Source: Oikopleura dioica (taxonomy: Eukaryota > Animalia > Chordata). From it: a stretch of DNA of 64,000 bases. How positions within the stretch are numbered: the stretch's first letter is position 1; every line of letters starts with the position of its first letter. The stretch is from positions 620,001 to 684,000 of the forward strand of contig OU015568.1 in the NCBI GenBank assembly GCA_907165135.1, read 5' to 3'. Under the pieces are notes generated by a model. The model ran no database searches. It was given only the letters and a program-made list of their open reading frames with translations, and was not told the DNA's origin. The position numbers and the translations under genes were made by a program. This document shows, piece after piece, positions 1-64,000 of the stretch.

Positions 1-1
1 G

Positions 2-1059
2 TCACAATGCTGTACCATCCGTTAGCTTCGGCTTCGGAAAGGTGGGTGAACGAGAAGTAGAGGAATTGGCCTTCGAAGTCTTCGCATCCAACGTGGAGGG
101 AGAAGTAGCCATTGTCGGCGTAGTAGGTGCCGTCGTCGTATTGAGGGGCGCTGATTTGGTGACCGTAGTGGGAGGCGATGTTGGTAATGGGAACTGGGTT
201 GCCGTACTGGTCGTTGAGCTGGATGTTGTAGACGGTTCCGGCGGTGTGGCCAGCGGCGTTGGCGATTGGAACGTTGACCTGGGAAGGTACAGCGTGTCGG
301 AAGTCGTGCATGAAGTTGCCGAGGTAGACTCCTGGACGGGATCAGCGTAGCCGTCGCCGTTCAAGTCGCCGTTCTCGGTGCAGGTGATGCAGATGGCATC
401 GGCGTCGTAGCAGGTCGAGTTGTCGGGGAAGTTAGCGTTTTGCCAGAAGTTGACGACGGAAGCACCACCGTAAGCTCCGACGGCCCAGTTGTCGTACGTA
501 TGGAAGTAGAAGGTGTTGTCGTTGTAGGAACTGGCGGGGGTTGTCACGAAAACGCCGCCGAGGGAGAGGAAGAAGCTAGCACCGGCGGTGAGCTGGAGCT
601 GGCACTGGGCATTGGGCTTGACTTCATTGGACCAGAAGGTGACTCCGCATGGGTCGGAGGCGGACTGAGATGGCCAGTAGGCTCCTCCGTGAGCAGCATC
701 GGGACCACAGTTTCCTTGTTGGAGGATCAATTATTATTATCGTTTTAAATGCTAATAGCAAGAGTATCGCGTTTATAGATGACATAACTATTTTGTCCAA
801 AATATCGTTTTCAGCGAAGCTTGGATAAAATATATCTCATTCAGAGAAGTTTTAGTAGAGTTATGGTTTTTATAAAAATGATTTTAATTCGCCGTCTTTC
901 TGAAAAAAACTTATTATGTAAACCCTCCCAAACTATCTAAAAGTCAGCTTTACTCGATTGAGCCTTCCCTGGGTTGTATCCATCAGAATAGGCGCCATCA
1001 TTGGGGTAGGCAGAGTATTGAGCAGTGGCGGCGGCCAAAAAAGTGGCAGAAAACTTCAT
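2..1059 (-). CDS. Secreted protein, Cys-containing N-terminal domain plus Thr/Ser/Pro mucin-like tail (possibly oikosin/house-protein-like); 3' end runs off the window
   Basis: ATG at 1059 gives signal peptide MKFSATFLAAATAQ. A GTAAAG donor near 953 joins in phase 1 to ORF 2..730 (NCGPDAAHGG...CITCTENGD, then PTTSSSTTSTAT...). Confidence 0.7.
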
Positions 1060-1562
1060 TTTTTTCTAGAGTTGGAGAAAGCTTTTCGATCTCTTTGCAA
1101 AACTTATTGCTTTGCTTGGAGTTTGATCTTGGGTACACTTGGCGCAGGTTATATACTTGGAGGATAAAAGGCTGACCTTCTCGGTGTAACATGCTTTCGG
1201 GGATTGTGAAGGATATTAGATTATTTATGACGAAACGCAATATTTTGAAAAAGCGAAAGGCCACAGCGCAGCCCGTGCGAAAGTGATTACCCAACGAGGC
1301 CCAAAACTTGCTTAGCAGTACCTTTTTCGTCATTCTTTTTACATTTCCGGAAACAACAAACAATTTAATGCTGAGTTTCATCATAAATTTCGAAATAAAA
1401 ATCTGGTTACGATCAAATTGATCTTTGACTTTTACGCTAGCTATAAATTAAATAAAACAACCGCTCATTAACTCTGACGATTTTCTTGTGCAAATTGCAA
1501 ATTTGTTTAGTCGAACAAAAATAAAATAAGAAAAATAGAGAGGTAGAAATTCGATTCGAAAA

Positions 1563-4049
1563 ATGCGGCTCGCGGTAAGATTCAAAAATCAAGATTTCTA
1601 AAAAATTCATTCTAGGGCCTTTTCTTGATTGGCCAAGGATTTGGTAATTCAATTGAAAATGTCACATGTTCTGCTACTTCCGAATGCGCTCAATTTTTCG
1701 CGACGTGTGAAAATATTTCGGACGGTACTGGAAATTGCCAATGTGCAAGTATCGCTTCGTTTGAGCTTGTGGAAGTTGATCCTCCTCAAGACATAGGAGG
1801 AACTCTCTACAGTCATGTCTGCAAGCAGCTTTCTCGTAAGTTCAAAACGCTTTTTCGACTTTATATTTTGATGATCTTAGCTTGCGAAAAGCTACAAATC
1901 GAGCAAGGCGAATGCCCCCTGCATTCTAATTGTAAACAAAGACAAACTGAAAGTGGCCAGATGGACGCGTTTTGCGAGTGTCATCCAGAGTTTGTTCCCT
2001 CCGACCCTTCTGCCTCCGCTGAAGTTGGGATTGACGGAGTCACCTGCGAGCGAGTAGACGTTTGCGAAGATTACGATTGCTCCAGTGTTACGAATTCAGG
2101 ATGCGTTGCTAGAGTAGACGAGCCAGAGTGCTTGTGTGAAAGCAATTTCGACTCTTTTAAAGAAGTTAATGGAACATGGGAGAAAATGATGGGGGATGAC
2201 CAGTATTTTCCGAATACGGAAATTAGTCGCAAATGTGTTGCAAAAGTTCCATGCTTTGATGTTGAATGTGGCTTCAGGCAAGTTTGTGTGAGAGAAGAAG
2301 TCAATGGTATTCCATCAGGTATTTTCTATTCAAAAGACGTTCGAAGAAAAACGATAGATGAAAAAAAAATTTATAAAAGTCGAATATAAACTTTCTCAAA
2401 AAAATGAAGAAATTAAAGAAAACACAGTATTATTCTTTCTAAAATCAAAACTAGAAAAAATCATCATCATGATTTTCAGGTATGTGTGCTTGTGAGCAAG
2501 GATACAAAGACGGTTCCAAAACATCCGTCTCTCCCGACAATAAATTGACACTTATTTGCAAGGTAGGCCTATTCTCTTAACTATTCAATGGCAAAAGCAT
2601 AGGACGTTGATGAATGCTCCAATGAGGCTCTAAACAACTGCGCAGCGGGCCAAGACTGCACCAATTCTGAAGGCTCTTTTTCGTGCTCCTGCTCTCCCGG
2701 GTGGCTTCCAAATTCTGATCCTTCAACAAATGTTCTCGTTCCGTGCATTCAGTGCTCAGGCCCTCATGCAACGGAATTCGAAGGAACTTGCACCTGCGCT
2801 GGTCCAGCCCAAATCCATGATGATGATGCCTCCATTTGCGATTGCCCCAGCTCGATGGCTTTGAGTGCTGATGGAGAAAGCTGCGTTTCGTCCTGTATTC
2901 ACGAGCATACAGTATTAGAGAATGGCCAGTGCGTTTGCGACCCGTCAAAAAATATGACATGGAATGATGATTTAGCCAGATGTGGATGCTCTCCTGGCTT
3001 TGTGGTAAATCAAAAATGGCTTCATTTATAATTAGCGTTCGAAAAAATTATAAACTGCAAAAAAATAAAAATTTATTTTAGCGATCAATCCTTGGCGACT
3101 GTCGACTTCCGGAGGAAAACTACCTATCATGGGGAAAAGCGTGGCAAGATAATTGCAAAAATGGCAAGCGCTCGCGAGCGGTTTTTTCAATCACTCCGAG
3201 TGAGACGACTTTGACCAGTGCTCAACCAAAAGGGAAGGGAAAAAGCTTTGGTTCCAAATTCTTCCGAGTTTGAAAGAAAGAATTTCGGTCGAGGAAGACT
3301 GTGGAAACTCGACTGCCAAGTGCACGGACTGGAATGCTATTTACGATGAAACAACTGGCTTTTGTCGGTGCAAAGATGGATTTTTCGACTCAAAGCAAGG
3401 CTGTATCCCGTGGACTCCATTCGAAGCAAATACAGTGATTGTCGCTGAATTAAAGAGGCGAATGGGCAGTCTTTTCAATTCAACAGAACTCGTCCATACT
3501 TTCACTCCGAAGAAAAAACAAGGAATCGACCGGTTTCTCGTGAAGACAGCTAAAAGAATGTTCGACCCTGCAAAGGAAAAAGGAAAGCTAAAAAAGAGCT
3601 GTTCGAAAAAATCTCTGATTCTTCACGGAAATGCTCCTGATGGTAAGCTGGATTATTTGCGAGATCAGAATTATTTTTTTCTTCTCTAGAAATCGAATCA
3701 ATCTTCACTGAATTCAATGTTCTGAAGAACAAGCCTGACGGAGATGTTTCCGTGGTCGAGGATCTCGCTCGGGTTTTCGATCGTTTTCAGCGACTCTACA
3801 CTTGGAACTGCCCCGAAACTGGTTACGGGAAATACCCGCTGAATCCCACGCATGAGACTGATGTTGTTTGTCAAACGAGAGAAGATCAAAAGAACTTTTT
3901 GAAATGCCAGTTGCATTACCGCTTTGACCGACTTGTCAAAGATATTGCGCCAACTAACCCTATTGATTGGTAAACTCTGAATTCAGCTGTAGGATGAATT
4001 GATCGCTCTAGAATTCTTTCTCTCTGCCTGTCTCAAAAAGAGTTCCTGA
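1563..4049 (+). CDS. Secreted multi-EGF (including Ca-binding EGF) protein with an unassigned C-terminal domain
   Basis: MRLA|GLFLIGQGFG signal peptide across a 41-nt GT-AG intron. Repeated EGF Cys patterns in ORF 1625..2389 and DVDECSNEALNNCAAGQDCTNSEGSFSCSC near 2600. Exons continue through ORFs 3270..3689 and 3752..3973; last exon uncertain. Confidence 0.8.
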
Positions 4050-4092
4050 AGAGATCAATTCGCAATAAACTCGATTTTTGAGAAGTTTGTAT

Positions 4093-5551
4093 TCACATAT
4101 TTGTACTTTCTTCGCCAGAAATGGAAGACGATTCTTGCGAAAAAGCGTCATTATCAGTTCCTTGGAGAACAAGAGAAGGTTTTTTCAAGTTTTCGAAATC
4201 TTCTTCGTCATCTTCTGGCTCAACTTCTTCGCCCAAAATTGTTGCTCCGGCGATAAGGGATGAAATGACTCCAGAGCAGAAGAGCCAGTAGGCAGCTCTA
4301 TTTAGAAAATTATCAAACTAAAAATTTCAAGCTTTTACCCGTAATACGGAGCAATGTATCGCAAATCACCCTCCTTGTTCTCGTGATAAAAAGCCGCCAA
4401 GAAAACTGCGGCTAATGAAAGCCCCATGACGCCGAAACCAATTGACAGAACAACGAGCGTTGTTGAGAGTCCTCTCCAGTTGACATTGAGAAATTTCACG
4501 ACGCCAGCAGATCCAAGAGTCAATATTTTCTAAGAGAAAAGATCAAAACAGTTCGATGAAAAAGAAAAAAACTTACAAAAATTACGATGGTGAAGATTCC
4601 ACTCAGCATCGACTGCATCTTTGCATCCCAGGCCTGACAATCTTGCTCTTCTGATCCATTTTTCTCTAAAAAGTCCGAGTTTTTTTCGATAAATCATGAA
4701 AGAAAGACCTTGAATGAGACATTTCTCGAAAAACCCAATTCTGGTTGGCGGCTCGAATCTCGTGCAGAGGCCAAGAGGAACAGTGCAATAAGGGGTTGAA
4801 TCGCCAATCGTTGTCATAAAGCATCCACTGAGAGAAAGAGCGCATCCGAGGGTGCAGACAAAGTAGAAGATCAAATTCTGAATCGCTAGAAAAACGGTTA
4901 ATCATAGACAACCGAACTCGTGCCAACCGAATCGAGGTGTAGATGGCATCATCCCCGCACTGAAATGACCCAGGATGCCGCAGAGAAACAACAGCCCGAT
5001 CCCAAAGGATGCAAGGCCGACACTGTAGAAATCGCTTGTTACGTGCTCAACAGAAAAGCCGATTTTGACAGATAGTAAAGCAGTCAGCGCAAGAAACCCA
5101 GCAAGAAGATTTCCATGGGCAGAAACGAGTCGAGTTTCCTTTCGGAGCCTAGAAAATGCTTATCTTCGAATGCCTTTTATCAAAAAAGAACCTGAAAAAG
5201 CAGCTTAAAGCAGTGACACTCGCCAAAATTGTCATTGAAACTCCGATCTCGACTGGCATCGGAGACGGACTTCCTGTGAACATCGCCCATGTTTTGGTCG
5301 TTGAGTTTCCCGGCTCTTCGAGCGAGTACTCTGTCACTTTCCATAGAGAAACTTCCTTAGTTGTCGGGAAGAAATTGTTTTGCTTCGGCTCGAGTCGGAG
5401 AAGAGGATGTGTTCCCATTCCACCGAGAAAACAGCCGATTCCGGCTAAAATTCGATTTTTAGCAAAATTATTTTCAGCACTTTTCGTAACCTAGGGAAGT
5501 CGAAATTGTCGCGCAAATCCTGACTTTTTCTGACAAAAACCCATCAAGCAT
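4093..5551 (-). CDS. Multipass membrane protein made of two tandem claudin/PMP22-like four-TM units
   Basis: Spliced reading MLDGFLSEKVRICATISTSLAGIGCFLGGMG...SLWK...IGVSMTILASVTALSCFF...GNLLAGFLALTALLSV...FYSVGLASFGIGLLFLCGIL...PRF|AIQNLIFYFVCTLGCALSLSGC...PLGLC...GLSTTLVVLSIGFGVMGLSLAAVFL...YYG|AAYWLFCSGVISSLIAG, then an acidic tail. Confidence 0.7.
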
Positions 5552-5914
5552 TTTCTCTGTTTTTTTCTTTATAATTTGAATTCTGCTGCTCAATATGCTT
5601 GAAGAGAAGATTTTAAACTTTCCCCGTTATATTTGCTTATTGCAATTTCACTTTGCTAACCAAGAGACGCCAGACGCGCGAAAATTATTTGCTCAAGTAA
5701 CGAATTGCATTTCTGTGAACTCGCTTGTCCAGTTCAAACAGGAGTTCAAACCATTACTTCGATAAATATCATTCTTATTTTTTTTTTGATGTTCAATTAC
5801 ATAACAGTTCGGTATTCCTGGACATATGCTAAATGTACACATAATCATGGTTGATTTCTACGGGTTCAACGGACGCGTCTAAATCCAATATTGTATCTGA
5901 GGCTTTTTTCGTGG

Positions 5915-6671
5915 TCAGTTTTGGCGAACGCCTTGTTTTTCTACGAGAGGACTGCAATGACCTTTTCCTGAGATGGGGTCTTCGTGGATTTCCTCGATCT
6001 GAGCATGATCATCATCTTCCACATGATCGTCTATGTGATCTGCGTGCTTAGAAGCTGGATTGTCAAATGCATCAACGTCGTACTCGTCGCTTTCTTCTTT
6101 TTCTCGATCATCATCTTCTCAAAGAATCAAGTGTTCATTTGATGAAATTCGAATGATTACCTTCGTCAATATATCCCTGTTCCATTTCTTCGAAATCCTT
6201 CGCGTTTTCATTTTGCTCGTCATCACACAAATCCATGTCGCAGCCATCATCATCGTCATCTTCTGCCTTTTGAGAAGTTCTACTATCGTCAACAATTTTG
6301 ACTCAAAATCGAATTATGAAAAATATCGAAAGTAAGAACTTTTCCTCTTGAATATCTTCTTCTGCTTCCGCCACTTCATTTTCGAATTCTTCATCTTCAG
6401 AATCCTCCTCTTCGTCTTCATCCTCGTCATCTGATCCTGAGCCAGATCCGTCCGACTCATCCATAAAAGCACTTCTTAGCCACCTAGCTTCCTCCTTGAT
6501 CAATTTCATTAATATTCTCTCAATTAAAAATGCTCGGAATTTAAAAATCTGTTCCTGAAGATCTCGAATTTCCGGCAGCCCAAAGCAAATGAGCAGCCAT
6601 CTGTCAAACCAAATCAATTTCTTGAGCCCTTTATCTTTCTTCGCCTTTTTGTATCTATTGAGGACTCCCAT
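5915..6671 (-). CDS. Hypothetical protein, basic N-terminus and very acidic C-terminal half
   Basis: ORF 6303..6689 continues through phase-compatible GT-AG junctions into DDREKEESDEYDVDAFDNPASKHADHIDDHVEDDD...QN*. Confidence 0.55.
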
Positions 6672-7078
6672 CTCTCTTGTTGGGAACACAATGGGTCAGT
6701 CTACCGCCTTCTTTGCAGTATCTTTTGATAGCTGAATTATTAACACGCTCTTAATTGACAATGATTTAATATTTTATATTATTTGACTTTGAAGCATAAA
6801 TAACTCGGACAAATGAAAACAAGCAAAAGTCGAAATCGACAGATCGATCAGAATAACTCTTTGTTTTTATAAAATTCTACTTTGATACTTTCAAAACTAA
6901 AAAAAAACTAGAAAAGATTAATCATGATCCCCTTTATTAAATTAAAAAATTGACAGTTTGAGTGTTAAAAAAGATAAAGATGTCGACAGTGACAGAAATG
7001 ATTTTTTGCGAAGGAGACAAGCTAAGGCTAAAATTGGAAACAAAACAAAATTTATTCGAAAAATTCTTTACTTACTCT

Positions 7079-10000
7079 TTACTTCGGGGTTAGAGTAATC
7101 GAATAAGCTTGAGGCAGGAGATACCATTTTTCTTTTTCCATGTTGAAATTTTCATTGACTAAAGCAACAGACTCATTGTTGTCTCCGTAATAAACAAAAT
7201 CCCCATAGGAGTTGTAACAATCTTCCATCATTTCGTAAGAAGCGTAGAACTCTCTTGCAAGTGGAATTCTAAGTGCAGGGCCAGAATGGTCGATTAACGT
7301 GTTTTGAAGGATGAATTCGGTGTTTTCGATTCGATCGAGCACCATTTGGTGGAAAAGTATTGAAGAGTCGGGATTTCGATAGGCGCCGGTGACTGTTAAG
7401 GGACGGGAGGAAGCGAAATTGTGGTGAAGGAGAACTTAAATTATGTGTTTTTTTATTGAAATTTGTTTGTTCATTTTTAGTTAGAGAAAACTTTTTTGAA
7501 ATAAATAGTTTTACCGCTTTCGAAATCGAGGTCGCCTGTTACATCCCAGCCGATGTTTTCTATAATTTCCCAACCACTCGTATTTAGATATGTTTTAAAT
7601 TTCATTCTTCTTAAAACCATATCAATATTGCTTGCTTGAAATTCTTGTTCCGTTTTTTTCGGATTAAGATTGAAGCCAGCGAAACTTCGCGGGTAAACTA
7701 TCATTGTCAGATGAGTAAAGATGGTTTCAAGCGTGTAGTTCCTTTCCATCTTTGACTTTTCAACTTTCAAATCATTTCTGATTGCCCATCTCAAAAGAAC
7801 GGAAACTGAAACGGGAACGCAAAGATTGCTCTCTTTTTGGTTTAAAACATTCTTCGTCAAGTTTTTGAATTCTAAGTGAATCTGTCTTGTCAATTTTTGT
7901 TTAAGATGAGCCATTAGAGAAGACTTCGTTAAATTATGGTCGTTAAGACAGAAATCAGAAGTCGCGTTTTTAAAGAAATTGTTTTAGATAAGCTCTGGAT
8001 TTGGTTTAGTGATGGAGTTTTCTTCTTTCCAAGCCACTCCGCATTAAAAACCTTTAAAATATTTAACGACAACGATAAACGAAGGAATGAACCTTTAACT
8101 CATGTTGAATAGCTTTTCTCTCGACTTCTTCGATCGGCTTGAATAAGAGACTCCAGGCTGTTTTCCAATCGCAGAGAATTCAAATGTGGAGTTCTGATGG
8201 ATACCCTCCACCTCTTCCACAAAGTTGTTCGCTGTCCGAAAAAGCAGCGGTGCCGGCATCTATAGAAAATTGAAAAAGAAATATTTAATTCTGAAATCCA
8301 AAGGGGGCGACGAGAATCGGGATTTTCGTGAGAAAAATGAGGAAAAACCGGCTTTGATAGGAGAATTATGACTTATCGATTTTAAACCTTCTATCTACAA
8401 TTTAAGGCCGGAACGCATGAAATAGATTTTTCCCGGAGCGCATATCGACCCATTTTTGGGTGAGAGGCCGTAGACACGTTTTCTTGCTTACATCAACCCA
8501 AATTTTATCATAAATTAGATCTTCAGACAATAAACTGCAAGAACAGATACATAAAAATCTCTCATCTGTTGTTCAAACACTACAAAATGATGATTTCTGA
8601 AGGCATATTTCAGCGCCTTACCCAAAAATGGGTCGATATGCGTTCCGGCGTTAAGGGGTCCCCCACGATTTTTAGATTTTTCGAATTCTAGATTTTTCTC
8701 TTCAGATTTGAATTCCTCATGCAAAAAGCTGCAAAAAAGGTCTCTAGCTTTTTTCGATTGTTTTAGAAAAAAGTGTCCAAAATTGACCTTGAAGTGGCCA
8801 ATTTTGATGTATTTGCATAGAGATTTTAAAATCAACCCTTATTTACAGTTGTCTAAAGTACGAATATGGTACATTTTTAGAAAGGCTATGAGCTCAGCTT
8901 TCTATTTATGCGCGAAAATATGGGTTTGGGTGATGCCCGGAAGGCAATTCGCATGGTTGAAATTTCAAAAATCGTACATTATTTTGATCGTCTTCGTTAC
9001 ATTATCATTTTTTGGAATTTGAAAAAACTGAGATACGCTTCACTAGATTAGCGTTAGACCTTTCAAAAACCACAGGAAAAAATAAATTGTTTCCTAAATT
9101 TTTGGAGTAAATCTCGTTCAAAATGTACCCAAAAACGCGATTTTGCGCGAGATGGTTACCTTCTCGGCGCTCTAGCGCCGAATGTGATTGGATTAAAAAA
9201 ATTTGAGACACGCTTCACTAGATCTAAGAATGATCTAGTTTTACGAAAAAAATTTTGAAAAATCTAAGTCCGTGACACCGTGAGCGCCGTTTGAAAATGG
9301 CTTATTTCGGGACCCCCTTAAGGATGCCCGATTTAAACAATGAGGCTCATTGAATGAGCTTTAGTTGTTCAACATTTTGTTTTATCCAAGTCAAAACTTA
9401 CATAAATATTTTCGAACTCTATATCTGTTTCCTCTCCTCGCATATCCCATTTTTCGATAGCTCCAGCTTCCTGTCGTTTCATTTATATTTCCAAAATCTA
9501 TCCACTTGGCTTCTCCATCTTTCAGCAAAATATTCTCCGGCTTCTTGTCATAATGCTGGATTCCAATGTGATCCAAATACTGTCTTCCCTTTTCAACACC
9601 GATCGCTATTTTCTTCCGCTCGTCCAAAGTCAAATCTTCTTTTTTCAGTCTGCTTCTCAAATCTGAGTCGCATTTCTCCATGATGGTAATCCAACCGAGG
9701 CATTCTTGTCTCTTCTTGCTCCAATAAATTTCGATGTTGCAGAAATTTTTGATGACGTTTGGATGAATTGGGATAACAGGTACGGAAAATGTTTCCGTTT
9801 TTTCTGCTTTATTGAAGTCTAAAAGAAAAAGCTTAAAATTTATTAAATAATATTGTGCATCCGGGGCCAAGGGACAAAAATCTCTAGAAATCGACTGCCT
9901 GAATGCACTGCCGCTTCTCAATAGACAGGTAAAATAGGTGGTGGCCTGAAACGTCGTCCAGTTGCTGCATGTGCGGCCTAAAACGTCTCTCCTGTTCCTG

Positions 10001-11382
10001 CATGTGAAGGCCTCAATCGTCTTTCCTGTTCCTGCATGTGTTGCTCAAAACGTCTTTCCTGTTGCTGCATGTGTTGCCTAAAACGTCTTTTGGGCCCCCT
10101 AGGCTAATATCTGTTTTCCTGTCTCATCGTTACGTAAGAAGCCGAGTCATCGTCGAGGCTAGCTATTACTGCTATTATTGGGCTGTTAGGCGACGTGGCT
10201 TTACCAACCATCTCTCGACTCACTCATTCATTTAGCCTAGGCGCCCTAAAGACGTTTTAGGCAACACATGCAGCAACAGGAAAGACGTTTTGAGCAACAC
10301 ATGCAGGAACAGGAAAGACGATTGAGGCCTACACATGCAGGAACAGGAGAGACGTTTTAGGCCGCACATGCAGCAACTGGACGACGTTTTAGGCCACCAC
10401 CAATTTTATTTTTAAGGGGGCCCGGAGAACTTTCGAACAAAAGGTATTACCCGTGATCCGAGAGGGATGAATAGGGACTCATTGGAAAGCCCGTCTATCG
10501 AACTGTTCCAAAAAATTCGACGAAACTATCGGACCAGCAGGAGCGCTGTATCACCCGGTTTTCCATCAGCATGTCGCCTCTCGCGCGCCGCTTTTGCGCC
10601 ATTTTTCAATCAAACCGTAATTCATCCCTTTACGATCAAGGGAAGTATTTTTTTGACAATTTCTCCGGGCCCCCTTTAAAACCTGTCATAGAGGATTACG
10701 CAATGTATTTCGAGCCGTCTCACAGGGTTACATCAGCATTACCTTTGGAAAGATGAATATAAAATTCTAATTCTTTTTCTTCTACAAACAGTGCTGAGTC
10801 AAATGCCTGAACCCTAACAGCAACTTCCAAATCTCCAAATTTTTCTTCAAAAACAATAGCTTCTCCTCCAGTTGAAATCATTTTCTCTTGAATTGACTCG
10901 TCGAGAATTCACTCACCATTTTCTTCTTTTAATTCAGAACGACAAATTTTTCGTTTCTTTAAATTCGGATTTTTGTTGAGAATCATCTTTTGGAAGGAAG
11001 TCATCGTCCATGTTCTTTCGCTTGGGAATTTTTCTGGAAAATTCTGGAATGGAATTTTTCAGAATTTTTCCTTTTCCGTTTTCAAATATAATCTCCTGCC
11101 ATCCACAAGAATCGTCTTCTTCAAATTCTGTTCTCTCGACGGACAAAATCAACCTATCCAAATCATCTCTGCTCGTTGTTCTCCTCACTTTCTTTTTAAA
11201 ATCCTCAAGCCATTTTTTAATTGCTTCTTTCGTCAACTCTATTGGATGCGTCAAAACACGATTTTTCCGGAAAATATTGTCAAAGATTTTTTCATAGTTT
11301 TTCAGTAGTGTTGTTTAAATAAATTTCCTAAAAGTATGTTCAAGCGTTTTTTCAATCTCGCATGATCATAAACATGATTCAT
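7079..11382 (-). CDS. Protein kinase-like domain fused to a C-terminal papain-like cysteine protease domain; two in-frame TGA codons and homopolymer shifts (possible pseudogene); start codon uncertain
   Basis: Kinase motifs ISTGGEAIVF, VAVRVQ, HYDKKPEN, WIDFG and YAGTAAF across exons (about 10900-10743, 9818-9403, 8260-8098). The frame continues into ORF 7477..7914 with NQKESNLCVPVS (Gln/Cys) and ORF 7079..7345 with FHQMVL...FILQNT (His/Asn). Confidence 0.75.
8655..9317. mobile_element. Non-autonomous TIR element with TTAA flanks and GG termini (Kolobok-like MITE), intronic
   Basis: TTAA|GGGGTCCC at 8651 and GGGACCCCC|TTAA ending 9321. Confidence 0.55.
9937..10401. mobile_element. Foldback element, about 175-bp arms built from 30-bp subrepeats, inside a kinase intron
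   Basis: GGTGGTGGCCTGAAACGTCGTCC... mirrors ...GGACGACGTTTTAGGCCACCACC; about 115-bp spacer. Confidence 0.8.
10416..10674. mobile_element. MITE with GGGGGCCCGGAGAA TIRs and TTAA-like flanks
   Basis: TTAA GGGGGCCCGGAGAA at 10412 and TTCTCCGGGCCCCC T TTAA at 10661-10679. Confidence 0.65.
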
Positions 11383-11708
11383 AAACAAGAAAGGCCGATC
11401 TCGCGACTCCGTATTTACGATTATTTTTAACCTTACGACGAGAAACGAGAATTTCCCCTACGACGACAATGTGTCGTATATGACACAATTTCAATGCATT
11501 CGTGTGTCATATACGACACACAAGTAGCGAAGCGAAATTCGCTTTTCTCATGCATTTGTAGCGAAGCAGCGCCCATTAAGTTGATACCAAGTGAAAGCTA
11601 AGCGAAAAGTAGGGGCATAAAGGGGGTCAGCGAAATTCTCAGACCAAGTTACAAATGAGTTACGGGCGTTTGAAACTCCTGGTGTCATATATGACCGACA
11701 GTACTGAA

Positions 11709-11763
11709 AATGTAACGAATGTCACGAATGTCACGAATGTAACGAATGTCACGAATGTCACGA
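11709..11763. repeat. 9-bp tandem repeat (AATGTMACG) x6
   Basis: Read directly from the sequence. Confidence 0.85.
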
Positions 11764-12165
11764 AAACATGTTTCTTTTTCGTGACATTTTCACTAAAATT
11801 CTAGAGACTCTTTTGTTCTTGTTGTTTATCCCTTTGAATTTCCTACCACTAAACCCGCGGAGCGGGCGTTTATCACTTAAAGATTCAATGAAAAATTGAT
11901 CATTTGGGCTTAAATAACAATGATCTCGATTTTTTATGTATGGCATAAAATGGTAAATGAAGTAACATCAATAATTATTGAAAGTAAAATCCTTGCGAAG
12001 TTGGACCTTTACTGAGACAGAAAAAAGCCCCTTTGCCAAGGCTTTCAAGACCCTAAATACAAATTTTGTGTTTTCAATTTTGATTTATTGAAAAGAAAAA
12101 AGTGTGTTTTGAATATTGTCGTCATTGAAGAAAATGAGTTTGTTTTGTAGAAAGTCGGAAATTGA

Positions 12166-13639
12166 CTAAAGTGGAAGCTCTTTTGGCGAGTATGGCGGTG
12201 GTGATTGCGTTACGTCGCGGTAACTCGGCGGCGGTGTTCCCGGATCGGCAGCCGTCTCTTCCGCGGATCTTGAGTCGCGTGCTTGACCTCGCCGGCGAGA
12301 TCGTCGCATGCTGTTGAACAGCTGAAGGTTAAAATGAGCGCTCTGGAAGGAGATTACTGTAGAATACCTGAAGTGCAATTGCATAGGGTGGCGGTGAACT
12401 TGGATACGAAGGAGGGCATTCAAATCCTGACTCAGGCTTTGTCAAACAGTCTCCGGCATGTGCCCGGACTCTAGAATTCATTTAAAATCAGCACCTTCAA
12501 TTCTAGAGCTTACTTTAATATGAGAGCTGTGAGAGAGACGAATCCAACCAAAGCGCCGAGAATTGAGAAGACGATCTTCAAGCTGAAAATTAATGATTAC
12601 TTCTAACCGGATAAAGGTTTTGGCGATCCGAGCTGGATCATCATCGATCAATCCGCGCCATATGGAAATCTCGGGGTAATTATAGGTTTTTATTTCATTG
12701 AGAAATTTTTCATACGATTTCTATTTAAAAAAACTCAAAAATCGTTATGCTTAAAATTCAAGCAATTATTCAAGAACCATAAAAATTTTTTCAGCGAAAA
12801 TTCATGATTTTATACAGATTTCGCAAAAATGATATAATACCAAAGACGTGCTTTTTTAAGGTTAAGGAAGTTATTTCACCCACTTCCTTGTTTTAGAACA
12901 CCATACATATTTGGAATCAGTGTAGAAAATCAAGAAACTTGACCGTTTTAGTTTTTCGAAATTCACTTCCGGTTACGATTCTAGAGCCGGAAATGCACGA
13001 AATTTATAAGAAAAGCATGCATATGACCTATCAAATTGCAGCTTACAACAAGTCAAGTCATTTTGGATCGAAACCGAGTCCAACCGTCGTCAAAAACCGC
13101 CGGTAAACAACCGATAAAAATTGAAAATTTCTCACGAAATCATGCTTTTTCATAGTTTTACCGGTCAGTTTAACCGCGGTTGGGACTGTTTCTTCTAATT
13201 AATTGATGATGAGATGACTGCGAATCTTCTGCGCATCAATTTGATACATCACACTTTGCCCTGACTCCAAAATTTCGCCTTCTTCCGGCTCTAGAATCGC
13301 AACCGGAAGTGAATTTCGAAAAACTTAAACGGTCAAGTTTCTAGATTTTCTCCACTGATTCCAAATATGTATGGTGTTCTGGGTCTAAAATCAAGGAAGT
13401 GGGTGAAATAACTTCCTTAACCTTAAAAAAGCACGTCAAAACATTCATACAGTTCCTACTTCAAAAATTTTGACTTACTCTCTTTGTCTCAAAATAATCA
13501 AATCGCTAGCATGCAGTTCCTCCACGCTCGAATTCAGGCTCGTCGAAGCATTCGTCGATAAAATCAAATCATCTTCAATCGTGACATTCTCTACTCTCGT
13601 TAAATTCGTCCCTAGAAGGGTTTCTAGGACTTCCTCCAT
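12166..13639 (-). CDS. Single-pass membrane protein with four cytoplasmic PY (PPxY) motifs
   Basis: Exons MEEVLETLLGTNLTRVENVT... (N-glycosylation sequons), TM LKIVFSILGALVGFVSLTALIL, then ECPPSYPSSPPPY and PPPSYRDVTQSPPPY. The first two junctions are uncertain. Confidence 0.6.
12845..13437. mobile_element. MITE with about 150-bp TIRs in an intron of the PY-motif gene
   Basis: GACGTGCTTTTTTAAGGTTAAGGAAGTTATTTCACCCACTTCC... mirrored at 13285-13437. Confidence 0.85.
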
Positions 13640-14901
13640 CTCTTCAAATCTTCATCCTTGGGCGCCGAAAAAGGGAGGAAAATGCTAAGCCACTTGGTGG
13701 AACGCGCTTTTTCGAAAAATTAATAATCGTCCGTCGCCAGGCTGTGCGCTCCGAGTAATGGGCCCGCGGGCGCACCAAATGTTCGAAAAAGGCTCAATTG
13801 CCGTGTCAGACGGACTCGGTGGCGCTCTAGAATCGAGAGCCAGGGATGAGCCGTACAAGGGGCTCAGGAAGCCGATTGTTTAATTCAAGTGCTGGACCAA
13901 TCGGATGGCAAAAAGTACCGAGCTTCAAAAGTAGTCAAAAAGTACTGTATGCGCATTTCTGAAGGGATTTATTTTTCTAGGGAGAAAAACAAAGAAACAC
14001 CATAAATGATCTTAATCGTAATGGAAACTGATTTTTTAAATGAAAATCCGGATTAGTATTACTCTAAAACCATAGTTCATTTTCCTTCATACTATGGCTT
14101 AAGGTAATACATTTTTATACTTAACTTCACAGAAAAGCCAGTCATTTCGCCAAAAATGAAGGATTAAGTGAAAAAATCACCCAACTTCAAGATTTTGTTT
14201 TCTTTTTGGGAACGAAGTTTGAAAAATCATATTTTTTATTTTGTAATTTGATTAAAAAACCATAATGGATTTCAAAAGCGGACAGAACTGGATTTATTCA
14301 AATAGAAAAATTGCTGATCCTCTTCAGCAAAAATTTTTCTGCGAGTAAGTTTAGTAACCGAATCGAATATTATAATATATAGGTATATAATATATTAGGT
14401 ATATACCTAATATTATTTTAATATTATATATAACCGAAATTTATTTATATTGATTTTCAGAGTTCAAAAAACGCGCGAAAAAGAAGTTCAAAGACCTTCA
14501 AAAAGGTTTTCAGAAATCATAAAAATGACAGGCCGCGCCGCTATCAAGATCATCATTACCAGGGTGTCAAATCGCGGGGGATCGAGAAGGGATCGCGCGC
14601 CACCGCCCACGCTCGATCCCAAGTCTGAAGGGATCGCTCGCGCGCTTTTTGAACGGAAAGGGATCGCGGTGAAAATAGCAGAGCAAACGCGCGGGCTAGC
14701 GCCAGGCTTCATGCGTGGAATTTTCTCCGATCAAGCTCGCGCCGCTTTTCAAAAACTCAGAACTCTTCGTTATTGTCTCAAATTTTATGAATTTTTCAGA
14801 TCTAGTGTAGTTTTTCTCCTCTTTTTCTGATTAAAATTAAACTCATGTTCAAATTAAGTTTAATAAGTTTGTCTGATTATATTATTTAAAAAAGAAAGAA
14901 A

Positions 14902-16059
14902 TTACATCATTGTCTGTCGACAAAAGGGACAGCGGAAATGAGGAGGAAGGCTTCTTTTGTGACACGCCAAGCACATTGGTGGACACTTTTCGCATTGAGC
15001 AGCAGCAAATACTTTTTGACAGTCATCTCGACCAATGGGACTAAATAATATGTTAAAATGTGAATATTGATACTCTTCCCCTTAAATTTACCACCTAGGG
15101 TCGGACCCCTTACTTAGGTTTCCTTAGTTACTAAGGGTAAGGGTTTTGAAATTGATGAATCTGATGATCTCTGAAAACTCAGAAAGGAACTATGGAAAGG
15201 ATTTTTTTCCGCCGAAACCCGAAAAAGGGTAAGTAAAGCATCCTTACCTTACTAAGGAAAGGACCCTTAGAAAGCAAAAAATTAAGGAAGGAAGTCCGAC
15301 CCTAGCTTACCACTCCATTGGATCAGCGGGAATAAGAAGAACGGGAGGATCAATTTGGAGAGGATCATCTCCATATATTTGTAAGACAAATATATTCAAT
15401 AAACGAAGTCGAAAATGATTTCGAGATGCCGCGGCACGCTTTCGAGTCGTGAAGACGTGTTTTTTAAGCATCTTTTTATCATTTTTTGCTTTTTAGAGAG
15501 TTTTGAATTTGATAAACCTACCGATATAAGAAACATTGGCAGGAAGCGTTGATATGCGATTATTCACCAAATGGTTGATCAAAAACAGCAACGGCTCTTT
15601 TCACGCGTTTCATTGTGAAAAGTAACTTCTCTTTGAATATTTTTTTTATTATGAAACTCTTGCTTTAGACTTTAAGATTGAATTAACTTCAATCAAGCGA
15701 GACTTAGATCTATTCATATTATCCACGAATGTTGCTCGAATCTTCGATCTACCCGGGTCGTTCTCATCAATTTCAAGAGATCTTTTATTTGTTTGATAAT
15801 TTCTGTGCATGGAATAACGAGAGTGCTAGGGTTTCGCAAAAAAGCGAATTGGCACTGCGAATTTAGACCCCTGTTCAAACATTTTCCTGAGAAAAGTTAT
15901 TTTTTCTGATGAAATAACGCACTTGGTTACATAATTGACTCGATCAGATGGTCGTATTTCCGCATGGTAATGAGAAAAGTGCCAGTCTAATGTTTGTGGC
16001 TTCACAGATTTCAAACAAATCGTGCACGCCATGGGGAACTTCCAAGCCTTTCTTGTCAT
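14902..16059 (-). CDS. Transposon-borne accessory gene: N-terminal C2H2-like finger, C-terminal RING-like domain
   Basis: Exon 1 CTICLKSVKPQTLDWHFSHYH. The last exon, joined by TG|GTAAG...TTAG|T, gives MECPIGRDDCQKVFAAAQCEKCPPMCLACHKRSLPPHFRCPFCRQTMM*. Middle exons have plausible short introns but those junctions are less certain. Confidence 0.7.
15095..15305. mobile_element. Small MITE (CTAGGGTCGGAC TIRs) nested in the last intron of the accessory gene
   Basis: TIRs at 15095-15106 and 15294-15305; flanks TTTACCAC and CTTACCAC (7/8 match, putative TSD). Confidence 0.7.
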
Positions 16060-16202
16060 ACTTCTAAACTGATTTTTTCGTTTTCCAAACGTAAGAATAA
16101 TAATTCTAGAGAATTTTCAAAAATAACATATTCTTGGTTCTGAATGCTTAACGGCTCAAAGACTCTCAAAAATGAAGCCTCAAAATCGTTTTTGATACGT
16201 AG

Positions 16203-16555
16203 ATTTTGATTGGCTGATAGACAGTTTCGAGCGTTTTGATTGGCTGATAGACATTTCGAGAGTTTTGATTGGCTAATAGACATTTTCGAGCGTTTCGATT
16301 GGCTAAGGGGCATTTTCAAGCGTTTTGATTGGCTGATTGACATTTTCGAGCGTTTTGATTGGCTGATAGACATTTTCGAGCGTTTTGATTGGCTAATAGA
16401 CATTTTTGAGCGTTTTGATTGGCTAATAGACATTTTCGAGCGTTTTGATTGGCTAAGGGGCATTTTCGAGCGTTTTGATTGGCTGATAGACATTTTCGAG
16501 CGTTTTGATTGGTTAAGAGCCATTTTAGATCGGTTTGATTGGCTAAGGGCCATTT
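16203..16555. repeat. 30-bp tandem array x12, one CCAAT box per unit
   Basis: Unit TTTGATTGGCTRATAGACATTTTCGAGCGT; no unique spacers. Confidence 0.95.
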
Positions 16556-16874
16556 AAGGGCGTTTTAATCGACTTAAAGCCTGATTTATCCGATTTTGGT
16601 CAATTTTTGCGCGACTAAGGTTAATTTTTCTTGAAAATGGTTAATATTTGCATGACCTCGGTCAATTAATGCTTAGAATGGGTTAATTATTGCATGATCA
16701 AGGTTAATTTTCTCATGAATTCGGTTTATATTTACATGACCTCGGTCAATTTATACTTAAAAAAGGGATATTTTAGCATGATCAAGGTTAATTTTTTCAT
16801 GAATTTGGTTAATTTTTGCATGCAAAAGGTTTATAAATGCATGATTTCGACGGGAAATTTTCAGCAAAAAACAT

Positions 16875-19800
16875 TTATTCAAATAGATTCTGTACATTTG
16901 GATAAGAAGACACTTGTAGAATGAGTTCAACAGTACTGGTGTTCAAGCAGTTTCGTTTTGAAGACATGATATCGTTCGCTTTCGAGAAGAGACGTTCGAT
17001 GCTGCCGCTTGAGCCAGGAGTTGAGCGTATGAGTTGTGCGATTCTGGCGAATGTCGGGTAAGTTCCAGCGTGATGCGTGAAATACATCAAGCTCCGTTCG
17101 GCCGTACTGGCGGAGGTCTTGAACATGGGATCGAGCTGGTTCAACCATTGCTTGTATCTTTTGACGCTTTCTTTGCGCTCCATCTTGCTCTCCTTCTTGA
17201 ACCATGCAGAGAACTCATCAGTTGATGATTTTTCGCATTCATCCTCGTCGCTCGAATATTGCTCCATTTCTTCCTCGAAAGTCGACTTTGCTTGAGAAGA
17301 TGGAGGTGTCGGCGGAGCGCGCTCCTGTGAGTTTGGAGGAGTCAACGTCTTTGGCTGTGATGAAGGAGCTGCTGATGGTGTCTTCTGTTGCTGGTTTTCA
17401 ACAGGAACCTAAAATAAAGTTAATTATTAATGCTGTTTTATGTAAAAATTGATCGCGTCTGAGTAAAAATGGACCTTTCCTATGAAAAATTCATCCGATT
17501 TCGGGTAAAAATTTACCGCTTAATGCAAAAATTAATCGAAACTTGGTAGAAATTAACCTTTTTTGGGAAAAAATTAACCAGCTCCGGGTAAAAATTAACC
17601 TTTACTTACAAGAATGAAGATTTCCTCAATTGGTTTGGTTTGCTCAGCTAGGTCAAAGAAGGTCTTGCGCATTGTCTCCTTCCAGACAGGAACTGCAGTA
17701 TCGAAGCAATTGATGAGGGTGTCGTATGTAGACTTGGTGATGAACGAATCCTTCTCAAAGGCGTCGTCAAGTCGGTTACGGATCAAGGTGAATTCGAAGT
17801 GACGGCTAAAGAAGTCAAGGGAGAGCCCGATCAAAGCAGCTGGATTTGCTCTCGATTTGATGTAGGATCCTCTCGATGGCTTCCGTCCAGTGATGTTAGC
17901 ACCGAAAATGTAGTCTGCTACGGTCAGAATCAGCTCCTGGTGGATTTCCTTGAAGTCAGCCGGATCAATTTGAAGCAAGAATTTCAGCAAGTCGAACAGT
18001 TTTGTTAGAGTGTCACCAACCGAGAAGTGATCCGAATCGGTGGACGCCAGAGCAGGCTCGAAGACTTGGGAGACTGAGTGGAGGTAATGAACGAGCTTCC
18101 AGTCGATTTCGTGTAAGATCGACTTTGAGTCAGTCAGGTACTTCTGGTGGCGACGAAGAAGAGGTTCGTTTGCCATGAGCTGCTTGTAGGTCGTGATGAA
18201 AGATCTGAAAGATAAAGTTAATAATTACATATTTTCGATTAGTTTAAACATGACCTCGGTTAATTTTATCGTGAAACGGTAAATTTTTACATGAAAAGGG
18301 TCAATTTTTACATTGAAAGGGTTAATTTTTACATAAAGGGGTTAATTTTTACATTAAAACGGTCAATATTTACATGAAAAGGGTCAAATTTTTCACGAAA
18401 AGGGTCAATTTTTACATGGAATGGGTCAATTTTTACATGGAAAAGGTCAATTGTTACAAGCAATGATGAAGAACAAACCTGAATCTGATGTAATAGATCC
18501 TGTCGATCGTAACGAATTTGTCGTAATTCGGGTAGAATTGCCTGATGTGCTTGAGCTCGTCTTCAGTTGGAGTGTAGCTTTTCACCAGATCATTGAAGGA
18601 TTTCTCGGAGCAGTCGTCTCGTTCAGCTCGATGATTGCATGCTGAGACCGCTTTCTCGATCTCGACACAGCTATCGCCGACGATTGCATCGCTCTGGACA
18701 AGGGTAATATATCTAAAGTGAAGACGTTATTTGATGAAATAAGAATGATGTATTTACCTTTTTAACTGATTCGAAATCGTGTGGCTTGCACAGACAACGG
18801 CGAAGTAGTCGGAGAAGGCCTGAGCCATTGGCGCATCTCCAACAACTGGAAGTCGTTTTGCGTGAAAAAACTCGAGGATATTCCAATCCGAGAGGACGTT
18901 TTCTAGTTGTCGACGTACATTCGCATCAGTTGCTTTGAAGATGACCCCGTAATGAAGAAGAAAAATCGTGTCTTTCGCAGGTTCGAATCGTAAAAGCCGA
19001 TGAAGACCCCAAGGTATTTGCTACTTCTTTCTTTCGTTAGCCGAGGGCAGTCGAATCCATCAAGGACCAAGCAACATCTGTTTTCCTGGATGAGACCAGG
19101 CAGCTTGGACTTGACGATACCATTCGAAACGGTACTTTTGCGCCTTGAAAATTTATATATCCAAATATAATGGTTAATTTTTACCTGAGAATCTTCACAA
19201 TTTTGTGACTGCTTATTCCATTCGCTATTGCCTGATGAGCCCTTGCGCAAAATTTCTTCATTGTTTCGGTTTCAAAAGCACAAATTGAAAGACCATCGTT
19301 CGCAACAACTTCTGCGGCGATTTCCTCAAGCTCTTCGGCGTCGGTTGTAATTGAACGATGGTGTTCTTGGATGTGCCGTTTCACGTAGTAGTCAGTCGCA
19401 TGGCTCGCTTTCGCCAAATTGCCTCGAATGCCAAAGAAAACCTATAAAAGAGTTAATTTTACTTGACTGGTCGTTTTTTAACATTAAAACGGCTAATTTT
19501 TTCTCACGACCGATCAATTTTTACATGAAAGGGTCAATTTTTACATGAAAAAGGTCAAATTTTACATGAAAAAGGTCAAATTTTACATAAAAAGGGTCAA
19601 TTTTTCCATGAAATGCGTCAAATTTTACATGAAAAAGGTCAATTTTTACATGGAAAAGGGTCAATTTTTACATGAAAAAGGTTAATTTTAACTCAAATCT
19701 GGTCAATTTTTTCTTACCTTATGTTTGTATTCAGCATTAGTGCAGAAGGGGCTCCGGCAAATGAGATATGGCGTCGGCGTCTGGTCTGACTTCGTGATTT

Positions 19801-19983
19801 TCTCTAGTTTGAAATCTGCTGTGTAATTGTGATGGATCTCTGAAGTGCAAACGAGCTTCTCATCTTCTTCTAGAATCTCTACAATTTTCTTGAACTCATC
19901 TTTGGTTTTTTTTTCTTTTTCTCAAATGGAGTAGATGGCGGAGAAAGCAAAGGACCTTCATCAAATGGCCGTTTTTGACTCAT
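16875..19983 (-). CDS. hAT transposase, copy 1 (apparent homopolymer frameshifts near 19905 and 18963)
   Basis: BED finger (CRSPFC...HIQEHH), CLVLDGF, VVGDAP, VCASH (CxxH), YYIRF, and C-terminal dimerisation region YPTFARIAQLIRSTPGSSGSIERLFS. Confidence 0.9.
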
Positions 19984-20569
19984 ATTTACGAAAAAATTTC
20001 ATTTTTGACGGACTTTATATTGACAGTACATCTGGAAAGATGGCGTCCTTCTGCAGATGGACTGATTTCCGATCATTAGTAAAGTATCTGAGTAATACCC
20101 CGCTGCGAGAATCAGATATGAAGGGTTTATTTCCAAGCAGCTGAAGATAAAATCACAGAAAAGACGTGAAAAGACTCGAGGTACCAAACAGCTGTGATGA
20201 AGTCAGAATCATGGTGAATTTTTACATGAATAATATTATTTTTTTAATTGAATAAACCAAAGTCGGATTAATTATGGCATAATTTTTCTTAGTATTTTCG
20301 TTAAAAAAGTAAGGATTATTATATGTTGATCTTTTTTTGCATTAAAAATTGATTGTTATTGAATTTTTACAAGGTCGCTCGTTTTCGGAATTTTAAGATC
20401 CCTTGCGCGAAGGGATATCCCACGCGCGAAGGGATCGGCGCGATCCCTTTGTTTATGTGAGCGCTCCCTTCTCGTTGCCTCTCGCTGCGAGGCGATCCCT
20501 TACACCGTGGGATCGAAACGGCGCTGTGGCGCGCGATCCCTTCAAAATCCCCCGCGATTTGACACCCTG

Positions 20570-20920
20570 GATCTATTCATATTATCCACGAATGTTGCTC
20601 GAATCTTCGATCTACCCGGGTCGTTCTCATCAATTTCAAGAGATCTTTTATTTGTTTGATAATTTCTGTGCATGGAATAACGAGAGTGCTAGGGTTTCGC
20701 AAAAAGCGAATTGGCACTGCGAATTTAGACCCCTGTTCAAACATTTTCCTGAGAAAAGTTATTTTTCTGATGAAATAACGCACTTGGTTACATAATTGAC
20801 TCGATCAGATGGTCGTATTTCCGCATGGTAATGAGAAAAGTGCCAGTCTAATGTTTGTGGCTTCACAGATTTCAAACAAATCGTGCACGCCATGGGGAAC
20901 TTCCAAGCCTTTCTTGTCAT
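20570..20920 (-). pseudogene. 5' fragment of the ZnF-RING accessory gene, truncated by the internal TIR
   Basis: Near-identical to 15707-16059; runs into the TIR ending at 20569. Confidence 0.8.
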
Positions 20921-21071
20921 ACTTCTAAACTGATTTTTTTCGTTTTTTTCCAAACGTAAGAATAATAATTCTAGAGAATTTTCAAAAATAACATATTCTT
21001 GGTTCTGAATGCTTAACGGCTCAAAGACTCTCAAAAAATGAAGCCTCAAAATCGTTTTTGATACGTAGATT

Positions 21072-21424
21072 TTTGATTGGCTGATAGACAGTTTCGAGCG
21101 TTTTGATTGGCTGATAGACATTTCGAGAGTTTTGATTGGCTAATAGACATTTTCGAGCGTTTCGATTGGCTAAGGGGCATTTTCAAGCGTTTTGATTGGC
21201 TGATTGACATTTTCGAGCGTTTTGATTGGCTGATAGACATTTTCGAGCGTTTTGATTGGCTAATAGACATTTTTGAGCGTTTTGATTGGCTAATAGACAT
21301 TTTCGAGCGTTTTGATTGGCTAAGGGGCATTTTCGAGCGTTTTGATTGGCTGATAGACATTTTCGAGCGTTTTGATTGGTTAAGAGCCATTTTAGATCGG
21401 TTTGATTGGCTAAGGGCCATTTAA
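21072..21424. repeat. Second copy of the 30-bp CCAAT array
   Basis: Same units in the same order as 16203-16555. Confidence 0.95.
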
Positions 21425-21742
21425 GGGCGTTTTAATCGACTTAAAGCCTGATTTATCCGATTTTGGTCAATTTTTGCGCGACTAAGGTTAATTTTTTCTT
21501 GAAAATGGTTAATATTTGCATGACCTCGGTCAATTAATGCTTAGAATGGGTTAATTATTGCATGATCAAGGTTAATTTTCTCATGAATTCGGTTTATATT
21601 TACATGACCTCGGTCAATTTATACTTAAAAAAGGGATATTTTAGCATGATCAAGGTTAATTTTTTCATGAATTTGGTTAATTTTTGCATGCAAAAGGTTT
21701 ATAAATGCATGATTTCGACGGGAAATTTTCAGCAAAAAACAT

Positions 21743-24700
21743 TTATTCAAATAGATTCTGTACATTTGGATAAGAAGACACTTGTAGAATGAGTTCAACA
21801 GTACTGGTGTTCAAGCAGTTTCGTTTTGAAGACATGATATCGTTCGCTTTCGAGAAGAGACGTTCGATGCTGCCGCTTGAGCCAGGAGTTGAGCGTATGA
21901 GTTGTGCGATTCTGGCGAATGTCGGGTAAGTTCCAGCGTGATGCGTGAAATACATCAAGCTCCGTTCGGCCGTACTGGCGGAGGTCTTGAACATGGGATC
22001 GAGCTGGTTCAACCATTGCTTGTATCTTTTGACGCTTTCTTTGCGCTCCATCTTGCTCTCCTTCTTGAACCATGCAGAGAACTCATCAGTTGATGATTTT
22101 TCGCATTCATCCTCGTCGCTCGAATATTGCTCCATTTCTTCCTCGAAAGTCGACTTTGCTTGAGAAGATGGAGGTGTCGGCGGAGCGCGCTCCTGTGAGT
22201 TTGGAGGAGTCAACGTCTTTGGCTGTGATGAAGGAGCTGCTGATGGTGTCTTCTGTTGCTGGTTTTCAACAGGAACCTAAAATAAAGTTAATTATTAATG
22301 CTGTTTTATGTAAAAATTGATCGCGTCTGAGTAAAAATGGACCTTTCCTATGAAAAATTCATCCGATTTCGGGTAAAAATTTACCGCTTAATGCAAAAAT
22401 TAATCGAAACTTGGTAGAAATTAACCTTTTTTGGGAAAAAATTAACCAGCTCCGGGTAAAAATTAACCTTTACTTACAAGAATGAAGATTTCCTCAATTG
22501 GTTTGGTTTGCTCAGCTAGGTCAAAGAAGGTCTTGCGCATTGTCTCCTTCCAGACAGGAACTGCAGTATCGAAGCAATTGATGAGGGTGTCGTATGTAGA
22601 CTTGGTGATGAACGAATCCTTCTCAAAGGCGTCGTCAAGTCGGTTACGGATCAAGGTGAATTCGAAGTGACGGCTAAAGAAGTCAAGGGAGAGCCCGATC
22701 AAAGCAGCTGGATTTGCTCTCGATTTGATGTAGGATCCTCTCGATGGCTTCCGTCCAGTGATGTTAGCACCGAAAATGTAGTCTGCTACGGTCAGAATCA
22801 GCTCCTGGTGGATTTCCTTGAAGTCAGCCGGATCAATTTGAAGCAAGAATTTCAGCAAGTCGAACAGTTTTGTTAGAGTGTCACCAACCGAGAAGTGATC
22901 CGAATCGGTGGACGCCAGAGCAGGCTCGAAGACTTGGGAGACTGAGTGGAGGTAATGAACGAGCTTCCAGTCGATTTCGTGTAAGATCGACTTTGAGTCA
23001 GTCAGGTACTTCTGGTGGCGACGAAGAAGAGGTTCGTTTGCCATGAGCTGCTTGTAGGTCGTGATGAAAGATCTGAAAGATAAAGTTAATAATTACATAT
23101 TTTCGATTAGTTTAAACATGACCTCGGTTAATTTTATCGTGAAACGGTAAATTTTTACATGAAAAGGGTCAATTTTTACATTGAAAGGGTTAATTTTTAC
23201 ATAAAGGGGTTAATTTTTACATTAAAACGGTCAATATTTACATGAAAAGGGTCAAATTTTTCACGAAAAGGGTCAATTTTTACATGGAATGGGTCAATTT
23301 TTACATGGAAAAGGTCAATTGTTACAAGCAATGATGAAGAACAAACCTGAATCTGATGTAATAGATCCTGTCGATCGTAACGAATTTGTCGTAATTCGGG
23401 TAGAATTGCCTGATGTGCTTGAGCTCGTCTTCAGTTGGAGTGTAGCTTTTCACCAGATCATTGAAGGATTTCTCGGAGCAGTCGTCTCGTTCAGCTCGAT
23501 GATTGCATGCTGAGACCGCTTTCTCGATCTCGACACAGCTATCGCCGACGATTGCATCGCTCTGGACAAGGGTAATATATCTAAAGTGAAGACGTTATTT
23601 GATGAAATAAGAATGATGTATTTACCTTTTTAACTGATTCGAAATCGTGTGGCTTGCACAGACAACGGCGAAGTAGTCGGAGAAGGCCTGAGCCATTGGC
23701 GCATCTCCAACAACTGGAAGTCGTTTTGCGTGAAAAAACTCGAGGATATTCCAATCCGAGAGGACGTTTTCTAGTTGTCGACGTACATTCGCATCAGTTG
23801 CTTTGAAGATGACCCCGTAATGAAGAAGAAAAATCGTGTCTTTCGCAGGTTCGAATCGTAAAAGCCGATGAAGACCCCAAGGTATTTGCTACTTCTTTCT
23901 TTCGTTAGCCGAGGGCAGTCGAATCCATCAAGGACCAAGCAACATCTGTTTTCCTGGATGAGACCAGGCAGCTTGGACTTGACGATACCATTCGAAACGG
24001 TACTTTTGCGCCTTGAAAATTTATATATCCAAATATAATGGTTAATTTTTACCTGAGAATCTTCACAATTTTGTGACTGCTTATTCCATTCGCTATTGCC
24101 TGATGAGCCCTTGCGCAAAATTTCTTCATTGTTTCGGTTTCAAAAGCACAAATTGAAAGACCATCGTTCGCAACAACTTCTGCGGCGATTTCCTCAAGCT
24201 CTTCGGCGTCGGTTGTAATTGAACGATGGTGTTCTTGGATGTGCCGTTTCACGTAGTAGTCAGTCGCATGGCTCGCTTTCGCCAAATTGCCTCGAATGCC
24301 AAAGAAAACCTATAAAAGAGTTAATTTTACTTGACTGGTCGTTTTTTAACATTAAAACGGCTAATTTTTTCTCACGACCGATCAATTTTTACATGAAAGG
24401 GTCAATTTTTACATGAAAAAGGTCAAATTTTACATGAAAAAGGTCAAATTTTACATAAAAAGGGTCAATTTTTCCATGAAATGCGTCAAATTTTACATGA
24501 AAAAGGTCAATTTTTACATGGAAAAGGGTCAATTTTTACATGAAAAAGGTTAATTTTAACTCAAATCTGGTCAATTTTTTCTTACCTTATGTTTGTATTC
24601 AGCATTAGTGCAGAAGGGGCTCCGGCAAATGAGATATGGCGTCGGCGTCTGGTCTGACTTCGTGATTTTCTCTAGTTTGAAATCTGCTGTGTAATTGTGA

Positions 24701-24849
24701 TGGATCTCTGAAGTGCAAACGAGCTTCTCATCTTCTTCTAGAATCTCTACAATTTTCTTGAACTCATCTTTGGTTTTTTTCTTTTTCTCAAATGGAGTAG
24801 ATGGCGGAGAAAGCAAAGGACCTTCATCAAATGGCCGTTTTTGACTCAT
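21743..24849 (-). CDS. hAT transposase, copy 2 (one apparent frameshift near 23831)
   Basis: Near-identical to copy 1; first exon MSQKRPFDEG...YKHK is intact. Confidence 0.9.
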
Positions 24850-26868
24850 ATTTACGAAAAAATTTCATTTTTGACGGACTTTATATTGACAGTACATCTG
24901 GAAAGATGGCGTCCTTCTGCAGATGGACTGATTTCCGATCATTAGTAAAGTATCTGAGTAATACCCCGCTGCGAGAATCAGATATGAAGGGTTTATTTCC
25001 AAGCAGCTGAAGATAAAATCACAGAAAAGACGTGAAAAGACTCGAGGTACCAAACAGCTGTGATGAAGTCAGAATCATGGTGAATTTTTACATGAATAAT
25101 ATTATTTTTTTAATTGAATAACCCAAAGTCGGATTAATTATGGCATAATTTTTCTTAGTATTTTCGTTAAAAAAGTAAGGATTATTATATGTTGATCTTT
25201 TTTTGCATTAAAAATTGATTGTTATTGAATTTTTACAAGGTCGCTCGTTTTCGGAATTTTAAGATCCCTTGCGCGAAGGGATATCCCACGCGCGAAGGGA
25301 TCGGCGCGATCCCTTTGTTTATGTGAGCGCTCCCTTCTCGTTGCCTCTCGCTGCGAGGCGATCCCTTACACCGTGGGATCGAAACGGCGCTGTGGCGCGC
25401 GATCCCTTCAAAATCCCCCGCGATTTGACACCCTGATCATTACCACTTTTTCGCTTGAGTCGGTGAGAAGTTCTTCTTCCGGTTCACTGATCCCAAGCGC
25501 CTGCTACTTCCGATACGATTTATTGCTATTGTATCAATCTGCCTTTCTTTTCTGATGAATTATCTTTTTGTGAAACAAAGATCTTTCTCCGTCACCGGGG
25601 TTGAACGGAGATGGAGATAAGGGAGGATTTGTTGCTTCATTTTTGTTGTTTTGGAAAAAATCAAGAGATATTTTCATCAATAGGATTTAATAAGAATCTT
25701 GATCTTAATGACCTGTTAAGCTTTAACTGTAAAATTTGCTGTTAATTTTCTGAAATAAAAATCGCAATCAAGTGTTCTTTCTCGAAAGCTGGGCTCAGAA
25801 AACTTTTTATTTTCCGCAAAGTAATGAAGCGGCTTCGCGGTCTTTTTTCGTGAGAGCCGCTGCGCGGCTTTTAATCAAGCTCTTTCAGAACCAGAGTCAG
25901 GTTTTCTACAGAAACAGGAAGAGTATAAATTTCATGATCTTTCAACCCTCGCCTCACCCGCTGACTCTTTCAATACAACTTGGCAGAGTATGAAAAAGGG
26001 TTGAATATTAATCGAGCGACGGGGAGTCGTAGACAAAAATTGAGCCCGCCTCACAGCTGCCCATCGATTCTTTTCCGAGCTCCCGGCGTTTGATCAAGCA
26101 CAAAATTTCGACTTCGCGCGAAAAAGCCCTTACGCGCACATACAGTGGTTACCCATCTTAAGAGGCCCTAACTTAAGAGGACTTTTGCGTCAATTTGGCT
26201 TATTTTGTCATCCTAAAAAGTTCCAACTTAAGAGGACTTTAAGCATTTTTTTTTACAGTAAAGAAACTCGAAATCTTTGACTGCTTTTCTGGCTATTTTG
26301 AAGACGATGGCTTTGCAATGTCGGCTTCATCTGAACCTAGAATTTGATGGCGAAAAGGGTGCTTTGCCGCGGTTATTGGAAGGTGGGAGGGGTTAATTGT
26401 GCTCTTGACGCTCGGATATTACGAAACTTGTCGGCGATTGGTAAAAAAGATTTTTGAGAATTATTCTGTTTTATGAGCACTTTTTACTGTAATTCATAAT
26501 TATACATTTATTTGCATTAATATATTCTTTACATTATTTGTACAATATCGCCGTCGTTGGTACAAAGTCAAAGAGTATCACCAAACAGCAAATTGATAAA
26601 ATAGCGGAGGTTAAAACTCAAAATAAAATTATGGTTATTCGAAAAGAAAATCGAAAAGCCACGCCTTGTAGCAACAATTTGTGCGGTAACGCCATTTTCC
26701 TTGGAGCAATCATTTCGGCGTAGATTTTGGACCGATGCCAGATTTCTCGGTGCTTTGGCATAGAATTCGGAGCGAAATACTGATTTTTACTTATCAATTA
26801 TTAAAGATAAAAATTATATTTCTTCATGAATAAATTTAATCTCTTGTTGTTTGACATCGATGAAATTG

Positions 26869-27338
26869 GTATGGTTTTGTTTATTTCAGTAAAGCTTTCG
26901 GATGCTGAGATCCATCTTCAGTACTAGAATAAAGTGTAAAGAATACGAAAAGAAGTAAAAATTAACCTTTGAGGGCTAGACTTTGCGAGAGAGTAGCCCA
27001 CTGAAGTTCAAATGAAAGATTTCAAGGGAAATGAATTTGGTCTAGAGAATTTTTGAAAAAGTAAATGTTGAACTAGAGATTTTTTGAAATGATTAATATA
27101 ATCGGGCTTCGGATCATTTTCAAAAAATCTCTAGTTCAACATTTACTTTTTCAAAAATTCTCTAGACCAAATTCATTTCCCTTGAAATCTTTCATTTGAA
27201 CTTCAGTGCGCTACTCTCTCTCAAAGTCTAGCCCTCAAAGGTAAATTTTTACTTCTTTTCGTATTCTTTACACTTTATTCTAGTACTGAAGATGGATCTC
27301 AGCATCCGAAAGCTTTACTGAAATAAACAAAACCATAC
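26869..27338. repeat. Near-perfect long palindrome, about 225-bp arms and about 20-nt loop
   Basis: GTATGGTTTTGTTTATTTCAGTAAAGCTTTCGG... mirrored up to ...CAAAACCATAC. Confidence 0.9.
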
Positions 27339-27656
27339 GAATAAATTTAATTGTCATTTTTCAATGAAAAAGTCATATCGAGGGAGATTTTTTAAAAAAA
27401 CTAAATTCTGGATAGGCCAACCTTTCTATCTCTCATTTCAATCTGCTATCCATCTGCTTGTAAAAGTACCGGCATTACAGGCCCTTTTTCGACCTGGTCC
27501 CTCGGCCGACATCCTCACCCGGCGAGTCACGTTGAGCCAACACGCATTTGCGGCTAGAATCGAGTTCTCAGAATATTCTTGTCTCTAGAATTAGATTCTT
27601 TATTTGTTATCACAGCAAACATAATGATCAGTTTTTAAAAATCACAAAAGGAACCC

Positions 27657-28768
27657 ATGTCAAGAAGAAAAGTCTCACGAATCGTCGTCAAACCTTGCTC
27701 AAGCCCGGATTTTGCCTTTGAAAAATTACAAATTGCCCCGAAAGAAAGGTTTTTGAGCTTTTAAGGACCCCCCCATCAAGAATCGTGAAATACGGGCTGT
27801 TTAGTGAAAGTTTTTCTCAGAAACAATCTTAGGTAGACCCTTAATTTCAATTTTACAAGTTTAGGCCCTAAGCTACGACCGTTTACCTAAAGAGAGTTTT
27901 TGGTCAATAAATTTAAGGAGGGAAGCCCCTTTAAAAATTTATAAGGCGAAAATTTAGCAAATTTTCAGATTTTAATTTTCTGTTTTTCCTGCCTAAATTG
28001 CCCTCAATAATGTTTTTCAAACAATTTTTATGAAGGAAATGCATTTTAAGATAGGTATACCCTTAATTTAAATTAAAAAAGAGCAAATCTAAGATTTTCA
28101 TTAAAAATATAATGCAAATTTTCGATTTTTAAACCCAATTTTTGCAAATATTTTCTATAGCAGCAAAAAAATTTTCAAAAAAAAAGTTTTTCCTCGTTCT
28201 CTAAACAACCCAAAAAAGTCAACAAATAATGAAAATTTGGACATTATCCATCTTGATGGGGGGGTCCTTAAAACTTAAAATTCAAACGCATTTTAGCACG
28301 AGCAAACTGTCAAATGAGCTTCCGAGCTGTCCAAATTGTCAAAAATACAGAGCGGAAATCAAGAAGTTACGATCGCTGAAAAAGGTTAACGAAAGCTTTT
28401 TTACTCCGCCGGTTTTGGTCGCCAATGTCGGTATGTTTTCGTCAAAAATTAAGCAAAATCGTCTATTGATCGTCTAATAACCGAGAATTTTCTAGCAACA
28501 ATGACTCCACCAATGGTCAAACTCCCCGTTCTCAAAGCAAAATCAACGAAGAAAACTACTGGAACCCGAAGATCTAATTTTTGGCCATTCATGAAAGGGA
28601 CTAAAACCAAAACAAGACGACGGAGAACTGTTTCCACCCCCGATATTGGCATCATTGACGAATCAAATCTAAGGTTTTTCCACAAAAAAGGTATTTATTA
28701 ATCCCTTTCTTTTAGCAAATCATCGTCAGTTCTCGATCTTCTTCCCCAAGTGCCGCAGCAGAAAATGA
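27657..28768 (+). CDS. Hypothetical small basic protein, four exons
   Basis: MSRRKVSRIVVKPCSSPDFAFEKLQIAPKE|STSKLSNELPSCPNCQKY...|TMTPPMVK...FFHKK| with phase-compatible GT-AG junctions. Confidence 0.45.
27765..28267. mobile_element. MITE with TTAA TSD and GG termini (Kolobok-like)
   Basis: TTAA|GGACCCCCCCATCAAG ... CTTGATGGGGGGGTCC|TTAA. Confidence 0.8.
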
Positions 28769-28972
28769 AAATAAACTTGGCGAGATCGAAAATTCCTGTA
28801 CTCAAGAATAAAAAATGAATTTCTACTCAAATCGCTTCCTAGGGTTTGTTTGAGAACGATAGACTTATCATGAGCGGCTTGAGTTCTTTGGGAGGGCCTG
28901 TAAACATGCAAATATTGGAGGAATATAAGGGTTAATCGTTGCTATGTCGCAAGTTCTGCTTAGTTCGGAGAC

Positions 28973-31900
28973 ATGAGAGATTTCTTCAAGTGGCTTTTTG
29001 GTGAGTTTTTAGCGGCGTTTATAGGGATATTTAGGAAAATTGGCGTTTTAACATTCTTACAAAAAGTCAAAAAAAATTTGAAATCAAGGACGACAACACT
29101 TTTTAAGCCGCTCTTCTGGGTGCTGGCATCGCCCTGGCAATCGCCCTCCCCCTTCTCTTCATCGGAGAAGAGCCATATGAACCAACTATCGGCAAAAATG
29201 GCCAAGTCTTCCCTGACAAAGATTTCCTCCTTTTTGAAGATATGTGGAAGGGAAAACTCAGCTCGAAATCCTTCAATCCGACTTTTTCCGCTGTGAACCC
29301 GAACCAGTATTTTTGCACAGAAAACTTGAGCGATGGAAAATTTATGATTTACCGGAAGAACATTGATGATTATGATGGAGAATCGGATGATTGCTCTGTT
29401 GGAGAGAAGGTGACAAAATCAACTGCCTTCAGCGAGTGGTACAGAAGCAAGGGAATGCAGAAATATTATCTTTCGCCTGATGAGAAATTTGCTTTGGCGA
29501 GAAATAATTATATGAAGCAGTGGCGACACTCTTACTTCTCCGACTACTACGTTTTCGATCTTGTAAATGAGCAAGAGCTAACAAATGCCAATATTGCGAC
29601 TTTCAAGCAGGTTCAATATGCGACTTGGTCACCGAACGTCAATGGAATTCTGAAATTGCTCTGGGTTGACAACAACAAAGATATTTACTTCGCTTCTGTT
29701 AGTGATCGGTTTTCGACAGCAAGGAGAGTAACTGATGACGGAGGCTGGTGCATGGAAAACGGAGAACATCACCTTCTAGGTAAGGTTATTTACTGAAAAA
29801 TTGCTTGTTTGATGACGCAGAAAATTTTTGTGAAGAATTGAACAGTAGAATTGAATATCGGTGTATCTTTCTGAAGTTTTACCAACAGGATTATACACTG
29901 AGCTGATTCTCTAAAAGCTTGTCGAGTTTATCATTAACCTGACTTAAATGTTCAGATTGCGATAAAAATTGATTTATCATCGCCATTTCAAGATCGTCAA
30001 TTTTCTTTTGCGTCATTCGAAACTCATGCTTGACATCGTCCTTGATTTCTTCAAGTTTTTCTTCTAAAACAATTTTATTCAAAGCTGCTCCACTTTTTGA
30101 CAATAGGCTCATTTTAAACATTATTTTTTGACTTTAATTGATAGTCATTATTAACAAGAAACCCTTTCAAATTCGAATAACGATCACTATAAAACGTCGA
30201 TGTCTCAATTTCCAATTTCGATTCTTGAGTGACTCTCTTCTGTGCGAACGGACTTGAATTTCTTTCGCGTTTCTTCTTTGAAATTCTTTAAGTCTTCTAT
30301 GATGGCATCAATATCGTTAATAGAAACGTTTCTCACAGTTCGCATTATCTCGAAAAGTTATCGGGAGTTTTCTTGTTAAAACAAGTCACAAATGTGACAA
30401 TGTAGATTCGTTTGTCGTTTTTATGGATTCAGAGGTGCGAAATAAAGCGCAGCTCCCAGCGATGTGCGAAATCATTTTCATGCAACATCGTGTTTATAAT
30501 TCGTCTTATGAAACAATCGTTATTTTGAGGAATTGGATACGCGTCTGACCCAACAAAATGCATCTACAACGGCGTGCCAGAATGGAATTACGAAGAAGAA
30601 ATGGTCTCCACCACAAACACAATCTACTGGGCCCCAGATGGCAAGTCTTTCACTTTCGCCGCCTTCGACGTCTCTGAAATCGAACTTCTCAAATACAGCG
30701 TCTACCCAGAAAAAGCAACAGCTTCAAGTCCCAAGGAAATCGTCAAGGACTCAATCGATCAGTTCCCAAGAGTCAATACGATCCACTACGCAAAAGCAGC
30801 TGGAAAAATCGCCAAGACAAAATTCTACATTGTCGATGCTTCAAAATCAACTTTCAACGAGGCCACTGATAAAAAAGAACTCGTGCCAATCGGTGGAATC
30901 CTCGATTTTGAGCGTGGAACTGGAGGCGATCCGGAAAACCGCTATTTTACCCGACTTTCCTACGCGGCCGATAGTTCTAGATTTGCCATGGTCTGGTCTA
31001 GCCGCGCTGGAACTCAATCAAAAACTGTCGTTTGCAATACTGACATCGCAAACACTGACTGCTCAATTCGAGGAGGCGAAACTGGTGGCGTTTTTGGTGA
31101 GTTTGATGATGAAGGTCATGTTTGGACAAATTTGGACGAAAAAGGTGGGCAGAAGAATATGTACCACGGATGGGTCGGGGATTTCGGCCCGTTTGAGCCC
31201 ATTCTAACTGGGGATGAGTATTTTACGATTCATTCAAAGAAAGTGGATGGGTCGGAACAAACAGACTCGCATGCCTACGGGATGAAAATCAAGGATGGCT
31301 ACTGGAATATCGCACGTGAGTCATTCCGAGGTCTCCCAGACGGCATCACGGAATTAACCTGGATCACTGACACGACGGAGGATCAATGGGTGGTTACGCA
31401 ACTCAATTTCTATGACTCCGTCAATCAGATTCTCTACTTTACCGGAGCGCGAGGAAACGAAGTAAGACATCGCCAGCGCCATGTCTTCCGAGTTTCCACA
31501 GCCGGAGTGAATTTTCCAGTGAAGGAGCCTGAATGCGTTACTTGTGAGCTCGAGCAAGATCAAAATGGAGCCTCTCATTGTGGATGGGTTAATTTTAGAA
31601 GAAATTGCCAAGAAACTGTCGGAGGTAAGCTTTTTCATTAAAAGTTATAGAAAAACTTTAAAATAGTAATAAATTATTACTAATAATTCATATTGTATAA
31701 AATGTTAAATTACAAATTCCTATTTTAATTTTACCAATAATGGTTTGGAAAAATATTTTCAGGAACCTGTAAAATGCGCTTTATCGCCAACTGCCGAGGA
31801 AATCTTCGCCCTAAGACCTTCATCACCCCTGCCGATCAAGATTTCTCCATCACCGGCAAGATCTCCTTCAATTTGATTCAAGACAACACCAAGCTGCAAA

Positions 31901-33146
31901 ATACGCTCGACGAAATGAAGGGCTACCCAACGACAATTTACGGAACATGGGAAAATCCAAAATGGGGAGGACTCAAACACAACTTTGAAATGTTCGTCCC
32001 AAAGAGTTTCTTTATCGATGGAAATGAACGAAAGTATCCCGTCTTTTGGAAGTCTACGGCGGCCCAGGTTATCAGAAAGTCCAGCAAACATTCAAAACCG
32101 GCTGGACACAGGCTCATTTTCCCGGAGCTTACGATGCAATTACGGTCTCTGTTGATGGCCGAGGCAGCGCTTTTCAAGGCGATAAATTTACTTTCTCCAA
32201 TTATCGGGTAAATAGTTCGAGGAAGAGAAATCAGGATTCAGAGAAATTTAGGCTTTGGCTCATACGGAAAGAGTCGATCAGAGCGATTTTATGAATTGGC
32301 TACTCAATGACAGGAAGAGTTTCTTATTCATATTTTTAATTTTTTGTTTAAACTGGATATTTTTATATTTAAATTAATATTAATATTTTTATATAAATTG
32401 TTATATTACGGATATTGTCAAAATCCACTAAAAGTATTTGAATTATTTTAACAAAACGGATCTGATAAAATCATTTTCTTTAACCATATTTCAAACAGCA
32501 GTTATGGTGTTTGAGAAACTCAAAAATAAGTGAATGGGCCGATCGCCTCGACAAAACACGAGTTTCTCTTTACGGGTGGTCTTACGGAGGATACACTACG
32601 ACACACATTATCGGATACGGAGGCGGAGAGCACGGCAAGATCTTCACAAGTGGTGTTGCGGTAGCTCCTCTTGCTGATAGAAGATTTTATGACGCGATGC
32701 ATGCTGAGCGATACATGGATTTCACTGGCGAACCAAATGAACTTCTATCTGTAAGTCCATTATTTTCGAACAATTTTGGACTCATTAAGCCGCACTGGAA
32801 AAACTGCTCAATGATTGAAAGACCCATCCTCGAAAACGACATGGCGCATTTCCGAGACACAGAATATCACCTTATTCATGGAACAAATGACGACAATGTC
32901 CACTTTTTATCCGCCGCTAGAATGACCAAAGAACTAACCAAGCGAGGCATTGAATTTGACAACTTCGTAATTTATCCCTTATTTCCATCAAACGAATCAT
33001 TGTTCTAGTTCTATGCTGATGAAGATCATTCAATCCGGTCAACGACTCTCACTCAACAGCATATTTACCGAAACATCATCAAGAGAATCGTTCATTCTTG
33101 GGGATACGTTTGGAATGGAGATGGAGAAGGATACAATAGGCAATAA
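28973..33146 (+). CDS. Dipeptidyl peptidase IV family (S9B) type II membrane serine peptidase
   Basis: N-terminal anchor AALLGAGIALAIALPLLFI; IYNGVPEWNYEEE motif; GWSYGGY nucleophile; HGTNDDNVHF; YADEDH. One T is missing near 32045 in the VYGGPG region. Confidence 0.92.
29891..30345 (-). CDS. One or two short coiled-coil ORFs nested antisense in a DPP-IV-like intron
   Basis: MSLLSKSGAALNKIVLEEKLEEIKDDVKHEF... and MRTVRNVSINDIDAIIEDLKNFKEETRK... Confidence 0.35.
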
Positions 33147-33320
33147 ACTTTTTCTGACATAACATTTTATTCAAAGAAATAAAGGCAAATAGAGAAATAG
33201 ATAGGAAGAAAAAATAAATAAGGAAGATATCTTTCAGTAAGATAAATTATTAAAACAGTGGCATGATAAATTATTTGATAAAGAAAAGACGCATGAAAAG
33301 GGAAGAGCTTATCGTTATCT

Positions 33321-34845
33321 TTAATTGTCAGGGACAAACCGTTCGTTAAGAATGTCTTGGAAGGATCCAAGCTGGACGTAGGCATTTTTCACATTTCCAT
33401 CATAAACATTATTTACCGATGTCGAGTCGCCCCCGCGAACGGTCATTTCTCCGTACTCAATCTCATTCGCGAAGCTGGTATCATGGTCGATAAGAACACT
33501 GTGAGGATTGTCTGCTTCGATGAAGATTGCGTTGATGTAGAAGCCGGCGACTCTAGAAACGGCGATGGTGGTTGTGATGTAGTCGAGATCTGTGTCTGGA
33601 CTTAGAGACCCCCCGACAGTGTTGTAGGAAGTGTCGGTGTAGCGACGTCCTGAATTGTCGCATAAAAAATCTGACTCTTATTTTCGGGCTTACCTGTTAT
33701 TGTGCTTCCGCCTGTGCTGCGAATTGGAAGCACATCTTTTGTCAGCGCGCTTCCATCGGCAGTATTCGTTGTGGAAGCAATATCATCATCAGCTGGCAGA
33801 TCAGTTACAGTGAAAATCGCAGCGTTGGTTGCGCTTGTTGTCCAATCGGAAGTTTTGATGTCCATTGAAAGGCGGAAATTGTTCTTCATCGACGGAATCG
33901 TCGCGTAGTTTTGGTTTTGCACGGGAACTTCCTCTATGATTTCAGTCAGAAAAATGGTGTTAAAAGAGAAGATTCTTACCGTTGCAATCAATGAGCGTGT
34001 AGCAGTTGTCTTTCTTCCAGCAGGGATCGCAGAGCTTATCTTCATTGTCATGCACGCAGAAGGTCGCTCGATTGTCTGGATAGATCAGCTCGACGTCCGT
34101 GAAATCAATGTCGATGTCAGTGTTGATGTCGTCGAAGTTCTCTTCGAAATCGCAAAGAGGATCTTCGCAAATGATCACGGCTGAGAATTCACCCTCGTGG
34201 TTTCCTAAAAATTCTAAATCCTAGATCAATTCAACCCTCCTTACCGATGATGACCGCCATGTTGTCATCTCCAGCCAGATCTGTTGTTCCTGTCCAGGCA
34301 ATTGCATACATTCCCGAGTGACCGTAAAGCTTCTCGCTCAATCTCGCGTTGATCTTGTCAAATCCTTTCGCATCATAGAAGAAGTCGAGGAGGTTGACTT
34401 CGTTGTCCCAATCGCGAAGAGTTCGGCCGTAGAATCGGTTCGCATTTTTGTTCCTCTTTCTTGAATTCTTGAAAACTCCTTCTTCTCGAACTTCAGAATG
34501 GGCGATTTCAGCGACGTGTTTGTTCAGCCAGCGAAAGTCCATCTTTTGGCAGTCTCCCTTGTCGGACAAGAAGGAGCCTGGAGTTTTTGCGACGACATAA
34601 CCTTAATTTGAAATTACTGGTTGAAAGATACGAAAATCGCACTATTTACCTGTGTGAAATTTTTTCCAAAGCGAGCTGAGCTTCAAGTTTGCGGAGTTTG
34701 TCGTGAGATGGTCGATGAATTCCGTCTCGTTTTTCCACATTTTTTCTTCGATTCGGTCTTTGACGGTTTTCTCGAGCCCGAGTTTTTCGGAGAACAGGTT
34801 TGCTTTGAAGAGCGCTGAATTTCGAAAAAAGTTGAGCAACTTCAT
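33321..34845 (-). CDS. Uncharacterised, probably extracellular protein with a Cys-rich segment and a C-terminal LamG/ConA-like beta domain
   Basis: ORFs 34642..34845, 34231..34569, 33960..34178 and 33602..34051 read as successive exons (first junction checked for phase); NNFRLSMDIKT and a beta-rich final exon ending FVPDN*. Confidence 0.6.
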
Positions 34846-35358
34846 TTTTCTTTTGAATGTTTTCTGATGAATGTTTTTTTGTGATTTGATGAAATGGTGG
34901 AGAAGAGGATACTTTTAAATGGAAGGGTTCATGGGCTGATGGTTATCACGGTCTTGATTTTCAGATAAGGCAGGTAGAAGATTTCGCGCTTGACCTAGAA
35001 AGCGACCTATTCACTTGGAAAGGGAGAGCTCTAGAATGGTTTTTCTGAAGTTTTCGGAGATTTTCTGTCTGAGAATAAGGCAATAAACAAGCTCATTTTG
35101 TGCTATAATCAGGAAAACAAGCTGTTGAGTTGCGGGTAAAATCTGAGCACGTGCGAGCTCAGCATAATGCGGAAGAATATTTCGGTTTCACAGGTTTCCG
35201 GATCAATTCGTGCCACTTCGGAAATGGAACGTGCGCCGCAAAACTAATCATGTTCGCGAAAAAAACGTAGTCATAAATTTCAAATTTTTGGAAGATGTTT
35301 ATTGAACAAAAAAGAAGGAAGAACAAAGACTAGACATGTACAGGGGAATAAACAGTGC

Positions 35359-35667
35359 TCAAACTGAAGCATTGACATTTTGCGTAATAACAGAAATTCT
35401 GACGGGGTTTCGGTTGATTTGTGGCTTTTCGCGGATCAAAGAGAGCAGCTGGGCTCGCATTTCTTGCTGCTTTCTTGCTCGTTCTTGAGCTTGTTTGAGA
35501 GAGAGAAGGAGCATGATTGTGTCTTTATGGTCCTTGTTCATGTGATCATTCAAGCAGGTCGAGTACTTGAAGCGTCGCCAGCAAAGTCGGCATTTCAGCG
35601 GCCGGGTCGAGTTTTTGATGCTGGAGAGGTGGAAAGAAGAAGTTGAGGAGGAGGACATTTGGGTCAT
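35359..35667 (-). CDS. Small intronless protein with a single C2H2 zinc finger
   Basis: LKCRLCWRRFKYSTCLNDHMNKDH followed by a helical Q/R-rich segment. Confidence 0.7.
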   Translation of the reverse strand: MTQMSSSSTSSFHLSSIKNSTRPLKCRLCWRRFKYSTCLNDHMNKDHKDTIMLLLSLKQAQERARKQQEMRAQLLSLIREKPQINRNPVRISVITQNVNASV

Positions 35668-36351
35668 TTTTGATTTGAATCGTGCTTTGAGATTCGGTCT
35701 GATGATTTGAGTTTAAAATCGACTCGATTTTATAGAACGCGTTATGGAATGTTACGAAACGCGTTGTAACGATTCGCTTTTCTCGATGAATTCTTATATC
35801 ATCAATCGAAAGAGGAGACGAATAAAAGTTTATGAAATCAAATTGATCATTGCCAGGTTTTATATAAGAGACGCGTTTTACCGTGGATTTGGGGAATAAT
35901 ATTCACGAGAGAAGGGAAATCGGGGGCTTTCTCAACATTTTTCGGTCTCATCTTGATCTGCCTTGATATTGGATTAATCTCTACGAAAAATTTACAATTT
36001 AAACTTTCCATGAGGAAATTTTTATTGTGAGCTGATTTCTTCACACAAATGCCGAATTTTGAAACACCAGTATCTGCTTTGATCATTCTTGGGGAGATCC
36101 TTAAGCTTAAATTGTTAGTAAGCTTACGCACAAATGAATTATGTAAAAATTAATGTTGAATGGCTTGAGTTCCAAAACACGGCTTCATTTTAGTATTTGA
36201 ATTGTAACTCAAGACTGACAGGACTGTTTTTATGGGAGATAATTTATGTCCACTTGTCTATGTTAAAATCATTTTTGTCCAGATTGAAAATGCGCAATAA
36301 AGTTATATTTACAGGAGGCAGTGAAAAGCTGACGGAACGGGATGAGATCAT

Positions 36352-36993
36352 TTATTTTTCTTCTTCATACTCTTCCTCTTCTTCCTCTTCTTCATCATAC
36401 TCCCGCTCGTCTTCGTAGACAATTTCTCGTTCTAGAAGCAAGATTATAGCTGGTATTATAAGGTTACGTTAGAATCAAATAAGAATATTGATTCACACTT
36501 CATATGAAATCTCTTTCCATTCGACTGAATTCCAGCCGAGGTTACATAAAAATTATCTCAAGCGCGAGTAAGAAAGTTATATCATTTTTCCATTTCATGA
36601 TTACATCACCAACAAAATGCGCGAGAAAGAATCTTTGCTCTCTTTTCGAATTTCTGAATTTTAGTCATTTTTAAGCGAACCTGTTTGTAATTGTAATTGA
36701 ATGGGCTTCTCCGTCGGCGTGGGCTTTGTTGGAGCTCCGAGTAGTCCAGCGAATTTTCGATAAGCTTTGTGTGGTTTCAAGCTTCCCAGTTCTAAAATAC
36801 GGCTGAGATAAGGAGGATGATCTCGGAAAAAGCCGCGAAAGTGAAAAAAAAAACTTTCGGAAACAAGGAGGGAAAAGATGAGATTACACGTCGTTTTATC
36901 GCCCCCAAAATTGGCGGCAAAACAAATATGGGGACGGGAAATTGGCTCGTAGTTAATATACAAAGTCCACTTTATTATCATTAAGGCGCCCAA
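36352..36993 (-). CDS. Hypothetical protein ending in an acidic tail; structure unresolved
   Basis: Last exon AIILLLEREIVYEDEREYDEEEEEEEEYEEEK*; upstream exons uncertain. Confidence 0.3.
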
Positions 36994-37803
36994 CCGAGTG
37001 TGGATTTATCGTGTCCACTTGAGATACCCTTCATCAAGACATTCCAATTTCCGCATGATGTATCGGTAAATATCCATAACAAGGGGCACCTTAACCGATA
37101 GCAGCCATTTGGTCATCAAAATGGCTATCTGAAGCACTCTATTTTTTAGAGAGATTTTCTATTACAAGTTATTTGAGATAAGGGTTGCGTCAAAACCGTC
37201 GAGAAAAAAGGGAGGATGAGGGGTTGCTTCAGCCAATCAGATACCAGTTTTTGATGCGTCAGCCAATCACAGGGCACCCTAACCCTAACCCACCCTTGTT
37301 CTGAAAAAACGATAACTCAAAAAAATTTTCCTGCCCTTCTATTGGCCAAAAATAAGCCAGCGCCACCTGTGGATGAAAATTTATTTACCTCTTCTTTTAG
37401 CAAGCTTGATGACCCTGTTGATCCTTCTCCGATAATCCTTCCGCAGTCTTCCCTAAATGCCCCCTCCATTTAAATATTTACAAGCCCCCAAGGGTTCATA
37501 AATTAACTCAAGTAGTCCAAAATACTAGAAGAAGGGCTCTTAGGCGAAACATTCCTTTGGAGTCTCCGACTTCCGCTGCCAGCGTTCGCGCGAGTGCTCG
37601 TGGAAACCGCTCATCTCCTCAAAATCCGGCTGAGTTGTCAACACGTCTCCAGATGCCACAATCTTCATTTCGATCAGCTGTGGAATTCGCACTCCTAGGA
37701 AAAAACAATTGGGTTAGGGGTCGGTTTCGTGAACATCAAAACTATTTCCAATGCTTACAAATTCTCAGAAAAAATATTAAAAAGAAATCTCTAGACGAAA
37801 ATT

Positions 37804-38140
37804 AGACTAAGACTAAGACTAAGACTAAGAATAAGACTAAGACTAAGACTAAGACTGAGACTAAAACTAAGACTAAGACTAAGACTAAGACTAAGACTAA
37901 GACTAAGACTAAGACTAAGACTAAGACTAAGACTAAGACTAAGACTAAGACTAAGACTCAGACTAAGACTAAGACTAAGACTAAGACTGAGACTAAGACT
38001 AAGACTCAGACTAAGACTAAGACTAAGACTAAGACTAAGACTAAGACCAAGACTAAGACTAAGACTAAGACTGAAACTAAGACTAAGACTTAGACTAAGA
38101 CTAAGATTAAGAATAAGATTTAGACTTAGCTTAGACTAAG
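37804..38140. repeat. (GACTAA)n / (TTAGTC)n hexamer microsatellite, about 55 units
   Basis: Read directly from the sequence. Confidence 0.97.
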
Positions 38141-38285
38141 ACCATGATGAAATCTGGGATCAGATAAATCTTCCAGAATCATCATTTTTCAGTCTTTTTA
38201 GATCTCGTTCCGAAATCAGATCATAAATCCTGTCTAAAACTGCTGCCCTCAATACCAAGCTAGTCCATCTTTCTCAGAACCCCGA

Positions 38286-40436
38286 TCAAATCGTATTATG
38301 GACACAAATTACAGGAAGTCCAGCTCTTTCCCGACTTCCGGGACGTTCGTTTTCTTTACAAGTAAAAACGCGTCGAGTTCAAAAAGGCTCCTTATTTGAT
38401 CAAAAAGCTTCGCGTACCTGTTTTGTACAAATGGCGCGCGATGCCAAGCATAATGTCATCGAATGTTTCTGGATAAACGCGCACGAGGTCAGTCTCGTTC
38501 GTGCTCGCGTTGACGACCACATTCTTATACACCAGCTCCTCCTTGTGGAGGTAAAAGTCGAACTTGGCAGATTTCGTAAGTTCCTGCTCAGACTCGTGGG
38601 CAAACGATGTTTTTGCATTTTTGACGAAACCGCCGAAGGGTTTGTATTCGGGGTCAGCGACTTTTGATGGGAATAAACAACGGTTTCTCTCCTCAATTGA
38701 CAGTTGAAAACCCCCTTGACTGGTCCTCATAAACCTGAGCCAAGCTCTGAGAAGATTAAATGAAAAGCCGCGTAGCGGCTTTTCAAAACGAAGCCGCGGG
38801 CGGCTTCGCAACATTTTCTCTTCAGCCTTTCAAGAAAAATTCTGGCGAAGCCGCTTTGCGGCTTCGTTTAGTAAAAGCCGCTGCGCGGCTTTCCTTCTGA
38901 GTTCTTCTGAACCCCCTCTGATTTTTCAACCCTCTTTCTTTTCATTCCGTTCCTGAGTGAGGTCGATTGAGTCCCAAATAACCACGTTTTCTAAATCTCT
39001 TCCTCTTTCACAAAGCTTTATCAAGTGTTGTTTTCCACCTGTCGCATCTTGAATTTCGTCATAAATTAGGGTCCCCTTCAAGATAACTAAAAAACCTGTC
39101 GCGAATTATGCATAACGGTGTTTTTTCAGATGATAAAGCTTTTCCTCGAAATTTCCGATTGGCGGCATTTCTGGCGGCGATTCGGGGCAGGAATTGACGG
39201 ATGGGCACGAGCCTTGGATCATCAGAGGGCACAGTCCAACCTTGAGAGTAAAAATAAGGGTCTAGAGGCCGCTAGAAACCGTACCTTGCAGACATATCGG
39301 ATATTGCTCTGATCGAATCCTCCTGGCACTCCGGAAAACTGTTCAACCCGTTGAAAAAAATACGGAAAAATGTTTTTTTTCTCGTGAATAAGTGCCTGAG
39401 ATTAGTGTTAATTCAAACCGAGAGAAAACAAAAATAAACCTTTTACAACTAAAAAGTGTGATCCGCGATTACACTCGATCAAAAACAAAAACAGAATTAA
39501 AATAATAAAAACGGAAAAATCGAGTTCCTGCTTTTACGAAAATAAGCAGAAATCGAAACCAATGACGACTGTGTTTTTTTTATTTTTCAAACGGGGGTCC
39601 CTTAAACTGCCGAAACGAAATTCTAGAAACGCCTTGAGTAACCATCGGGCTGTGGCGGGCGACGTCGATTTTCTTGTCCGCGCAGGTATTGTACATCATC
39701 TTGTAAATCGGACCATAGCGGCTCTGAAAGAGTTTACAAGGGGTTATATAAAAATGAACAATCGAAATTGCTCTAATATATAACGAGCTGTAATCTTCAA
39801 AGCACTTTTATCATCTTTTTTTATCGAATCATTATGTCAAAGAAAAGTAGAAATTAGACGATTTGAGGCTATTTCCAGCTTTGATATCAAAATTAGCCGT
39901 TATTTTTAAACAGGAACTAAATCAGAAAATCTGAGTCAGGTATTCAAAGAGTTAAAACAAAAAGCCGCGCAGCGGCTTTCTCATAAACGAAGCCGCGGAG
40001 CGGCTTTGCTGAATAACCTCTCCACTCAATTTTCTTATCCTCGCGAAGGCGCTTCGCGGCTTTGTTTATGAAAAAGCCGCTACGCGGCTTTTCGTTTAAG
40101 CTCTTTCAAACCCTGACTCAGGTTTTCTCCACAGGTAACTGAAGCAACATTTGGGTCACTTATATTTCAAAGCAGAAATATTTGAAACATCTTAATTCTG
40201 CAGAAAAAAAGTGTTTCTATAGCAAATTGGCGAGTAATGCAAGTTGCAGGTGATGATGTAAGAAAAGAATGTCTTTGGCTTGGAGAATGGCCGTCTAAGC
40301 GTTGCAATTTAATCCGGGTTGCGAAAGTACCTGAGCGATGCAGTGTGTCACGCGGTAAGCCATTCCAGGTGGGAGCGGCGGGATGCGAACTGTGTGAGAC
40401 ACGCGGCGACCGGCGTCGGGGTGCAGCTCGATTGCT
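38286..40436 (-). CDS. Multi-exon hypothetical protein, possibly glycosyltransferase-like; 5' end not found
   Basis: Coding-like exons AIELHPDAGRRVSHTVRIPP..., LIYDEIQDATGG...VVIWDSIDL and AWLRFMRTS...YPETFDDIMLGIARHL. The family assignment is weak. Confidence 0.4.
39926..40135. mobile_element. Representative copy of a dispersed foldback family (CCTGAGTCAGG ends, internal AAGCCGC-N3-GCGGCTT palindromes)
   Basis: Terminal AAAATCTGAGTCAGG / CCTGACTCAGGTTTT and four internal mini-palindromes. Confidence 0.75.
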
Positions 40437-41164
40437 AAAGAAGTAAATATTTTTTGATATTCCCAATTCTTCGGATGCTTCTTCGATTCCTTTGAAATAG
40501 AAATCCCCAAGGAATAATTCAAGAAAATATTTGTGGTTCTTTTTGAGTCGGTTACCAAACTTGGCTCGGCAACCTGTGTAGAAAACCTGACTCAGGGTCG
40601 AGAATAAACTCAGGCAATCAGAATAGAAACCTGAGTCAGGATCTTGAAGAATTTCAACTGAAAGCTCTTTCAATATCCTGACTCAGGTTTCTTGATTGAT
40701 TGTTTTGGTTCTTTCAGAACCCTGAGTCAGGTTTTCTACACAACTTACCGAGCCAGGTCCCTAGGGTTTGTTTTTCTAACGCCCTTTTCTCCTAAAAATC
40801 CCACTATCACTCCATTATCATCACTTTCCGCCCCTCAGAATTTCGGAAAAGATACGTAATTTCCCTAAAGAAGACTTCCCCCTATCACTCAATTTCCCTG
40901 TTGCTACCAAAACAGCTCCCAGCCACGTTTAGCATCTGACTCGATGCCTTTCGTTTTCCCTGTTGTTGGACGCTTTATCGCGCGTTTTTGTGGTGCCGGT
41001 TTTGACCGCTTGCTGAAATTGCTTGAATTGCGGTTTTTTGATTCTGACCAAAGAAATTTAATGATTTCGAAATGATGGACAAATTGAATCATGTTTTTGC
41101 TTTTAGAAATTATCGCTTCTATGACACAAGCGACAGCAAAAACAGTTCATATGAACCGTTCATC

Positions 41165-41315
41165 TGAGCTCGGCAATCTGTGTAGAAAACCTGAGTCAGG
41201 GTCCGAAAAGGCGGCTTTTGATAGTTTTAGTGGCAAAGCCGCTTCGCGGCTTCGTTTTTTGAAAAGCCGCTCTGCAGCTTTTTCAGAACCCTGACTCAGG
41301 TTTTCAACACAGGTT
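41165..41315. mobile_element. Copy of the CCTGAGTCAGG / AAGCCGC family
   Basis: GCAATCTGTGTAGAAAACCTGAGTCAGGG ... CCCTGACTCAGGTTTTCAACACAGG. Confidence 0.75.
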
Positions 41316-41833
41316 CCTGAGTCAAGAAATCAACCTTAATCAACAAGGATCCTCACGTTTTAGGACCCTAAAAATCGCTAGAAAGCAATTCGAAAACAAG
41401 TTGAGGTCAGCTTAATTAAATGCAAATGCTCTGTAATCAGCACGTGCTTTGCGTCGCCCGGAATCCATTCAAATGCTCATTTGCCGAATGTTCTTGCATC
41501 AAACTAGTGTCCGATTTCAGATTCAATTTTTAACAAAATTCGGAAAAATGGACCCAAAAGTTTTTTTTGGCCGAACTTTTACTGTTGTAAAAATTTACCT
41601 TCGAGGCTTCTTTTTTTTGCTAACTGTATGTTCAATTTAAAGTTGCTTGAAAAATAGACAGAAAAAGAGAAAGCGCTACCATTATTTGATAAGCATTCGT
41701 AACCGCGTTTGGTTTACCCTGTCGAGTGGCTAGAAACTAAACATTCAAGTGTATGTTTTCTCCTTCGATTCCCGCGAACGAGCTCGAGAATCATAATATT
41801 AAGGGTGTCTCCAGCAAGAAAGTCGAAAGAGAA

Positions 41834-43491
41834 CTAGAACGAACCTGGCTGTGGCGGCATTCGCGGATCGGGCGTGAACCCTAGCGACTTGAAATATTCA
41901 TCTTTCATGGTTGACAGATTTTCGGAATAATCTTCATCGGCCGTCTGAAAATTCTGTTTTGAGAGAAATATGGATTGAATTTTTAATCCTCTTGCGGGTA
42001 TTTTGAACTTTTAAAAACCACGTTTTCCCAGAAATATGGTCAATTACTGAATCTAATTAAAATTATTCACGTTAAAAAATAAGGGTCAGGAAAGCCCTTG
42101 AATTTGATGTTGAGATATGATAGAGTTGAGGTTAGGGTAAGGGTTAAGGATTTAATTTTGTGTGTGTTTTATTGATTTTTTTCTGATTTCTGATTGGTCA
42201 ACTGGTCGAATGCGGACATCTGATTGTTTAAAAATTCGACAAATTCTGTAGTTTTTGGCCTCCCCATTTATCAGGCCTAAAAAAAGAATCAAACTAGAAT
42301 TTTCGTTCGCAGCTGCTTTAGTAATTTCCTTTTTCGGGCGAAAGTTGTTAAGCGAAAATTTTCGCTGATCTTTTAGGAAATCCTCCGGATAATCAAATTT
42401 CGGCAAACTCGTTTTTCCCCGCTCAACCAATTATTCACATTCTTCTCCGTTCATATTTTTTTCGCAATAGAAAAAAATAAAAAAAAAATAGTTTTTTAGA
42501 TAAAAATTGTCGAAAGTTTTTTCTTTCTAAAACACAATAAAAACCACCAAATGGTTTTTTCAGCGCCACAAAGAAATTTCCATCTCCTCAAAAACGTTGT
42601 CCCTTGTCAGATAAAATAAAAGCCAGATAAGAAGATGGTTTCTTTTGGTTGAGCAGAAGCTTTTTCGAATTGAGATGAAGCTATTCATGAGCATATAATA
42701 TTTGGCGTTTGGCGAGCGTGGCCTGACAAATAAAAGGACAGCCAGGCGTTGTTTTGAGAAACGTGCGCCGAGTTGCACTTAGTGGCTTTTCAATGCGAAT
42801 AAATTAGCCGCCAGTTTGGCAACTGAGTTGTTGAACTTGGGGGACAAAATGTTGCGTTTGAAATTCTAACAAGCTTTTTTCCGGGGGCGCTCGGTTAGAT
42901 TACCAAAAATTTTTGGTATTTGAATACCAAAATTCGTATTTGAATACCAATTGGTAATCTAACCGAGCGTCTCCCCTCTTTTCGGACAGATTTACTCGAA
43001 ACAGAATAATAATTGATGGATAAAGAAGGTTTAAAGGTAAACAAAAATAAAAGACGAACAAGGTTACACTTGAAAAGGTTTCAGGTTGAACAGGGGCAAT
43101 ATTTTCAAGATACTTTCTTAAATTGGGGAGGTGTCAGAGACCGACAAAAAAATTCCGAAAAATTTTCGACCAATCAGAAGCCTGGATCCGGGAGACAGGC
43201 TAATAAGCGGCTGATAAGCCGCCCACGCAAAATTTTTCGAAATTTTTTGTCGGTTCCTGACGCCACCCCTAAATTCATTATCAAAGTTCATGTCTTCCCC
43301 CCTGTTGTGCCTGCATTTTCTCTTACCAAGAAATCATTGTGCTCGATCCATAGTCCCGCATAATCGTTCCAGTTATCTTCTCTGAAAAACTCTTCGGCGG
43401 CGGCGAATTCATTAGACTCGATGTAGCGCGTATTCGAAAACTGAGCCGGAAGCAGCTTCGCGAAAGCAAGAATCAGCTTTAATCTGATCAT
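41834..43491 (-). CDS. Putative secreted hypothetical protein; middle exons unresolved
   Basis: Signal-like MIRLKLILAFAKLLPA with a GTAAG donor near 43326; terminal exon TADEDYSENLSTMKDEYFKSLGFTPDPRMPPQPGSF*. Confidence 0.4.
43127..43270. mobile_element. About 150-bp MITE family containing CCAATCAG; other copies near 57700-57838 and 60718-60870
   Basis: GGAGGTGTCAG..CGACAAAAAAATT ... AATTTTTTGTCGGTTCCTGACGCCACCCC; the three copies align. Confidence 0.7.
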
Positions 43492-44059
43492 GTTTTTCTC
43501 TGTTTGAGAAAAATTGGGATGAGGATTGATTTAACGTGGAGAAGCGCTGGGAAACGATTTGTTTAGAGAGAGATATCCGACGTGGGGAGGGTTGAGGTGG
43601 ACTTTGAGGGCAGCAGGTTTACGGGAAGATATGTTAAAATGATGATTCATTGTAGTTTTCAAAAAGAATTAGTTTTTAAACGAGAATCTTTGACATTAAT
43701 TCAGTAAGATAAAAAAGAGATGAATATAAAATAAAATTTGATGTTAAATTTTGATGACTTAATAACAGCTGAAAAAATTTCTAGCACCATAAATCTTTAA
43801 AGGAATTGGCAAAGCCAAATTTTAAAAATTTTGGACCTTTGATCATATACTTTTATTCCTGTGAATAAATGGATATAAATTTTTAGTGATAATCATCATA
43901 TATGTATGTTCATTTCTGAAAAAAGAATCATAAAAAGTAAACTTTCACTGTTATTGAGATCTACCGAGTCAATGCTCATGCTCTCAAAATATCAACTCAA
44001 ATCCTTGTCAAACTTGTTATTTTCAAAATGCCATTATAGAAGGATCCCGTTAATAAAAG

Positions 44060-44242
44060 ATGTTTTTCGTGCTTTTGTTTCTTTTGAATATTCTAGCTGC
44101 TTTCCCACTCGAGAAAAAATCACAAATCGAAATCGAAGATGAAGAAAGGGCAAGCGAGTACATGTACGAACTCTACGACCAGCTGATCGTCGAGTTTGAG
44201 TACTTTGATTTTAGAACTGCGCCAAAACAGTTTATTCTTTGA
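44060..44242 (+). CDS. 60-aa putative secreted acidic peptide
   Basis: MFFVLLFLLNILAA signal-like segment, then FPLEKK and a Glu/Tyr-rich body. Confidence 0.5.
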   Translation: MFFVLLFLLNILAAFPLEKKSQIEIEDEERASEYMYELYDQLIVEFEYFDFRTAPKQFIL

Positions 44243-44464
44243 TCGAATAATAAAAAGAGTATTCAACAATAATATTGCTTTGTTCTTCAAAGAAGTGTAT
44301 TTTGCAAGCGAGGCTTAATTGATTGCAAAATAGTCTTGGTGTCAAAAAGAGAGTTGATAACAACAAAACAAGGATAAAAATACAATGTTCAACAATTTTC
44401 AGAGCAGAATTGAACTCAATTAATATATTTGCTTTGCCTTTTTATGGTGCGAAAATCTGGACTT

Positions 44465-44570
44465 GGCAACCTGTGTAGAAAACCTGAGTCAGGGCCTGAG
44501 AGATGTCAAATGATAAGCAGCTACGCGGCAGTTATAAAAAATATTTCAGATCCTGACTCAGGTTTTCTAC
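44465..44570. mobile_element. Short copy of the CCTGAGTCAGG family
   Basis: GGCAACCTGTGTAGAAAACCTGAGTCAGGG ... CCTGACTCAGGTTTTCTAC. Confidence 0.7.
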
Positions 44571-45858
44571 GTTGGTTTTTTTATTCTTTTATTTTCATGA
44601 TCATTTTTGATGAATCTTACTAAGAATGGAGCAAATTCTCGTCTTATTGTAAAATAAGATTTTATCTTTGCTGGCCCCAGAATAACTTTCGACACTTGGA
44701 AGATTAAAAATTGAGAAAGAAACATGTGTCTGTCTCCAACTTCCCACTCATTTATTCATTTAACTACTTGTATATAAATCGTCCAAAGTGGCCTTCAAAT
44801 CGACGAAAAGAAAAATAATATATTTTTTAAAATGAGACTCTGCTTCTTTGCTGGACTCTTTTTCGCTCTTTCAGAAGGTAAAAGAAGGGGGTATATTTAT
44901 GAAGAAAGAAAAAAGATAAGACATTTTTTTCGATGCTCAGCCAAGTGTCAAAGAAAACTACTTATGTCTCTAAAGTGAACCGGTTCTCACCGCGATAAAC
45001 AAATTGGCACCTTTGTTGTGACCACAAGTGCCAGTCCGCGGATACAGCTGGCTCAGATGCCATTACATAACACTTTTCTTCTAAGCGCTCGTAAAGAAAG
45101 AAAACAGGGAACGCCTGCTGCGGTAAACACTCGAGTAGGAACATACCGTAGTATTAGTTCAAACAAGCGTCATTTTTTTCAAGAAGATTATTTTATTTTT
45201 TTTTAGAAATTTAATTTGAAATCTCTAAAGAATTGAATTTTAATTTAAATAATATAATAAAAAATTATATAATATTATTAAAATTATTTATAATTATTTC
45301 TAAAATCATAAAATTATTTAATAAAAAAATTTTTTAATTGATGAATTGTTAAATTTAAAATATTTTTTTTTAATCTTTTAAAAATCTTATTAATTGAATT
45401 TATATTATATTCTTTAAAAAATTCTTTTTTAAATTTATAATTTTATTTTATTTTGTTAATGTTTTTTTTTTCGAATGTCAATTTGACTGAACTCTAATTT
45501 CGCGTCGAAAAACGTAAAACAAACCAACAAGTAGCAAATTGCTGCCAACTTCTATCAAGATAAATGCTCTCGTTACTTAGCTGAGAAAACCAGCAGCCGC
45601 GTACCAAAATTGCATAATCTTCGGTGTCAAAAAATGCCAAACCGGTGGTCGCGCCAACGAACACTTTAAATTGCCACTTGAGCTATTTTTTTATTTGAAA
45701 CATTAAAATTGAAATAATTGGCCTAATTGGATAGAAGGCGCTTTCGCTTTCCGGTGCTTCGCGGATGAAACAGGTTTTTGAAAATCGTGTTAAACTCGAG
45801 ATAATATAGTAATAACGCAGCAGGGTATATGAAAAACATGGAACAAGATGGTAAGTAG

Positions 45859-46162
45859 CAGGGTTCGGTAATTTGAGCTCACGCTAAAACTCAAGGAAAC
45901 AAAGCTTGAGACTCACGTTTTTTAATTTGAGTTTTGAGAACTCAGAGATGAGAGCTCGCGACTCTGGCAATCCATGAGCCAATCAAGGAAGCGCTCGCTT
46001 AATTTGAGTTTTGAAAACTCAAAACTCTCAAATCTCCCAAAAACTCAAAACTCTCAAATCTTCTCAAAATGATTTCTCAAGTCACTTTGAGTTCTCAATT
46101 TGAGGAAATTTGAGCGTCTAGCCAAAATGAGTTTTAGCTTGAGCTCAAATTACCGAACCCTG
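45859..46162. mobile_element. hAT-type MITE, 304 bp
   Basis: TIR CAGGGTTCGGTAATTTGAGCTCA; perfect 8-bp TSD GTAAGTAG at 45851-45858 and 46163-46170. Confidence 0.92.
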
Positions 46163-47689
46163 GTAAGTAGGGAACAAAGGGCAGAACGGTTTCGAGTGAA
46201 AACTTGCTGGCGCAACATTATTTCGAAGGAAAGCTGAATTTGAGTTTTAACAGCATCAAAATGTTATGGCGTTAATACTTCTTGAGCACTTTGAATAAAA
46301 CTAAAATTTAAGTCGAAAAAAAATCAAGAAAATCGGCAAAAACTTATGCTTTTTTCTAATTTTGATTTTAAGTTTTTAAAAATTATCTTTTTTTATAAGT
46401 TTCAAAATAGGTATTTTTTTCTGACTCAAAAAGCTCCAATGACTTTTGCCTGTGTTTATCGTGAACCCTCTTTTTCAGAGAATTAAATCATGTTTTGGTC
46501 TTCTTGAGAACTCTTGAAGCTCTTGAAATGTATGTTAATCACATTTCAACGGCACTTCTCCACGTGATTATTTTCACGAAACCGCGTTCTAGCGTAAAAT
46601 CTGTCGAAAACACTCACGTACGGTAGTAATCTGCGCCCCTTTCTCGGATTACGCAACCACATCAAGCTGAAGAGGTCTCAATCTTTATTCCCACTGGGGA
46701 GGGTCTTAGCCCTGGCCAGCCGTGGCGATAAGAAATGTAACGTTTTTCCCGATAAAATTTATCCCGTTCACGCAGACAAACTCTTTTCTAGGTGGAATTT
46801 TGAGAACAGAATCACCAAACCGACATTTCCGACGAAGCAAATTTCAACAAAGATCTCCTGGAGATGATATTTTTGACATCAGGAAAACGGGTTTTGAGGA
46901 TTAATATACAGAATCGAGAAAATTTCAGAACAACAAATAGTTCAAAATAAGTTTGAAGAAAATTTTTAAGTAAAATATTATTGATTTTAAGAAATGCCAC
47001 TGAAAATTTGTTAATTAGAAAGAAAATATTTTTATTTCAAATAAATTCTGGTTTTATATTTTATTTTATAGAATTTATTTTTTTATCAAAAAGATAAGAA
47101 TAATTCAAATTCATTGAAAAATATATTAATTTATTCATTTTATTAAAAAATTTGAATATTTAAATTCATATTCAAATTAAATTTTTTCACAATAATTTTA
47201 TTTTATTAATATGATTCAAAAAATTTGAGCGGAAAATGTTATTCTTCTTATTTTGAGTTATTTTCTTTCGTATTTTTTAATCAAAAATAAAATTCTTCTT
47301 TTTCCAATTCTTTCATTTCTTTTTCTTTGCAATTGAAGCTAGTCATTTTCTGCGCAGGACCGAGAGCGTGAGAGGCTAATCAGCGATCAAAAACGTTTGC
47401 CCAAATCGCTTCTAAGTCGAATTAAAATCGGAACCCAAAACCCAACTCAAAGCCTGTGGGATCCGAGTCAAGCCATCAACTTTGACAGTTTGTATCAATA
47501 AGTTCTAAACATCAATAAACTCGCCGCGAAGGCTCTCGCATTTCGACTCATGTTCGCTTTCTTTTATTTTTCTTTTATTTGTAAAACTGGTATTACTGAA
47601 ATCATTGGTAATCAAAACAATTTTCGCAGAAAGATAATCAAAATTGTTATACGAGTTCTTTTTTCAAGGATTAGTTGAGTGAAAAGTTT

Positions 47690-47998
47690 CTACCATGACA
47701 CCTATACATATCTGTGTATTTGCGTAGTTTCAAATTTTCTTCTTCAAGTTTTCGGCATTTTTCTGCAAATTCTCTGTTTGCTTCGCTATACTTTCTTTCC
47801 TGTTCTTCCCAAAATTTTTCATGTTCTTCTCTTAGTTTGGTCATTTTTTCTTCGTGTTCTTTTGTCGCTTCTATATATTTAGTCAGTCAGGAATGATTAT
47901 TACGGTACTTTCTTTTCTCTTCATTTAGAAATTTTGTCTCATCTCTTCTTAGTTCTTCTTCCATTTCTTTTATTTTTGTCGTTTAGGGTAAGAGCCAT
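47690..47998 (-). CDS. Short coiled-coil (E/K/R-rich) hypothetical protein; 3' end uncertain
   Basis: MALTLNDKNKEMEEELRRDE... and ATKEHEEKMTKLREEHEKFWEEQERKY... Confidence 0.45.
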
Positions 47999-48240
47999 GA
48001 AGAGACATTAAATCTGAGACAAATTTTGCGCTTATTTTAATTGGGCCGCTGATTGAAAATTTACATGAATTGTCTAATCGCAATATATAATATATATTTG
48101 TCGCTTCATGACGCCACCCTGTTGCTCATGATATACTGATGTGAAATAATCTGCCATAAACTCACCATAACTGCACCATTTATCTCTATCTTTTCTAAAT
48201 TTTCTCAATCTTAATTGTTTTTATAGAATAATGGATAGAC

Positions 48241-48675
48241 TCAAAACCTTTCTGAGAACTTTCTGCGAGAAAATGTTATCGCATCAACAATAATGGTGAT
48301 AACAGTAGAGCCTTCTTCTTCGATAATAATACTTTCATTATATTCGCTGAGAATCCACTGTGTAAGGTTACCAGCAAGGACAGAATCAAAATCTCCAGGA
48401 AATCGTAGTCTAATAGCAAGAACAAGCCCATGATGAAAAATTCGCTGGGCATTCTGCAAATTGATCACTCGACGAAGGAGACCCGGAATCGAATTTCGGA
48501 TAGTTGACTCATTAATATTTTGCAAATTATCTGATATAGAATTTACGATAATACGTGCTTCTTCACTTAGATGATCATCGTTTATGGCGAGTTTAATCTT
48601 CCGAACAATGGAGCGGTGTGAAGAACCCTTCTCCACCAGTACCACAAAATTCTCAGAAAAAAAAGAATCGGTCAT
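48241..48675 (-). CDS. Intronless hypothetical protein, 144 aa
   Basis: Uninterrupted ATG-to-stop ORF with globular-like composition in AT-rich DNA. Confidence 0.5.
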   Translation of the reverse strand: MTDSFFSENFVVLVEKGSSHRSIVRKIKLAINDDHLSEEARIIVNSISDNLQNINESTIRNSIPGLLRRVINLQNAQRIFHHGLVLAIRLRFPGDFDSVLAGNLTQWILSEYNESIIIEEEGSTVITIIVDAITFSRRKFSERF

Positions 48676-49828
48676 CTTTATTTCTTCGATTTATTAAAAT
48701 CAATATCTAGGCAATGTCATGAAAAATGATTTTCTTTCACCAATCATTAACCAATCTGTGCTTGCGTATTACTTTTCTATCGAAAGCTACGCAAATGTTT
48801 TAACATTTGATAGGCAATGTTTGCATTCAACTTCTTTTTTTTTAATTGCAAATACCATGCCTTCTTGGCCAAATATTCAATGGGAAAGCAAAAAGAAGCC
48901 ACGTGTGCTTATCTTCGGGAAAACGTTGAACGTGTAAGTGGAACACATCTTGGCCACAATCTCGACGGGCGCACAACCACGTGGCTGTTTCCGGAACACA
49001 AATTTCAGCGCTGATAACACCCGCCAAATGAATAAGTCATGTTTCGGAAAACCTTTATCTCATAGGCGACGTGCGAACCTTATCTCACAGATTCAATTTT
49101 TCCAGCTCAATTTGACTCAAAATAACTTTTGTTGAAATAAGGGAGTGACATCTAGGGAGTTCATCTATTTTCGAACAGAACAAAATTTCGGCTCATTTTT
49201 TCGTTTCGCTTCTTTTCTAATTGACACATGTAAAACCCCATTTTCCGCCTCCTGCATAATACAAAATTCTAGCCTTGCTCATGATTCTCCATGTTGGAGG
49301 TTGAATACACGCTCGTTTATTCAACAGAACCAACCGATCACATGGAATTTGCGTGGAAGGAAATGATGTTTGGAATTTGCAATTTCGGTCATTGAACAAT
49401 TTTAGACTTCTTGGCCCAATCAGAAAAAAAGCTGCATTCGCGACTTTTGACCCATCTATGTAAAAGGGGGTCAACTCATAAAATGCTTTTTTATGTTAAA
49501 TTTAACAAAGTGATACCCTTATTTTATCCCGTTTTCAACTTAACCATCCCTAAATCGGGAGATTATATTTTATAAATGAGAAAAATCATTTTCGTAAAAA
49601 AAGATTCTAGCGTCAATTTCAGCGTAAAAACTTGAGTGAATCAATCAAAATGATAAAAAGTCAAAGCTATTTCCCTCGGAATGCTGCAAAACGGAAACAC
49701 CTTCCGCACTTTGGAAACCACTAAAATGCTATATAAACTATTTTATCAAACAAATTACGAAACGAAAGTTTTCTCGTAAATATATTGTTTCAATTTAACC
49801 ACGAATGCCGGGATTCTACGGTCAGGAT

Positions 49829-51162
49829 TCACTCGCAGTATTCCCATCGAACATTTGGATCAGTCGTGTAGCACCATGAGCGCTCGTCCCGGTTGAGATT
49901 GAGACAATAATTGGTAAAATAAATCGGTCGAACATATTGATTGAGAATTTCCGCGCGCAATACTCTATCATTGCGGCTCGACCATCGTTGACATGTCCTA
50001 CCAGAGAGAGTCACATTTGGTCTCTTGGAAATATAGGGGGAAGTCGGGACATCGCATGGCTCCCAAGTTTCAAATCTTCCCAAATATTTACGGTCGGTAT
50101 AGCACCAAGCACCCTCGTCTCTGCCGTCAGGATTTCGACAGTAATTTGTCTACAGTAGGTATGGTCACTTCCACACATTACCAAAGAGAGGGGTTATCAT
50201 TCGAGCCTATGATTCGAGCCATCCAAGATCTCTAGAATCTGAGCAAGTGGTTAGGGTTAGGGATTGGGAACTCTTAAGGGGGTCCGGGGGCGAAGCCCCT
50301 TGTAAAGCCCCTCCTGGGGTCCCGGGGGCCTAGCCCCTGGGTTAGGTTTAGGGTTAGGGAAGCTCGAATGATAACCCCTACTACCAACTTTACTATGACA
50401 ATTGAATTGGTTCGATGCTTATCAAAAAAATAAGCGTTTTTTGGAGGTTGGAATTGACCATACCTACAGTAAAAGGTTTTCTCCCCATATAAGGCAATAA
50501 AGTTGTCTTCGAACTTCCAATGATGAGCAGCGTCAACATCGACCCAATTTCTGCACCGATTACCGGAAACGCTTACTGCTACTTGTTAGGACAGTGATAT
50601 TTATAAGGATAAAAAATTGCGCATAAAAATATATCAAAACAATTTTCCTGATTTTGCGCCAACGTATTCCGTTTGAATTCCGCGCCCAGATGCACACTCG
50701 CAGATAGGAAGTTCTGTCGTTGTTGGGTGGTGTGATGAAACGCAAGGACAATCCGGGATATCACAGTACTCCCAAGGCACATTCGGGTCGGTTGTGTAAC
50801 ACCACGCCCCGCCATCACGGCCATTCGGGTTACGGCAATAGTTTCGCCATAGGTCGTCCTCTCCATAAAGTCTGACTATGTACTTATGGTAATAATGAGC
50901 ATGTGGCTCATTTGACCGCCACTGTTGGCATTTTCTTCCCGATCGAGTTGCTTAAGAAAAATTAACGATTAAATTTGTTTCTACCACAGAAAATAAGTGT
51001 AAAATTCCAAAAATCCTTACTTGATATGGTCCCAGCGTAACTCATATGCTTGGCAACATCGTCTCCCGTCGGAATCGCACACTTATCCAAATCTACGCAT
51101 CCTTGAGGTGTTTCCGCTTGAAAAAGGACGGGAAAAATCATAAAAAAATGAAAAATCAACAT
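49829..51162 (-). CDS. Secreted kringle-only protein B (three kringles, no protease domain)
   Basis: Signal MLIFHFFMIFPVLFQA; NYCRNPNGRDGGAWCYTTDPNVPWEYC, YCRNPDGRDEGAWCY and NYCLNLNRDERSWCYTTDPNVRWEYCE*. Confidence 0.85.
50158..50464. mobile_element. Introner-like TIR element forming an intron of kringle gene B
   Basis: 10-bp perfect TIR GGTATGGTCA; 7-bp TSD TACAGTA at 50151-50157 and 50465-50471. Confidence 0.75.
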
Positions 51163-51383
51163 GTTGATTTTTTCCGAAATGAAATCTGGATTTTCATTTT
51201 TGGAAGCTACAGCTTTGTTTATTGAGAATCTACTAGATAAACAAATATTTTAATCTCAAAAACAGCTTGACCTTTCTCGAGCTCAGGGTTCAAATTTGGT
51301 ACACCGTTCTTGGGCTTCATCACGTACCAGACGTTTTTTTTTTTGAAAATTTATTGAATCAGTTTCGCAAAAATTCAAATCAA

Positions 51384-52383
51384 TCAGAATTCTGGGAGGT
51401 CACAGTATTCCCATCGAACATCAGGATCGGTTGTGTAGCACCAAGCACCGCCAGGCTCATTGTCAGGATTTCGGCAGAAATAAGTGTCGTAAGTAGACTT
51501 TCCATAAAATTGAATAATCATGTCTCCTCGGTTGTGATCGTGTGGAGACTGGCTCGACCATTTTTGGCAATCTTTTCCGGAGCGGGTTACTTTTTCGTGT
51601 TAAGACAAGTCCCTTTTTTCAAGGAAAATAAATTTTGTCTGAGCATTCGTTTCCTGATTTTGTGCCGACGTATTCTTTCTGAACACAGAATTACCAAGTC
51701 CCGTCAGATTCTTCTGAGAAGCACCAAGCTCGTGGTTCACCATCAGTGTTTCGGCAGTAGTTAGTTCCATCGAAGCCATCTGGCATGTCAACCCAAACGT
51801 CGCATTTTTTGCCCGATTCTGTTACTCATGGAGGATTTTTTAAAAGAGAAAATCCGCGAAAATCCGCGAAAATTTTTCAGAGAAAAATTTTTTTCAAAAA
51901 TCCGTTCCGGAAATTTTTCCTTCATAATTTGCCTGATTTCCGCTGTAGAAAGAAACGCAGTCGCAAGCCGGTATATCACAGTACTCCCAACGCTTATTCG
52001 AGTCGGTCGTGTAGCACCAAGCACCGTCCTCCATATTGTCAGGATTGCGACAATAGTTGGTGTCGAGATCTTGTTCTCCATAGCTTTCGACGAACATTTC
52101 ATTCATGCTGTGTTGATGAGGATATTGAGCCGACCACTTTTGGCATGTTCTTCCCGATCGAGTCGCTTAATAAAAAGTAAGCGTTGGAATTCTAGACCCT
52201 CGAATCGTAACCCTAACCCTAACCCTAGCACATCCAGTCCTTACTTGAAATGGTTCCAGTATAGGTCTTATGCTTGACAACATCTTCCCCCGTCGAATAC
52301 GCGCACTTGTCCAAATTCTCACATGGCGGAGCCGGCGGGTCCCCGAAAATACCGGTGAAGGTAGTCAAAAAGTAAAAAATCAT
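51384..52383 (-). CDS. Secreted kringle-only protein A (three kringles; in-frame TAA at 51691-51693 in kringle 2)
   Basis: Signal MIFYFLTTFTGIFG; NYCRNPDNMEDGAWCYTTDSNKRWEYCDIPAC, NYCRNTDGEPRAWC...W*FC and FCRNPDNEPGGAWCYTTDPDVRWEYCD. Confidence 0.8.
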
Positions 52384-53820
52384 CGCAATGACTTTTTTCT
52401 TAATGACGGATGTTACCGTATTTTCAGCAATAGCCGGCTTGCTGTTTATACAGGAACCACCCAACAAATATGAGTTATTGAAGAGATTGTGCTTTTTTAA
52501 TTGAAAACAAAGGCAATTTTTGATGAGTTTGTATATTCTTGGCAAACGAGGGGCGTTCCAAGTTTAATCTCTTAGGAGGTCAAGAAATTGGAAGGTCAAA
52601 AAATACGGCCACCGGGGACTCCCAGTACAAATTGGTACTGCCAGTACCAATTTTGGCAAGGCAAAATTTTATTCAGCCAGTATAATTAATTAAAAAATTA
52701 TTCTAATAAATAATTAAAAATAAGATTAATAATTAAAAATTATTTATAATAGAAATAATTATAAATTTAAAATTTTATTATTTCAAAATAATTTAAAAAT
52801 TATTTTAAAATGCATTAAGGGAACCCCGATCAATATTTTCTTGTAATAAATAATGCAACTAGACGTAATTTGCAGGAAATCGGCCACATCAGTGTTCACC
52901 AGAATGAGCCGCCATGTTTTATACACGTGTTTAAGGTCGGGTTTTTGGAGCCACAAGACATTTTTTTTCTGTGACTCGCAGTCGGCACATTTATTTTTGT
53001 TTTACGTAAGGCCTCTGTTGCTTCGGTAGATTCATGTTGAAAAGATGGTGGGTTGTTAGAAAGGTGAGAGAAAGGCTTTATTTATAGTTTTTAGTTGTGG
53101 CAAAGCTGGGTGTGGATAATTATGATTAATAAATTTGATGTGTTAATTCAATGTGAAATGTGTGTAGATACGATTTATTCTCACCTGCGAGGAACATGAT
53201 TGGCCAATTAAACACTTTCTAGAGGTCGCCTTTCCGAATGATAACATTTCATATAAGACGAGTTTTAGGTAGTGGTATGAAATGCTGACTCATGTTCTGA
53301 AATACCTTTGATAAAAAGCCGCGAAGCGGCTTTTACAGAAATAGAGCCGCAAAGCGGCTTCGCCAGAATTCAAACGAAAATGGCGAAAATGGCGAAGCCG
53401 CTATGCGGCTTCGTTCTCGTAAAAGCCACAACGCTTTTTAATCAAAGATATTTCAGATCTTGACTGAGGTTTTTTAGATCAAGGAGGGAGATAAATTGTT
53501 GGAGGGATGAATTGTTGAATTCTTGGGGCACAATTTTCAGATGTCAAATCGCCCCAATTTGTCGAAGTAATTGACACAAATCTGAAAATTAAACACATGT
53601 TGTTCTGAATCCTACCAGGGTTCATCAAAGGAAGAAAAACTATTTTCAAATTTTCGAATTCAGGGAAAATGAAATTGGCACTCTGTATCGTTATGGTTTT
53701 TGCGGGTGCTCGCGGCTAACACTCAAGAATGTCCCAAGTATTCCTACTGGATCAGCCATTTTTTCTCCTGGAATAGATACCAGTTTTATCAATTAAAGGG
53801 CCAGAATTTTTCATCCTTAA

Positions 53821-54075
53821 GGACCCCCGTGAAGATCATTTTTTCAGAATTAAGGGTACCCTCAAAAAATTTTGGTTTTACCGTATACCTTAGCTAAAAA
53901 CCGAAAAAAGCTCGCTCCTTGCGACCTAACCTTTAACGGCCTGTATATCCTTAAGTTTGATGTCAAGAGATCATCATAATAGAAACGGTTGAAGTCGAGG
54001 CTTTGATCTAAAAGTTTCTTGCTGAAATTAAGGGTGTATCTAAGATACAGGGTGGGGGCCCCCACTGGCGGGTCC
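53821..54075. mobile_element. MITE with TTAA TSD and GGACCC termini
   Basis: TTAA|GGACCC ... GGGTCC|TTAA; short TIR. Confidence 0.5.
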
Positions 54076-54769
54076 TTAAGAAATATAAAAGAGATTCCTC
54101 TTATTTATGCTGATATAGAAGAAATTATCGACCTGCGTCTCCTTAAATTTCATCAGAGCATTATTTTTTGATAGATGAGCTGGACGGATATCACGTGATT
54201 GAGAATAGAAGTAAAGTTGGTTTAATCGAGATAAGAAGAAGCGCGTCTCATGTTTATTTCTCAGCCCGATTTGATGTCAAGAGAAAGTCGACTCGAGCGT
54301 CCATTAGTTTTAATGAACTTGATCTGGTGTTTCTACTTGAGAGAATTCAACAGTGTTCCTCTCCTTCAGATTCAGCAGGTGTCTGACTTAGCTTCCGGAG
54401 CAGTTCCAGATTGTGAAATTTCGAATTTCGGATTTCATTTTAACGTTCATTTAAAATACCGAAAACCATTTTTTGTTGAGCAAATTGAAAGTTTTTACTG
54501 AGCTAATAACAGGACAACTGATTGAGGATGAGCCTGGGATCAGCTCGAATTCTTGCGTCGATTTACAAATTCTTGAACAAGCGAATGTGTGAAAATCTGA
54601 AAAAACGTGGCCAAGTCTGATCACATGCTGCGAACCACAAGCCGCCTCAGCCACGTGGAGTGCACCCTTTGAAATTCGCTCTTGTACTACAATGTTGTTT
54701 TCCGAACGTTTTTCTCGCAAATATTTATTGTTCAAGAATGGTCTGAGCATAAGTTCAATTCTGAAAACC

Positions 54770-54945
54770 TGTGTCAGGGTCTGAAAGATTTTAAATATAA
54801 AGCCGCGAAGCGGCTTTTGTAAAAATGAAGCCGAATCGATTTTCGAATTCTCGTGAAGCCGCTTTGCGGCTTCGTTTAAAAAAAAAAGCCGCTACGCGGC
54901 TTTTCATAAAAGATCTTTCAGTCCCTGACTCAGGTTTTAACTCAG
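54770..54945. mobile_element. Copy of the CCTGAGTCAGG / AAGCCGC family
   Basis: AAAACCTGTGTCAGGG, three AAGCCGC-N3-GCGGCTT palindromes, then CCCTGACTCAGGTTTT. Confidence 0.7.
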
Positions 54946-56436
54946 GTAGCCGAACAAAGCTCGAAAGCCGCAAGCGGCTTCTCAATTTTCAAAATTGAAC
55001 TTCGGCTCAGACAGTTTTTCATGAATAAAAACTTCTTTAGCCAAGATAAAATCAGGTAATCTTTTTAAACCTGCAACAGAACAAAACTTGTAAAGGGTGC
55101 TGAAATGTTGTAAATTCGCACATTCGAGTTGTTGACTCCAAAAGCAACTGAAAGTCTCTTTAAAAACGAGCGACTTAAATATTGCAATCACAAACATCGT
55201 GGAAGATTTAGTGGTTTCTATGAATTGCAATTGATTGTTTTGTTGATTGGGATATTATCGCACTGTTGATGGTGCTTAATCAATCCGCATTGTTTCAAAA
55301 CGGGGCTAAAATGGAAGGAATTCGCTCAAGTGAATTTTTAGATGATAGCCGTTACGTTATTTTCAATAAATTTTCATTTCATTAGCGCGCGAAAAATGCA
55401 CCCGCCATAATCATGATTTTCGCGCGGCTTTTGTTTGACCATTCTTTTGGTCGACCTTGTCAGCCCAAGATTGAACCCAGGCTTGAGCTTCACGCGCGGC
55501 AAATTGAGATGAACAAGGTTGGAAAAAGTCCGGAAGTTGGCATCGAATTGAAGAGAGGAAAATGAGGTCACATGAGTTTTTCGTCAATTTAGATAATGAA
55601 TGAAAACCTGAGTCAGGGTCCAAAAAGGCTTTCCGGAAGAGCCGCATAGCGGCTTTTTCTGAAGCAAAGCCGCAAAGCTGCTTCGGAAAAATGACTTTTT
55701 TTACGAAAACTTCTTCAAATCTTGTTTTTCTCATCGATTTCTGACCCAAAAATGAAATCTTCTCTTGAAAACAGTCTTACAGAAAAACAACTCCAGAACA
55801 GAAGCGCTAGTCCAAAGCGCCTAAACACCAGTAATTGGTGTCTTTATGTCCAGTCTCCAACTCGTAATCACCTTGGAATCACCATCTTCATTTCTGAAAA
55901 ATCATATGCGAAAAGGCAAGAAATCTGCATTATGAGAAAGTTTTTGAAGGAGAAAAATGGTCTTGACGACAACTAAATTGTCAGTTATTTTGTTGTTTAT
56001 TGGCTTTCAGAGAAGATACAGTAATTTGACAGTTGATGTCTAAATGATCAACGATAAGTACGATAAGCATCGTAATCGATAGTTGCCAGTAGTACGATCC
56101 GGTTTAGCGTCATTTTTCGTTTGAAGTCTGTTATGGGAGAAAGTGTGGCAATTAAAAGACACTTGATTTATCGGGGCGAGTTACGTCGGGCGAGAGTTTG
56201 GGTGAGTGACGCTGCGGTACAAAATAGAGCCACAAAGAAGCGCTTCCAGAATGCGTCGGACAGCTTGTTCTGCATTTTCGCCAAGAAATCATAAATGGCT
56301 GACTTGTCAAATACTATATAAGTTTTTTTTTTGTTATTGAAAATGAACTACCAAAATTATCATAACTGCACTTAGGGCTTGCGAATTCTGGCCTTGCAAA
56401 TACACGGTTTTTGGTGGAAACCCTGAAAACAATTTG

Positions 56437-57058
56437 CGCTATTTACTGAAACTGCTTCTCGCGGATTTGACCGAAGAAGAGAGGGTTCTTAGAAAATGCG
56501 TAAAAATTACTACACTAGAGTTTATGGTAAGCAGCTTTTTGCGGAACAGATTTTTAATTGATAGTTTGGCGAAATCAAAATTTGTGTTTCGGGTTCAAAA
56601 GTCCAGTAACTTTACTCTAGAAATAACGTCAGGATACGGTTATTTTCTTGATAAGGAAATAAATTATAATTAAGTTCTTTCCCTTTGTGTTCCAGGGGAT
56701 TATACTATTACAGTCAGGGCTTGAAATTACACGAATTTAAGAGAAAATCCCAGAAAAAAAAATCAGTGGAATGGCAAGCCCTGACTGTAATAATAAAAGT
56801 CCCTGGACAACAAAGGGAAAGAACAAAATTACAATTTTTGTCCTTGACATGAAAATAACCGGATCCTGACGTAACTTCTAGAGTAAAAGTTACTGGACTT
56901 TTGAACCCAAAACACAAATTTTGATTTCGCCAAACTATCAATTAAAAATCTGTTCCGCTAAGACTTGCGTACCCAAAACTTTAGAGTAGTAATTTTAACG
57001 CATTTTCGAAGACCCCTCTCAAAAAATCCGCGAGAAAAAAAAGCAGTTTCACGAGGCG
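56437..57058. mobile_element. Diverged foldback element, about 285-bp arms
   Basis: ...TTACAGTCAGGGCTTG / CAAGCCCTGACTGTAA... flank an approximately 50-nt centre; the arms align with mismatches out to about 56437 and 57058. Confidence 0.85.
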
Positions 57059-60000
57059 TCGACTTGTTTGAAAAATGCGGCGTGTTATGTTAGGGCTGGA
57101 CCTAATTATTTCTTTAGCCGTTTTTTCTAACTTGCTTCCGAATTCCAACAAACGTTTTTTCTATTCACTCGTGGCCGTGTCGAGTATTTTTCAAAGGCAT
57201 TAACGTGCGCTTTCAAAGAACCCTGCTCCCTGTTATGCAATAATAACAAGCGAGGATCGAGCAAGCTATTTTCAGAACCGGGCCCGTTATAAATATAAAA
57301 CTCGGAATGCGATGTTTGATCGTGAACCTTTTTTATTTATTGAGAGCAATTCAATTTGTCGTCAATCTCAGTCCACGATTTTCAACAAAATTCTTGCTTG
57401 AATATTTTTTTACATGGTGATATCGATTTTATGGTAATAACGAGGTGATAAATTCGTCGATATCTATTTTTAAGCTTTATATAAACTAGACATAACATTA
57501 TATAAACTTACATAATCTTATATAAATCTTGATTTCACTTGATTCAATTTTTTTCTTGATGATGTAAGCTACGATATTGAACGGCATCATCTATGAATAA
57601 AAAAAAATATTCTTTTGGTGTAGAAATCTATTCCCTTCTATCCATCAAATTTAAGCATATCGACCTGATTATTGTAAATTTGTTTTGGGAGCTGCAACGA
57701 ACCGAAAAAAGACAAATTTTGAGTGGAAATTTTCAACGAATCAGAAGCATAGATTCGGCTAACCGGCCAATCAGCAGCCAAGTAGCCACTCACGCAAAAT
57801 TTTTCGAGATTTTTTTTCGATTTTTGACACCACCCCATTTGATTTTGATGTCTTAGGGTATCCCTTTAGGGTAAGCTAATCCTAACCTAGGTATACGCTA
57901 ATATGGTCATCTTCGAGTCATATTCCGTTAAATAGAGATCCGTTTTTTTTTTAATATAAAACTTCCAATCAGAAGATTTGATCTTTGCGATATGACATCG
58001 TGAATAGTCTGTTGAGCTAAATTCAGCGATATCTTTTTGGATAGAAAGGCTTAAACTGATAAGCACGAAATCGAGTCAATCTGTCTTCGGAAAACGTAGC
58101 AAAAGTCTTTAAATTCCGCGACCTTGACCCGTGTTATCAAGCAGTTACGATAGCCAGAGCCACATTTTACTGCACATTGTTTCGGCATGTTTTAGAAATA
58201 TATATGCCCTTCCTCTTATAGAGCTCTTTTTATATAGAAAAAGAAAGAAGGAGATTTATGTCCAATGTCAGAAGAATCGTAAATGAGTCGGAGACGGCCG
58301 CAAACTTATGTCAAGTCTTGATTAGCCATCCAAGTTCACCGCAGAATCAAGTGCTTCCGCGAGGACGTACGCTGTCCCGCCTTCCCTGTTTCGAAGTTTC
58401 GAGGTTTCTAAGCCTCTCTTTCAAATTTCGACAAAGCCCCTTGTGTATATGATGATATTTTGAGAGGCTTGGAAGGATTCCGTTGTCGATCCACCTCGCG
58501 TGTTTTTGATAAGGAAGAGAATACTTTACCTAGTAGCGCAGACGCGCATTTTTGGGTCATCGCGATCTGTTCTGGCGAGCAGAAGCCCTTATCTTTTTAG
58601 ATTTAAAAGAAAGAAGGGAAATAATTGGAAAAAAATTGTTGCTGACTAATTTTCGACTCAAATCGAGAAGCCGCTTGCGGCTAAGAGCAAAACATGAGAC
58701 AAAAGCCGCGCTTCGCGTGGGTAAATACTTATCTTACTCGAACCAGCAAGCGCCTTCTCGATTTGAGTCGAAAAAAAGTCAGTAAAAAAAACAAAGTCTT
58801 AGTATTTATTTTTGTCTTCAAAGAATCTTCAAGAAGTTGTTCCAGGTCATCATTAATTTCATCCCCAATTGACGTCAGAGGTCGAGCTGGCTCCTCAAAG
58901 GTGACGATCAGAATTTGCTCGTGACATTGTTGATCTTTCCTCCGTCTCGAACTGATCCTCGGCGAGAATCGTCAAATCGCGACTTTCGCTAAATAAATCA
59001 TGTCACGGCGCCGACCACCTAGTCACTGGTCCCAGAAACGAATTGAACGTGTTCAATTTCAACTCTTTCCAATAATTCGATCGCTCTGATTTGAACCCTG
59101 ATTTTCGCTGGTTTTCTTCCAAAACGACTTGTTGTCGGTGGCTTTGATGAAAGTTTTATCTGCAAATTAGGTGACATGAATTTTCCGCTGTAACTTATAC
59201 CGTTTCTTTTTTTTTCAAAATTCAGTGATTGAATTTTGCGGCGTAATTTTCACCACTGTAGGTTTCAGTTCACACTTTCAGGGGGTGAAAATTGAGGCCG
59301 CCACTGTATTCACCATGAGTTACCGTATGAATGCAAAACGTCAAATCCAAAATACAGTCGACCGACACTGGAAAAAATGCCGAATGTCGCTGAATGTCGC
59401 CGAATGTCGCCACTCATTTTTTAAAACAGAATTTTGGAGAACAAAAGTAGTTTGTTTTCAAAATTTTGGCTCAAAAAACAATTCTCTTTCAAAATGCCTG
59501 TATTCCCAAAAAAAGTAGCGACATTCGTCGACATTCGGCGATTTTTGGCGACTTTCTTGGGGCGCCCAATACTGTCGATTTCGAAAGGCCAGATTCTGTC
59601 AGAAGTTTCGTTTCAAAGAATGTGACAGTGAATTACACGCTTAGGGTTTTATAAGCAACGTTTCTTCTCAAGAGAAAATCACTGAAATTCGCGGTTATAT
59701 TTGTACACACTGTGTGCAGTGTCTTTCTTTTACGGTAGTGCGAATCTTGACCACCACAGGATAATTCAAACACTCTTGAGCGTGATATACTGTATGTTTT
59801 AACCCTCAACGCTAGGATCATTTTTACTGAAGCAGCCTTACCGAGTTGCCTGAGCTCAACAACCTGTGTGGAAAACCTGAGTCAGGGTCGTAAAGAACTT
59901 TAATAAAAAGCCACTAGAATGTGCCAAAAAATAGCAATTTCAAATCAATTTTTGCATTTGAATTAAAAAATTTTTTTTTACCTCAGGTCATGGGCTTTTT

Positions 60001-60929
60001 TGTCCCAAAAATAGTAATTATTAGTAAAAAATCTTTTTTTTTTTGCAAAAAATTTAAAATTTTTGCTTCGGAGCTGTTACAAATTTTTCCTTTAGTAACG
60101 TAGATGAATATGCACCCACGTTGAACTGCTGTTAGATTTAACGGTATATCAGGAGACCTGTAAACACGAAAATAAACTGTTTCCTCTCAAGTTCAGTGAT
60201 TGAAAATCGCGGTATAATTTGTACAGAAGTGGTTTCAATTCGCACTTCTCGTGGCGCCATCGGAAACCACCACTGTCAAGTGTAATGAAAATACATGTCC
60301 AGCGAAAATTATACGCTGTTTGGTCATTTATTGAAAATGACAGTGAAACACGAAGAAATCTGCTTTCATAATGTTTTAAAAGCTCGGCTAAGGATGTAAT
60401 TATGCAGCGGTAAGGTCTATAAACGGAGCTCTGCACGTTGGCGGTTGTTATTGACGAGCTTGTTTACAAACAACAGCTTTTAACCGAGACAATCAGGTAC
60501 CATTGTCGAAAATTGACAGACAAACAATATTATGGTCGTTTCTCAGAATAAAGATTTTGCAAAAATTTTCTTCTATGTAATGAATAAATTTTTGATAAAA
60601 AATTCAGAAAAGTATAGTTTTCTTTCTTACTAGGGGGTTATTAATGAAGATACCCCTATCCCTTACCCCTAACTTGGGGACTACACCCCCAGGACCCCCA
60701 ATATCTTGGGGTTTTGACGTGGAGGTATCAGGAACGAACAAAAAAATCTCGACAAATTTTGCGTGGAAAATTTTCAACCAATCAGAAGCCTGGATTCGGC
60801 TGACCGGACATTCAGCAGCCGAGTCGCCGCCCACGCAAAATTTGTCGAAATTTTTTGTATGTTCCTGACGCCAACCCTTTTCGCCTCTGGAAAAGTAGCG
60901 AAATCTGGAGCCTAAGCTACTGAGTAGCA

Positions 60930-61610
60930 ACGGCACACCCTTAATTAAATAGACACATTCGACAGAATTAAACCTTGACAAACAGTTTGTTATTTCAATA
61001 CTGGAATAATCAGTGCTCCTTTGAACATCAATTATTAATAATTGAATCCGTCGTGGACTCAGCTCCTCAAGCATATTACCCTGATAATAGAGTACGCGTT
61101 CTATTACACGCACAATGCATTGTAATTCATTTAATTTATTGAGTGAGTTTACATCAAAAAGTTGTCTTCGTGGCTACTCGTTGAACGACGCGGTTTTCGG
61201 TGGAGGCGTTTCATTCGTCCAAATAATTTCAAAGCGATTGTGAAATATGTTACGACTGCTCCATTCTTGGAGCATCTCACAAGTCGAAAACTAAGAAGGA
61301 TTAGTTGTGACATTGATCGGATTGGATTACTTAATCACTCCAACGTAACTTTTTTTTCCACGATTGTTGACTCAACAATGTATCAATTACTAGATGAAGC
61401 TGTCAATAGTTAGCTCCTTCAAGCAATGTTCAAAAAGGAGACAAATAGGTCAACTTCGTTAACTCAGCTTTTCGGTTATTACATGTATTCGGTCGACAAA
61501 GCCTTCTGTGACCTTTTATAACAATGGTAAATTCCTTGTTATTTTTTTGCATCAGATCACATTTATTGGTCACATCACGAATCAGAACGATTTTGAAAAT
61601 TTTGGTTATC
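60930..61610 (-). pseudogene. Decayed reading frame with multiple in-frame stops
   Basis: A protein-like frame (LKELTIDSF...EMLQEWSSRNIFHNRFEIIWTNE...VIERVLYYQG) persists through about six stop codons. Confidence 0.3.
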
Positions 61611-64000
61611 ATTTGCTAAAGTTTTGAAATGAAAAATAAGTAAACTTATCATTTGAAAATGATCGTTATGGTTTTTCCATTTCCGAAATCTCGGTAGATA
61701 AAGAAATGACCTGGTTTTTAAAACATCATTCAAAGGCTAGTTGAGCAATTTCTGCGTTCCTTCTATGCTTTTCTTCATGACATCATAAGCAAACGCCATG
61801 TCGTATATTGTTTGAGTACTTGGTTTACACCACATTCGCGCGTCGCATCCGAAAACACACAAGTCAAAATCTTCCTAGGCGGCGCTCGCGAGTCAATCTT
61901 CATCTCACTACCGCGCGCTGGGTACCATGAGCGATCACGAAATAAGCGTCGCTCGCGAGCGCCCTCGCCCAAATCGGCAAGCTTCGAATCTGACGATTTT
62001 CTCTTCGTCTTCTTGGCAACAATCGCTAGTCTTGAAAAAAACTTATGCAAACATAAACTTATTTGCGCTTTTTTTTATAACAACAACAAACATTTTTTAT
62101 AACCAAAATCAACTGAGAGATTTCTGAAAGAGAATTTAAGAAACACATCAAAAGCACAAGCGGCAGATAGAAAATATGAAGAAAATATCGGTTTTATTGG
62201 CCCTTTTGGGGCCGATAAATGCCCTCGTGGATTATATAAAAATATCAGGAATGGTTAAACGAGCGTAATGAAATTTTTTAAATGGAAAAAATATATTTTT
62301 TGTTGAAAAAAATTAAATTTTTGGACGTTTTTTTTTGAAAAAATAACTCAAATCTTAGCGAAATTTTTTCTGAAATTGGATTCGCCTTTTGGCCGAATCC
62401 GGAAATCTGATTGGCCCATAAAAATTTGACTTAATTTGGACTCATTTGTCGTTTTTGTCGTCGATTTTTGCCTTCTTTCCATCATTTTTGCTTTTTTTGC
62501 CCATTTTTTAAACCAAGGAATTTCTCCCGCCATCTTTTTAGACCTTCTATCATCATGTCTTCCCAGCCGCTTCCTCCTGCTCCATCCCCGTTTCCGCTGC
62601 TTCTCTGAGAAAGCTCTTACCATTCCACATATCTGTGTATAATTAGCGATTCCCTTAATCTCCCAAAAAGGAAAGAAAGGCTGTATTCTTCTCCAACGTG
62701 TGCAAATTCTCTCTGGGCCAAATGATTGACCCGCCGAGCTACTTCCGGAATGCTCTAACTGCTCCACAGCGCGTTTTGCAAAACGTTTGATAGATGTTCT
62801 GTCAGATTTCTGTCTATCTTGCAGAAATAAAACGAATCTAAGGACAGTTTGAATGAATTGTCTGAAAAGCTCCTTTATCATTTGCTCTGTCAAAATTAAG
62901 GGGGGTAGAGATCAAGAATCGGATTTGCTTGCAGTCTTTTTCTTCAATTTTTAACATAGAAACCCCCTTATTTTTTCTGCTAAAAATTAATCAAAGGCAA
63001 TTATCTATTTCCTTTTAAAGCCAAAAATTGAGATATCTTGAGCTTTCCATTTGCTACAATGCAAATCTGACGCCTTTAATTGTCGTCAAAATGAGAGTTT
63101 TTAACAAAGTGGGATAGGTCTTTGATAATATATTCTATGAAAAAAATTCTTGAAATATTGAATTTCAGCTTCAATCGAAAGTAGATGAAGGTGTAAACTT
63201 TTATTTGCCGGAGAAAAATAAGGGTGTCACTATGAAAAATTTTGGAGAGACAGCTGAAGCCAAATGGCGATTCTTGATATCTACCACCTTAATTCATGTC
63301 ATATTTGAGGATAGATTGAATCTGTTAATTTGATTGAATAAGGGTGTCACTATAGTTTTACATAGTATGTAAAAATCTGTCAAAAAAACGGTATTCAAAA
63401 TCGGTGAATCAATAGATTTCTATCAAGGTCGATAGAGTTTTGAATATGTAAGAAGCTTTCCACTGACTTTGCTCTTGAATTATTTCCCGTCTATTTAGCA
63501 TTTTCGCCGAAACTGAGCTACGGTAGTAACTGTCGCAAAATATGGTACGACGATTCGATTAATTAATCGAATTGAAACCACGACATCTTGATAGCGTATT
63601 AATTGTGTTTACAAACGATTGATAGTCGAACTTGTGGCGATGGAGTTTCAATATTTGCCGGAGAAATAAATATTTTCAACTGTTTTAGAAGATCGTTTGT
63701 TTTGACCATGAGCTTGTCCGGTCCAGCTCTGTCGTGGTTTTAAATCTGCTTTTGTTCAAATTCAAAACTATTATCAAATTATGCTCTTCTCGAATTCCGT
63801 CTTCTTTTTCTTGAAAGTACACGAAGACTTTTTCTCGTACTGATACCCTTTATTCTTCAGTTCACTGCATTTAGTAAACATTCAACAACTTTCTTCATTT
63901 TTAAGGGGTTTGCATCGAAAAACAATTTTTTCTGGAAAAAATGTAATAAATAGAATCGATTAATTATGACAATATCCTTTCTTTAGTCTGATTGGCCCAT

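Follow-up and report, generated by a model that had tools for sequence, protein, structure and literature searches.

Motifs of a protein kinase and of a papain-type cysteine protease follow one another on the minus strand at 7079-11314 of the window (the whole stretch of Oikopleura DNA that was analysed, 64 kb), which raises the question of whether they belong to a working gene for a kinase-protease fusion. The original prediction read them as one, and every motif on which it relied is present on the minus strand: STGGEA (10858-10875), VAVR (10813-10824), HYDKKPEN (9532-9555) and DFG (9490-9498) for the kinase, and NQKESNLC (7819-7842), FHQMVL (7337-7354) and FILQNT (7298-7315) for the protease. 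The order of kinase, Gln-x5-Cys, His and Asn is real and not a product of chance. In searches run exon by exon over the window, the pieces of the locus matched paralogues collinearly at 40-70% identity (N-terminal domain, kinase, C-terminal domain and family motifs), and the Cys-bearing exon alone had more than 100 relatives (E-value down to 1e-55).

Alignment with paralogues allowed the layout of the locus to be read, with all coding pieces on the minus strand. The N-terminal domain stretch (11027..11314, with AIKKWLEDF and SVERTEFEEDD) was located by tblastn with paralogues P0131, P0124 and P0149, and its upstream limit is a TAA at 11315-11317. The rest of the first coding block, exon B (10743..11004), lies in a different frame, carries TSFQK, STGGEA and VAVR, and ends after 10743 at a donor read from the sequence as G|GTAATG. 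Exon C (9402..9818; 50-55% identity to paralogues) holds the kinase hinge, the catalytic loop HYDKKPEN, DFG and the start of the activation segment. Exon D (8093..8259) is a further kinase exon with the homologous frame AGTAAF…CDWKTAWSLLFKPIEEVERK, in which AGTAAF occupies 8240-8257 and CDWKTAW 8153-8173; an earlier exon reading from MPAPLL (8098-8259) used the wrong frame, as paralogues align to another one. Exon E (7515..8051) encodes the linker and, with NQKESNLC, YPRS.AG.NLNP and GWEII, the half of the papain-fold domain that is helical, and exon F (7079..7392) encodes its beta half, with FHQMVL, FILQNT, the C-terminal WYLLPQAY and a TAA stop codon at 7079-7081.

The joints B-C (10743|9818), C-D (9402|8259), D-E (8093|8051) and E-F (7515|7392) all have GT..AG ends, and their phases, read against the paralogues, restore the paralogue sequence. 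Intron D-E (8052-8092) is 41 nt long, and intron E-F (7393..7514, 122 nt, phase 1) interrupts the protease domain, where its removal restores FES|VTGAY. The other two introns have been swollen by repeat insertions at places where the same exons of a paralogue are separated by short gaps only. Intron B-C (9819..10742) measures 924 nt, against a gap of about 34 nt between the same exons in paralogue L002; its DNA contig depth is raised, and it contains a palindromic MITE-like element (9930..10408, with 169-nt arms that are 97% complementary). Intron C-D (8260..9401, 1142 nt) is full of repetitive DNA, with a contig depth of 250-1760 compared with about 35-45 in unique parts.

The exons had been described as phase-compatible, which does not hold for the whole chain: the homologous frame is interrupted by two TGA codons and shifts twice, and an in-frame ATG ahead of the conserved residues in the N-terminal stretch was not found. 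The first TGA (10909-10911, minus strand) stands where 39/39 relatives have Trp (G.WKL), and the second (8180-8182, minus strand) falls in the C-lobe of the kinase, immediately ahead of the conserved CDW motif. One frame change occurs between about 11027 and 11004, the other at an A5 run in exon E (7967-7971). A start at the ATG at 11382 with a 46-nt GT..AG intron was tried and runs into a stop; a joint to LTKEAIKKW is phase-compatible but has a poor acceptor. Because both TGAs precede the protease part, the full chain could probably not be produced, and translation would stop either within the N-lobe of the kinase (first TGA) or within its C-lobe (second TGA).

Such lesions might be assembly errors or unusual introns of Oikopleura (non-canonical or very short) in an intact, expressed gene for the full-length kinase-protease, a reading that we regard as very improbable. 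Contigs from two DNA sequencing runs (X1 and X2) do bear indels relative to the window in the regions of the frame changes (eight letters somewhere within 10454-11367 and two somewhere within 7918-8421), and one more letter after 9639, so that both frame shifts, and the lack of a start, could reflect allelic variation or faults of assembly. No substitution relative to the window was found in the X1 and X2 contigs over 10454-11367, and the independent X2 contig is identical to the window over the 200 nt that include the second TGA (8081-8280; no other letters and no gaps), which confirms this codon. A GTGAGT overlaps the first TGA and would suit a micro-intron that skips it, but excision of the 32-nt GT..AG candidate wrecks the frame of the Gly loop, and both TGAs fall within ungapped alignments to the coding sequence of paralogues. 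RNA support for the locus was also not found in two poly-A RNA runs (X11 and X12), where one or two partial reads at 90-95% likeness were obtained, which probably derive from paralogues. This absence is weak evidence, since the RNA may derive from a different strain.

The near-complete retention of conserved residues, which would be expected of an intact gene, also bears on the age of the lesions. Among 72 family-conserved columns scored, the copy deviates at three, while the median relative deviates at none; AGTAAF also takes the place of the AGTPGF of relatives. In exons E and F there are no mismatches at 19 conserved columns, and the Gln, Cys, His and Asn are all intact. This part could therefore be thought to yield a shorter, protease-only product that starts at a conserved Met within exon E (MAHLKQ) and continues through exon F, and two database models of 253 residues (P0055 and P0057) start at the equivalent Met. 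These models, however, follow immediately after kinase exons of like orientation and so look like truncated annotations, no promoter or trans-splice evidence for such a product was found, and the one or two partial reads just described are all that the RNA runs offer it. We consider a protease-only product unlikely, if slightly less so than an intact gene. The locus is in our judgement most likely a decayed, non-functional copy of an Oikopleura kinase-papain-fold gene family, and the near-normal state of its conserved residues suggests that the copy died recently. It is thus a probable recent pseudogene of a real and undescribed family, gives evidence that members of the family are lost, and warns that a reading at the level of motifs may overlook stop codons.

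The claim of a fusion thus has to be divided: it is not supported for this locus, where stop codons interrupt the chain, and it is supported for the family. Two tandem paralogues in L002 show the same order of pieces, and in the metagenomic sequences P0219 and P0257 one uninterrupted ORF covers both the kinase and the protease parts, which together indicate a single chain family-wide; in L003 the kinase ORF adjoins the protease ORF. A typical member would be a chain of about 560-660 residues in four parts: an alpha/beta domain at the N terminus (about 100 residues), a protein kinase domain of eukaryotic type that is very divergent, a short flexible linker, and a papain-fold cysteine hydrolase with Gln-x5-Cys, His and Asn. 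Clustered at 50% identity, the family forms at least 183 groups. All named members come from one fast-evolving chordate, and the range seen so far is confined to Oikopleura and unassigned marine DNA; no other paralogues occur within the 64-kb window. A viral origin was also considered and rejected: the Atlas feature neighbours were giant-virus hypothetical proteins with a score of 0.82, which is at chance level, and a scan of IMG/VR gave no relative. The original prediction did not recognise the architecture among standard animal kinase families, and in the literature searched we found no paper on the family or on a kinase-papain architecture.

The kinase fold was borne out by profile and structure. 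Exon C matches the Pfam Pkinase model (PF00069) with 37.4 bits (cut-off 31.7; E-value = 2.4e-9), and a model of the full-length paralogue P0123 (pLDDT 84, pTM 0.84) matches PDB kinases by Foldseek (E-value = 6e-6, probability 1.0). By sequence, PDB kinases match with E-values of about 1e-5, and the best of these are spread over CDK9, MKK7, TTK, PLK4, PKR and GSK3 at that same level. The kinase domain is outside every recognised kinase group. Where a canonical kinase has VAIK, with the beta-3 Lys, and a GxGxxG loop, the window reads VAVR and STGGEA, and both of these peculiarities are constant or nearly so across relatives (beta-3 Arg in 41/41; in the GGEA loop, Gly in 39/40 at both positions and Glu and Ala in 40/40). 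The HxDxK..N and DFG motifs are kept in all relatives scored, with the catalytic Asp and Asn each in 40/40 and the Asp of DFG in 42/42. The invariance of the Asp, Lys and Asn of the catalytic loop and of the DFG Asp argues for selection on the kinase site as well.

For the C-terminal domain, the structures modelled were those of paralogues, which share about 46-50% identity with the copy, and not that of the copy itself, so the predicted papain-like fold holds at the level of the family. By the secondary-structure positions in a model of residues 380-634 of P0141 (pLDDT 79, pTM 0.79), Gln9 precedes Cys15, which opens a helix (15-32), His150 lies in a strand (147-158) and Asn168 comes just after another strand (163-167); in the full-length P0123 model, Cys412 likewise opens a helix (412-429). 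Foldseek gave no match below an E-value of 0.001 for the C-domain model (best 0.045), and VIA-align was therefore relied on. Compared with 48,161 chains, the model had papain-like cysteine peptidases in all of the top 50 rows (Z 9.6 to 5.5), including Der p 1, xylellain and Der f 1 (9.6), cathepsin B (9.1), C39 domains (8.3) and ATG4A (8.1), and the papain clan also makes up most or all of the Foldseek and Atlas lists. The four residues had been expected to be conserved in paralogues, and they are kept in 92-99% across relatives (Gln in 157/159, Cys in 157/160, His in 85/89 and Asn in 101/110). Sequence profiles gave no such matches: exons E and F had none to any Pfam peptidase family, Peptidase_C1, Peptidase_C39 and Peptidase_C39_2 included, at E-values up to 1, paralogues P0141 and P0123 had none to Pfam peptidase families at E-values up to 0.01, and searches of PDB sequences, for which exons E and F and profile A4 served as queries, gave none at E-values up to 10. 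Against Pfam and NCBIfam together, exons E and F were unmatched, and the Pkinase match of exon C was the sole match of all exons. On the modelled fold and the conserved residues, the C-terminal domain is predicted to be a cysteine hydrolase of the papain fold (clan CA-like) that has diverged very far.

What intact members do can be read in two ways. It is possible, though doubtful, that the papain fold is not a protease but a transferase or an isopeptidase, as phytochelatin synthase and the UBL-specific enzymes are, or a binding module, and that the kinase part is a pseudokinase scaffold. The structural matches do include phytochelatin synthase, ATG4A, UfSP, ZUFSP and CD lyase (Z 6-8), and the beta-3 Arg, the odd Gly loop and the lack of a long alpha-C helix in the model would suit a pseudokinase. 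Against a non-catalytic binding module, Gln, Cys, His and Asn are nearly invariant, which points to some form of catalysis, and the invariant residues of the catalytic loop and DFG tell against a pseudokinase. Since the catalytic residues of both domains are conserved across members only 30-60% identical, chemistry is likely, and not a scaffold. Intact members would then be cytosolic two-enzyme proteins, in which the Cys/His pair may cleave a peptide or isopeptide bond and the kinase-like part may bind nucleotide. The original prediction proposed a lineage-specific signalling or defence effector whose kinase domain gates proteolysis; both the effector role and the gating are conjectural. More speculatively still, the family may be an undescribed class of two-enzyme proteins in which an Arg-for-Lys kinase and a papain-fold protease are mechanically coupled in one compact chain, such as through activation controlled by phosphorylation or by self-cleavage, with a birth-death turnover like that of immune or conflict genes and with this locus as a freshly dead member. 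Protein kinases and papain-fold proteases are each well known, and their union in one chain was not found in the literature searched; the invariant beta-3 Arg is also an unusual natural experiment for kinase biochemistry.

Among known systems, papain family C1 (Der p 1/Der f 1, cathepsin B and caricain) gives the best structural matches (Z 9.6-8.7; 150-165 aligned residues, rmsd 3.4-4.2, identity 9-15%). C1 peptidases and the family have in common the Gln, the Cys at a helix start, the His and the Asn one hairpin later, and a divergent relative (P0284) has the C1-like residues HAV...FVIKNS. Unlike C1, the family has no detectable sequence similarity in Pfam or PDB and carries its domain behind a kinase; no propeptide was seen in the family alignments, and no secretory signal was seen in an inspection by eye. 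The C39 domains (PCAT1 and ComA) and C39-like domains share the minimal papain fold and Gln-x5-Cys (best Foldseek match, at the E-value of 0.045; Z 8.0-8.4; Atlas TM 0.42-0.50), and like the family domain they function as one part of a larger protein with several domains. They occur in bacteria, joined to ABC transporters, whereas the family domain is animal, kinase-linked, about 100 residues longer and unmatched by Pfam models. The cytosolic papain-fold proteases specific for ubiquitin-like proteins (UBLs; ATG4A, UfSP1/2 and ZUFSP; Z 6.0-8.1) have the fold in common and are intracellular enzymes that lack a signal peptide, a setting such as one would expect for a domain fused to a kinase, but they have no sequence relation to the family, and their catalytic arrangements and substrate-binding inserts differ. 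A UBL-binding element was not identified in the family domain.

On the kinase side, WNK is an example of a eukaryotic protein kinase that lacks the beta-3 Lys, and such kinases and pseudokinases have in common with the family the ePK fold, HxDxK..N and DFG, and the absence of the canonical Lys. The family differs from them in its invariant Arg (41/41), its GGEA loop and the absence of a long alpha-C helix from the model. Functional analogies to the whole chain are formed by separate polypeptides: in PAN2-PAN3 a pseudo-USP protease is paired with a pseudokinase, and in AvrPphB-PBS1 a papain-like protease acts on a kinase. Neither is homologous to the family, but each brings a papain-clan or USP-type domain and a kinase-type domain into one functional unit.

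The locus lies on the minus strand (7079-11314) of DNA with an AT-rich, animal composition, and its named database relatives are all from Oikopleura dioica. Every motif listed in the original prediction was present on this strand, spread over six open stretches: the Gly loop STGGEA (10858-10875), the beta-3 motif VAVR (10813-10824), the catalytic loop HYDKKPEN (9532-9555) and DFG (9490-9498) in the kinase part, and the Gln-x5-Cys motif NQKESNLC (7819-7842), the His motif FHQMVL (7337-7354) and the Asn motif FILQNT (7298-7315) in the protease part. Window searches were run by single exon, with no joined exons used as query. In an O. dioica locus of relatives (L002, FN654742), two tandem paralogues of about 2.2 kb each show identical piece order, and a single 381-residue ORF spans the N-domain through DFG. 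All parts are present in O. dioica proteins from the databases that are 634-638 residues long, two metagenomic ORFs (P0219, 449 aa; P0257, 410 aa) join the kinase C-lobe to the protease domain with no interruption, and at a further locus (L003) a protease-domain ORF directly follows a Pkinase ORF. The order in L002, the two metagenomic ORFs and L003 therefore make the fusion independent of any splicing model, and the predicted joining of a kinase to a papain-like protease holds at family level.

In another O. dioica locus (L001, FN653098), exon F (7079-7392 in the window), which encodes the protease beta-half, has three separate matches (8417-8830, 9598-10005 and 14633-15046) versus only one for exon E (7515-8051), which points to partly duplicated or fragmentary family members there. 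The relatives closest to the N-terminal piece of the locus (P0131, P0149, P0133 and P0129) start with a hydrophobic, signal-anchor-like stretch (MLEFSILAILATCIAGMIQVA...), while other members start with MLTEF...; from these sequences, some family members may be membrane-tethered.

Exon C (9402-9818) matched Pfam Pkinase at 37.4 bits (cut-off 31.7, E 2.4e-9). PDB sequence matches of one paralogue's kinase region (E about 1e-5) were limited to hinge-to-DFG and included Plasmodium MAP kinase-like phosphotransferase, CDK9, MKK7, TTK and PLK4. A Foldseek search with the model of the full-length paralogue P0123 (pLDDT 83.9, pTM 0.84) retrieved CDK9, PKR, GSK3 and ERK2 (E about 6e-6, prob 1.0). The catalytic Asp, the Lys two residues after it and the catalytic-loop Asn are each kept in 40/40 relatives, as are Asp and Gly of DFG in 42/42. 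The beta-3 position is Arg in all 41 relatives covering it, the Gly loop reads GGEA (each G 39/40, E 40/40, A 40/40), and by DSSP the P0123 model has no long helix in the segment that joins beta-3 to the hinge. The kinase part is a real domain of the ePK type, in which the catalytic loop is intact and the ATP-anchoring side is non-canonical; it could be either a pseudokinase or an atypical kinase, the two readings proposed originally.

For the protease part, exons E and F matched no Pfam peptidase family, NCBIfam entry or PDB sequence, and the family profile matched no PDB sequence. Word search with exon E gave 105 relatives (E down to 1e-55), and a profile from ten complete C-domains matched 183 cluster representatives among 1.84 billion (E up to 1e-3). 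All matches bearing a name were from O. dioica, and the unnamed ones were short marine-metagenome contigs, Tara Oceans samples among them. Among relatives covering each column, the proposed catalytic residues are near-invariant (Gln 157/159, Cys 157/160, His 85/89, Asn 101/110), and one divergent relative reads HAV...FVIKNS, near the classical papain signature.

The fold was predicted for residues 380-634 of paralogue P0141, its C-domain (84-row alignment; pLDDT 79.1, pTM 0.79). Foldseek E-values were weak (best 0.045), with papain-like peptidases making up most of the best-ranked rows. In VIA-align (48,161 chains), papain-like cysteine peptidases took 50/50 top entries (Der p 1, xylellain and Der f 1, Z 9.6; cathepsin B, Z 9.1; C39 domains, Z 8.0-8.4; ATG4A, Z 8.1; staphopain C, Z 8.0; UfSP, Z 6.0-7.5), and because unrelated models commonly reach a best Z of 7-8 by the tool's own caveat, weight is placed on the uniformity of this list and not on Z alone. 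Shape neighbours in the ESM Atlas were C39_2, C1, C10 and phytochelatin synthase clusters (TM 0.42-0.55). In the model, Cys15 starts helix 15-32, His150 is part of strand 147-158 and Asn168 comes after the strand that succeeds it. By secondary-structure position, this predicted placement is the papain arrangement, and it supports the papain-like assignment at the level of the modelled paralogue. The nearest language-model clusters of P0141:380-625 were giant-virus (Nucleocytoviricota) hypothetical proteins at a score of 0.82, which is chance level, one of them with Peptidase_C70 in 15% of members; no relative turned up in an IMG/VR scan.

The window copy itself was read by alignment to its paralogues. 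Four GT..AG introns on the minus strand (9819-10742, 8260-9401, 8052-8092 and 7393-7514) give joints that restore paralogue sequence. The phase-compatible exons of the original prediction are not borne out, with two TGAs and two frame changes in the paralogue-derived reading, and the exon proposed at 8098-8259 is in a non-homologous frame. One TGA (10909-10911) replaces a Trp present in 39/39 relatives, and the other (8180-8182) lies within ...SELHI*ILCDW.... The frame shifts between about 11027 and 11004 and again at an A5 run (7967-7971), and no in-frame ATG occurs from the upstream TAA (11315-11317) to the conserved N-terminal residues. Of the columns conserved in the family, 3/53 in the kinase and 0/19 in the protease are changed in the copy (family median 0), which also reads AGTAAF versus AGTPGF in 13/13 aligned paralogues. 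By rough estimate, this change is about the neutral drift worth two nonsense hits, in keeping with recent death of the copy. The locus is probably an ordinary pseudogene of the kinase-papain family.

Contigs of two same-species DNA runs showed zero substitutions against the locus over unique parts, and one contig is identical to the window over 8081-8280, so the TGA at 8180-8182 is confirmed. Contigs from the two runs agree mutually and differ from the window by small indels only: they have 8 additional letters in 10454-11367, 2 in 7918-8421 and a single T after 9639. Such indels resemble either a shared allele or assembly errors of the homopolymer type, and they affect every frame-based reading of the window; both frame changes and the missing ATG may stem from assembly or from allelic variation. 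Of the about 1.5-1.8 Gb read in each of two poly-A RNA runs, whose strain may not be that of the window, 1-2 reads matched, partially and at 90-95% likeness; they probably derive from paralogues.

Repeats enlarge introns 9819-10742 and 8260-9401, in both of which the contigs are many times deeper than over unique sequence. The first holds a palindromic MITE-like element (9930-10408; 169-nt arms of 97% complementarity separated by 141 nt, with sub-repeats of about 33 nt inside), which is a repeated element since its contig depth is several times the unique level. A second small element adjoins it (10409-10681) with 34-nt terminal inverted repeats (TTTTTAAGGGGGCCCGGAGAA... / ...TTCTCCGGGCCCCCTTTAAAA). 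Intron 8260-9401 is full of repetitive DNA (depth 250-1760 versus about 35-45 in unique parts) and contains an inverted repeat (8433-8464 / 8617-8648); the 101 nt at 8483-8583 are skipped by contigs of both runs, so this piece is present in some copies and absent from others. A short hexamer tandem repeat (11690-11760; VTNVTNVTNVT in plus-strand translation) lies immediately upstream of the gene. ORFs rich in Cys and EGF-like in appearance, from a neighbouring gene for an extracellular protein (1625-3689, plus strand), and a strongly acidic ORF (6303-6689, minus strand) seem unrelated to the locus.

Intact members would be intracellular proteins in which a single compact body unites a Cys/His hydrolase with a kinase-type nucleotide site. 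For P0123, a pTM of 0.84 over 638 residues suggests fixed packing of the modelled chain, in which residues 386-405 form a low-confidence linker. Gating, that is, coupling between the kinase and protease sites, is speculation, and the same holds for self-cleavage and for a role in immunity or conflict; the family's large size, tandem arrangement, fast divergence and dead members are compatible with such a role, but are not proof of it. A literature search found no description of a kinase-papain-fold family; the kinase and papain-fold domains are of known kinds, and their fusion appears to be new to the literature searched.

Follow-up and report, generated by a model that had tools for sequence, protein, structure and literature searches.

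To our knowledge, described hAT elements encode a transposase only, and the locus considered here raises the question of whether a hAT transposon of Oikopleura dioica carries a genuine second gene, what its product might be and how the element acquired it. We analyzed a window of 64,000 nucleotides from contig OU015568.1 of the O. dioica (Okinawa) assembly GCA_907165135.1. A sequence-only reading of this window had proposed a two-gene hAT in which a spliced C2H2-finger/RING-like gene follows the transposase, and this organization holds: the accessory gene lies between the terminal inverted repeats (TIRs) in full copies of the same family (family A), and a sister subfamily (family B) has it in the corresponding position and orientation.

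The insertion and its transposase

Judged from its reading frames, the transposase gene occupies positions 16875-19983 on the minus strand and comprises six exons (19983-19718, 19441-19185, 19143-18758, 18712-18479, 18204-17610 and 17408-16875), with its ATG at 19983 and a TAA stop codon at 16877-16875, where the earlier reading had also placed its end. The last exon contains a hAT dimerisation domain (PF05699; 16878-17408; E = 2.9e-9, 37 bits against a cut-off of 21.4). All six exons are open in family B, relative to which the window transposase has two frameshifts, a gain of two A residues near 19905 and the loss of one T near 18965, the latter shared by both family A copies that were compared (window and C5). 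As assembled, the window copy does not have the uninterrupted transposase frame of an autonomous element; homopolymer indels of this kind may be assembly errors, because the assembly is Nanopore-based (PMC8008620). Since its transposase reads as frameshifted in the assembly, the window copy was probably mobilized in trans. Tandem repeats of 21, 42 and 84 bp lie just past the transposase stop codon (16595-16831, minus strand), and the 21-bp unit also fills transposase introns at 18274-18458 and 19514-19711.

The left TIR spans 14560-14637 and begins with the 23 nucleotides CAGGGTGTCAAATCGCGGGGGAT, a terminus that is also present in element copies on C5, C1 and C4. It forms an inverted repeat (I2) with 20492-20570, the TIR pair being 79 nt long and 82% complementary. 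The right TIR of this first unit (20492-20569) is now internal: 15707-20569 is tandemly repeated on the minus strand at 20570-25435 (99.75% identity over 4870 nt), so that the insertion as a whole covers 14560-25435. The second copy contains the transposase, a CCAAT array and the accessory gene from exon 1 to part of exon 2, and is closed by an outer right TIR at 25435. The octamer ATCATTAC flanks the whole insertion as an 8-bp target site duplication (TSD) at 14552-14559 and 25436-25443, which agrees with the earlier placement of the gene within both TIRs and TSD. The limits proposed for the element itself (14560-19983) are correct on the left, but 19983 is the transposase ATG and the far end is at 20569, or at 25435 when the tandem copy is included. 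The sequence-only reading had also suggested a search for other copies, and these were found on C1 and C5 (family A) and on C4 (family B). As is typical of the hAT superfamily, 8-bp TSDs are present at four insertions, each with a distinct octamer (ATCATTAC in the window, GTGTTAGC on C5, GTTGCTGC at a deletion derivative and AAATATAC at C1:730272). Every full family A copy (window, C1:730272 and C5:13843991-13850065) contains the accessory gene inside its TIRs, which places the gene inside TIRs flanked by 8-bp TSDs at insertions that are independent of one another.

Structure and paralogues of the accessory gene

The accessory gene is located downstream of the transposase, from 16059 to 14902, and consists of about 207 codons in four exons, all on the minus strand. 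Exon 1 (15881-16059) starts with the ATG at 16059, encodes a C2H2 finger and matches family B at 53% identity across 60 residues. A predicted GT-AG intron 1 (15803-15880; 78 nt, phase 2 on both sides) corresponds to no insert in a third paralogue, C, and contains the in-frame TAG at 15828-15826. This is the only stop between exons 1 and 2 in the window copy; family B also has one, and each requires a putative intron, for which the family B sequence offers a 42-nt GA-AG candidate at the same place. The C5 copy has +2/-5 indels in the intron 1 region and reads open there. Exon 2 (15658-15802, with an uncertain 5' border at 15802 or 15781) is 33% identical to family B and aligns with paralogue C. 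It is followed by a predicted GT-AG intron 2 (15472-15657), at which place family B is unbroken, and by exon 3 (15311-15471), which encodes a basic region followed by PPVLL...PMEC and shows 52% identity to family B across 40 residues and 38% identity to paralogue C. Intron 3 (15041-15310; GTAAG...TTTAG, phase 2) harbors an internally deleted hAT-type MITE at 15095-15305 with the TSD GTGGTAAG / GTGGTAAA, and copies of this MITE elsewhere are flanked by 8-bp TSDs. Exon 4 (14902-15040) is open to its stop codon at 14904-14902 and encodes the Cys-rich, RING-like domain with all of its cysteines kept; its matched parts are 36% identical to family B and 43-44% identical to paralogue C. Intron 3 splits the first cysteine codon of this domain as TG|T, and the T at 15040 completes it. 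The resulting EC|P splice is confirmed because family B has the same residues uninterrupted (YEC PLM, read without a break), and in paralogue C an intron divides the same codon. Both peptides reported earlier were located on the minus strand, CTICLKS...HYH in 16026-15964 and CPIGRDDC...CPFCRQ in 15042-14911. Four RNA runs, which may derive from other O. dioica lineages and are therefore no fair test of transcription, gave no aligned coverage of 14560-20559 apart from a single partial read.

A 30-bp repeat array on the minus strand (16204-16546; 11.5 copies, 12 CCAAT boxes) is a presumed promoter or enhancer. In both families, all of the boxes are oriented as the accessory gene and spaced 30 bp apart; in family A they extend from -483 to -154 relative to its ATG, and in family B 10 phased boxes stop at -153. 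The array is absent at paralogue C. This phased array of 10-12 CCAAT boxes appears to be the accessory gene's own promoter, and as a simple promoter feature it is directly testable.

Three diverged versions of the gene were compared. Family B, on C4, keeps the gene order of family A; across the four blocks described above, the A and B proteins can be compared while their DNA is no longer alignable. Paralogue C is an intact, single-copy, solo gene at C3:1547433-1548149, near which no transposase or TIR was found; its identity is 37-44% with A and roughly 41% with B. All three share the start M[PT]R, the N-terminal C2H2 finger, a basic middle and eight C-terminal cysteines with near-identical spacing. 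The frames of exon 1 (E = 3.7e-17) and of the Cys-rich exon (E = 5.5e-7 and 1.1e-5) reappear in the diverged paralogues, and sequence comparison confirms that the reading frames of the accessory gene are more than chance. A decayed fragment at C4:5670896-5671140 has lost the last CxxC. Searches of public protein sets outside the O. dioica genome returned no homologue, and no Pfam family corresponds to the gene. Its presence in related hAT families, which the sequence-only reading had proposed to examine, is mixed: sister family B has it, while L039, a marine-metagenome hAT with 60-70% transposase identity, lacks it, and in L041, another related hAT, the slot after the transposase is filled by an unrelated Cys-rich ORF. 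The absence from L039 means that the gene is not universal in this hAT clade.

Between roughly 16356 and 14697, the nucleotide identity of families A and B drops from 91-99% to some 50-60%. The transposases differ little (dN 0.034, dS 0.168), whereas the accessory genes have a pN of 0.42 and a saturated pS of 0.77; the element is therefore a mosaic. The accessory module would have been exchanged between element lineages, such that A and B combine a young shared transposase and TIRs with anciently diverged modules. In a comparison of substitution rates among copies, as suggested earlier, just two synonymous and two non-synonymous changes separate the copies within family A; between the families pN is well below the saturated pS. 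Because the modules diverged before the A and B transposases split, this signal of purifying selection may stem from a different setting, either other elements or host paralogues.

Zinc-finger and cysteine-rich domains

The Cys2-His2 ligands of the N-terminal finger are kept with classical spacing across the three paralogues (C-x2-C-x11-H-x4-H in A and B, C-x4-C-x12-H-x4-H in C), and a beta-beta-alpha fold is predicted for it (pLDDT 74-84). Its neighbors in Atlas feature space are zf-C2H2_12 / FAM200 / ZBED5 clusters (0.87), a lead only. In Pfam, PF18658 (zf-C2H2_12) matches one of the three paralogues, on family B exon 1, and does so below threshold (E = 0.094; 12.9 bits against a gathering cut-off of 27.3).

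The cysteines of the C-terminal domain are spaced C-x6-C-x8-C-x2-C-x3-C-x2-C-x10-C-x2-C, as compared to the canonical RING pattern C-x2-C-x9-39-C-x1-3-H/C-x2-3-C-x2-C-x4-48-C-x2-C. The first pair and the following loop fall outside this pattern in A, B and C alike: the pair reads CPIG in A, CPLM in B and CELF in C, each with a cysteine six residues past the first. CPIG had been recognized as atypical, which is correct; its origin as a decayed CPIC is not supported, as the atypical pair is kept in three paralogues; the conserved C-x6-C indicates that the domain is not a mutated RING. No Pfam RING family matches the Cys-rich domain of A, B or C at E values up to 10. Two faint matches fall outside the domain, zf-RING_11 on A exon 1 (E = 0.068) and an ANCHR-like B-box on the last exon of paralogue C (E = 0.46). 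A PDB profile search with the domain gave sub-threshold alignments to the second half of RINGs (E = 0.2-1.2), its nearest Atlas neighbors are likewise RINGs, zf-RING_4 clusters among them, all below threshold and leads only, and the AlphaFold2 model (mean pLDDT 42.8) has no usable fold. The identification of the product as a RING ubiquitin ligase, advanced in the sequence-only reading, is thus not supported; ubiquitin-ligase activity is possible but, like an anti-silencing role, speculative.

Competing explanations and known systems

The explanation that we consider probable is a genuine, four-exon zinc-finger second gene of about 207 codons with what appears to be its own promoter, which forms an exchangeable module in an O. 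dioica hAT. The gene would travel with the element and encode an N-terminal C2H2 finger of hAT-derived type (SPIN-DOC / BED-like, as a lead), a basic middle and a C-terminal eight-Cys zinc module with C4C4 RING-like spacing throughout except at the first pair. Its product may act in the nucleus as a zinc-finger adaptor that would contact DNA or chromatin, perhaps that of the element, and influence transposition or expression. Points that weigh against this explanation are the near absence of RNA reads, the lack of homologues beyond this genome, the situation in L039 and L041, the age of the A-B module divergence, the few changes within family A, the in-frame stops that need a predicted intron and the Nanopore basis of the assembly. 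Alternatively, a complete host zinc-finger gene could have been picked up, perhaps repeatedly, as cargo with no role in transposition. The intact solo paralogue C, the lack of the gene in L039 and the varying slot after the transposase are consistent with such capture, as is a module divergence far above that of the transposases, which replacement from diverged paralogues would give. However, no close host parent of the sort that marks Pack-type cargo was found, as the best non-element paralogue is C at the identities given above; C lacks the CCAAT array and might just as well be the remnant of an ancient element or have been domesticated. The cargo would moreover be a whole gene with promoter and introns instead of a fragment, and it is unlikely that capture happened twice independently at one position and on one strand, each time with a phased CCAAT array that stops 153-154 nt short of the ATG. 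Capture thus strikes us as a rather unlikely origin. Decay to a pseudogene, or chance ORFs that are remnants with no present function, would account for the in-frame stops of the window copy (15828-15826) and of family B, the near absence of RNA reads and the decayed fragment on C4, and yet is very improbable: about 200 codons stay open in three paralogues with no remaining DNA similarity, every zinc ligand is kept, the stops fall in predicted introns where the C5 copy is open, and pN is well below saturated pS.

Two further proposals concern function. A true RING E3 ligase, acting on transposase turnover or against a host silencing factor, the view of the sequence-only reading, is suggested by eight conserved cysteines whose spacings fit a RING except for the first pair and its following loop, by a hydrophobic I/L after the first cysteine in A and B, by the CPFCR motif with its arginine after the last cysteine in A and C, and by the zf-RING_4 neighbors. 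We judge it unlikely, as the C-x6-C pair, the lack of a His ligand, the lack of both Pro and Arg in family B (CIFCMK), the absence of a Pfam RING match and the unusable AlphaFold model all argue against it; cross-brace zinc modules of transposons can instead bind DNA, as is reported for the C-terminal domain of piggyBac (PMC5861402). More doubtful is a trans-acting protein in which a hAT-type DNA-binding finger and a variant RING on the element's own ends or chromatin recruit or ubiquitinate a partner or block silencing. Families A and B would then be a split system, with B supplying the transposase while A, its transposase broken, has the better-preserved accessory gene and has spread recently; the hypervariable module would face the host in an arms race and be renewed by recombination between elements.

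Relative to known systems, the zinc-finger second gene that we favor combines familiar and unusual features. Its finger resembles that of the hAT-derived SPIN-DOC / GTF2IRD2 / FAM200 / ZBED5 proteins (PF18658), its top feature-space neighbor, in its N-terminal position, its C2H2 ligands and the helix that comes next, but it reaches 12.9 bits against the cut-off of 27.3, and in family B alone. The eight zinc ligands are shared with C4C4 and variant RINGs (CNOT4-type zf-RING_4, RNF4, RCHY1), and the second half of the domain, C-x2-C-x10-C-P-x-C-R, aligns with the RNF4 and RCHY1 RINGs; the accessory domain differs in its C-x6-C first pair and lack of histidine, and all of these matches are sub-threshold. 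The element itself shares with Ac, hobo, Hermes, Tol2 and Buster the 8-bp TSD, short TIRs beginning CAG, a multi-exon transposase with a C-terminal dimerisation domain and internally deleted derivatives, and is set apart by its second, presumably separately promoted, gene; a keyword search of the literature found no hAT with a conserved second gene. The O. dioica genome is tiny and gene-dense, and its hAT-type elements are currently active and suspected of creating introns, so a factor that aids hAT movement or escape would bear on how this genome is reshaped. The mosaic, with its young transposase and TIRs and anciently diverged module, would be a clear case of modular exchange in a eukaryotic DNA transposon. 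Two-gene DNA transposons include PIF/Harbinger (Myb-like ORF1), MuDR (mudrB), En/Spm (TnpA) and VANDAL21 (VANC), which likewise encode a second, non-catalytic and probably DNA-binding protein within their TIRs. They belong to other superfamilies, and the O. dioica accessory protein, a C2H2 finger plus eight-Cys module, is unrelated to theirs; if our reading is true, a second-gene hAT lineage would join PIF/Harbinger, Mutator and CACTA among the superfamilies with accessory proteins.

Ends, copies and a rearranged form of the element

The hAT transposase of the window occupies six exons on the minus strand, with reading frames extending from an ATG at 19983 to a stop at 16875, and a Pfam search places PF05699, the dimerisation domain of hAT transposases, within its last exon (E 2.9e-9). 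The left end of the element lies at 14560 and the partner TIR at 20492-20569; position 19983, which the sequence-only reading had taken as the right border, is the start codon of the transposase. The segment 15707-20569 occurs again, head to tail and 99.75% identical, at 20570-25435, and the interval 14560-25435 is bounded on both sides by the 8-bp duplication ATCATTAC. The tandem duplication (4.86 kb) is internal to the element and begins precisely at the TIR end (20569/20570). This 10.9-kb form is found at a second locus, G000:C1:730272-741148, where it carries a TSD of its own (AAATATAC), indicating that the element moved as a single piece after its rearrangement. These copies belong to a subfamily that we call family A, which also includes a single-unit copy on contig C5 (L013:1092-7167; 95.4% identical, own octamer GTGTTAGC) and a 1.8-kb deletion derivative at G000:C1:5392861-5394657 (L014:562-2358; TSD GTTGCTGC), in which 14559-14998 is fused to 19215-20570. 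A 21-bp unit (about AAAGGGTCAATTTTTACATGA) is arrayed in three transposase introns and in the region past the transposase stop (window 19514-19711, 18274-18458, 17550-17603 and 16595-16831), and is likewise arrayed in a metagenomic relative (L041:1330-1574).

A second, spliced gene within the element

The sequence-only reading had proposed that the hAT holds a second, spliced gene, and this is borne out with corrected borders; the peptide frames that it quoted are present in the window. The matter is decided by comparison with a sister subfamily, family B, whose two elements lie at G000:C4:376493-382431 and C4:391232-397170 (L034 and L035; L034:3494-9431 in the former). They are 99.98% identical, neither has a recognisable TSD, and they sit in an inverted segmental duplication, as their flanks are mutual reverse complements. 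Family B contains four accessory protein blocks in the same order and on the same strand as those of family A, with identities of 53% for the finger, 33% for the second block, 52% for the basic region and 36% for the Cys-rich block, which supports the reading of a two-gene hAT. In the window copy the accessory gene is modelled as four minus-strand exons, 16059-15881, 15802-15658, 15471-15311 and 15040-14902, comprising 207 codons. An intact, four-exon paralogue (paralogue C) stands alone at G000:C3:1547433-1548149 (L036:3433-4149), on a 2.9-Mb scaffold that may be the Y-specific region, with no transposase, TIR or CCAAT array nearby; a decayed accessory fragment lies at C4:5670896-5671140. All three proteins begin with M[PT]R, and the C2H2 ligands and eight C-terminal cysteines are kept in each (3/3). 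The cysteine spacing in A and B is C-x6-C-x8-C-x2-C-x3-C-x2-C-x10-C-x2-C and is shifted by one residue in C.

The best evidence that splicing is real comes from the 15311/15040 junction, where joining TG to T restores a cysteine codon that B carries without a break and that an intron also splits in C. The first two introns of the window gene we infer. In both the window copy and B, exons 1 and 2 are in frame with each other and only one stop codon separates them; the candidate intron spanning this stop is GT-AG and 78 nt long in the window, whereas B offers only a 42-nt GA-AG candidate, a type common in O. dioica. In the Okinawan O. dioica assembly OKI2018_I69 the median intron is 49 bp, and 11% of introns are non-GT/AG (PMC8008620). 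Short TTTCAG-type introns might suggest a nematode, but the nematode spliced leader SL1 is absent from this genome; the final 30 nt of the O. dioica leader occur in 51 exact copies (55 when up to two mismatches are allowed) and not once in the control. The C5 copy is open between exons 1 and 2, as it bears +2/-5 indels there. Intron 3 contains an internally deleted hAT-type MITE (15095-15305; TIR CTAGGGTCGGAC, TSD GTGGTAAG/A), full copies of which, about 550-570 bp long with perfect 8-bp TSDs, occur on several chromosomes. We considered whether it acted as an introner supplying the splice donor and ruled this out, as the 8-bp TSD indicates that the MITE landed in a short intron that already existed, and paralogue C has that intron too.

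In four RNA runs labelled O. dioica (three bulk poly-A, one single-cell), the interval 14560-20559 has no aligned coverage apart from one partial read; the runs perhaps derive from another lineage, and given the strong differences among O. dioica lineages the result is no evidence of silence. Between the transposase stop and the accessory ATG, a 30-bp array carries 12 CCAAT boxes, all in the orientation of the gene, from -483 to -154, against a window average of 2.2 per kb on both strands. Family B has ten such boxes, the last at -153 and some inside the diverged module. We infer that the array is a putative NF-Y-type promoter of the accessory gene's own.

Module exchange, constraint and mobilisation

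Over the transposase part, the DNA of family B is 86-92% identical to the window when measured by blastn segments, and a MAFFT profile puts most of its windows at 91-99%; protein identity over a 209-residue exon is 95%. From about 16356 to 14697, identity falls to 50-60%, the level of forced alignment, before returning to 86% over the last 137 bp. By the Nei-Gojobori method, the transposases differ by dN 0.034 and dS 0.168 and the accessory genes by pN 0.42 and a saturated pS of 0.77, values that show past constraint on the accessory coding sequence; copies within family A are set apart by just two synonymous and two non-synonymous changes. The age of the accessory module exceeds that of the A/B transposase split at least tenfold, and its introns and UTRs are likewise unalignable between A and B. 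Rapid evolution of the protein alone does not account for this; the module has been swapped between distant elements or paralogues, and the constraint may as a result have acted outside the A and B elements.

Two frameshifts affect the transposase. In the exon 3 T-run at ~18965, one T is missing relative to B in all family A copies compared, namely those of the window and C5 (T5 vs T6), and at ~19905 in exon 1 the window copy also has two extra A (A9 vs A7 in B). Both sites are homopolymers and the OKI2018_I69 assembly is Nanopore-based (PMC8008620), so the frameshifts need checking at the level of reads. Should they prove genuine, family A would be non-autonomous and would have been moved by a B-type transposase, as the outermost 23 nt of the TIR are identical in the copies compared. 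Family A, though frameshifted, is nevertheless the subfamily with several recent insertions, which suggests mobilisation in trans.

Distant relatives and the identity of the accessory protein

Searches with two transposase exons as queries recovered relatives from marine metagenomes. One of these, L039, is a hAT of 3.7 kb whose TIR is similar and whose transposase identity is 60-70%; it lacks the accessory gene, and the corresponding slot past the transposase stop (L039:4158-5059) carries a tRNA-like piece. Another, L041, is 79% identical in the last transposase exon and has, directly past the stop and on the same strand, a 117-residue Cys-rich ORF ending in CPICQQ (L041:871-1224). This ORF is not alignable with A, B or C, has no match in the O. 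dioica genome and scores an hhalign probability of 3% against the accessory profile; we do not claim it as a homologue. The content of the slot is variable, and the accessory gene is not universal among related hATs. A TIR-pattern scan of the metagenome contigs returned two chance matches, both without hAT similarity, and keyword searching of the literature turned up no account of a hAT with two genes.

Protein searches and folding were run exon by exon rather than on the joined four-exon protein. None of the exons of A, B and C matched a Pfam family above threshold, the N-terminal alignment had no relatives in a word-indexed set of 5.8 billion clusters, and the Cys-domain profile had none among 1.84 billion representative proteins, where it hit one spurious repeat protein. 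For the N-terminal part, AlphaFold predicts a beta-beta-alpha finger at residues 10-45 (pLDDT 74-84), and Foldseek found no match to this model in the PDB at E below 3. Atlas features for this part resemble the zf-C2H2_12, GTF2IRD2, FAM200 and ZBED5 clusters (0.87), and Pfam also names zf-C2H2_12, below threshold, for B. As these fingers are parts of hAT-derived proteins, the accessory finger may have its origin in the DNA-binding domain of a transposase, which we regard as a lead rather than a finding.

The anti-silencing role suggested for the protein is not supported, nor is the reading of its C-terminal domain as a RING E3 ligase. The first cysteine pair is indeed atypical, as the sequence-only reading remarked, yet the oddity does not reflect decay, since the pair is conserved. 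The Cys exon resembles RING-type clusters in its Atlas features (scores <=0.90), and a PDB profile search ranks the RINGs of RCHY1 and RNF4 at the top, with E values of 0.2-1.2 and over the second half of the domain only. AlphaFold2 models the exon at a pLDDT of 43. The domain is thus similar to RING fingers in its spacing but does not qualify as one, as it has no Pfam match and its PDB matches are of the quality just described. The element is a hAT whose accessory gene, which encodes a member of an orphan zinc-finger family, is conserved and modular.
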